A stretch of 36,476 nt of DNA. It comes from Gemmatimonadales bacterium. Lineage in GTDB: Bacteria > Gemmatimonadota > Gemmatimonadetes > Gemmatimonadales > GWC2-71-9. The position numbers and the translations under genes are program-made. The stretch is from positions 1 to 36,476 of the forward strand of contig JANMSC010000087.1 of assembly GCA_031388885.1 (NCBI GenBank), written 5' to 3'. The notes beneath the pieces are model-generated. The model ran no database searches and was not told the DNA's origin. It saw only the letters and a list, made by a program, of their open reading frames with translations. Shown piece after piece: positions 1 to 36,476 of this stretch. Position 1 is the first letter of the stretch. The number at the start of each line of letters is the position of its first letter.

Positions 1-870
1 CTCGACCCCCGCGCGAAGCACCATCAGCGGGGTCTTGAGTTCGTGCGATGCATCTGCGGTGAAGCGCCGGAGCGCCGTGAATGACGTCTCGACGCGTGAC
101 AGCATCGCGTTGAGCGTCGCGGCAAGGCGCGCGAGTTCGTCGTCACCGGGGCTGGAGGCCAACCGTCGGTGCAGCGAACGACCGTCGGAGATCGCCTCGA
201 TCTCGTCGATCATGGCGTCCACCGGCTTGAGCGAATTGGCCGCCAGCCAATAGCCGAGGATGCTTGACGCGACGAGGATCAGCGGCGCGACGATCAGCAT
301 CGAGCGAAGCAGTTCGGTCGGGCCGTACAACAGTGGATCGGGTTGCGCCGCGACCAGGAGTCCGCTGATCTGCGGTCCGGCGCTCTCCACTCGGCGCACG
401 TGATACCGAAACGGCGGACCCACCCGGCTGAGCCGCACGAAGCCGGAGCGATTCTCGAGCGGACGCCGTTGCAGCAACTCGCGCATCTTCACGGCGCCCT
501 CGTACCCCAGCTCGGTCGCGCGTTCGGAGACGTAAATCTGCCGCCCGGCATTATCGGCGACGGTGAGGTAGTCGCGCAGTCCCATGCCGTCGAAATAGGC
601 CGCGACGTCGCTCACCAGGACGTAGCTGCTGTCGCGGTCAACGCCCAACGTGGGGATCGCCTGGACCACGGTCTGGAGCGATTTCGCCGATTCCTGGAGC
701 CATCGCCCGGCAAAATCGGCTTCGATCGTGAGCCGCTGATCGAGCCGCTGCTCCTGCTCCCGCACCGCCGCCTGACGGCGCTCCCAGTACAGTCCGGCAC
801 CAAAGACAATCAGCGTCGCGGTCATCGCGATGGTGTACCAGAGGGTGAGCCGGAGGCGGATCGAGCCCAT
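1..870 (-). CDS. Sensor histidine kinase, N-terminal part (continues past the left edge). CusS/CopS-like layout: TM, periplasmic loop, TM, HAMP, HisKA.
   Basis: Absent from the ORF track because it is open at the window edge. The reverse complement from the ATG at 870 reads MGSIRLRLTLWYTIAMTATLIVFGAGLYW... and reaches base 1 as ...RRFTADASHELKTPLMVLRAGVE (H-box). The start abuts the TAG stop (871-873) of the response regulator. Confidence 0.8.
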   Translation of the reverse strand, partial: MGSIRLRLTLWYTIAMTATLIVFGAGLYWERRQAAVREQEQRLDQRLTIEADFAGRWLQESAKSLQTVVQAIPTLGVDRDSSYVLVSDVAAYFDGMGLRDYLTVADNAGRQIYVSERATELGYEGAVKMRELLQRRPLENRSGFVRLSRVGPPFRYHVRRVESAGPQISGLLVAAQPDPLLYGPTELLRSMLIVAPLILVASSILGYWLAANSLKPVDAMIDEIEAISDGRSLHRRLASSPGDDELARLAATLNAMLSRVETSFTALRRFTADASHELKTPLMVLRAGVE

Positions 871-1539
871 CTAGCCCTTCACGACGTAGCCGACTCCGCG
901 CACCGTGTGGACCAGCTTCTGTGCGAAATCGGCATCGACCTTCTTGCGCAGCCGGTTGATCACGACGTCCACGATGTTGGTGCCCGGGTCGAAGTGATAG
1001 TCCCACGCATACTCGGTGATCAGGGTGCGCGACATCACCCGACCGGCGTGCCGCATCAGGTACTCGAGCACAGCGTATTCCTTTGGCGTCAACTCGATCG
1101 GCGACCCGGCGCGGTGAACTTCCCGGGCATCGAGGTCGAGCTCGAGGTCGGCCACGCGGAGGGTGCGTGCCGTGAGCTGCCGCGGCCGGCGCGACAGCGC
1201 CTCGACTCGCGCAAGCAACTCGTCGAACGCGAACGGCTTGGTGACGTAGTCGTCGGCGCCAGACCGCAGCGCGTCGACCTTGAACTCGACCCCGTCCTGC
1301 GCGGTGAGCACCAGAATCGGCATGGTCAGGCCACGATCGCGCAGTGTGCGCAACACCTCGAAGCCGTTCATCCCTGGCAGGCGCAGGTCGAGGATCACGA
1401 CGTCGTAGTGTCCCGCCGACGCGAGTCGCAGGGCTTCCGTCCCGTCGCTGACCCAGTCGGCGATGTACTGCTGTTCCTCCAGCCCGCGCTTGACGTACTG
1501 ACCGACGGTGCGATCATCCTCGACGACGAGCAGCTTCAC
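871..1539 (-). CDS. OmpR/PhoB-family response regulator, CusR/CopR-like
   Basis: (GTG)KLLVVEDD...DVVILDLRLPGMNG...ADDYVTKPFAFDELLARV receiver domain, followed by a winged-helix ...LTPKEYAVLEYL...VHTVRGVGYVV. The GTG start overlaps the TGA of the upstream kinase (GTGA). Confidence 0.92.
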   Translation of the reverse strand: MKLLVVEDDRTVGQYVKRGLEEQQYIADWVSDGTEALRLASAGHYDVVILDLRLPGMNGFEVLRTLRDRGLTMPILVLTAQDGVEFKVDALRSGADDYVTKPFAFDELLARVEALSRRPRQLTARTLRVADLELDLDAREVHRAGSPIELTPKEYAVLEYLMRHAGRVMSRTLITEYAWDYHFDPGTNIVDVVINRLRKKVDADFAQKLVHTVRGVGYVVKG

Positions 1540-2984
1540 GATGCCTCCTCACGCGCGATCGGCAGCGCCATACGGAAGGTCGATCCGCGACCGGGCTCAC
1601 TGCGCACATCGAGGCGGCCGTGGTGGTCGGCCACGATGCCGTAGCAGATCGCGAGGCCGAGACCGGTACCACGGGTGGGTCCCTTGGTGGTGTAGAACGG
1701 CTCGAAGATCTTCGATAGCACGTCGGGCGGAATGCCTGGCCCGTCGTCGGACAACTCCGTGACCGCGAAGGTCCCTTCGGTTCGAGTCGTGACCGTCACC
1801 GTACCGTGGCCGTTGGTCGCGTCAGCCGAATTGAGCAGTATCGCCATTGCTGCCTGGATGAGCCGCTCACCGTTGCCCCGAACGGGCGGGAGATCCGGGG
1901 CCAGGTCGCGCACCACGTTGAGTCGGCGAAATCGCTGGTGATGCTTGAGGAGGTAGAGCGTGCGCTCGAGCAGCGCATTGAGGTCGCACGATTCAAAGGC
2001 GCCGCCCGTGCGGCCGGCCCGCGAAAAATCAAGCAAACCGTCCACGATGTTGGTGCAACGCCCGACTTCACTCTCGATGATATCGAGGTATTCGCGAACC
2101 ACCGGTTCGGCGGAGTCTCCGAGGCGCGAGGAGATGGCCGCTACGCATGCAGCAATCGTCGCCAGCGGATTGTTGATCTCGTGCATGACCCCCGCCGCGA
2201 GTTGCCCGACGGCCGCGAGTTTTTCGGTCTGGTGCATCGCCCGCTGGATCGCGCGGGTTTCCGTGACGTCCTCGCCGATCGTGATGACATGCGTGATGTT
2301 CTCGCCATCGAGGCGCATGGGGAGGCGTGAGGTGTGGTAGGTGCGGGGCTCCCCGCCGGCGTGAACCTCCTGCTCACCTTCGTGCACGTCGCCGGTGTCG
2401 AACACATGATCGAACTCGGCACGAAGCGCCGCGATCGGCTGGCGATGCAGCACCTCGAACGCCGGTCGGCCAAGCACTACGTCTCGTCGGAGCCCCTGCG
2501 TGCCGGTTTCCCGCTTGCGGTTCCAGAGCACGATCCGGTACTGGCGATCGACGACATACAGCCCCACCGGCAACGAATCGATGGTGAGTCGCGACAGCCG
2601 CCGTTCGAGTGCGGCTTCGTCGTCGCCGCCGTCATCGAGTACCGGCAACACCGTGGCCAGCAGGGTGGCCGCGGTGTCGAGTATCGGGCGGAGTTCCGCC
2701 GGTGGGCGCGACGAACCGACCACCTCGAGCACGGCGTCGCGTCCCTCGTGCCACGGAACGCGCACGGCGAATAGCACATCGTCACTGATCGCGTCACCGC
2801 CGGCGGCTTGGTTACCCGCCCCGGTGCCCGCCCGCAGCCGGACCTCTCGCGCGGGCAAGGCGCCCCGCAGATAGTCGCAGAGGCGTCGCAACCGTTCGGC
2901 TGGTGGTTCGGCGGCCGCCAGCGCCCGCGCAACACCCGTGACCACGGCAAGCGGCGGTGGGAACTGACGCACGTTGTCGGTCAC
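1536..2984 (-). CDS. PAS-domain sensor histidine kinase (cytoplasmic type)
   Basis: PAS-like segment (LPVGLYVVDRQYRIVLWNRKRE...), H-box HEINNPLATI, and N/G boxes (ILLNSADA..., DDGPGIP, GTGLGLAICYGIV). I prefer the GTG start at 2984 because it forms a GTGA overlap with the stop of the upstream lipoprotein gene. The track ATG at 3035 would overlap that gene by 55 nt. Confidence 0.85.
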   Translation of the reverse strand: MTDNVRQFPPPLAVVTGVARALAAAEPPAERLRRLCDYLRGALPAREVRLRAGTGAGNQAAGGDAISDDVLFAVRVPWHEGRDAVLEVVGSSRPPAELRPILDTAATLLATVLPVLDDGGDDEAALERRLSRLTIDSLPVGLYVVDRQYRIVLWNRKRETGTQGLRRDVVLGRPAFEVLHRQPIAALRAEFDHVFDTGDVHEGEQEVHAGGEPRTYHTSRLPMRLDGENITHVITIGEDVTETRAIQRAMHQTEKLAAVGQLAAGVMHEINNPLATIAACVAAISSRLGDSAEPVVREYLDIIESEVGRCTNIVDGLLDFSRAGRTGGAFESCDLNALLERTLYLLKHHQRFRRLNVVRDLAPDLPPVRGNGERLIQAAMAILLNSADATNGHGTVTVTTRTEGTFAVTELSDDGPGIPPDVLSKIFEPFYTTKGPTRGTGLGLAICYGIVADHHGRLDVRSEPGRGSTFRMALPIAREEAS

Positions 2985-3460
2985 GGCATCTCTCGCATCC
3001 GCCAGGGGCCGAAGATCACGTGGGCCACCCGCCATTGGTCGCCGACCCGCGCGAGGGTGAGGAAATCCGTCGCCTCGATCTCGCCCAGCCCGTCCGGGGT
3101 GCGCGACGCAATCATGACCCGCGCCGAAGCCACGACACCGTCGGGACGCAATTCGGTGCGCACGATGCGCGGTGCCGGCGCGGTCGTCCGCCGATCGGGA
3201 ACGCCGAGCACCGAACGGATTGGAACCAACGCTGAAGGGTTACGCCCACCGGCGACCAACGCGGTTGCGCCTCCATACGTCGTGCGCGACAGCGCCGCTG
3301 TGTCCCGCAGCGCCAGGGCCGCGTAAAAGCCGTCAGCCAACGCCTGCACGGACGTATCGTCTCGACGCGCGCCGCCCAGGGTCCGGTCCTCGAATCGGCA
3401 GCCTGGCAAGGCCATCGCCACGACGACGAACCATCCGTGACCGACGGCGCCCCACTTCAT
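2981..3460 (-). CDS. Putative lipoprotein, possibly NTF2/SnoaL-like fold (DUF4440-like)
   Basis: MKWGAVGHGWFVVVAMALPGC lipobox-like N-terminus. GC3-rich frame. C-terminal ...GEIEATDFLTLARVGDQWRVAHVIF resembles NTF2-like domain ends. The fold assignment is tentative. Confidence 0.55.
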   Translation of the reverse strand: MKWGAVGHGWFVVVAMALPGCRFEDRTLGGARRDDTSVQALADGFYAALALRDTAALSRTTYGGATALVAGGRNPSALVPIRSVLGVPDRRTTAPAPRIVRTELRPDGVVASARVMIASRTPDGLGEIEATDFLTLARVGDQWRVAHVIFGPWRMREMP

Positions 3461-3558
3461 GCAAGCGCCCTGATCTGATCGAACAGGTCGGTCTGCTCAC
3501 CGCTGGTCGACGGCAGGGTAAAGTCAGGCGCCGGCATGCCGACGGCGGGAACCGGCAT
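3457..3558 (-). pseudogene. 33-codon mini-ORF resembling only the N-terminus of a peroxiredoxin (AhpC/TSA/Bcp). Either a gene remnant or a coupled leader peptide.
   Basis: [33 protein letters not shown] matches the Bcp/Prx opening (APxFxLPxxxGExxxLxD) but stops before the PxxxTxxC active site. Its ATG shares one base with the sodA TGA (3558), and its TGA overlaps the next ATG (ATGA at 3457-3460). Confidence 0.4.
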
Positions 3559-4169
3559 CAACGGACTGCGGCAAAACGGTCGCCGACAGCGGTCCAGTTG
3601 ACCACGTTCCACCACGCGCTGACATAGTCGGGACGCCGATTCTGGTACTTGAGGTAGTATGCGTGCTCCCACACATCGCAGCCGAGGAGCGGCGTCCGCC
3701 CTTCCATGATGGGCGAGTCCTGGTTGGGCGTGCTTTCGATCTGCAAGGCGCCATCGGAACTGATCGAGAACCAGGCCCAGCCCGAACCGAAGCGCGTGGT
3801 GCATGCCTTGCCGAACTTCTCCTTGAAGCTGTCAAACGAACCAAAGCTGGTGTCCATCGCGATCGCGAGGTGGGCTTCCGGTCGCGTCGCGCCGCCCGGG
3901 GCCATGAGCTCCCAGAACAGCGTGTGGTTGGCATGGCCACCACCATTGTTGCGCACCGCAGCGCGTTTCGCCTCGGGCACCTTCGAGAGATCAGCGATCA
4001 ACGCGTCGACCGGCAGCGACAGGAGGTCGTCCTGTCCTTCCAGCGCGGCATTGAGGTTGTTGACGTAGGCAGCATGATGCTTGTCGTGATGGATTCGCAT
4101 CGTCTGTTCGTCGACGTGCGGTTCAAGGGCGCCGTAGTCGTACGGCAGCGGCAGCAGGGTGTAGGCCAT
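3558..4169 (-). CDS. sodA: Superoxide dismutase, Fe/Mn family (Mn-type signature)
   Basis: [40 protein letters not shown]...[12 protein letters not shown]...[18 protein letters not shown]. The ATG at 4169 is preceded by GGAG. The track start at 4184 adds an atypical MPECT extension. Confidence 0.95.
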
Positions 4170-4217
4170 GGTGCACTCCGGCAAGGGGAAGGGGGCACGC
4201 GCAAGATGGACGACCTT

Positions 4218-5426
4218 TCAGGACGAGGCAACGGCCCCCAGGCGTGTGTGCCACACCGTGGCGAGGCCGAACGTGAGCACGACCCCCCAGACGACCTCGT
4301 CACGCAGCACGACCGCCACGACGATGGCGGCACCGACGGCGGCACACGCGGCCAACCCCCGCGCGATACGCGGCACGGGCGGTGCCGCGCGCACCAAGGC
4401 ATCGGCAGCAGCGGTCGCCGCGGTCATGACCGCGGCCGCCACGGCGAGCGATCCAGGTCGCGCTGCGGCAACGACGGTGAGCGCAGCGGCGACGGCCACC
4501 GGCTGCCCCCGTACCATGCCCACGAGGGCTGCGACGACGAGCACCGCGGTGAGCGCCGGAAGCCAGTAGGCCACACCATCGGACGCGACGAGGCGGGCCG
4601 CAACGGCGAGCGATGCGGCGGCGAGCAACACGAGGGGTGATCGGACGAATCGATGCAGCGGCCACGGGCCGGCAAGCAGCACGATCGCACTGAGCGCGAT
4701 GGCCGCGAGCCAGATGCCGGCCGCGGGCGACACTGGTGCGCGGTTGCCGAAGTGCCGTGCCGCAGCGATGGGACTGCCGGCAACGGTGAGCGCGAGCCAG
4801 CACCACCCAAGCAGCAGCGCGCCGAACAGCACCGGAAGCCACGGGCGGCGCGGTACATTGTTGGCGCCACGGTGCATCCGCCACGCGGTCCACGACACGA
4901 CACATGCGCCGGTCGCGATCAGCGCGAGCGGCCCACGACTGGCAACAAGCAACGTTCCGGCGGCGAGGAACCCGATGTCTCGCGTGGTATACCGCACGTC
5001 CGTCACCTCGACATGGCGCACTGGCAACACCCGGCGGAGCACGCGACCAGCACCGATCGGGAGGAGTGCCACCAGCATGCCTGCCGCGACAGCCGGGAGC
5101 TGCGTCGGCGTCGTCGCGATCAGCAGCCCACACACCAGCGGCCCCGCTGCCGCAGCGTGCCACCACCGGACGAGGCCGCGATGTGGAATCGCGCCGACGC
5201 CGGTGACCAGGAGGCCCGCAGTGAACGCGATGAACCGGGCGTCATTGGGCACCACCCCGAGCGCTCGAAGCTCGAGCGGATCGAGGGTCGCCATGCCCTG
5301 CCACAGCGCGCCGAGCCCGAGCCCGGCAAAGACAAGCGCTGCCGACACCTCGCCCAGGCGCTCAGGCCTCGCGGTCCATGCCCGCAGCATGATCGGCAGC
5401 GCCAGCCAGAGCAGCAACCCGGTCAT
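4218..5426 (-). CDS. Polytopic integral membrane protein, unknown function
   Basis: About 400 aa, almost entirely A/L/V/G-rich hydrophobic segments (roughly 10-12 predicted TM helices). The start is taken at MTGLLLWLALPIML (ATG at 5426). The upstream part of the ORF is Arg/Gly-rich and does not look coding. Confidence 0.6.
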   Translation of the reverse strand: MTGLLLWLALPIMLRAWTARPERLGEVSAALVFAGLGLGALWQGMATLDPLELRALGVVPNDARFIAFTAGLLVTGVGAIPHRGLVRWWHAAAAGPLVCGLLIATTPTQLPAVAAGMLVALLPIGAGRVLRRVLPVRHVEVTDVRYTTRDIGFLAAGTLLVASRGPLALIATGACVVSWTAWRMHRGANNVPRRPWLPVLFGALLLGWCWLALTVAGSPIAAARHFGNRAPVSPAAGIWLAAIALSAIVLLAGPWPLHRFVRSPLVLLAAASLAVAARLVASDGVAYWLPALTAVLVVAALVGMVRGQPVAVAAALTVVAAARPGSLAVAAAVMTAATAAADALVRAAPPVPRIARGLAACAAVGAAIVVAVVLRDEVVWGVVLTFGLATVWHTRLGAVASS

Positions 5427-5512
5427 GCGCGACCCTTGTCGATGCCGTTGGTCGCGCCGATACTCGGAGTCAGATGTCGCTCCCACTCCGCCGTGAGGCA
5501 CCCAGCCACAAG

Positions 5513-6025
5513 ATGGCGCTCTCCCTCCGATTCGCGATGACCACCCCCGGCCGGTCGGTCGTGGCGCTTGAAGCGGACGACCTCCGCGTCGCGATGCAGG
5601 CAACCGATGCCACCGATGCACTCGGTGATCTCGCCCGCGCCGTGATCACGCTGCTCGAAGGCGAGGAACACGCATCGGTTGTCGTGGAGGATGCACCAGG
5701 TGTACACGAATGGAGTCTCGAACGCGCCGGTGACGTGGTGAACCTCAGGATTCACAGTTGGGCCGATCGCAGTTCGGGGAGCGCCGACCTGGTATTCTCG
5801 CAGGAGCGGACCGTGTCGCTCGCGTGCCCGCTTTCGGCACTTGCACGCGAACTCGTGCTGGTCCTCGATGTGCTCTGGGTCGGCCACGGACCCGACGGCT
5901 GGGCTCGGCTCTCGCCGAAGTACCCGTACCCCGCCACCGAGCGCCGGCGGCTGCGCCAGCTCTTCGCCGTCAAGGCACGACGCGACGCCGAACAACGCGC
6001 GAGCATCGAACCGCTCGACACCTGA
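5513..6025 (+). CDS. Hypothetical protein
   Basis: GC3-rich frame with balanced composition (MALSLRFAMTTPGRSVVALEADDLRVAMQ...). No recognisable motif. The start is uncertain (5474 or 5513). Confidence 0.5.
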   Translation: MALSLRFAMTTPGRSVVALEADDLRVAMQATDATDALGDLARAVITLLEGEEHASVVVEDAPGVHEWSLERAGDVVNLRIHSWADRSSGSADLVFSQERTVSLACPLSALARELVLVLDVLWVGHGPDGWARLSPKYPYPATERRRLRQLFAVKARRDAEQRASIEPLDT

Positions 6026-6042
6026 GGACGGCCGACGGCGAG

Positions 6043-6327
6043 TCAGCCGCCCAGTAGTCGACGTTCGATGTCGGTCGCGCTCACGCCCGTGACGTCCAGC
6101 GTCTTGCGACGCGATACGTGTCCCCGCACCAGCGTGACATCGCTCGATGCAACACCGCACTTTGTGGCAATGAACACAACCAGCGCCTCGTTCGCCCTCC
6201 CGTCCACGGGCGGAGCGGCGAGGCGCACCTTGATGGCGTCGCCGTGTCTGCCGACGATGTTGCTTCGGGACGCGCCCGGCTGCACGTACACCGTCAGGCG
6301 CACGCCGCCGGGAGTGGCAGCAATCAC
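6043..6327 (-). CDS. DUF167 (YggU) family protein
   Basis: GGVRLTVYVQPGASRSNIVGRHGDAIKVRLAAPPVDGRANEALVVFIA... is the typical YggU pattern. A 4-nt overlap joins it to the upstream gene. Confidence 0.85.
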   Translation of the reverse strand: MIAATPGGVRLTVYVQPGASRSNIVGRHGDAIKVRLAAPPVDGRANEALVVFIATKCGVASSDVTLVRGHVSRRKTLDVTGVSATDIERRLLGG

Positions 6328-7721
6328 GGAAACGTCGAGTCGCGCGCCGCACTGTCGCGCTGCGTCGTCGTCGACCCGCCGTCGAGGGCTTCTCGGCGGG
6401 AGCGTTCCATTGCCGCTTCCGCAACGATGGCGTCGATCGCCTCCTGATTCACGGTAACCTTGGCGCGCGAGCGAAGGATTGCGGCCAGCGCGCCCGGTGG
6501 TGGCCGATAGGCCAGCTTGCCGCCGGCGACCGTGTCAATCACAGCCGCTGTCGCGGCTCCGATTGGGCGCCCGCCGCCGATCGCCTGCCATGCGGCAACG
6601 AGCTCGTTGAGCGACGAGCGATACTGCGGTGCAAGCGCGGCGCGTGCAGCGGGAGTCGGGACACCCGCGGGGGCGAGCTGCCCCATGATCACTTCCTGTC
6701 GGGCAATGTTGGTGAGCAGCGTCGTGATCGCCGAATCAGCAACACCGGCGAGGTTGACCCGGTCGCGCGGCGGGACGACGGCAAGCCACAGTCGCGCCAC
6801 CGCGGGTGACAGGCCCCCGCCCTTCCACGTCACCAGCGGTCCATCGCCGCCTGTGTCCTGCATCGGATCCGTCGCGAGTGCACGGAAGCGCTCAACTCCA
6901 TCCTCCGTGACCTTGATGTCGTTCATCCAGCGCACGCTGTCGAGATACGCCTCGTGCGCGTACGCGGCGAGCCGGGGCGCCACCCAAGCCTTGAGCCCCG
7001 GGCGCGACTGTGCCATCGTGGCGCGCCTGAAGATGTGAGCACCGCGGGGCGATGGCGTGAGGTTGCTGACCTCGTTGGGAGCGAGATTCCACGTCACGCG
7101 CGCGATCGAGGGCGGCAGGTCGCTCCACTCGACGCCTGGGAGGTACCCGCCGCCGTCCTTGAAGACCGTATCCTCGGAATAGGCAGCGACCAGCGAGTCG
7201 AACCCCACGCCGGAGCGGGCACGATCGAGCGTCGACATCGCGAACTTGAGCTTGGTGCGCATGGCGAGGCTGGTGTCGCGCACGTCACCTGCGAAGAGCA
7301 CCTGCTGAAAGACGCGAACCCAACCCAGATCGAAAACCGAGTCAGCCTGCGCGTCGGTGGGCGCGGGTCGCCCTTTGTACCGCTCGGTCGCAAACTCGGC
7401 CAGGATCCCGCGGCTTGCGTCGGGATAAAGTGCCTGGTCGACGATCGCCGAATCGCCGAGGTCAATCCCCTGGCCGACCGCATGCTGCAGCAGCGCGACG
7501 TCAATCCACGCGGAGACGACCAGGGCGGCCGCCGTACGGCTTGGTGGCTCGGCAATCTTCAGCAGGTACCGCTCAAGCATTTCTCCGGTGAGCTGGGCGC
7601 CTTCGGCATCCACGATTACCGCCTTGCGGGCGTCGTCAAGCGACGTTCCACCGGCACACGCGGCGAGGCCGACGGTCAAGACCAACGCGACGACCTGGGA
7701 AAAATGCAGCGCACGCGGCAT
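6324..7721 (-). CDS. Parvulin-type peptidyl-prolyl isomerase / SurA-like periplasmic chaperone lipoprotein
   Basis: MPRALHFSQVVALVLTVGLAAC lipobox. PpiC-like segment FDSLVAAYSEDTVFKDGGGYLPGVEWSDLPPSIARVTWNLAPNEVSNLTPSPRGAHIF. The ATG at 7721 was verified. Confidence 0.75.
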   Translation of the reverse strand: MPRALHFSQVVALVLTVGLAACAGGTSLDDARKAVIVDAEGAQLTGEMLERYLLKIAEPPSRTAAALVVSAWIDVALLQHAVGQGIDLGDSAIVDQALYPDASRGILAEFATERYKGRPAPTDAQADSVFDLGWVRVFQQVLFAGDVRDTSLAMRTKLKFAMSTLDRARSGVGFDSLVAAYSEDTVFKDGGGYLPGVEWSDLPPSIARVTWNLAPNEVSNLTPSPRGAHIFRRATMAQSRPGLKAWVAPRLAAYAHEAYLDSVRWMNDIKVTEDGVERFRALATDPMQDTGGDGPLVTWKGGGLSPAVARLWLAVVPPRDRVNLAGVADSAITTLLTNIARQEVIMGQLAPAGVPTPAARAALAPQYRSSLNELVAAWQAIGGGRPIGAATAAVIDTVAGGKLAYRPPPGALAAILRSRAKVTVNQEAIDAIVAEAAMERSRREALDGGSTTTQRDSAARDSTFP

Positions 7722-7825
7722 CCGATTCAGCATGACATGCTCGGGAAGGAGGTTCATGCGCGAAACTTGGGACCGAGGAGGGCAAAGAGGCAAGCGGCGT
7801 GCTCCACTTCGTCGCCTTCGGCGAC

Positions 7826-7850
7826 TTCGGTCGGGATGACACCGACCGAA
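7826..7850 (-). terminator. Hairpin downstream of the M28 peptidase gene (9-bp perfect stem, 7-nt loop), with no U-tract
   Basis: TTCGGTCGG-gatgaca-CCGACCGAA, 28 nt after the stop at 7878. A second small hairpin GTCGC-cttcg-GCGAC lies at 7811-7825. Confidence 0.35.
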
Positions 7851-7877
7851 CTTCTTGCGGCTCGCGCAACCATTCCG

Positions 7878-9506
7878 CTACGGAACCGGCCTCGCCGCGG
7901 GCACCGCCGCGGGCTTGCGCGGCAACCGCTCATCGCGCTGTGCGGCCTGCCACGCGAACGCGGCCAGCACCGCCGAATTCCACTTCATGTCCTCCGGCTG
8001 GATCTTCTCGTACACGTCCATGTTCGAATGGTGCGTGCGCGAGCTGTAGTCGAGCCCATCCTGAATGAACTGGAAACCGGGCAGGCCGACACCATCGAAC
8101 GACTGGTGATCGGTGCCGCCAGTGTTCGAAATCGTGAGGGTCTTCATCCCGTTGGCGTTGAATGGTGCCATCCACGCGGTGAAGATCGGCGCAACCGCTG
8201 CATTGCCCTGCTGATAGACGCCACGGATCTTGCCGCCGCCGTTGTCGACATTGAAGTACGCCGAAAACATCTCGTGCTCCTTGGTCGGCTTGATGCCGGT
8301 CGAGTCCCGCGTCGCGAAATGCCTGGCGACGTACGCACGCGACCCCAGGAGTCCCTGCTCCTCGCCCGTCCACAGCGCGATCCGGATCGTGCGACGCGGC
8401 TTGAGGTCGAGCGTCTTGAGGATCCGCATCGCTTCCATCATCGTCGCGGAGCCGGCGGCGTTGTCGGTCGCACCGGTGCCTGAGTGCCATGAATCGAAGT
8501 GCCCACCGATCATCACCACTTCGTCTTTCAGCGTTGGATCGGTTCCCGGAATTTCGGCGATCACGTTGAACGACGTCGAGTCGGCCGGGTAGAAGCGATT
8601 CAGCATCTCGAGTTCGAGCGTCACCGGGATGTTGCGCTCGCGCATGCGCCAGATGCGTCCATACGACTCGTAACCGACGTGCACCATCGGCACTTGCGCC
8701 GCCTTGAGGTCGCGACGCGCCCCGTTGTCGGTGAACAGTGTGCCGTCGCCGCCGCGCGCGAGCATCAGGATCGCACCAACACCTTCCTGCTCCATCCAGC
8801 GCAAGGCCGAGGTGTCGGTGGTGACGTTGAAGCGACGCGCCGGACCCGCCCCGCCGGGACCGCGTCCGGCGAAGCTGCTGCCCGGGGCCGGTGGTGCTGC
8901 TAGTGCCATTTCGGCGAGGCGTTCATCGGTGAGTCGCGTGGCGTCGGGGGTGAACTTGCTCGACGGCAGCCCGTTCGGCTGGGTCAGCATGATGAACTGG
9001 CCCGCGAGCTTGCCAGTGTACATCGCCTTGAACGAGTCCAGCGTCATCGCCGTGTCCGACGGCACGATCACCACCCCACCGGTCACCTTGCCGCGTGTGC
9101 CGGCCGACCACGCCCGCGGCGCAGCTTGAACCTGGAAAAAGTTCGGTGCAGTCGAAACAAACGTGAATCGTTCGTTGGCCCAACCCAGTCCAGCCGGCGT
9201 CGACCAGCCCTCGAGGGCGACGTTGCGCAGGCCCCAGCGTTTCATCGTGCTCGCGGCCCAGTTGCCCGCCTTGGTCAGGTTGGGCGACCACGAGAGGCGC
9301 GGCCCGTGGACATCGGTGAGCCAGCTCATGATGTCCATAACCTGGGATCCGTTCATCGCCTCAGCCCGGATCCGGTCGATGGTGGCAACATCGATCGGTT
9401 CCTGGCCCCCAAGGGGCGTCACGAGCGCGGCGGCGGCGAACACAGCGAGACAGCGCGAGCGGATGACGGTCAACGGGCGCGCGCCAGCCGGTACGGCGTG
9501 GAACAT
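7878..9506 (-). CDS. M28-family aminopeptidase (PA domain plus M28 catalytic domain), secreted
   Basis: ...VVMIGGHFDSWHSGTGATDNAAGSATMMEAMRIL...LWTGEEQGLLGSRAYV... zinc-ligand pattern. Signal-like N-terminus MFHAVPAGARPLTVIRSRCLAVFAAAALV from the ATG at 9506. The track ORF runs on through the tRNA and repeats, and that extension is spurious. Confidence 0.88.
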   Translation of the reverse strand: MFHAVPAGARPLTVIRSRCLAVFAAAALVTPLGGQEPIDVATIDRIRAEAMNGSQVMDIMSWLTDVHGPRLSWSPNLTKAGNWAASTMKRWGLRNVALEGWSTPAGLGWANERFTFVSTAPNFFQVQAAPRAWSAGTRGKVTGGVVIVPSDTAMTLDSFKAMYTGKLAGQFIMLTQPNGLPSSKFTPDATRLTDERLAEMALAAPPAPGSSFAGRGPGGAGPARRFNVTTDTSALRWMEQEGVGAILMLARGGDGTLFTDNGARRDLKAAQVPMVHVGYESYGRIWRMRERNIPVTLELEMLNRFYPADSTSFNVIAEIPGTDPTLKDEVVMIGGHFDSWHSGTGATDNAAGSATMMEAMRILKTLDLKPRRTIRIALWTGEEQGLLGSRAYVARHFATRDSTGIKPTKEHEMFSAYFNVDNGGGKIRGVYQQGNAAVAPIFTAWMAPFNANGMKTLTISNTGGTDHQSFDGVGLPGFQFIQDGLDYSSRTHHSNMDVYEKIQPEDMKWNSAVLAAFAWQAAQRDERLPRKPAAVPAARPVP

Positions 9507-9570
9507 GACAGACTCCGATGGAGGGGTGGGCAGACGAGCAGTGTACGCGTGGGGCAGCTGCGCGGTTAGC

Positions 9571-9619
9571 GAGAAGCGAGAAGCGGGTGTCGAGAAGCGA
9601 GAAGCGAGAAGCGAGAAGC
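9571..9619. repeat. Heptamer tandem array (GAGAAGC)2 - GGGTGTC - (GAGAAGC)4
   Basis: Read directly from the sequence. The units stay in 7-nt register across the one diverged unit. The array is preceded by GTTAGC (9565-9570). It is the reverse complement of the array at 9810-9844. Confidence 0.95.
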
Positions 9620-9635
9620 GAACCCTCCCGCTTCT
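9614..9635 (-). terminator. Small hairpin just 3' of tRNA-Ala (7-bp stem AGAAGCG/CGCTTCT, 8-nt loop), built from the last heptamer unit
   Basis: Positions 9614-9620 pair with 9629-9635. The hairpin lies 10 nt downstream of the tRNA 3' end on the minus strand. Its function is not established. Confidence 0.3.
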
Positions 9636-9645
9636 GGCACCCCCA

Positions 9646-9718
9646 TGGAGCGGAGGGGGATCGAACCCCTGACCCCCTGCTTGCAAAGCAGGTGCTCTCC
9701 CAGCTGAGCTACCGCCCC
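9646..9718 (-). tRNA. tRNA-Ala (anticodon UGC), 73 nt, CCA not encoded
   Basis: Minus-strand sequence GGGGCGG-TA-GCTC-AGCTGGGA-GAGC-A-CCTGC-TTTGCAA-GCAGG-GGGTC-AGGGG-TTCGATC-CCCCT-CCGCTCC-A. Full cloverleaf with the G3:U70 alanine identity pair and a TTCGATC T-loop. Confidence 0.97.
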
Positions 9719-9730
9719 CATGCGGGCAGC

Positions 9731-9759
9731 AAACTAGCGGGCTTGGGGCGGGCAGTTAA
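9731..9759 (-). promoter_or_regulatory. Candidate sigma-70-like promoter for tRNA-Ala (TTAACT-N17-TAGTTT)
   Basis: Minus strand: TTAACT (9759-9754), a 17-nt spacer, then TAGTTT (9736-9731). The -10 element ends 12 nt before tRNA position 1. This rests on pattern match only. Confidence 0.3.
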
Positions 9760-9809
9760 GTCCCCGGGTGCTGCCTGTACCCATCCGAGCGGCAATGGCG
9801 AGGGCGGAC

Positions 9810-9844
9810 GCTTCTCGCTTCTCGCTTCTCGCTTCTCGCTTCTC
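9810..9844. repeat. Heptamer tandem array (GCTTCTC)5, perfect
   Basis: Read directly from the sequence. It is the reverse complement of the GAGAAGC array at 9571-9619 and begins 1 nt after the stop codon (9846-9848) of the OMP gene. Confidence 0.95.
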
Positions 9845-9845
9845 C

Positions 9846-10409
9846 CTACAGGCTATACCCCACCAGTACCAGGAACGTCCTCGTCTTCGAGTCCACCCCC
9901 GACGTCAGCTTGTTGAGGTCCGACAGGCCCCAGTTGTAGCGCCCCTCAACCGACAGCTTGCCTCCAAGCTTGATTCCTGCGCCGAGTACTGCGCCGTAGT
10001 CGCGATCCTTGACGGTGTCGCTGGGACAATCAAGCTCGTCCGTCTTGCAACTCAACCGCAATCCCACCGACGGCCCCGCGTACGCGAACGGCTGCAAGCC
10101 GGGAATCGGCAGTGAGACTTTGAGCAGGATCGGAATCTCGGCGTAGTCGAGCCTCACCGCGGTCGACGACGGCGATCCGTCGCCGTTGACTCCTTTCTGG
10201 ACGTACAACAGTTCCGGCGCGAGCCGGAACAGCCCGAACCCGAGCTCGAGCCCGATTCCAGCGGCGAATCCGGTCCGCGTTTCGAAATCAGGTTGCTTGT
10301 TCGACAGGGTCGCAAACGAGACCCCGCCTTTGATGGTCAATGAACCCTGAGCGGCCAGAGCAAGCGGCATCGTGAGCAGCGCGGCAACAACGAGGGCGGA
10401 TTTGCGCAT
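9846..10409 (-). CDS. Outer-membrane beta-barrel protein (small OmpA-like/porin-family barrel)
   Basis: MRKSALVVAALLTMPLALAAQ signal peptide. Alternating hydrophobic beta-strand pattern with G/Y-rich turns (GFAAGIGLELGF..., YGAVLGAGIKLGGKLSVEGRYNWGLSDL). GGAGA RBS 6 nt upstream of the ATG at 10409. Confidence 0.7.
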   Translation of the reverse strand: MRKSALVVAALLTMPLALAAQGSLTIKGGVSFATLSNKQPDFETRTGFAAGIGLELGFGLFRLAPELLYVQKGVNGDGSPSSTAVRLDYAEIPILLKVSLPIPGLQPFAYAGPSVGLRLSCKTDELDCPSDTVKDRDYGAVLGAGIKLGGKLSVEGRYNWGLSDLNKLTSGVDSKTRTFLVLVGYSL

Positions 10410-10495
10410 TGGGATTCTCCATTTGTGATGTGACCAAGGTGACGAATCACCCGGACGTCGATGCACCTCCGCTACATGGACGGTCGACTGTCGAC

Positions 10496-12604
10496 TTATG
10501 ACGTCATCGTCGGCTTCACCACCAGGTTCTCGATGAAAAACTCCATCATCCGCTGGTGGTTCATCGATGAGTGCCCCTGATCCGGCCCGACCATCACGTC
10601 AAAGCTCTTCCCCGCCTTCTGCAACGCCCGGATGAGCTGCATCGCGTTCGACGGATGCACGTTGTTGTCAGCGGTGCCGTAGTAGAGCATCAGTCGGCCC
10701 TTGAGCGAGTCGGCGTAGGTCATCGCCGACCCTGCCTTGTAGCCGTCGGCGTTCTCCTGCGGAATCCACATGTAGCGTTCGGTGTAGATCGTGTCGTAGT
10801 GGTCCCACGCCGTCACGGGCGAAGACGCCGCCGCGGCCTGGAACGCATCGGGGTGGCGCAGCAGCGCCAGTGCCGAGACGTAGCCGCCGTACGACGTGCC
10901 GTAGATGCCGACGCGATTCCGGTCGACATACGGACGTTGCCACAGCGCGCGCACCCCCGCTGCCTGATCGTCCACCTCGACGGTGCCGAGCTTCATGTAG
11001 ATCGCATCCATGAATGCCTTGCCGCGCCCACTGGCGCTGCGCGAATCGAGCGACAGCACGAGGAACCCGTACTCGCTCCGTGAATGTGGCAACGTGAAGG
11101 TCTCACGTGCACCATTGCTCCCTGGACCGGCATACACCTCCACGAGCACCGGATACTGCTTCGAGGGGTCGAAGCTCGACGGCTTCGACAGCATGCCGTG
11201 CAGCTCGGTGACGCCATCTGCGGCCTTGTAGGTAAACAGCTCGACCGGCTTGAGCCCAAGCTGGTTGAACTGCGACATGTCACTGGCGGCGAGTTCGGTG
11301 ACGAGCTTCCCGTTCGCGTCCAGAATGCGTGTCGTCGGCGCGATGTCGTGGGCCTGCGCGACATCGACGAAGTGCCTCCCGTCGGGTGCCATGCTGATCG
11401 TGTGATGGAGCGTCGGATCGGTCAGTCGGCGGTCACGCTTGCCGTCAAGTCCGACACGGTGGAGCTGCAGCTTCATGTGATTGTCGCCACTGCGCGCCAT
11501 GTACCAAAGCACCCCTGCCTTTTCGTCCACCCGCACGACGTTGGCGACCTCGAACGGGTGCTTGGTCAGAGTGGCCAGAAACTTTCCATCGAAGTTGTAG
11601 AGGTAGAAGTTCTTGAAGCCGGTGCGTTCCGAGCCCCAGATGAATCGCTGCTTGTCGGCCAGCCAGCGAATGTCCGGATGGTTCGCGGTCCAGCTTGCTG
11701 GCCAGGCTTCGCGCACCACCACTCGGCACCTGCCCGTCGCGGGCGAACACGCGGCGAACTCCATCACATTCTGGCGCCGGTTGGTGCGATTGACCGTGAC
11801 CTCCCGACCATCGGGCGACCAGCCGACGTTGTACACGTAGTGACCGACCACGTCGTTGGTGAACGATTTGCCATCGCGGACGTCGATCGACACCGACTTC
11901 TTCGCGGCGACATCATACACAAACAGGTCGACCACCGGATTCGGCGATCCCGCCTTGGGATACGCTTCGGTGTCAACCGTGCTGTAGAGCTTGGTCTGGT
12001 CCATTTGCAACAGGTAGTCGGGCACCGGCTTTTCGTCGAAGCGGTAGTACGCGATCTGCGTGCTCGTCGGGTTCCACCACATGGCACTGGTCTGGCGCAA
12101 CTCCTCGCCGTACACCCACGACGCCGTGCCGTACTTGATCCGGTCACGCGCGCTGCCGTCGGTGGTGATGACCGTCTCGTTGGCACCGGCGGTGTCGCTC
12201 ATCCACAGATTGCGATCACGATGCGTGGCCTTGAGCTTGCCGTCAGGTGACACGGCCGACTCCACCTGACGGCCGCGGGCTACACCCGATCCGCCACGTG
12301 CACCGCTGCCCGGTGCAGCAGCAGTGGTAGCCGCCGCCTCGACGAGCGTGCGACCCGCGACATCGTATCGCCACCGCTTCCCGTCGCGCCCGAACTCAAG
12401 CGCCTTCCCCGAATCCGTCCAGGCGAGCATGGAGACGGTGCCCAGCTTGACGGAACCCGGGATCTCCTTGCTCATTTTCTGGAACTGCTCGTACCCAGGC
12501 ATGGTCTTGAGCCTGTCCTGAGCCGAGGCGTCGGCAAGCCCGCACACCACGAACGCGCTGGTCCAAAATCCCGCCATGCGGCGAGCCGCACTCCGCTGCT
12601 TCAT
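10496..12604 (-). CDS. Dipeptidyl-peptidase IV (S9B prolyl oligopeptidase family), secreted
   Basis: DPPIV N-terminal propeller (WSPDG...), then the catalytic Ser in GIYGTSYGGY, followed by YGTADNNVH and GPDQGHS. The ATG at 12604 has an AGGAG RBS, and the product starts with a signal-like MKQRSAARRMAGFWTSAFVVCGLADASA. Confidence 0.9.
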   Translation of the reverse strand: MKQRSAARRMAGFWTSAFVVCGLADASAQDRLKTMPGYEQFQKMSKEIPGSVKLGTVSMLAWTDSGKALEFGRDGKRWRYDVAGRTLVEAAATTAAAPGSGARGGSGVARGRQVESAVSPDGKLKATHRDRNLWMSDTAGANETVITTDGSARDRIKYGTASWVYGEELRQTSAMWWNPTSTQIAYYRFDEKPVPDYLLQMDQTKLYSTVDTEAYPKAGSPNPVVDLFVYDVAAKKSVSIDVRDGKSFTNDVVGHYVYNVGWSPDGREVTVNRTNRRQNVMEFAACSPATGRCRVVVREAWPASWTANHPDIRWLADKQRFIWGSERTGFKNFYLYNFDGKFLATLTKHPFEVANVVRVDEKAGVLWYMARSGDNHMKLQLHRVGLDGKRDRRLTDPTLHHTISMAPDGRHFVDVAQAHDIAPTTRILDANGKLVTELAASDMSQFNQLGLKPVELFTYKAADGVTELHGMLSKPSSFDPSKQYPVLVEVYAGPGSNGARETFTLPHSRSEYGFLVLSLDSRSASGRGKAFMDAIYMKLGTVEVDDQAAGVRALWQRPYVDRNRVGIYGTSYGGYVSALALLRHPDAFQAAAASSPVTAWDHYDTIYTERYMWIPQENADGYKAGSAMTYADSLKGRLMLYYGTADNNVHPSNAMQLIRALQKAGKSFDVMVGPDQGHSSMNHQRMMEFFIENLVVKPTMTS

Positions 12605-12704
12605 CCTGAAACTCCTTGAGTGTACAGATTTCATGCTCAGCGCGTCTCCAGAGGGCCGCTGACCCAACCGGCCCGCCACCGTACTTCTCGGGAGACCCGC
12701 CGCC

Positions 12705-13094
12705 ATGCCGCTCGGCACGCAGATCGTCTGGCTCTTCGTGCTCGCCATCCCGGTCGCCTGCCTCACGTGGTCGGTGACCAATGAGGAGGTCTTTCGGGAC
12801 CTCCGGGAATTCTGTGAAGTCCGCAGTACGCGTTGTACGCGGGTCTACCAACGAAAGTTCTTCTACCTCTTCACCTGCGAGTACTGCTTCAGCCACTACG
12901 TGTCGCTGCTCGCCGTCTGGGTCACAGGCTTCCGCCTGCTCCACGACGGGTGGCGGGGCTTCGTGATCGGCTGGCTCGCGGTCGTCTGGATCGCCAATCT
13001 GTACATGAGCATCCATGCCCGGCTCAAGGTGTCGATCAAGAGCGAGCGGGTGGGGGTGCAGTTGAAGGAGGAGAAACTTGGCGATGAGCTCTAG
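12705..13094 (+). CDS. Small membrane protein with a CxxC motif (tentatively DUF1360-like)
   Basis: Three hydrophobic segments, FTCEYCFSHYVSLLAVWV, GC3-rich frame. The antisense 235-aa ORF was rejected. Confidence 0.6.
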   Translation: MPLGTQIVWLFVLAIPVACLTWSVTNEEVFRDLREFCEVRSTRCTRVYQRKFFYLFTCEYCFSHYVSLLAVWVTGFRLLHDGWRGFVIGWLAVVWIANLYMSIHARLKVSIKSERVGVQLKEEKLGDEL

Positions 13095-13114
13095 GCGCGA
13101 CACGCATGTCGCAC

Positions 13115-14269
13115 CTATTGCATCTTCCAGAACGTGATCCCTCCCGCCTGCTGTCCAACGTCGACCGACGCGACCCGAACGCGTGCCTTGAGATCATAGA
13201 TATCGACCTTGCCAGGCTCGGCGCCCACGCCCTCGCTACTCACGAACGCGTAGCGGGAATCGGGCGAGATGACGGTGCCATGCGTGACCGTCGTTGAGCT
13301 CTTCACCTGCATCACCGACGCACCAGTCGCAAGGTCGAACAGCTGCATGGCGCCGCCCTGCTTGAGCGACGCGACCAGCAGCGTACCATCCGGAGACACG
13401 GCCAGATTATATGGGCCGCGCCCGGTGGCCAGACGACGGGTGACGAGCCACGTGGCCCGGTCGATCTCGATGATCTGGTCAGCCTTGTTGCACGCGACGT
13501 AGATCTTTTTTCCGTCAGCCGACGGTTGCGCCCACGTCGGGGAGCAGGTGGCCGGCGGCATCGTTGCGCGGGTGACGTGCCTCGCGTGGACTGCCGGCGC
13601 GATGGCTGGCAGCGCACGTTCCTTCCCGTTCGCGAGCGAGAAGCGCCGCGACACCGCAAATGCGCGGGTGTCGATCTCGACGAGCTGGTCATCCATCATG
13701 CACGTCGAATAGTGGTAATCGCCGGCCGGTGCAACCCGCGAACCGTGCGGCATCACACAGGTGGTGATGCGCGCCACTTCTTCGCTCGTCGGCGTGTACA
13801 CTACCGACACCGACGACGGCACCATCTCACCGTGCAAGTTGAAATTGACCACGAACGCATACAGGCCATCGGGGGTCACGTCGATCGACGCCGGGAAAAA
13901 GCCGAGAAACGTGCCCGGACCCACGAGCGTGTCGGCACCAAGCGCGTAGCGCCAGTACTTGCCGTCGGGCGAACCGTGTCCGGTGGTCAGGTGCAGAAAC
14001 TGACCGTCGGCCGAGACCTGCAGGCCATGGGGGCCTTCCATTTCGACGGCGGACTCGCCAACCGGTGTGGTTTTCTCCACCATCGCGCCGTCGGGGCCGA
14101 AACGAATCCGGTGCATCAGGTCGGCGCTTTCCGCTCCGACGTAGACCCAATAGGTCGTGACCGGACGCGGCGGCTGGGCGCCCTGCGCGCCGACCCGAGC
14201 GACGAAACCTTGCGTCAGGAAGGCGAGCAGGAGAAACGATTGGTTGCGGCGGGCGGGCGTGAGACCCAT
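13115..14269 (-). CDS. YVTN-family beta-propeller repeat protein, secreted
   Basis: Signal-like N-terminus. Repeated ...GRGPYNLAVSPDGTLLVASL..., ...VISPDSRYAFVSS..., ...IDVTPDGLYAFVVN... blades. Confidence 0.75.
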   Translation of the reverse strand: MGLTPARRNQSFLLLAFLTQGFVARVGAQGAQPPRPVTTYWVYVGAESADLMHRIRFGPDGAMVEKTTPVGESAVEMEGPHGLQVSADGQFLHLTTGHGSPDGKYWRYALGADTLVGPGTFLGFFPASIDVTPDGLYAFVVNFNLHGEMVPSSVSVVYTPTSEEVARITTCVMPHGSRVAPAGDYHYSTCMMDDQLVEIDTRAFAVSRRFSLANGKERALPAIAPAVHARHVTRATMPPATCSPTWAQPSADGKKIYVACNKADQIIEIDRATWLVTRRLATGRGPYNLAVSPDGTLLVASLKQGGAMQLFDLATGASVMQVKSSTTVTHGTVISPDSRYAFVSSEGVGAEPGKVDIYDLKARVRVASVDVGQQAGGITFWKMQ

Positions 14270-14369
14270 TATCTGTTGTTACCTCTGCACCAGGATGTCC
14301 CAGTGCTCGTCACCCGCGTCGCTCAGTGCGGGATGGTGGTGAGCGTCCCGTACTCGAGGATTGTTACCC

Positions 14370-16442
14370 ATGAACGTAACGTCGTCTTCGCGCTTCGTCA
14401 GGACATTCGTCACGGTGCTCGCCGTCGCGCTGTGCAACACACTCCCGGTCATCGCACAGCAAACTCCGGTCGCTCCACCCGTCCGCCCCATTGCGCGCCT
14501 CGCCGCAGAACCTGCCTCCCTGAAGATCCAGGCTGGCCAGAGTGCGTCGCTCAAGGTTACCGCGTACGACGCGCAGGGCGTCATCATCGCCGACGCGGCG
14601 ATCCGCATATCCGGTAACCGCACCTTGATCCAGGTCGGCGACGGGACGGTGACGGCGCTGCGCGCCGGTGCGTTCGAGCTGATCGCCAGCGGACCCGGCA
14701 CCGCCGGTTCACCGGCGACCATCCTTCGGATTCCGGTGACCGTGAGCTGGCCCGCCGTCGCGACCGTGGAGATCACGCCCGAGCCAGGTCGCCTGTACAC
14801 CGGCGTGACGCTCGGCCACCGGGCCCGGGCGCTGCACGCCGACAAGTCGGTGCGACCGGCCGATGCGCTGACCCTCCGGTGGCGCAGTTCGGCCCCCACC
14901 GTCGCGAGCGTCGACCGTCACGGCAACGTCACTGCCCATCGTGCCGGTCCCGTGGTGATCACGGCGGACGCCGATGGGACTCGCGGAACGACATCGTACA
15001 CCGTCGTCGCCAACCCGGTCGCGTCGGTCGCGATCCAGATGAGCGACACCGTCCTCCGAACCGGCGACGTCGTTCACCTCAAGGCCGCAGCGATGCGCGC
15101 CAGTGGAACTCAGGTCACGGATGTGCCGATCACGTGGAGTTACACCTACGTCCCGGACGACACGATCGCCGCACCCGGTGCGACCGGTGTGATCGATCGC
15201 GGGCTCTTCACCGCGGAAGTACCGGGGCGTTACACCCTGTTGGCAACCGCGGGCAACGCCACCGCACGCAGCGTGGTGGAAGTGCGGCCGCGTGACGTCC
15301 GCCGCCGGATCACGCCGCAGGGGCGTGGCAACATCAACCATGTGCATACGTCCGATTTCTGGCCCTGGTCGGGCAAGGACGGCCGCGACTACGCCCTCGT
15401 CGGCACGTGGGGCGGCGACGGCTGGGCCTACGTGATGGATATCACCGACATGACGAACATCACGAAGTCGGATTCGGTGAAAATCGATGCCCGTGTGATC
15501 AACGACGTCACCGTGTCGCCCGACGGTCGTTACGGCGTGCTCTCCCGTGAGGGGGCATCGAATCGCGTCAACGGCGTGGTGATCCTCGACCTGGCCAACC
15601 CGGCCCATCCGAAAGTGGCCGCAACATTCGATCAGGAGCTGACCGGCGGCGTCCACAACATGTTCGCCACCAACGATCACCTCTTCGCCGTCTCGGGCGG
15701 CGACAAATACGTCATCGTCGACATGAAGGACATCTACAAGCCGACCCTCGCCGGCGAATACAACCACCCCGATTCACGGATCCACGACGTGTGGGTCCAT
15801 GACGGCATTGCCTACTCGTCGGAGTGGGGAACGGGTGTCGTGGCCGTGGACGTCGGGAACGGCACGTATGGCGGCACCATCGCCAAACCGGTCCTCATCG
15901 CGACGTACGGCACCACCAGCGGGGCCACGCATGAGATCTATCCCTACTTCCAGAAGTCGACCGGCAAGGTGTACCTCTTCCTTGGCGATGAGATCATGTC
16001 GCGCGAAGGTCGGGTATGGGAGGGCTCGAACTATTTCAACGACCTGTTCGGCGCGTCACCGAAGCGGGGCGGCGTGGCGCAGACGTCGGCGGGATACACC
16101 CACATCGTCGACTTCACCGATCCGAGAAACCCGAAGAACATTGCGAAATATCATCAGGAGGAGTTCGGCGCGCACGACATCGTCGTCGAAGACGACGTGA
16201 TGTATCAGGCCTACTATGACGGCGGTGTACGGATCGTTGACGTCTCGGGAGAGCTGCTCGGGAACCTCGCCGAGCAGCGGCGCGAGATCGCGGTATTCAA
16301 GCCGTTCGATCCGCAGGGATTCACCGCGAACGCGCCGTTCGTGATGAACGCGATGCCGTGGAAGGGGCACATCCTCTTCACGGATTTCAACAGTGGGCTG
16401 TGGGCGGCGAAGCTGGAGCCAAAGCCGGGGATGGTGCCGTAG
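14370..16442 (+). CDS. Secreted protein with N-terminal Big_2-like Ig domains and a C-terminal LVIVD-repeat beta-propeller
   Basis: Signal peptide MNVTSSSRFVRTFVTVLAVALCNTLPVIAQQ. Ig-like segments (ASLKIQAGQSASLKVTAYDAQG..., VASVDRHGNVTAHRAGPVVITA...). LVIVD-type motifs VVILDL, YVIVDM, VVAVDV, VRIVDV. AGGA lies 9 nt before the ATG at 14370. Confidence 0.8.
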   Translation: MNVTSSSRFVRTFVTVLAVALCNTLPVIAQQTPVAPPVRPIARLAAEPASLKIQAGQSASLKVTAYDAQGVIIADAAIRISGNRTLIQVGDGTVTALRAGAFELIASGPGTAGSPATILRIPVTVSWPAVATVEITPEPGRLYTGVTLGHRARALHADKSVRPADALTLRWRSSAPTVASVDRHGNVTAHRAGPVVITADADGTRGTTSYTVVANPVASVAIQMSDTVLRTGDVVHLKAAAMRASGTQVTDVPITWSYTYVPDDTIAAPGATGVIDRGLFTAEVPGRYTLLATAGNATARSVVEVRPRDVRRRITPQGRGNINHVHTSDFWPWSGKDGRDYALVGTWGGDGWAYVMDITDMTNITKSDSVKIDARVINDVTVSPDGRYGVLSREGASNRVNGVVILDLANPAHPKVAATFDQELTGGVHNMFATNDHLFAVSGGDKYVIVDMKDIYKPTLAGEYNHPDSRIHDVWVHDGIAYSSEWGTGVVAVDVGNGTYGGTIAKPVLIATYGTTSGATHEIYPYFQKSTGKVYLFLGDEIMSREGRVWEGSNYFNDLFGASPKRGGVAQTSAGYTHIVDFTDPRNPKNIAKYHQEEFGAHDIVVEDDVMYQAYYDGGVRIVDVSGELLGNLAEQRREIAVFKPFDPQGFTANAPFVMNAMPWKGHILFTDFNSGLWAAKLEPKPGMVP

Positions 16443-16463
16443 CGGTCGACTTTCGGCTGACGA

Positions 16464-17831
16464 CTAGTTCCGCACCAGCCTGGCCGCCACCCGCTCCGCT
16501 GCCCGTACGCCTCCCCGCATGGCGTCGGCCACTGACGATCCATCCCGCCAGGCCCCCGCGAAGGCGATCGCCGGGTGCGCCGACTCGACGTCGTCGGCCG
16601 CCTGCAGCCGCGCGGCGTGGCCTGCGACGGGCTGCGGCAGGGCGTCATGCCAGCGGGTGATCTCGGTGAACACCGGTTCGCCCTTCGCGCCGAGGAGGTG
16701 CTCCATCTCGCGGCGGACGACAGCGCGCAGGTCGCCGTCGTCGGCGCTCACCAGGTCGCGGTGGCGCACACCACCCGCCATGCTTGTGAGGAGCACGTGA
16801 TCTGCCGGCGCGCGTCCGGAAAACATCGTGGCTGGAAACGCAGTCACGAGTACGTGACGTCGTTCACTTGCGGGTACGAGCATGCCACTCCCGTCCAGGG
16901 CATGCTGCACCGCGGTGCGGCGATACCCCAACGTGACCGTCACCACCGACGCGAGCGGCATCCCAGTGATGAGCGAGAACAGGCCAGCGTCGATGCCGTC
17001 GATCGTGATCCGATCGAGCGCGGGCAACGGCACCGCAATCACGGCCGCATCGTAGCGGTGCCGCTGCTCTCCCGACCCGACCGCAACACCGGGTGCCATG
17101 AGCGAAACGCGATCGACGGCGGCGGCCACGCACCGCTCGGGCCCGAGTGCGGCAGCAAGTTGCGTGGCCACATCACCAGCGCCTGTGGCCCCGGTCCACG
17201 GCCCGCGGTGTCGTTCGGTGCTGGCACGACGGCGGGCCTGCATCCCCGCGCGCATCGCGCCGCGAAGCACTGAGCCACCGTCGCGCTCGTAGGCCACATG
17301 CGCCGGGAAGAGCACGCGTGCCAGCAACTGTGTGACATCACCGCCGGTGCTGCTCGCGACAATCGGCTCGATCATCCGCATCGCGACTTCACTACCGAAT
17401 CGTCGGCGAGCGAACGCATCGACGGACTCGTCGTCATTCACTGGTCCTGGGGCCAGGAACGGTTCCTTCAGGAGGCGGAGCCGGCCTCGGACCGACAGCA
17501 GCGGCGAGGCGACCAGCTCACCGGGCGACAACGGGACCGCGATCGGGACACCGTGATGTACCACGAACCGGCGACGTACCTCGGGAGCGACACGCACGCT
17601 GCGCTCCGTTACGCCAGCGGCCTTGAGCAGCGTCCGAACCGGCGCCTCGGGCTCAGCGATGGTATGTGCCCCCGCTTCCACCACCCAGCCGCCGCGCCGC
17701 ACCGTCTGGAGCATGCCGCCGATGGCGTGTGACTCGAAGAGGTGCACCTCGCAGTCGAGTTCGAGGAGGCGGTGCGCCGCCAGGAGTCCGCTGGCTCCCC
17801 CGCCGATCACCGCGACGTGCGGGCGGGTCAA
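16464..17831 (-). CDS. hemY: Protoporphyrinogen/coproporphyrinogen oxidase (HemY-type FAD amine-oxidase fold)
   Basis: (TTG)TRPHVAVIGGGASGLLAAHRLLE...HLFESHAIGGMLQT... dinucleotide-binding opening, with HemY-like length and C-terminus. The TTG start at 17831 avoids overlap with the upstream lipoprotein gene. The track start at 18098 is an Arg/Ser/Thr-rich non-coding-looking extension. Confidence 0.8.
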   Translation of the reverse strand: MTRPHVAVIGGGASGLLAAHRLLELDCEVHLFESHAIGGMLQTVRRGGWVVEAGAHTIAEPEAPVRTLLKAAGVTERSVRVAPEVRRRFVVHHGVPIAVPLSPGELVASPLLSVRGRLRLLKEPFLAPGPVNDDESVDAFARRRFGSEVAMRMIEPIVASSTGGDVTQLLARVLFPAHVAYERDGGSVLRGAMRAGMQARRRASTERHRGPWTGATGAGDVATQLAAALGPERCVAAAVDRVSLMAPGVAVGSGEQRHRYDAAVIAVPLPALDRITIDGIDAGLFSLITGMPLASVVTVTLGYRRTAVQHALDGSGMLVPASERRHVLVTAFPATMFSGRAPADHVLLTSMAGGVRHRDLVSADDGDLRAVVRREMEHLLGAKGEPVFTEITRWHDALPQPVAGHAARLQAADDVESAHPAIAFAGAWRDGSSVADAMRGGVRAAERVAARLVRN

Positions 17832-17856
17832 CGCGCGGCGCGCCGGAGCGGTCGCG

Positions 17857-18240
17857 TCATCGCGGGGCAGCCACGCGGACGCCGTAGGGCGCGGGGTCAA
17901 GCAGCGCGAACGTCGTTCCATCAGCAATCTGCTCGACGCTCGCGACATACTGACCGGCGTGTGCCATGTCGGCAACGTGGATCTGGGCGAGTGTGCCGCT
18001 GGCCATCGGCCCGACGACGAGGATGTGGACTCCGGAGGCGTCGGTGTTCGACGTGATGTCGTAACCCGGCGCCGCCGTGACGCTATCGATCGGACCACCG
18101 CTCACGGTGATGATGATCGCTCCGTCGGTGTCCCGGGGGGCATCCAGCATGATGGGGAGCAGCCCACCAACGGGCGCCGGCGCGACGTCGGCGGCGCACG
18201 CTGCAAGGGTCAACGCGAACGCGACGAGTACCCGGCGCAT
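17857..18240 (-). CDS. Small lipoprotein, unknown function, translationally coupled to the M6 protease
   Basis: MRRVLVAFALTLAAC lipobox. The ATG at 18240 overlaps the protease TGA (ATGA). GC3-rich frame. Confidence 0.65.
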   Translation of the reverse strand: MRRVLVAFALTLAACAADVAPAPVGGLLPIMLDAPRDTDGAIIITVSGGPIDSVTAAPGYDITSNTDASGVHILVVGPMASGTLAQIHVADMAHAGQYVASVEQIADGTTFALLDPAPYGVRVAAPR

Positions 18241-20495
18241 CAGCGCGTCACCCCGCTGGCCCGCAGCCGCGTGAGGGCAGGCGGGATGGCCTGCCGTGTC
18301 CGGCGCAACCACGCCAGCAGGTCGCCGAGGTCATACCCACCGTTGCGATTGCCCGTGGTATCGAGATACGCCGTCGCGGACCCGGAAAGCGCGGTCCCGC
18401 CGAGGAGTGCGCGGGTGGCGACAACCGGATCGACCGCGACTGGCGCGATGAACTCGGCTGTCACCGACCAGGGACGGTGCATCGTGAGATCGAGCATTGG
18501 TTGCGCCGACACTGTGTCGCCCCTCCAGCTGACGAATTCCGCCCCACCCGTCGGCACCGCCGCGATCCGTGCCGACCTGCCGCTGGCGACAAACGTTCCC
18601 TCGCCGATCGCTGCAGGATACGTCGACGTCGCGGTCCCCGCCCCCGACACCCGGACCCGCAACTGGTGGAGCACATCGAACCCCGCCTGCAATTCGGGTG
18701 GCGGGTCGGTACCGATCGCCAGCGTTCGCGACCGCGGTCCGCCGTCGCTCCACCCCGTGAAGCGCGCGGCAGTCCGACCGACGAGCGACACCTGGAGTGT
18801 ATCCACCGTGATCGAGAGCGTGTCACCGGCCGCCACGATCTCGTTCCAGTGCGTCGTCGTCACCCCGTCGACCGTCACCCTGCCCTGTGGGATCCCCGAC
18901 GTCACACGCATGACCGCTCCCCGGACCAGCCGCACACGGACGCGGCCATCCGCCAGCGCCACGATGCGATCGAGACGGAGGCCAAGCGGCGCGAGCAGGT
19001 CCCAGTTTCGCGCAACCGGATCGCGCATCAACCCGAACGTCGTGCGTCCGCTCGTGCCGGGCCACGGATCGCCGCCATCGCCACGGTTGCGGTACCCGGT
19101 GATCGACGAGCGGAGCTGCTCGAGACCGTCGGCCTGAATCAGCGCGACACCCGGGTTGCTCCCCACGTTGACCGTGTTGCTCGACAGCGTCGACGCGATA
19201 CGCGGTGCGTCGATGCGCCAGACCAGAAGGCCCGGCCCTTTCGCCCGCTTGAACGCCGGGTTCATCATCGCGGTATCGGGGCCGATCGCCTGACGATTCT
19301 CAAGCAGCAACGCAACGCCGGGCAGGTCTGTCGCGACGTGATAGACCGTATCGCTGAGCTGCACGGCACGCGCATCGATCGTGCGCCCGGATGCGAGTGT
19401 GTCCACCGCAACCCAGCCGAGTCGCACCAGCGACCATGCCTCGAAACTCGACGGCGACGATGGCCGGGCATAATTGCCGGAGCCCATCAGCCCCCATTCG
19501 CCGATACCCTCGGTGCCCCCGCCACGATCAGTGTCATACAAATCAGGCAGTCCGAAGGCGTGCCCAGTCTCGTGGGCCACGGTGCCGATGGGCATGATCG
19601 CGTCTGGCGTGCACGCCCCGTTGCCACCGAGCGCGCTCTGCATCGTGTAGGAGTTGACCCGAAGGAATTCCCCAGGCATCGGGAGCCCGTTGGGCCCGCG
19701 ACGGGGCGTGCGGGTGAGATACGCGCTACCGATCCATCCCTGGATCGTGAATCGGTGGGCCCAGATGCCCGGACCCCCACACGCACCGTCGATGCGCGGC
19801 TGCAGGAACGTCACCAGGTCCACCACGCCGTCGTCGTCACCCGAGTTGGGCGATCCGTCGGGTCCGTCGTTGTCGAAGGCGTTCCACTCGACGTCGCCGT
19901 CGGGGCGACGCGAAACCGAATCAAGCACGGCGACGAGCAGTTCGGCCATCCGGCTGACCGGGCGTGCAACGCACGGCGCGTACACGCCGATCCCGTTGCA
20001 GCCGTCCTGATAGTAGGCAGCCGTGCCATCGAGCGGGGTCCAATCGAACACCTGTCCATCAATCACGACGTTGCCGCGAGACGCCAGCGCGTAAAAACTC
20101 CGCAGCGAGAACGCGCGTCCGACGGCGACCGCACTGAAGAAGAGGTCTTGATACTGGGCGCGATTGAACTGGCCTGCCGCATCACGAAACTCGAACGGAA
20201 CGACGGGAAGGAAGTACCGCCCTCGAACGGTCAACGCGGGGGCGTTGAGCCGCGCCAACGCCCCGCCCCGGAGCGCGGCCGCACGCTCCGCGGCGATCCG
20301 CTCTGCGGTGCGTCGCCATCCGCCAGTCACGGCAATGTCAAAGCCCCTGATCTCGAATTCTCCGGGCCGCGCCCGGGGCCAGGACTGTCCGACGGCGATC
20401 TGCGCGATGCAAGTGACCAGAAATGCGGCAGCCAAGCTCCCCCGGTGAACCAGGTGAAACCTTCGCTTCAGCCCTGATTCCGCTTGTGCCACCAC
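18240..20495 (-). CDS. M6-family (immune inhibitor A-like) secreted metalloprotease with C-terminal repeat domains
   Basis: HETGHAFGLPDLYD zinc motif typical of M6. Two F/V-x-W-x-G/D-type repeats (ARFTGWSDGG, AEFVSWRGDT). C-terminal dockerin/EF-like loop DTTGNRNGGYDLGDLLAWL. The start is uncertain (GTG at 20495/20492 or ATG at 20543). Everything upstream in the track ORF is antisense to the spt-like gene. Confidence 0.8.
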   Translation of the reverse strand: MVAQAESGLKRRFHLVHRGSLAAAFLVTCIAQIAVGQSWPRARPGEFEIRGFDIAVTGGWRRTAERIAAERAAALRGGALARLNAPALTVRGRYFLPVVPFEFRDAAGQFNRAQYQDLFFSAVAVGRAFSLRSFYALASRGNVVIDGQVFDWTPLDGTAAYYQDGCNGIGVYAPCVARPVSRMAELLVAVLDSVSRRPDGDVEWNAFDNDGPDGSPNSGDDDGVVDLVTFLQPRIDGACGGPGIWAHRFTIQGWIGSAYLTRTPRRGPNGLPMPGEFLRVNSYTMQSALGGNGACTPDAIMPIGTVAHETGHAFGLPDLYDTDRGGGTEGIGEWGLMGSGNYARPSSPSSFEAWSLVRLGWVAVDTLASGRTIDARAVQLSDTVYHVATDLPGVALLLENRQAIGPDTAMMNPAFKRAKGPGLLVWRIDAPRIASTLSSNTVNVGSNPGVALIQADGLEQLRSSITGYRNRGDGGDPWPGTSGRTTFGLMRDPVARNWDLLAPLGLRLDRIVALADGRVRVRLVRGAVMRVTSGIPQGRVTVDGVTTTHWNEIVAAGDTLSITVDTLQVSLVGRTAARFTGWSDGGPRSRTLAIGTDPPPELQAGFDVLHQLRVRVSGAGTATSTYPAAIGEGTFVASGRSARIAAVPTGGAEFVSWRGDTVSAQPMLDLTMHRPWSVTAEFIAPVAVDPVVATRALLGGTALSGSATAYLDTTGNRNGGYDLGDLLAWLRRTRQAIPPALTRLRASGVTR

Positions 20496-20579
20496 CCTGC
20501 TGGCCGTAATTTCCCCCTTGCTCACGTCGCAAAGTTGAACCATTCGATCGCGAACTTCCACCTGTGGTCGCGAGGGCTC

Positions 20580-21788
20580 GTGGAGACCGAAACGTTGCAG
20601 ACCCCAGTGGCGCTCTTCGACAAGTGCCGGCAGTTCACCCGCGCCCGTGAAATTCAGGCGGCAGGGCTCTACCCGTACTTCAAGCCGATCTCGGAGTCTG
20701 AAGACACCGTCGTCGTCATCGAAGGCAAAAAGCGCATCATGCTGGGCTCGAACAACTACCTCGGGCTCACCCACCATCCCAAGGTCCTCGACGCCGCCAC
20801 CAAGGCCCTTCATCGTTACGGGGCAGGCTGCACCGGCTCGCGCTTCCTCAACGGCTCGCTCGACCTGCATGAACAACTCGAAACGGCCCTCGCCGAGTTC
20901 CTCGGCAAGGAATCGTGTATGGTCTTTTCTACCGGCTATGGCGCCAATCTCGGGCTGATCGCCGGGCTGCTCGGTCGGGGTGAGACGGTGTACCTCGACA
21001 AGCTCGACCATGCGTGCATTGTCGACGGCGCGAAACTCTCGTTTGGTGAGACCCAGCGATTCAATCACGGCGACCTCGCCGGCCTCGCCCGCAAGCTCGA
21101 GCAGAATCAGAGCGGCAAGGGCACGATGATCGTGGTCGATGGCGTGTACTCGATGGAAGGCGACATCGCTGACGTGCCCGAGCTGGTGAAGATAGCGCGC
21201 CGGTTCGGTTGTGCCCTTGCCGTCGACGATGCCCACGCCCTTGGCGTGCTCGGCCCGCGGGGCGACGGGACCGGCGCGCACTATGGACTGCAGCACGAGG
21301 TAGACATCATCGCGGGCACGTTTTCGAAGTCGCTCGCGTCGGTCGGTGGGTTCCTCGCCGGTGAAGATCAGGTGATCCACTATCTCAAGCACCACGCGCG
21401 CCCATTCATTTTCACGGCATCGCTGCCGCCGGCCAATACGGCGGGCGTGCTCGCCGCGCTCGAGGTGATGCAGCAGGAGCCGGAACGGCGCGATGCGTTG
21501 TGGGTGAACGCTCGCCACCTCCAGCAAGGGTTCACCGCGCTCGGCTTCGAGATCGGCCCGACCGAAACGCCGATTGTGCCGGTGCTGATCGGTCCGCTCG
21601 ACACGACGTTCCTTTTCTGGCGCAAACTGTACGACGCAGGGGTGTTCACCAACCCGGTGGTACCGCCCGCCGTGCCGCCGTCGCAGTGCCGCCTCCGGAC
21701 CAGTGTCATGGCGACGCACACCGCCGACCAGATCGACCAGTCGCTCGAAGCGTTCGGTCGGATCGGGAAGGAGTTGGGGGTTATCTGA
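20580..21788 (+). CDS. spt: PLP-dependent alpha-oxoamine synthase, closest in motif pattern to serine palmitoyltransferase
   Basis: GLYPYFKPI...IMLGSNNYLGL...STGYGANLG...VDGVYSMEGDIA...VDDAHALGVLG...GTFSKSLASVGGF (PLP Lys)...RPFIFTASLPP...LRTSVMATHTADQI. The FTASLPP block and the C-terminal LR-S-..-HT block resemble Sphingomonas SPT more than E. coli Kbl or BioF, judged from memory. GTG start at 20580 is proposed. The symbol is tentative. Confidence 0.75.
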   Translation: METETLQTPVALFDKCRQFTRAREIQAAGLYPYFKPISESEDTVVVIEGKKRIMLGSNNYLGLTHHPKVLDAATKALHRYGAGCTGSRFLNGSLDLHEQLETALAEFLGKESCMVFSTGYGANLGLIAGLLGRGETVYLDKLDHACIVDGAKLSFGETQRFNHGDLAGLARKLEQNQSGKGTMIVVDGVYSMEGDIADVPELVKIARRFGCALAVDDAHALGVLGPRGDGTGAHYGLQHEVDIIAGTFSKSLASVGGFLAGEDQVIHYLKHHARPFIFTASLPPANTAGVLAALEVMQQEPERRDALWVNARHLQQGFTALGFEIGPTETPIVPVLIGPLDTTFLFWRKLYDAGVFTNPVVPPAVPPSQCRLRTSVMATHTADQIDQSLEAFGRIGKELGVI

Positions 21789-21799
21789 GCGACGCGCCG

Positions 21800-22921
21800 G
21801 TGATCCGGCGCGTCGAGACGCCGCAGGATCTCGACCGTTTCATCGACCTGCCCTACCGGTTGCATCGGCGGGACCGCAATTGGGTCCCGCCGCTTCGCGC
21901 CGAAGTGCGCAAGCTGCTCGACCGCGCGAAGAACCCGTTTTTTCAGCACGGCGAAGCCGCCTACTTCCTGGCTGAACAGGGTGGCGCGGTGGTCGGTCGG
22001 ATCGCCGCCATCCACAACCGGCTGCACAACGAGATCCACGCCGATCACGTCGGGTTTTTTGGCTTCTTCGAATCCGTCAATGACTTCCGCGTGGCCGCGC
22101 CGCTGCTCGATGCGGCGGCGAACTGGATTCGTGCTCGCGGTCTCGACACCCTGCGGGGCCCGGCCTCGTTCTCGACCAACGACGAATGCGGCCTGCTGAT
22201 CGAAGGCTTCGACACCCCCAACACGATCATGATGCCTCACAACCCGCCGTATTACCTCACGCTGCTCGAGACCGCAGGATTCACCAAGGCGAAGGACCTG
22301 ATCGCGCTCGAAGGCGGATCAGCGGCCGGCCCGGTGGAGCCGCCACCGCGCACGACCCGCGCGGTCAACCTCCTGCTTGAGCGTTACGGCATCACGATCC
22401 GCACGCTCGACATGAAGGATTTCCCCGCCGAGGTCGAGCGGATCAAGAAGCTCTACAACGCGTGCTGGGAGAAGAACTGGGGTTTCGTCCCGATGACCGA
22501 AGCGGAGATTGACAAGCTGGCCGCTGATTTTCGGCCGGTGATTGTGCCGGGCATGGTGTCGTTCGCCGAAAAGGATGGCGCGCTGATCGGGTTCGGCATG
22601 AGCATTCCCGACCTGAACGAGGCCCTTCGATCGAACCGCGATGGCCGGATGTTTCCGGGTGCGCTCAAGCTGCTCTGGATGCTCAAGATGAAGAAACTCA
22701 CGCGCTCGCGGATCCTCCTCCTCGGCGTGGTCCCCGCATGGCGGGGCAAGGGCCTCGACAACGCACTGTGTCATCGCATCTGGCTCGGATCCGCGAAGAT
22801 CGGCATCGGGTGGGGCGAAGGTGGTTGGGTCCTCGAGGACAATCCCGCGATGCTCCAGGCGCTGAAGAAGAACGGCTTCGTCGAGTACAAGACCTATCGG
22901 CTGCTCGACCGCCCGACATGA
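21800..22921 (+). CDS. Large (about 370 aa) GNAT-superfamily N-acyltransferase, candidate bacterial ceramide synthase (bCerS-like)
   Basis: (GTG)IRRVETPQDLDRFIDLPYRLHRRDRNWVPPL... with a C-terminal acyl-CoA-binding GNAT motif VVPAWRGKGLDNAL. Starts 12 nt after the spt-like stop. Its TGA overlaps the next ATG. Confidence 0.7.
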   Translation: MIRRVETPQDLDRFIDLPYRLHRRDRNWVPPLRAEVRKLLDRAKNPFFQHGEAAYFLAEQGGAVVGRIAAIHNRLHNEIHADHVGFFGFFESVNDFRVAAPLLDAAANWIRARGLDTLRGPASFSTNDECGLLIEGFDTPNTIMMPHNPPYYLTLLETAGFTKAKDLIALEGGSAAGPVEPPPRTTRAVNLLLERYGITIRTLDMKDFPAEVERIKKLYNACWEKNWGFVPMTEAEIDKLAADFRPVIVPGMVSFAEKDGALIGFGMSIPDLNEALRSNRDGRMFPGALKLLWMLKMKKLTRSRILLLGVVPAWRGKGLDNALCHRIWLGSAKIGIGWGEGGWVLEDNPAMLQALKKNGFVEYKTYRLLDRPT

Positions 22922-23892
22922 AGGCGCTGGTGACCGGGAGCACGGGATTTGTCGGCGGCCACCTCGTCGATCGGCTGCTGGCGCGGGGCGACACGGTCAC
23001 CGCGCTGGTTCGCAGTGAGACCCGCGCCGCCCGCCTCGCTGAACGCGGTGTGCGGCTGGTGACCGGCGACCTTGCCGATCAGGCAGCGTTGATCGCGGCA
23101 AGTGACGGACAGGACGTCATCTACCACGCGGCAGCGCTCACCGGGGCGGTGAACGAAGCGGCGTTTCTGGCAGTAAATCGTGACGGTACGGCGAACGTCG
23201 TACGCGCTGCCCGAAGCGTGGGGGGGTCGGCGCGCATCGTGCTGGTGAGTTCGATGGCGGCAGGCGGCCCAGCCCGGCGCGGGATACCAAAGCGTGATCC
23301 ATCGAACGACTCGCCCGTCACCATGTATGGTCGCAGCAAGCTCGCTGCCGAACGGGTGCTCGACGATGCTGCGACGCCGTGGGTCGTGGTGCGCCCGCCT
23401 ACGGTGTACGGCCCGCGCGACCGCGACAACCTGCTCGCGATCTTCAAGACGGCACGCTTCGGCATCGCCCCGATCTTTGGTGACGGTTCGATGGAGATCT
23501 CGCTGATCCATGTCGAGGACCTGGCCGACGCGCTGGTGCTCGCTGGCACGACCGCCGGCATCGAACGGCAAACGTTTTACGTCAATCACCCCGAAATCAC
23601 CAGCACCGCAACACTGGTGCGCCTGATCGGTCACGCGGTCGGTCGGTCGCCGACGCTGGTGCCGATCCCGCGTTGGCTGGCGCACACGGTGCTGACCGCG
23701 ACCGGCGGGATCGCCGCACTGCTCGGCCGCAGGACGATTCTCCGGGCCGACAAGACTCATGAATTCTTCCAGGACGCGTGGACCGCCGACCCAACGGCGT
23801 TCATCGCGGCGACCGGATGGGCACCGCAGTTCAACGCCGCCAGTGGGATCGCGCATACCGCCGCGTGGTATCGCGAGCAGGGCTGGCTCTGA
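22918..23892 (+). CDS. NAD(P)-dependent epimerase/dehydratase-family SDR, candidate ceramide reductase (CerR-like)
   Basis: MKALVTGSTGFVGGHLVDRLL Rossmann opening, YGRSKLAAE (YxxxK). ATGA overlap with the upstream GNAT gene at 22918-22921. Confidence 0.8.
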   Translation: MKALVTGSTGFVGGHLVDRLLARGDTVTALVRSETRAARLAERGVRLVTGDLADQAALIAASDGQDVIYHAAALTGAVNEAAFLAVNRDGTANVVRAARSVGGSARIVLVSSMAAGGPARRGIPKRDPSNDSPVTMYGRSKLAAERVLDDAATPWVVVRPPTVYGPRDRDNLLAIFKTARFGIAPIFGDGSMEISLIHVEDLADALVLAGTTAGIERQTFYVNHPEITSTATLVRLIGHAVGRSPTLVPIPRWLAHTVLTATGGIAALLGRRTILRADKTHEFFQDAWTADPTAFIAATGWAPQFNAASGIAHTAAWYREQGWL

Positions 23893-23903
23893 TTACCTCA
23901 CGG

Positions 23904-24788
23904 ATGCGGCGCGTCGACTGGATGATTTCGGGGTACGGTGTGTTCGTCGCCGCGATTGCACTGACGCGACTCGAGTTCGCTGGCACACCGCTCATCGTCC
24001 TCGGCCACCTCGCGCTCCCGCTCCTGGCCGTGCTCGCGGCGCATGCGCCCCCGACGCGCACCGGACGCTTTCTCAAGGCGTATTACCCGGTCATCCTGCT
24101 CACGGGACTCTACTCGGCCATCGACGTCCTGAACCGCTTCGGCACGACGCACGTGTGGGACGCACCGATCCAGCAACTCGAGGCGATGCTGTTCGGTGGC
24201 CAGCCGGCGCGCGACTGGTGGCGAGCGGCCCCAAGCGCGTTCTGGTCGACGATCCTGCACTCGGTGTACTTCTCGTACTACCTGATCGTTCCGCTGCCGC
24301 TGATCGTGTTTGCGGCGACTCGGCGCAACGTGGCGCGCGAGCGTTACGTCGACGGACTCATCGCGACCTTTCTGCTGTGTTACGTCTGCTACCTGCTGTT
24401 CCCCGTCGCCGGCCCGTACTACGAGTTTGCCCGCCCCGAGGGTGCGTTCGTGAGCAACGGCCCGGCCCACCTGGTGTACGCGATCCTCGAGCGAGGCAGC
24501 GCGTACGGTGCGGCGTTTCCGTCGTCGCATGTCGCCGCGACGGTGGCGGCGACGGTGGGCGCGTGGCATGGATCACGGCGGCTGGGCGCGCTGCTCGCCG
24601 TTCCAACGGCCCTGCTCGCAATCGGCGTGGTGTACTGCCAGATGCACTACGCCATCGACAGCATCGCGGGCGTCGCGCTCGGTTTGACCGTGCCGTTCCT
24701 TGTGACGGCCGGGCACCACGACGATGCGGGGACGCCCGATGGACGTCCCCGCATCATCACTACGGCCGGCAACGCGCTTACGGCGTGA
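23904..24788 (+). CDS. PAP2-superfamily integral membrane enzyme (PAP2_3 / inositol-phosphorylceramide-synthase-like)
   Basis: Multi-TM protein. AAFPSSHVAATVA (C2-like PSxH) and YCQMHYAIDSIAGVALG (C3-like HxxxD). Starts 12 nt after the SDR stop. Confidence 0.75.
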   Translation: MRRVDWMISGYGVFVAAIALTRLEFAGTPLIVLGHLALPLLAVLAAHAPPTRTGRFLKAYYPVILLTGLYSAIDVLNRFGTTHVWDAPIQQLEAMLFGGQPARDWWRAAPSAFWSTILHSVYFSYYLIVPLPLIVFAATRRNVARERYVDGLIATFLLCYVCYLLFPVAGPYYEFARPEGAFVSNGPAHLVYAILERGSAYGAAFPSSHVAATVAATVGAWHGSRRLGALLAVPTALLAIGVVYCQMHYAIDSIAGVALGLTVPFLVTAGHHDDAGTPDGRPRIITTAGNALTA

Positions 24789-25245
24789 CGGTAAGCTTGC
24801 CCTTCATCCCCATCGCGACGTGCGGCAAGCACGAGAAGGCGTACTCGCCAGCGGGTGCGCCCGCGAACGAGATGGTCACTGAACCGCCAGCATCAAGCAG
24901 TTCGCTCGACATCGGGCCCTGACGATTCGGGATCGCGGCGTCGAGGATTGCCTGGGCGCCTTCCGGCACGGCGTCGAACTGGACGTTGTGCAGTCCGCCT
25001 GACACGCTCTTGAACACGACCACGTCACCACTCTTGATGGTCAGGTCGGCGGGAAGGAACTTGAACTCTGTTCCGACCTGGACCATTTGAACTTCGTGCG
25101 TGGACCCGGTCGCGGCGGGTGCCGCAGCCGGTGCCGGGGCAGCCATGCCGGTCGTGTCACCAGTGGCGGCCGTGTCATCGGCCTTCTTGTCGCCGCATGC
25201 TGCCAGAACGAGGACGGCAGCAGCGAGCATCGCAGGAACGCGCAT
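24778..25245 (-). CDS. Plastocyanin/auracyanin-like type-1 copper protein (cupredoxin), lipoprotein
   Basis: MRVPAMLAAAVLVLAAC lipobox, an Ala/Pro linker, then the Cu ligands GGLHNV ... YAFSCLPHVAMGMKG (H, C-x2-H-x4-M). The ATG at 25245 was verified. The rest of the 520-aa track ORF is antisense to the next gene. Confidence 0.88.
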   Translation of the reverse strand: MRVPAMLAAAVLVLAACGDKKADDTAATGDTTGMAAPAPAAAPAATGSTHEVQMVQVGTEFKFLPADLTIKSGDVVVFKSVSGGLHNVQFDAVPEGAQAILDAAIPNRQGPMSSELLDAGGSVTISFAGAPAGEYAFSCLPHVAMGMKGKLTVTP

Positions 25246-25279
25246 TCTGTGTATTGCCTCACGCCTGATGATGTTGTGT

Positions 25280-25307
25280 GCCGTCGTTGCCCCCCGGCAA
25301 CGACGGC
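25280..25307. promoter_or_regulatory. Perfect 12-bp inverted repeat GCCGTCGTTGCC-cccc-GGCAACGACGGC in a divergent intergenic region
   Basis: Read directly from the sequence. It lies 35-62 nt upstream of the cupredoxin ATG on the minus strand. No gene ends here, so it is not a terminator. Confidence 0.5.
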
Positions 25308-25446
25308 TCCCGTCCACCAGGAACCCGGGAAGCCCCAAGGATAACGGCGTGTGTGTTGTCGGCGGTAGTGCAAACTGCTGTTGATCGCAGCGGTGGCGTG
25401 CTAGTTTGCGCCCACTGTAGCTGGCACTGCCTTCAACTGGTTTCTC

Positions 25447-26217
25447 ATGGCTTCTGCTCCACCGTGTCGCCGCCTCGGGCGCCAATGCCGCACGCTCGAC
25501 GTCACGATCCGGGTCGCCGCGCTCGAAGGCGACGAAGACCATGACGGCACCTGGCTCTTCGGCCACACGCAACGGATCGACTTCGGGCCGACCTTTGAAG
25601 AAGACGACGAAATCTGGGCAGCCGCATCGATCCACGTTCCGTGCCGCTACCTGAAGGAGCAGACCGACGGAACGCAACGGTGCGGCGCGTGGGGCTACAC
25701 CGGTCGCGTGCCCGACGTGCCACGGGCTCCGGCGCCGCGGCGTCTGGGCGGCAATCGATTCGCCCTCTTCGACCGAGGACGCTTCGTGACGCGGCGGATC
25801 GCTCCGCCCGTAGCGCCAGCAGCGGTAAAGCGCGCTCTGCCACTCGCGCCAGCATCGGCCAATCCGTGCGCCACGGCCCAGTGCCGGACCGCCGACAACC
25901 GGCTCGGCGCGGCCTGTTGCCGCGACCTCCAGATCCAGATCCACTGCACCAGGCGCCAGACCCGGCTCGAGGCCCTCATCCGCAGCCGGAAGTCCCCGCT
26001 TCTCTGCAAGGCCGAGCGCGAGGGCGACAGCCTGATCAACGTCGAGATCATTTCGGCCTGCGGATACCTCCAGGAAGACGGGCTGACGTGCGACCTGCAC
26101 GGTCGAATCCGGGCGGATGGACGCCCGGCCAAACCTTTGATGTGTTCCGCTTGGCCTGAGAAACGTTCCGGATTGCATCCTGGCTGCGCCTTTCGCAATC
26201 GGCGTCTGCCGCTGTAG
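25447..26217 (+). CDS. Cys-rich soluble protein, possibly a YkgJ/UPF0153-like metal-cluster-binding protein
   Basis: GC3-rich frame, 14 Cys including ...NPCATAQCRTADNRLGAACCRDLQIQIHC... (resembling the CxxCxxCC family), ...ISACGYLQEDGLTCDLHG...MCSAWPE...GCAF. The family call is tentative. Confidence 0.5.
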   Translation: MASAPPCRRLGRQCRTLDVTIRVAALEGDEDHDGTWLFGHTQRIDFGPTFEEDDEIWAAASIHVPCRYLKEQTDGTQRCGAWGYTGRVPDVPRAPAPRRLGGNRFALFDRGRFVTRRIAPPVAPAAVKRALPLAPASANPCATAQCRTADNRLGAACCRDLQIQIHCTRRQTRLEALIRSRKSPLLCKAEREGDSLINVEIISACGYLQEDGLTCDLHGRIRADGRPAKPLMCSAWPEKRSGLHPGCAFRNRRLPL

Positions 26218-26330
26218 ATTGGTCCTCGGTAGGATGTGCACGCGGGGGACAGCCCGTCGTTCAGGGTGTGTACTCAGCGGTGCAGGGAAAGTCAGAGCGT
26301 CGTTCATTCCCGCACCGTATGAGGCTCCGT

Positions 26331-26870
26331 ATGTCAACATTCGACCTCGAAGGTCTGTACCGCACGACGTATGACGCCGTGGTTCGTTTTCTCTACCGCA
26401 AGGTGTGGGATGCGGATCGCGCCGAGGACCTGGCTCAGGAAGTCTTCATGCGCGCCCTTGCCCACCAACCCGAGAAGCCGCGGGCGTGGGTTTTTGCTGT
26501 GGCCGCAAACATTGCGCGGGACGAGGCCCGCTCCGCGATCCGGCGGCGCAAGCACCTGACGCTGCTCGCGCATGAGCCGATCGCATCGCCAACTGATCCG
26601 CGTGACATCGAAGAGGATCTGGTTCGCGAGGAACGGGATAGCGAAGTGAAACGCGCGCTGGCGACGTTGACGCCGCGTGATCGCGATGTGCTGCTCCTGT
26701 GGGATGCCGGGATGTCGTACCCGGAGATCGCCGAGCAGACGGGGCTCGCGGTCGGCGCGGTGGGGACGACGCTCGCCCGCGCCCGCAAGCGCCTCGTGAC
26801 GGCGCACGCGACGATCGAAGTGGTGCGGGTCGGAGAGATCGAGGCCCTGCGGGCTGCTGCGGTGGGGTGA
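26331..26870 (+). CDS. ECF-type RNA polymerase sigma-70 factor
   Basis: Region 2 (DRAEDLAQEVFMRAL...RAWVFAVAANIARDEAR) and region 4 (LTPRDRDVLLLWDAGMSYPEIAEQTGLAVGAVGTTLARARKRL). GAGG RBS before the ATG at 26331. Confidence 0.9.
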   Translation: MSTFDLEGLYRTTYDAVVRFLYRKVWDADRAEDLAQEVFMRALAHQPEKPRAWVFAVAANIARDEARSAIRRRKHLTLLAHEPIASPTDPRDIEEDLVREERDSEVKRALATLTPRDRDVLLLWDAGMSYPEIAEQTGLAVGAVGTTLARARKRLVTAHATIEVVRVGEIEALRAAAVG

Positions 26871-26884
26871 TCGCTCGAGCTCGC

Positions 26885-26926
26885 GTTAGCCGTTAGCCGT
26901 TAGCCGTTAGCCGTTAGCCGTTAGCC
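26885..26926. repeat. Heptamer tandem array (GTTAGCC)6, perfect, followed by a diverged unit GTTGCAA
   Basis: Read directly from the sequence. The array sits between the sigma-factor stop (26870) and the terminator hairpin. Confidence 0.95.
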
Positions 26927-26940
26927 GTTGCAACGATCAA

Positions 26941-26971
26941 AAGGCCGGTCCTCTCATCAAGGGCCGGCCTT
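26941..26971. terminator. Bidirectional intrinsic-terminator-like hairpin between convergent genes
   Basis: AAGGCCGGTCC-tctcatcaa-GGGCCGGCCTT (11-bp stem including one G:U). T-containing flanks on both strands. It lies between the sigma gene (+) and actF (-). Confidence 0.6.
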
Positions 26972-27001
26972 CTGATTCGTTCGACAGCCTATGGCTACCG
27001 G

Positions 27002-28270
27002 CTAATGCCCCCGCTCTTTCTCCAACGTGATCATCGCCAATCGTGGCGACACCATGGGAAACGTTGCCGCAAACAGGTAGTAGCACAGCAGGAAGAGCCC
27101 AAGAAATGCCACCGCGGGTCCGACTTCGGGGAGGCCGAACACTGGTCCGACTTCGGTCGTGATCGACGGCGTGACCAGCAGGTATCGCTCGAGCCACAGC
27201 GCGGCGAGCGAGATCGAGGCGAAGAGCCCGAGGGTCAGCGGCGTCTTCTTGGGGCCGACACCGAGGAGTCCAGCGAACGGCACGACAAACATCCCGAGGA
27301 ACACAGCGGCTCCCACCGGGCGCCACGGCCCCCAGAGCCGCGAGAAGACGAAGCCCGTCTCCTCCGGCAGGTTGCCGTACCAGATGACCAGGTACTGAGC
27401 CCACATCAGGTAGGCCCAGAAGACCGTAAACCCGAAGCAGAGCTTGCCGAGGTCATGGCGTTGCTTGGGCGAGATGAACTCGGCCAGACCAACCGCCTTG
27501 CGGCTGTGCAGCAACAACAGGGCGAGCATCATGTGGGCGCCGAGGAATGAGCCCATGAAGAACCAGCCGCCAAACAGGTTCGAGAACCAGTGTGGTTGGA
27601 GCGCCATGATACCGTCGAACGCGACCATCGTAAACACCAGCGCATAGGTCGCGACAAAAATCGGCGCGAGGCGATAGGTCGATGCGTGCGTGCGCGCCGC
27701 ATCAAAGCCATCGAGCATCCGGTTGTATCGCGCAAGGCGCGCGCCGCTCACATGCGGACGCGCGTCTTCGAGGTCCGGGAGCACATCCGCACGCACCAGG
27801 CGGTAACCCAGCCAATAGAGGAAGCTGAGCCCACCAAGCAACCGGACACTCATCCAGGTGCGCGAGAGCCAGAGCTGCTTGCCGGGCGACAACCCGTGCA
27901 GCTCTTCCTGCATGTGGCCGTAGATATCGTGGTAGCCCAGTGTCAGGATGAGTACGAGGCCGAGCAGTGACATCGGGACAAACGCGATGGCGGCTTGGGA
28001 AAGTCGCAGGATCACGCCCGACCACTTGGCGTTGGTGACCTTGTGCACCGCCGTGATCGCCAGCGAACCCCCGGTGATGCTGGTCCAGAAAAGCCAGTTG
28101 ACGTGAAACGCCTGCCACGCGCGGTGGCTGCCTTCCCCGAGCAGCGCGACGACGAAGACCACTGCTCCCGCGGCGGCGAACACCGCACCGGCGAGGAAGA
28201 ACGACCGATACTGGCCGGTCACGCTCCGCTCCGCCAGGCGACGGCGGAGGTCGACGAAATCGGTCGCCAT
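27002..28270 (-). CDS. actF: Alternative complex III subunit ActF (NrfD/PsrC-like polytopic membrane subunit)
   Basis: Multi-TM protein paralogous in style to ActC and last gene of the operon. The ATG at 28270 shares one base with the actE TGA. Confidence 0.85.
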   Translation of the reverse strand: MATDFVDLRRRLAERSVTGQYRSFFLAGAVFAAAGAVVFVVALLGEGSHRAWQAFHVNWLFWTSITGGSLAITAVHKVTNAKWSGVILRLSQAAIAFVPMSLLGLVLILTLGYHDIYGHMQEELHGLSPGKQLWLSRTWMSVRLLGGLSFLYWLGYRLVRADVLPDLEDARPHVSGARLARYNRMLDGFDAARTHASTYRLAPIFVATYALVFTMVAFDGIMALQPHWFSNLFGGWFFMGSFLGAHMMLALLLLHSRKAVGLAEFISPKQRHDLGKLCFGFTVFWAYLMWAQYLVIWYGNLPEETGFVFSRLWGPWRPVGAAVFLGMFVVPFAGLLGVGPKKTPLTLGLFASISLAALWLERYLLVTPSITTEVGPVFGLPEVGPAVAFLGLFLLCYYLFAATFPMVSPRLAMITLEKERGH

Positions 28271-28893
28271 CAGTTCGTACCGCCCGTCGCCGGTGTCGCG
28301 ACAGGTGTGACGGCGCCAGGGGCGCCTTGCAGGCTTCGGACGTAGTCCACGACCGCCCACCGTTCGTCGCGCCGGACAATCTTGTCGCCATAGGGCGGCA
28401 TCAGGTTGCGGCCATAGCGCACGATGCTGTACAGGAAGCCATCGGTGTAACCCGCAACTCTCACGGTGTTCAGCGCGGGCGCGCCAACCTTGACCAGACC
28501 TTGGCCGTTACCGGCCGGTCCGTGGCACACCGAGCAGAAGGTCTGGTAGAGCTCCCCACCGGCTCGCACCACACCCGGCACCGCCGCGCCCGCACCAGCC
28601 ACGCCAGCGGGGCGCACGTGCGCATCGGCTTGCGCCACGTCGAAGCTGTAGATCGTCATCGCGGCCATCGCGCCGGTGGTGCCCCAATCGGCCTCGATGT
28701 CGCCGAGCGGCACCGTCCCGGGGACCGTGTTGCGCGGCACGGTGTCGAACTGATACGGGTGCACGGCCTTCGACGTGATCATGTGGTCGAACCACGGCAC
28801 CGCATGCATCAGGTCATCGGGTGACGGCACCTCGTTGTACCACCAGTTGCAACCGCTGGTACCCATCAGCAGCACGAGCAGGAGCTTACGCAT
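28270..28893 (-). CDS. actE: Alternative complex III subunit ActE (monoheme cytochrome c lipoprotein)
   Basis: MRKLLLVLLMGTSGC lipobox, a single CSVCH heme motif and a downstream MPPYG Met ligand region. Confidence 0.88.
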   Translation of the reverse strand: MRKLLLVLLMGTSGCNWWYNEVPSPDDLMHAVPWFDHMITSKAVHPYQFDTVPRNTVPGTVPLGDIEADWGTTGAMAAMTIYSFDVAQADAHVRPAGVAGAGAAVPGVVRAGGELYQTFCSVCHGPAGNGQGLVKVGAPALNTVRVAGYTDGFLYSIVRYGRNLMPPYGDKIVRRDERWAVVDYVRSLQGAPGAVTPVATPATGGTN

Positions 28894-29398
28894 CACGAGA
28901 GACCTCCACCGAGCCGTGCTCCTGCATGAGGCGTTCGACCGCGGGGGCGTGGTCGTACCCGCATGGCACAAAGATGCCGATCCGGTCATCACTGAACCTC
29001 GGGTGGTACGGACGCCCGCGCAGCGACTTCATCGCGGAGAGGATGATGATCCCGGCGACGGTGGCAAGTGCGCCGAAGAGAATCGTCAACTCGAAACCAA
29101 TGACCACGTAGGCGGGAATCGCGGCGATCGGCTTGCCGCCCACGAGCAATGGCCAGTCGCGCGAGGTCCAGATCGCAAGGGCGAAGCCCGCAGCACATCC
29201 GGTGAGCCCACCGACGAGCGTGAACAATCGCACCGGTGAAATGGGGTCGTCGATCGCGTCATCCAGTTCGTGGTTCGGCGCGGCCGAGTACACGGTAAGG
29301 TCGCGGTGTCCCTGCCCTTTCAGGTCGCGGATGGCGTCACAGGCGGCGTCGATGTGCTCGAACTGCCCGAGAACGCCGGGTACGGTGCGGCTGGCCAT
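28886..29398 (-). CDS. actD: Alternative complex III subunit ActD (DUF3341, two TM helices)
   Basis: MASRTVPGVLGQFEHIDAACDAIRDLK... followed by two hydrophobic helices. The ATG at 29398 shares one base with the actC TAA. Confidence 0.85.
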   Translation of the reverse strand: MASRTVPGVLGQFEHIDAACDAIRDLKGQGHRDLTVYSAAPNHELDDAIDDPISPVRLFTLVGGLTGCAAGFALAIWTSRDWPLLVGGKPIAAIPAYVVIGFELTILFGALATVAGIIILSAMKSLRGRPYHPRFSDDRIGIFVPCGYDHAPAVERLMQEHGSVEVSRDA

Positions 29399-30759
29399 TA
29401 GTGCGGTACCTCCGGGCGCGGCTTCCGACGGGGCATCGGGATCATTTCCTTGATTTCCTGGATCGCCACGATCGGGAAGTTCTTGTAGAACAGCGAGAAC
29501 CACAGACCAAACCAGCCGAATGAGCCGAGCAGGATGAACCAGTCCGCCCACGTCGGGTTCATCTGTCCCCACGCATACGGGAGGTAGTCATTGGAGAGCG
29601 ACGACACCACGATGACGAAGCGTTCGAACCACATGCCCAGGTTGATGAAGATCGAGATCACGAACAGTGCGATGACGTTGACCCGGATCTTCTTGAACCA
29701 GAGCAGCTGCGAGACGAATGCGTTGCAGGTGATCATCGTCCAACCGGCCCACCAGTTGGGGCCGAACGCACGCCGCCAAAAAGTCGTCTGCTCAAACGTA
29801 TTCCCCGAGTACCACGCGACGAAGTATTCCATCATGTAGGCGTAGAAGAGGATCGATCCGGTGAACAGCGTCAGCTTCGAGAGGTTGTCGAAGTGGTAGT
29901 CGGTGATCATGTGCTCGAGCTTGAGGACCTTGCGCAGCGGAACTATCAGCGTGAGCACCATCCCGATTCCCGAATAGATGGCACCCGCCACGAAGTACGG
30001 CGCGAAGATGGTCCCGTGCCAGCCCGGGACGATCGAGACGGCGAAGTCCCACGACACCACGGAGTGCACCGAGAGCACCAGCGGTGTGGCGAGCGCGGCG
30101 AGATAGAGATATGCGCGAGTGTAGTGGCGCCACTGCGAATCGGCGCCGGTCCAGCCAAGTGAGAGCATACTGTAGAGCTTTTTCTTCCAGCCGCTTACAT
30201 GGTCGCGCACTGCGGCGACGTCTGGCACCAGGCCGACCATCAGGAACGTGGCGGACACCGTGAGGTAGGTCGAAATCGCGAACACGTCCCACATCAGTGG
30301 CGACTTGAAGTTCGGCCACAGGAATCGCTGGTTGGGATACGGCAGCAGCCAGTAGAAGATCCACTGGCGCCCGATATGAATGATCGGAAAGAGCGCGGCC
30401 GTCATGACCGCGAACACCGTCATGGCCTCGGTCGATCGGTACACGGCCGTTCGCCACGGCGACCGGAACAGGAACAGGATCGCCGAGATCAGCGTGCCAG
30501 CGTGGCCAATACCAATCCAGAAGACGAAGGTCGTGATGTACACCGACCACATGATCGGCGGCGCGTAGCCGGCGAGCCCGAGGCCTTCCTTCAGCAGGGC
30601 CGTGAGCGTGGCGAGCATGACCAGCGTCAGGAACGCCATCGTCCCGACCAGGATGTGGTAGCCCCTCGTCGGCGGATCGGTGATCGTCCTGACGACGTCC
30701 CGCGTGACTTCCGCGTGGGTCTGCGTCGGCCTGCTTGGGTCGTGCGCGATGACGGCCAT
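29398..30759 (-). CDS. actC: Alternative complex III subunit ActC (NrfD/PsrC-like quinol-interacting membrane subunit)
   Basis: About 450 aa polytopic protein. The ATG at 30759 lies 1 nt after the actB TAG. The upstream part of the track ORF overlaps actB and is rejected. Confidence 0.88.
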   Translation of the reverse strand: MAVIAHDPSRPTQTHAEVTRDVVRTITDPPTRGYHILVGTMAFLTLVMLATLTALLKEGLGLAGYAPPIMWSVYITTFVFWIGIGHAGTLISAILFLFRSPWRTAVYRSTEAMTVFAVMTAALFPIIHIGRQWIFYWLLPYPNQRFLWPNFKSPLMWDVFAISTYLTVSATFLMVGLVPDVAAVRDHVSGWKKKLYSMLSLGWTGADSQWRHYTRAYLYLAALATPLVLSVHSVVSWDFAVSIVPGWHGTIFAPYFVAGAIYSGIGMVLTLIVPLRKVLKLEHMITDYHFDNLSKLTLFTGSILFYAYMMEYFVAWYSGNTFEQTTFWRRAFGPNWWAGWTMITCNAFVSQLLWFKKIRVNVIALFVISIFINLGMWFERFVIVVSSLSNDYLPYAWGQMNPTWADWFILLGSFGWFGLWFSLFYKNFPIVAIQEIKEMIPMPRRKPRPEVPH

Positions 30760-30760
30760 C

Positions 30761-33700
30761 CTAGTGCTCCTCGCCGTAAACAGCGGAAGCGGCTGGTACG
30801 TGCGGCTCCTGATGGAGCACGCGGGCGAGGTAGGTGATTGCCGGACGCACGTTGGTGTCTTCGAGCACCCGATATCCGCGCGGGTCACGCTTCCACTGCA
30901 CCACCTTGGCGTCGGGGTCGCGCACATTGCCGAACTCGATCGCACCGGATGGGCAGGCCTGCGCGCAGGCCGGCCGGATGTCGCCGTCCCGAAGCGGTCG
31001 GTCTTCGAGCCGCGCCCGGGTCTGCTCACCCCGGATCCGCTGGACGCAGAACGTGCACTTCTCCATCACCCCTCGCGCCCGCGTCGTGACCTCGGGATTG
31101 AGCTGCAAGTGGAGCGGTGCCGGCCACGCGAGTTCGTTGTACTTGAACCAGTTGAAGTAGCGCACCTTGTACGGACAGTTGTTGCTGCAGTAGCGCGTGC
31201 CGACGCAGCGGTTGTAGACCTGCCCGTTGAGGCCGTCTGGCGTATGGTACGCCGCGTACACCGGGCAGACCGGCTCGCACGGCGCGTTGTCGCAGTGCTG
31301 GCAAAGCATCGGGATGAATCGCGCTTCGATCGGCTCGCCGTCGCTGCCGCCTTCCCAGTACCGTTCGATACGCATCCAGCTCATCTCGCGGCCGTTGAAG
31401 ATCTGCTCCTCCCCCACCGTCGGGATGTTGTTCTCCGCGTAGCACGCGGTGACACAGGCCGAACAGCCAGTGCAGCGCGCGAGGTCGATCGCCATGCCCC
31501 ACTTGGCGTGCTCGATCGAGTACTCGCCGATCTTCATGCCCTCGACCTGCCCCTCGTACCACCCGTCGATCGCCTCGTCCTCGCGCGGCGGGTTGTAGTC
31601 ATGCGGCTCGCGGCCGATCGCCTTGTACGCTTCCTCAGGTGTCATCCCCTGCTCGGCATGCATGAGCGACATGGCCTCGATGATTCCCCGGCCGAGCTGC
31701 CGCGGATTGCCCTCGGTCTTCGCGACCTTGCGATAGTCGCCAGTGCGGGCGACCGACACCCTGGTGGCAACGTACGGCAGGAAGCCCTGACCGTCGGCGG
31801 CACCCAGCAGGTCCATCGCGTTGACACCGCGCCCCTTGGCATAGCGGCCGTACTCGGTGTGCCCGAGTCCGAGCGGCATCGCGAGCGTGTCAGGACGTAC
31901 GCCCGGGAAGACGTACACTTGCGCCCTGATGGTGCCGTGCGGCGACGTGAGCTCGACGATCTCGCCCTCGCGCACGTCGAGCCGTTGCGCCGTATCGGGG
32001 TGGACCTCGACCCACGACTGCCACGTGATCTTGGTCATCGGGTCGGGATTTTCGAGCAGCCACGGCTTGTTGGCCCCGCGTCCGTCGAAATACATCGACG
32101 ACGGGTAGGGCACAAACGTGAATTCACCGTCACCGTCAAACGCCGGCTTGATGAACGCCGCCGCGTCGGCCGTCGCAAGGGCGGGTTGCGCCGGAACTGG
32201 CGCCAGCACGTCAGACGGCGACGGCGCGTTCCACTGTCCGCCGCGCGCCAGCGCCGCGCGCCACGCATTTGCGTCCGCGCCCGCGACCGTCGCCCATTCC
32301 GTCTGGAGATGCGCCTCGAACGTCGGCGCCATGAACGCGGCCAGCACGCCGCCGGCCTTGCGTGCCGTGGCCAGCAGCAGGTCGCCGGTGTGCATCGCCG
32401 CGAAGATCGGCTGCGTCACGGGCTGCATCAGGCCCACCACGCCGTCGCGCGGGCGCATGTCGTCCCAGCGCTCGAGTGCGTGCAGGTTCGGCAACACGAG
32501 GTCGCAGGCTGCGGCCGTTTCGTCCATGACCTGCGCGGTGCTGATCTTGAACGGCACCTTCGCGAACGCTTCGGCGAACTTGCCACTCTGCGGCAACGCG
32601 TAGAGTGGATTGGCCTCGTGGACGATCACCAGCGCCACCGCACCACGCGCCATGTCGGCAAAGAGTGCCTGGGTCGCGCCGTAGCCATCGGTGACCGCTG
32701 GCGCCGCCTCGAACTTCACCGTCCGGCCGACATTTCCGGCAGCCTGGTTGAGCAAGTTGACCGCATGACAGAGGTCGATCGCGCCCCGGTGCTGCGCCGC
32801 GATGCCGCCCGCCACCGCCAGCGAAGGCTGTGCTGCGCGGAAACCCTCTGCCACGGCACGGATCCGCTCGGCCGGGATCCCGGTCTCTGCGGCCACCGCT
32901 TCGGGCGTGTACGCCGCCAGCGAGCTGTTCCCGAGATGGTTCGCCATCGCGAGGGCAACCAACGCCTCCGTGCCGGCAGGCGCCGCAAACCATTCGTCGG
33001 CGTTAGCGCCGGTGAGCGACATGCGTGGTCCGACATACACGTGGCGCGCCATCGTGCCGTCGGCAAACCCGTGCGACGCGGCAAAGCCGCGCTGCTGCTC
33101 GATGACGGGGCCCCACGTCTCGAGGAAGTCAGCGCCGAACGACACGATGTACCGTGCCGCAGCAAAGTCGTACGTCGGCAGGTCGGTCCGTCCCCAGGTG
33201 CGCTGCACTGCGCTCCGTTCCGCTTCACGAGCGAACGGCTCGAACCGCACGGTCCGCCCGCCGAGCGCCGCAACCCAGCCGTCAAGCAGGGTGGAAAACG
33301 TCCCCGGGCCGTAGCCGTTGAGTGCGGCAACCCGCCCCTGCGCACCGGGAAGCTTGGCGGCGAACCGCGTGATCGCATCGTCCCACGTGATCGCGTCGAA
33401 CCCGCCGGATGCATTGCGCGCCATCGGACCGGCGAGGCGATCGGGATTGTAGAGTCCCTGCAAGCCTGCCTGCCCGCGGCTGCACAGCGTACCGGCGTTG
33501 ACCGGATGCTCGGGATTGCCCTCGAGCTTGATCGGCCGACCCTCGCGGGTCTTCACGTGGATACCACACCCAATGGCGCATTCGGTGCATGTGCTGGCAT
33601 ACCACGTCGGCACACCGGGCACCTGATCTTCGGATTGCACCATGTACGGCACGAGCTTCGCGATGCGATCGGTCGAACATCCGCTGAGGGTGGCGGCGCC

Positions 33701-33799
33701 GGCACCTGTGACGCCGAGCACCTTGAGGAACTGGCGTCGATCAACGCCCGCCTGTGCTTCGTCGGCCATCGCCGCTCCGGTCTCTGGAAGTCGCGTCAT
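30761..33799 (-). CDS. actB: Alternative complex III subunit ActB (fused molybdopterin-oxidoreductase-like B1 plus 4Fe-4S ferredoxin-like B2), Tat-exported
   Basis: Twin-arginine signal DRRQFLKVLGVTGAGAATLSGC. N-terminal Cys cluster CTECAIGCGIHV. C-terminal clusters CTGCSACVTACYAENN, CQHCDNAPCEPVCP, CVGTRYCSNNCPYKV, CTFC...ACAQACPSGAI. The start could be 33799 or the Met 10 codons downstream. Confidence 0.93.
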   Translation of the reverse strand: MTRLPETGAAMADEAQAGVDRRQFLKVLGVTGAGAATLSGCSTDRIAKLVPYMVQSEDQVPGVPTWYASTCTECAIGCGIHVKTREGRPIKLEGNPEHPVNAGTLCSRGQAGLQGLYNPDRLAGPMARNASGGFDAITWDDAITRFAAKLPGAQGRVAALNGYGPGTFSTLLDGWVAALGGRTVRFEPFAREAERSAVQRTWGRTDLPTYDFAAARYIVSFGADFLETWGPVIEQQRGFAASHGFADGTMARHVYVGPRMSLTGANADEWFAAPAGTEALVALAMANHLGNSSLAAYTPEAVAAETGIPAERIRAVAEGFRAAQPSLAVAGGIAAQHRGAIDLCHAVNLLNQAAGNVGRTVKFEAAPAVTDGYGATQALFADMARGAVALVIVHEANPLYALPQSGKFAEAFAKVPFKISTAQVMDETAAACDLVLPNLHALERWDDMRPRDGVVGLMQPVTQPIFAAMHTGDLLLATARKAGGVLAAFMAPTFEAHLQTEWATVAGADANAWRAALARGGQWNAPSPSDVLAPVPAQPALATADAAAFIKPAFDGDGEFTFVPYPSSMYFDGRGANKPWLLENPDPMTKITWQSWVEVHPDTAQRLDVREGEIVELTSPHGTIRAQVYVFPGVRPDTLAMPLGLGHTEYGRYAKGRGVNAMDLLGAADGQGFLPYVATRVSVARTGDYRKVAKTEGNPRQLGRGIIEAMSLMHAEQGMTPEEAYKAIGREPHDYNPPREDEAIDGWYEGQVEGMKIGEYSIEHAKWGMAIDLARCTGCSACVTACYAENNIPTVGEEQIFNGREMSWMRIERYWEGGSDGEPIEARFIPMLCQHCDNAPCEPVCPVYAAYHTPDGLNGQVYNRCVGTRYCSNNCPYKVRYFNWFKYNELAWPAPLHLQLNPEVTTRARGVMEKCTFCVQRIRGEQTRARLEDRPLRDGDIRPACAQACPSGAIEFGNVRDPDAKVVQWKRDPRGYRVLEDTNVRPAITYLARVLHQEPHVPAASAVYGEEH

Positions 33800-33800
33800 C

Positions 33801-34382
33801 TCAGTAATGGCAGGTGGTGCAATCGCGGGTGACGTTCCGTTCGAGGTGGCAGCTCACGCACCACCCCATGTTGTTCACGTTGTTGACCTTGTACACCTGC
33901 GGCATGCGCGCGACGTTGCCGTGACAGGTGGCGCACGCCTGCGCGCCGAGTGCCTTGATGTGCCGACTGTGCGGGAAGCGCACGTGACGTGCGACCTCGT
34001 GCACCCGGACCCACTCAACCGGCGTCCCCGCCGTCCACGCATCCGTCAGCTTCTTGATCTCGGCCTTGTGGGAGTCGGTGGTGCCCTTGACCACGGTGTG
34101 ACAGCCCATGCATGTCTGCATACTCGGAATCCCAGGCTCGGTCGAGACATTGACCGAGTAGTGGCAGTATTGGCACTGCATCTTCAGCTGGCCGGAATGA
34201 ATGTCGTGGCGGAAGAGGATCGGCTGCGTGGGACCCTTGAGCGACGAGGTGTCGAGCGTCGCGACGGGTGCAGCAGTGGCAGGAACTGCCGCCTGTTGCG
34301 CGTCAGACGGTCGAGTGAGGGCGAACACCGCCACCGCCGCCGCCGCCGTGGCGGCGAGCGGGAGGATGATCCGTTTGCTCAT
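33801..34382 (-). CDS. actA: Alternative complex III subunit ActA (pentaheme cytochrome c)
   Basis: N-terminal anchor/signal MSKRIILPLAATAAAAVAVFAL. Five CxxCH motifs: CQYCH, CMGCH, CATCH, CVSCH, CTTCH. Confidence 0.92.
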   Translation of the reverse strand: MSKRIILPLAATAAAAVAVFALTRPSDAQQAAVPATAAPVATLDTSSLKGPTQPILFRHDIHSGQLKMQCQYCHYSVNVSTEPGIPSMQTCMGCHTVVKGTTDSHKAEIKKLTDAWTAGTPVEWVRVHEVARHVRFPHSRHIKALGAQACATCHGNVARMPQVYKVNNVNNMGWCVSCHLERNVTRDCTTCHY

Positions 34383-34413
34383 ATCTGCTGACCGCCGAAG
34401 AGGATGCGGGGCA

Positions 34414-34442
34414 AACCTAGCCGACCCATGGGGTCTGTTCAA
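34414..34442 (-). promoter_or_regulatory. Candidate sigma-70-like promoter of the act operon (TTGAAC-N17-TAGGTT)
   Basis: Minus strand: TTGAAC (34442-34437), a 17-nt spacer, then TAGGTT (34419-34414), about 31 nt upstream of the actA ATG. This rests on pattern match only. Confidence 0.35.
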
Positions 34443-35282
34443 CTAGGGAATGGCGTCGCGTTCCGGCGGCGGCGCGCCACCCGGCTCGACGACGCCGTCG
34501 CGGCGACGTTCGAGCCGGGGAAGAACGCCGCGTCGGCGGAGAAAGTGGCCGATCTCCAGGCCGATGGCCCGGACGAGCGAGGTCTCGCGCTGGTCCAGGC
34601 CGGCCCGGAAGACGATCTCCCGGAATCCGCGCATCACCAGGTCAGGCTGCCGCTTCTTGAAGAACTCGACAGCGTTCAGCGCAGTCTCCCAGTCGGCGAA
34701 CAGTGCCTCGAGTTGTTCATGGGTCGCCGCCTGAGCCGCGTGCCTGGGGGTCTTGAATTCGATCGTGTCGCCCCCGCGAGCGACCCAGGTCTCGTGCGCC
34801 ATCACGGCCCACGCCTGAGCGAGGTTGAGCGACGAGTAGTCGGGGTTGGCGCTGATCGTCACCAGCGCGGCACATCGGTCGATCTCCTCGTTATGGAGAC
34901 CGCGGTCTTCGCGGCCCGCGAGGATGCCGACCTTGCCGCGCGCCGAACGCGCCACAAGCTCCTCCGCGGCGGCACGCGGGCGCATCATCGTCCGCTTGGC
35001 GGTGCGTTCGCGCCCGGTGAGCGCCACCACCCACGTAAGATCTGCAAAGGCGTCATCGAGCGTGTCGTGCGTCGTGATCCGTTCGAGCAGGTCAGCCGTG
35101 TTGTGGGCGATGCCTTCGATGCGATAGAAATCGACGTCGCACTCAGGCTGCACCAGGCGAATCGTCTCGATTCCGAAGTTCTTCGCGATCCGGATGCACG
35201 ACGCGAGGTTGACCAGATCCTGTACCGCCACGAGCACGAGCACCGGCGCATCACCCATGCGACGCTTCAATCCGTCATTCAT
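34443..35282 (-). CDS. trmJ: SpoU-class tRNA/rRNA 2'-O-methyltransferase, TrmJ-like
   Basis: ...VLVLVAVQDLVNLASCIRIAKNFG...ILAGREDRGLHNEEIDRCAALVTISANPDYSSLNLAQAWAVMAHE... (compare ANPEYSSLNLA in E. coli TrmJ). The ATG at 35282 overlaps the upstream TGA (ATGA). Confidence 0.85.
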   Translation of the reverse strand: MNDGLKRRMGDAPVLVLVAVQDLVNLASCIRIAKNFGIETIRLVQPECDVDFYRIEGIAHNTADLLERITTHDTLDDAFADLTWVVALTGRERTAKRTMMRPRAAAEELVARSARGKVGILAGREDRGLHNEEIDRCAALVTISANPDYSSLNLAQAWAVMAHETWVARGGDTIEFKTPRHAAQAATHEQLEALFADWETALNAVEFFKKRQPDLVMRGFREIVFRAGLDQRETSLVRAIGLEIGHFLRRRGVLPRLERRRDGVVEPGGAPPPERDAIP

Positions 35283-36184
35283 CCGCGCAGCGCCACGCCC
35301 GCGGCCTCCTCGGCGGCGCGAATTGGATCGAGGTAGTCGGCGCGCTCGCCCAGCTCGGCGCGCAACGCACGGAACAGGGTGCGCACATGCGCCGTGACCG
35401 GGTCGGCCACCCCAACCTCCTGAGCGAGGTCGTGGGCGATGCCGATGTCTTTTTCGAGCAGTGCCAGTCGGAAGAGGCGTGGCCAGGTACCGGTGAGCAC
35501 GCGATCGGGCACGAGAACTTCGCTCACGAATGATCGCCCGCTCGATGCGTTGAGCACCTCCACCATCGCACGTGGTGCCACGCCGGCCTTCGCCAGCGTC
35601 ACGAGGCCTTCGGCGAGCGCCGCGATGTGAATCGCGAGTAGCGCGTTGTTCACCGCCTTCATGGCGTGCCCCGCCCCAACTGGCCCGAGGTGCACAACCT
35701 TGGTGGCGAACGGACGCACCACGGCTTCCGCCCGCTCGACGTCCTGGGCAGACCCACCACACATCACGGTCAGCTCGCCCCGCAGGGCAAGCGGCGGCCC
35801 GCCACTCACCGGCGCATCGACGAATGCGATACCCCGCTCCGCCAGCCGTCCGGCGATCGCTCGCGAGGTGGCTGGATCACCCGAGGTACAATCGACCAGC
35901 AGCCCACCGGGCGACATACCCGCGAGCAGCCCGTCGGGCCCGCCGAGCAACGACTCGACGTCCGCCGACGTGGGCAGGCACGTCACCACGGCATCGGCAC
36001 CTGCGGCCAGGTCGCGAGGCGTTGCTACAACCGTCACGCCCTCATGCGCGCGGGCGAACACGGTCGCGCGGTCGGCGGTACGGTTCCAGACGGTGAGGGC
36101 GTGGACCGCGGCACATCGGGCAGCCATCGGCGTGCCGATCGCACCGAGGCCGGCGAAGCCGATGCGGAGGGGGGCGGGAGTCAT
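35279..36184 (-). CDS. NAD(P)-dependent oxidoreductase of the 3-hydroxyisobutyrate dehydrogenase / 2-hydroxy-3-oxopropionate reductase family
   Basis: RIGFAGLGAIGTPMAARC Rossmann opening, ...FVDAPVSGGPPLALRGELTVMCGG..., ...GAGHAMKAVNNALLA... Confidence 0.85.
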   Translation of the reverse strand: MTPAPLRIGFAGLGAIGTPMAARCAAVHALTVWNRTADRATVFARAHEGVTVVATPRDLAAGADAVVTCLPTSADVESLLGGPDGLLAGMSPGGLLVDCTSGDPATSRAIAGRLAERGIAFVDAPVSGGPPLALRGELTVMCGGSAQDVERAEAVVRPFATKVVHLGPVGAGHAMKAVNNALLAIHIAALAEGLVTLAKAGVAPRAMVEVLNASSGRSFVSEVLVPDRVLTGTWPRLFRLALLEKDIGIAHDLAQEVGVADPVTAHVRTLFRALRAELGERADYLDPIRAAEEAAGVALRG

Positions 36185-36216
36185 GGGGGAATCATAAGGC
36201 GTTACCGTTCGACCCC

Positions 36217-36476
36217 ATGTCCCTCCGCCTCATGCATGTCGACCTCGACGCGTTCTTCGTCGAGGTCTGCCGCCGGCACCAGCCGGAGCTGCGCGACATC
36301 GACCTGCTGGTCGTGGGCGGGCGGAAGGAATCCCGCGGTGTGGTGCAATCGGCGAGTTACGGTGCCCGCGCGTTCGGCGTGCGGGCCGGGATGCCGATCG
36401 CGCAGGCGGTGCGCCTCTGCCCGGGTGCGGTGTTCGTACGAGGTGAGTTCGTGCACTATCGCGACGCGTCGCGAGC
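36217..36476 (+). CDS. dinB: DNA polymerase IV (Y-family), 5' part, continues past the right edge
   Basis: Absent from the ORF track because it is open-ended. From the ATG at 36217: MSLRLMHVDLDAFFVEVCRRHQPELRDIDLLVVGG...GVVQSASYGARAFGVRAGMPIAQAVRLCP..., the canonical DinB N-terminus. Confidence 0.85.
   Translation, partial: MSLRLMHVDLDAFFVEVCRRHQPELRDIDLLVVGGRKESRGVVQSASYGARAFGVRAGMPIAQAVRLCPGAVFVRGEFVHYRDASR

Follow-up and report, generated by a model that had tools for sequence, protein, structure and literature searches.

Here we report that a tRNA-Ala(UGC) gene and its putative promoter, located between the genes for an outer-membrane beta-barrel protein (OMP) and an M28 family peptidase in a Gemmatimonadales bacterium, form a small block that alignments with relatives place in inverted orientation with respect to both flanking genes, and that an inverted pair of GAGAAGC arrays occupies both junction intervals of this block. 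Based on these observations, we consider it moderately likely that an inverted heptanucleotide SSR pair, born by slippage, served as the substrate for homologous inversion of the tRNA cassette. The arrays themselves belong to a dispersed, polar, stop-codon-linked class and are not a tRNA-specific device.

Organization of the locus

The window is the whole 36,476-nt stretch of DNA that was analysed, and all positions refer to it. Both arrays and the tRNA gene lie where the initial annotation had placed them, as judged from the sequence, Tandem Repeats Finder (TRF), ARAGORN and Rfam (Table 1).

Table 1. Positions of the features at the tRNA-Ala locus, and of a second array site in the window.
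Feature	Position	Strand	Evidence or remarks
M28 family peptidase gene	7878-9506	minus	Pfam Peptidase_M28; P0001
Left heptamer array	9571-9619 (TRF span 9568-9621)		between tRNA trailer and M28 leader
Local hairpin directly 3' of the tRNA	9614-9635	minus	sequence; inverted-repeat search
Minimal inverted block	9643-9767		tRNA and promoter region; opposite to both flanks relative to L165, L161 and L160
tRNA-Ala(UGC)	9646-9718	minus	ARAGORN; Rfam RF00005, 67.9 bits
Conserved region upstream of the tRNA	9719-9767	minus	alignment A1; BLAST
Spacer, 41 nt	9768-9808		between promoter region and right array; without clear homologue in relatives
Right heptamer array	9810-9844 (TRF span 9809-9844)		plus strand (GCTTCTC)5; OMP sense strand (GAGAAGC)5
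OMP gene (outer-membrane beta-barrel protein)	9846-10409	minus	Pfam OMP_b-brl_2, E=1.6e-19; gene call matches P0125
Second array example, tRNA-free	26884-27009		TRF; sequence; fold

On the plus strand the left array reads (GAGAAGC)2-GGGTGTC-(GAGAAGC)4, with the divergent unit GGGTGTC at 9585-9591, and on the minus strand, which is the sense strand of the tRNA and M28 genes, it reads (GCTTCTC)4-GACACCC-(GCTTCTC)2 (period 7, 7.7 copies by TRF). The right array is perfect, with the same period and 5.1 copies. An inverted-repeat search returned arms of 30 nt at 9592-9621 and 9815-9844, 100% complementary and separated by 193 nt, in agreement with the earlier description of the arrays as exact reverse complements able to pair around the tRNA. 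When up to 2 mismatches were allowed, a two-unit pattern occurred 8 times in the window, every time inside these two arrays; the mean in shuffled sequences was 0.25, and none of 100 shuffles reached 8.

The OMP, tRNA and M28 genes all lie on one strand. As first noted, the right array stands close against the OMP stop codon (9846-9848), the gap being exactly 1 nt. The tRNA gene does not encode CCA, and in relatives the M28 leader (9507 to about 9567) has homologous counterparts (alignment A1). The 7-bp local hairpin that the initial annotation had seen 3' of the tRNA is present, AGAAGCG (9614-9620) pairing with CGCTTCT (9629-9635) across an 8-nt loop. Its second arm is an orphan inverted unit (AGAAGCG on the minus strand) that pairs with the first unit of the left array. 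The tRNA trailer folds at -33.2 kcal/mol, with a z-score of only -1.58.

Upstream of the tRNA, the region 9719-9767 includes CTTAAC-18 nt-TAGTTT, which resembles a promoter, and in all relatives this region stands at the same place and in the same direction with respect to the tRNA (alignment A1); BLAST matches spanning 9643-9767 stand at 96% for L165 and 90% for L161. We suggest that this region may act as a promoter. A sigma-70 consensus scan gave no match within it, and consensus promoter and terminator scans gave none at either array locus (this one and 26884-27009). An independent assembly, L159, is 99.66% identical to the window and carries an identical left array, which is therefore not an artefact of a single assembly. 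L159 breaks inside the tRNA-Ala gene, a break that may be a chimera or an island junction.

Inversion of the tRNA cassette

The initial annotation had proposed comparing the locus in relatives, and this comparison revealed both inversion and change in copy number. Positions 1-1033 of L165 match the window from 10879 down to 9847, but positions 1175-1298 match it from 9643 up to 9766; likewise, positions 804-1080 of L161 match from 9585 down to 9310, but positions 672-794 match from 9646 up to 9767 (BLAST). BLAST and alignment together show the tRNA and promoter block reversed relative to OMP in L165, and to M28 in L161 and L160. Apart from the arrays, the two junction intervals contain little. 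The suggestion in the initial annotation that the arrays are a recombination substrate able to invert the tRNA segment gains support from this arrangement.

L161 carries a different gene, AhpC, on the 3' side of the tRNA, which points to further rearrangements at the locus, and synteny breaks upstream of M28 in every relative. The exact ancestor that we propose below, with GAGAAGC arrays on both sides and the tRNA in the other orientation, was not found among the relatives.

The absence of an integrase or an att-like duplication, as first remarked, was upheld: Pfam identified no recombinase gene among the neighbours (OMP, M28 peptidase, DPP-IV, rotamase and others), and the window contains no second copy of the tRNA 3' end, even when 3 mismatches are allowed. 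No recombinase gene was found inside or beside the segment, unlike in a Hin/Gin/Fim-type site-specific invertible switch. The same two results, no integrase among the Pfam-scanned neighbours and no tRNA 3'-end duplicate in the window, leave the locus lacking the marks of a tRNA-targeted genomic island junction.

Turnover of arrays among relatives

At the M28-side junction the window has an array of 7 units; L161, a 91%-identical relative, has one of 2.6 units there, and L160, L117, L123 and L124 have none. At the post-stop site of L165, whose OMP is 90% identical, a different unit is found, TCGACAG, in a TCGACAG/CTGTCGA pair surrounding a terminator hairpin. Relatives with a protein identity of about 80%, and one with a nucleotide identity of 84%, have the same tRNA without adjoining arrays. 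The loci of L161 and L162 came from fragmentary cluster members, of which L161 was the informative one.

Variation in length and presence between related genomes, a property of the heptamer-array class, is therefore found here. As judged from these sequence comparisons the arrays are recent and unstable, and they probably grow by slippage, consistent with the slippage-prone, copy-number-variable locus that the initial annotation had envisaged. That annotation listed four possible functions, and the comparative data support two of them. Beyond the close relatives, a metagenome scan with the OMP protein returned relatives with identities no higher than 51% along the best-matching segment and 47% for matches covering most of the protein; the 13 loci scanned contained no tRNA and no relevant arrays.

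A dispersed class of stop-codon-linked arrays

A genome scan for (GAGAAGC)3 matched at least 116 genome blocks, and the class counts given here rest on the matches listed. The 116 blocks listed, which do not include the source genome, hold 60 further perfect period-7 arrays with other units, alongside 12 arrays of period 4, 7 of period 8 and 4 of period 6. For 56 of 167 arrays, read in the GAGAAGC sense, a long-ORF stop codon lies at most 12 nt upstream; the opposite sense gives 10, and among these same matches the bias is seen both in Gemmatimonadota (27 versus 4) and in Gammaproteobacteria (14 versus 0). The matches listed also include 19 inverted pairs with matching units from other genomes, mostly Gemmatimonadales; the purine-rich arm comes first in 18 of them, nearly all enclose a hairpin, and none of the 19 encloses a tRNA or other RNA gene.

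The GAGAAGC unit recurs within single genomes, the highest count being at least 8 blocks in one Gemmatimonadota MAG, and arrays of the same kind are present in isolate genomes of Vibrio, Bryocella and Neorhodopirellula. In the 36-kb window TRF identified one GAGAAGC pair and one CGTTAGC array. The latter, (CGTTAGC)6.6, begins 13 nt past the stop codon of an ECF sigma gene. Beyond it come a central GC-rich hairpin and two degenerate inverted units, which directly adjoin the stop codon of a convergent gene (fold z = -7.46). The pair around the tRNA shares with the class its 7-nt tandem unit, its intergenic site near an upstream stop codon and its convergent, stem-forming arrangement. The initial annotation was made unaware that this architecture is that of a dispersed and already described class of stop-codon-adjacent heptamer arrays, often in convergent pairs.

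None of the array-bearing blocks listed has a tRNA between two arrays, an arrangement seen in the window alone. A general link between arrays and tRNA genes was rejected, as the 9 tRNAs in 828 kb of array-bearing blocks (matches listed) were judged not enriched. One tRNA-Cys gene (L019) has a GCTTCTC-type array 14 nt downstream, without a partner. We also rejected the idea that GAGAAGC is special across life: in viral contigs (GAGAAGC)3 gave 11 stretches, while three heptamers of equal composition gave 8, 9 and 8. The fold energies of 60-nt flanks revealed no hairpin asymmetry beside solitary arrays, and these symmetric folds leave a view of the arrays as expanded terminator flanks unsupported for solitary arrays. 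A literature search on the repeat sequence itself found no bacterial report, and no mention of heptamer or 7-bp repeats was found in a 2025 survey of short tandem repeats.

Proposed origin of the inverted cassette

In the mechanism that we propose, replication slippage would give rise to arrays and alter their length. Along the OMP sense strand, the ancestor would have carried the OMP stop codon, (GAGAAGC)n, a short loop, one GCTTCTC unit, the tRNA-Ala gene with its promoter pointing towards OMP, (GCTTCTC)m and then the M28 gene. A single homologous exchange between the inverted arrays would flip the 187-bp interior and yield the order stop codon, (GAGAAGC)5, promoter, tRNA, orphan AGAAGCG unit and loop, (GCTTCTC) array, M28. 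Recombination between the arrays may in this way have caused the inversion, and would account for the orphan AGAAGCG unit and 8-nt loop inside the left junction, because an exchange between arrays would leave such a remnant. Homologous repeats of 30 bp are near the lower limit for RecA-dependent exchange, and the 30-bp repeat here, being so close to that limit, counts against an array-mediated inversion, as does the fact that a polarity rule alone could place inverted arrays at these positions after an unrelated inversion.

This last course, in which an inversion or larger rearrangement took place by an unrelated route and arrays were born independently at the new junctions, being inverted only through the polarity rule (arrays in the GAGAAGC sense follow a stop codon, those in the GCTTCTC sense a structured element), is possible but in our view rather unlikely. 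In its favour, both the polarity rule and the stop-codon rule hold strongly and widely, every relative shows rearrangement of the locus, and the tRNA-Cys of L019 is followed by its GCTTCTC-type array with no partner; in addition, close relatives bear arrays of unrelated units at this post-stop site, a sign that arrays are often born de novo. Yet L161 has an M28-side array while keeping the other tRNA orientation, the junction intervals hold little apart from arrays, and exchange from array to array gives a simpler account of the orphan inverted unit and loop. A small MITE/REP-like mobile element composed of array, core and inverted array, inserting beside stop codons or terminators and, at this locus, having captured the tRNA or settled around it, would fit the recurrence of one unit at many loci of single genomes and a similar spacer core, GGGATCTTCCCGCC, common to two pairs of one genome with a related core in another. 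We regard it as highly improbable: the shared core is only weak and confined to 3 pairs, spacers range from 10 to 187 nt and mostly differ in sequence, arm lengths are very unequal in some pairs, and neither target-site duplications nor fixed ends were seen, the array ends coinciding with stop codons. The interior here is, moreover, the ancestral tRNA and promoter, found at the same locus in array-free relatives. It is barely conceivable that the structure is due to faulty assembly or chance, or marks the junction of a tRNA-targeted island, even though the contig comes from a metagenome assembly, L159 breaks inside the tRNA-Ala gene, and tRNA genes are common sites of island integration; the identical left array in an independent assembly, arrays of the same kind in isolate genomes, a repeat count that no shuffle reproduced and the lack of an integrase or duplicate tRNA 3' end all speak against it.

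We also weighed whether the arrays are a selected RNA device, pairing in an OMP-tRNA-M28 co-transcript so that an RNase III cut frees the tRNA precursor and separates the mRNAs, and find this very unlikely. The initial annotation had likened the arrays to rRNA processing stems and suggested folding the region, and to that extent it was right: the 296-nt read-through RNA (9555-9850, minus strand) is predicted to enclose the tRNA in a long, uninterrupted stem of 30 bp or more (-159.5 kcal/mol, z = -5.07); none of 200 shuffles folds as well. The three genes share one strand, and no consensus terminator emerged from scans of the interval from OMP to the tRNA. But the tRNA-Ala gene adjoins M28 with no arrays, and no equivalent stems flank it, in L117, L123, L124, L126 and L160, and array length or unit differs in relatives that are about 90% identical. 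The conserved promoter-like region lies inside the bracket, and the main tRNA transcript would therefore lack the 5' arm. None of the 19 other inverted pairs (matches listed) encloses an RNA gene, and the stem arms are perfect repeats that leave no covariation to test. A dedicated RNase III-type processing stem is not supported, and effects of the arrays at the RNA level are probably incidental: an OMP read-through transcript, if made, would close its stem of at least 30 bp around the tRNA and could plausibly be an RNase III substrate or a transcriptional insulator, and the transcript of the tRNA itself would end in a hairpin followed by pyrimidine-rich repeats, a terminator-like arrangement.

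Implications

Heptanucleotide arrays are an over-represented class of bacterial repeats, which this locus extends to Gemmatimonadota with a new unit. Close relatives provide an unusually clean natural series, from no array through 2.6 and 7 units to a different unit at the same site, and a microsatellite pair coincides with both junctions of an inversion of about 190 bp that carries a tRNA gene. If confirmed, inversion of the cassette by exchange between the arrays would mean that very small rearrangements of genome structure can be driven by short pairs of SSRs, and it cautions against taking such repeat pairs for RNA processing signals. With the stop-codon and strand-polarity rule measured in several phyla, the question of where the arrays come from becomes testable.

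On a wider and more speculative reading, which we consider distinctly unlikely, heptamer arrays are made or maintained by a process linked to gene ends rather than being neutral products of slippage, and paired arrays are built-in recombination sites that flip small cassettes, such as this tRNA gene and promoter, repeatedly in populations. Behind it stand the placement at stop codons, the strand polarity fixed in several phyla, the reuse of a unit across a genome and the replacement of the unit in L165. Candidate processes include a termination- or R-loop-coupled mechanism favouring a purine-rich sense strand, and recognition of the repeat in 3' UTRs by a trans-acting factor.

Comparison with known systems

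In rRNA operons, 16S and 23S rRNA are flanked by RNase III stems that are conserved, co-transcribed by design and covarying. The predicted fold here resembles them in that the flanks of a stable RNA pair into a duplex of more than 20 bp; the arms here, unlike theirs, are perfect microsatellites absent in relatives, and the tRNA has a promoter-like region of its own between them. Inverted repeats such as rRNA operons or IS copies are also familiar as sites where homologous recombination inverts part of a chromosome. As in such inversions, the present locus has a segment between inverted identical sequences that occurs in both orientations among relatives, with no dedicated invertase, but the repeats are only a microsatellite of 30-50 bp and the flipped segment, of about 190 bp, carries a single tRNA gene.

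The heptanucleotide repeats of cyanobacteria are named STRR, and the unit in Nostoc PCC7120 is GGGGA(C/T)T. They too are dispersed, intergenic tandem heptamers, and their heptamer-specific over-representation matches the loci fetched here, whereas units and phylum differ and no link to tRNA genes or inversion is described for them. For Nostoc PCC7120 just a few inverted pairs of arrays are reported (PMC4692102), and Calothrix PCC7601 has three tandemly repeated heptanucleotides, as cited in the same paper. TAACTGA direct repeats of Beggiatoaceae, Cyanobacteria and Bacteroidetes sit just upstream of start codons, almost all of them direct, with just one indirect repeat reported (MacGregor 2015, PMC4679880). 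As with the present arrays, one and the same heptamer recurs in tandem at intergenic sites in distant phyla, and its placement relative to genes is position-specific. Their unit contains the stop triplets TAA and TGA, in contrast to the arrays described here, which are stop-free, follow stop codons and are often paired.

Xanthomonas campestris and X. axonopodis contain intergenic heptameric (GGGAATC)n arrays (Rehm et al. 2015, PMC4692102), typically of a few units and at many loci per genome, about 90% of them intergenic, with 70-75 convergent inverted pairs per genome and a strong bias to lie at or overlap the upstream ORF's stop codon. The arrays of these related species differ in length, and the type of repeat, singular or inverted pair, is usually preserved between the two (PMC4692102). 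The arrays reported here share the 7-nt unit, the intergenic site, the stop-codon bias, the convergent pairs and the length differences between relatives, but their unit, GAGAAGC, cannot form a G-quadruplex, and the phylum is Gemmatimonadota. The pair also encloses a tRNA and promoter in a block inverted with respect to relatives, neither of which is reported in PMC4692102.

Heptamer arrays on either side of a tRNA-Ala gene

The initial annotation described inverted heptamer arrays bracketing a lone tRNA-Ala(UGC) gene, and this arrangement was recovered from the sequence and with Tandem Repeats Finder, ARAGORN and Rfam, as were the local 7-bp hairpin and the 1-nt gap it had noted from the stop codon of the outer-membrane beta-barrel protein (OMP) gene to the right array. 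The window spans one entire contig of 36,476 bases. A repeat search of the window found arms of 30 nt (9592-9621 and 9815-9844) that are 100% complementary, and the two-unit pattern occurs 8 times in the window vs 0.25 expected, with no shuffle equalling 8. The OMP, tRNA-Ala and M28 peptidase genes share the minus strand, on which the order is OMP stop, (GAGAAGC)5, 91 nt, the tRNA, 26 nt containing one AGAAGCG unit, (GCTTCTC)4-GACACCC-(GCTTCTC)2 and the M28 leader.

Coordinates of the repeat elements and neighbouring genes in the window
Feature	Position	Strand	Description
M28 peptidase gene	7878-9506	minus	
Left array	9571-9619		+ strand reads (GAGAAGC)2-GGGTGTC-(GAGAAGC)4 (sequence); 9568-9621, period 7, 7.7 copies (Tandem Repeats Finder)
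Local hairpin	9614-9620 with 9629-9635		7 bp
tRNA-Ala(UGC)	9646-9718	minus	ARAGORN, Rfam
Right array	9810-9844		+ strand reads (GCTTCTC)5 (sequence); 9809-9844, period 7, 5.1 copies, 100% matches (Tandem Repeats Finder)
OMP gene	9846-10409	minus	stop codon 9846-9848
(CGTTAGC)6.6 array	26884-26929		starts 13 nt past ECF sigma gene stop

After the (CGTTAGC)6.6 array come the palindrome CGTTGCAACG (a 12-bp GC-rich hairpin) and, adjoining the stop codon of the convergent gene (27002-27004), two degenerate inverted units. The whole region, 26884-27009, folds as one long hairpin (z = -7.46) and is a second, tRNA-free case of the paired-heptamer architecture in the window.

Dispersal and polarity of heptamer arrays

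A search for (GAGAAGC)3 that covered each species by one genome yielded at least 116 blocks. Among the matches listed, about 31 come from Gemmatimonadales/Gemmatimonadota MAGs, with up to 8 in a single MAG, and the remainder from Vibrio, Photobacterium, Pseudoalteromonas, Acidobacteriota, Planctomycetota and Bacteroidota. The selected unit aside, these blocks hold, again among the matches listed, 60 more perfect period-7 arrays vs 12 of period 4, 7 of period 8 and 4 of period 6, and the array-generating process is therefore specific to heptamers. No support emerged for GAGAAGC as a universally special unit; in viral contigs it is no commoner than three composition-matched heptamers (11 stretches vs 8, 9 and 8).

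Among the matches listed, Gemmatimonadales blocks often carry pairs built as (GAGAAGC)n-spacer-(GCTTCTC)m (loci L002, L007, L009, L089, L090, L094, L096, L110, L047, L053 and L054), and inverted pairs built of other units are also present. The purine-rich arm comes first in 18 pairs vs 1 with reverse-complementary units, or 26 vs 3 once pairs of non-matching units are added, and the spacers, of 10-187 nt, almost always fold as hairpins (all among the matches listed). None of the pairs among these matches encloses a tRNA; tRNA density in the blocks is ordinary (9 per 828 kb, among the matches listed). In an Aeromonadaceae MAG (L019, 3705-3870), a tRNA-Cys is followed 14 nt on by a long (TCGCTTC)n array reaching the contig end, with the post-tRNA polarity seen in the window and no partner array visible. 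The spacer of one GAGAAGC pair (L002, 6625-6793) forms an almost perfect hairpin, about 130 nt long, with GTCATCCCGAGCG-type sequence resembling REP-like palindromic repeats, and akin sequence comes after arrays in L099 and L053.

The purine-rich strand of heptamer arrays is the sense strand, and read this way the arrays start at, or overlap, the stop codon of the preceding gene. When 167 arrays (blocks L001-L116 plus the window) were read in the purine-rich sense, 56 had the stop of a long ORF no more than 12 nt upstream, mostly at -2 to +7, vs 10 in the opposite sense. The bias holds for solitary arrays (38 vs 8), Gemmatimonadota (27 vs 4) and Gammaproteobacteria (14 vs 0), all among the matches listed. 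This rule explains both the polarity of pairs between convergent genes and why the right array follows the OMP stop.

Orientation of the tRNA block among relatives

In the first set of relatives, whose M28 proteins are 78-82% identical to that of the window, the genes 3' of M28 (rotamase, SOD, AhpC, a two-component system and TonB/ExbBD) are syntenic in all of L117-L126, and those upstream of the tRNA/M28 boundary are different in every one; synteny thus breaks recurrently at the tRNA, on the upstream side of M28. The tRNA-Ala lies 100-130 nt upstream of M28 on the opposite strand in L117, L123 and L124, upstream on the same strand in L126, and is missing at M28 in L118-L122; none of these loci has arrays.

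Three of the closer loci carry the tRNA the other way round from the window relative to a flanking gene. In L161 (91% nt identity to the window) tRNA and promoter lie on the strand opposite to M28, and the promoter-to-M28-leader interval holds only TTCGCTTCTCGCTTCTCGC (2.6 units) where the window has its left array; in L160 (84% nt) the tRNA is likewise opposite to M28, with no array. In L165 (identity 90% aa for OMP, 87% nt for the DPP-IV/OMP region and 96% nt for the tRNA block) the tRNA-Ala points towards OMP. Between the two (1035-1177), about four units of TCGACAG set in 4 nt past the OMP stop; a GC-rich terminator hairpin of 12 bp and about five units of CTGTCGA follow, the distal arm adjoining the tRNA 3' end (fold z = -7.14). 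Since the heptamer pair directly after the OMP stop is a different one here, the unit sequence is replaced while the site stays fixed. Two contigs from different samples (L163, 1744-1750; L164, 1194-1200) both stop 7 nt past the OMP stop (TAGaaaacgg), as if assembly had broken at a repeat or strain-variable junction.

BLAST confirms an inversion from both sides: the L165 and L161 flanks align with the window one way round, the tRNA-plus-promoter block (9643-9767 of the window) the other. Relative to both OMP and M28, the block is therefore inverted in the window as well as in L159 (99.66% nt, left array and tRNA 3' part identical). Comparison among relatives, which the initial annotation had suggested for detecting inversion or copy-number change, thus revealed an orientation change as well as array differences. 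The promoter-like CTTAAC-18 nt-TAGTTT moves together with the tRNA in all relatives, and arrays sit in both junction intervals (9586-9642 and 9768-9845). In L159 (GCA_031407795.1, JANOIP010000485.1), 111 nt of unrelated lower-GC sequence (1-111) replaces the first 27 nt of the tRNA-Ala; ARAGORN finds no tRNA there, and the join, which falls in the anticodon stem, marks either a metagenome chimera formed where the tRNA is conserved or the edge of an element integrated in the tRNA.

Origin of the present arrangement

In the simplest ancestor, the OMP sense strand would have carried, after the OMP stop, (GAGAAGC)n, the loop AACCCTCC and a single CGCTTCT unit; next the tRNA with its promoter, facing OMP; and then, beyond some 41 nt, (GCTTCTC)m and the M28 leader. 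Its first part would be the usual array-loop-array hairpin past a stop codon, as in L165 and the scanned loci L110 and L054, and its second array the one present in short form in L161. A single homologous exchange between the inverted arrays would flip the 187-bp interior into exactly the present order, and would explain why an orphan AGAAGCG unit with an 8-nt loop lies beside the left array; we infer that such an exchange caused the inversion. Against this reading, none of the relatives examined has the exact ancestral order, the gene beyond the tRNA in L161 is a different one, and the locus lies at a synteny break. Chief among the alternatives is independent formation of the arrays after an unrelated inversion, their mutual orientation following from the polarity rule. 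An invertase switch and a tRNA island junction are both disfavoured, since, in keeping with the initial statement that no integrase or att-like duplication was seen, no recombinase was found near the arrays among Pfam-scanned neighbours in the window and no further copy of the tRNA 3' end elsewhere in it. A MITE-like element is unlikely, as spacers differ, fixed ends are lacking and an ancestral tRNA locus makes up the interior; the spacer comparison gave only a weak common core, GGGATCTTCCCGCC, in three pairs among the matches listed.

At the RNA level, a 296-nt read-through transcript is predicted to enclose the tRNA in an unbroken stem of at least 30 bp (-159.5 kcal/mol, z = -5.07), making the RNase III-sensitive stem or insulator of the initial annotation physically plausible. 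However, the stem is absent from relatives carrying the same tRNA, the conserved promoter-like region of the tRNA lies inside the bracket, and elsewhere the paired-array architecture surrounds hairpins only; for these reasons, any effect on tRNA processing is treated as incidental. The tRNA trailer alone forms a predicted hairpin that also pairs GGGUG with CACCC of the odd unit (-33.2 kcal/mol, z only -1.58) and is followed by pyrimidine-rich repeats, which together may act as a terminator.

Relation to known heptanucleotide repeats

Xanthomonas genomes each contain about 185 GGGAATC heptamer arrays, about 90% of them intergenic, with 70-75 convergent inverted pairs per genome, array lengths that vary by species and a stop-codon bias likewise reported without explanation (Rehm et al. 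2015, PMC4692102). Earlier work cited there showed that many bacteria have an excess of heptameric SSRs, for which polymerase slippage was suggested, and heptanucleotide repeats of cyanobacteria are cited as well; TAACTGA repeats are common to distant phyla (MacGregor 2015, PMC4679880). As the class is published and our literature search found no bacterial report of the GAGAAGC repeat itself, the arrays in the window are a new case within the known class of heptanucleotide SSR pairs. The unusual feature of this pair is that it bounds a tRNA cassette flipped since the split from relatives of about 90% identity. Features that GAGAAGC arrays share with the GGGAATC arrays of Xanthomonas are a 7-nt unit, convergent inverted pairs, stop-codon bias and differences in length between related genomes.
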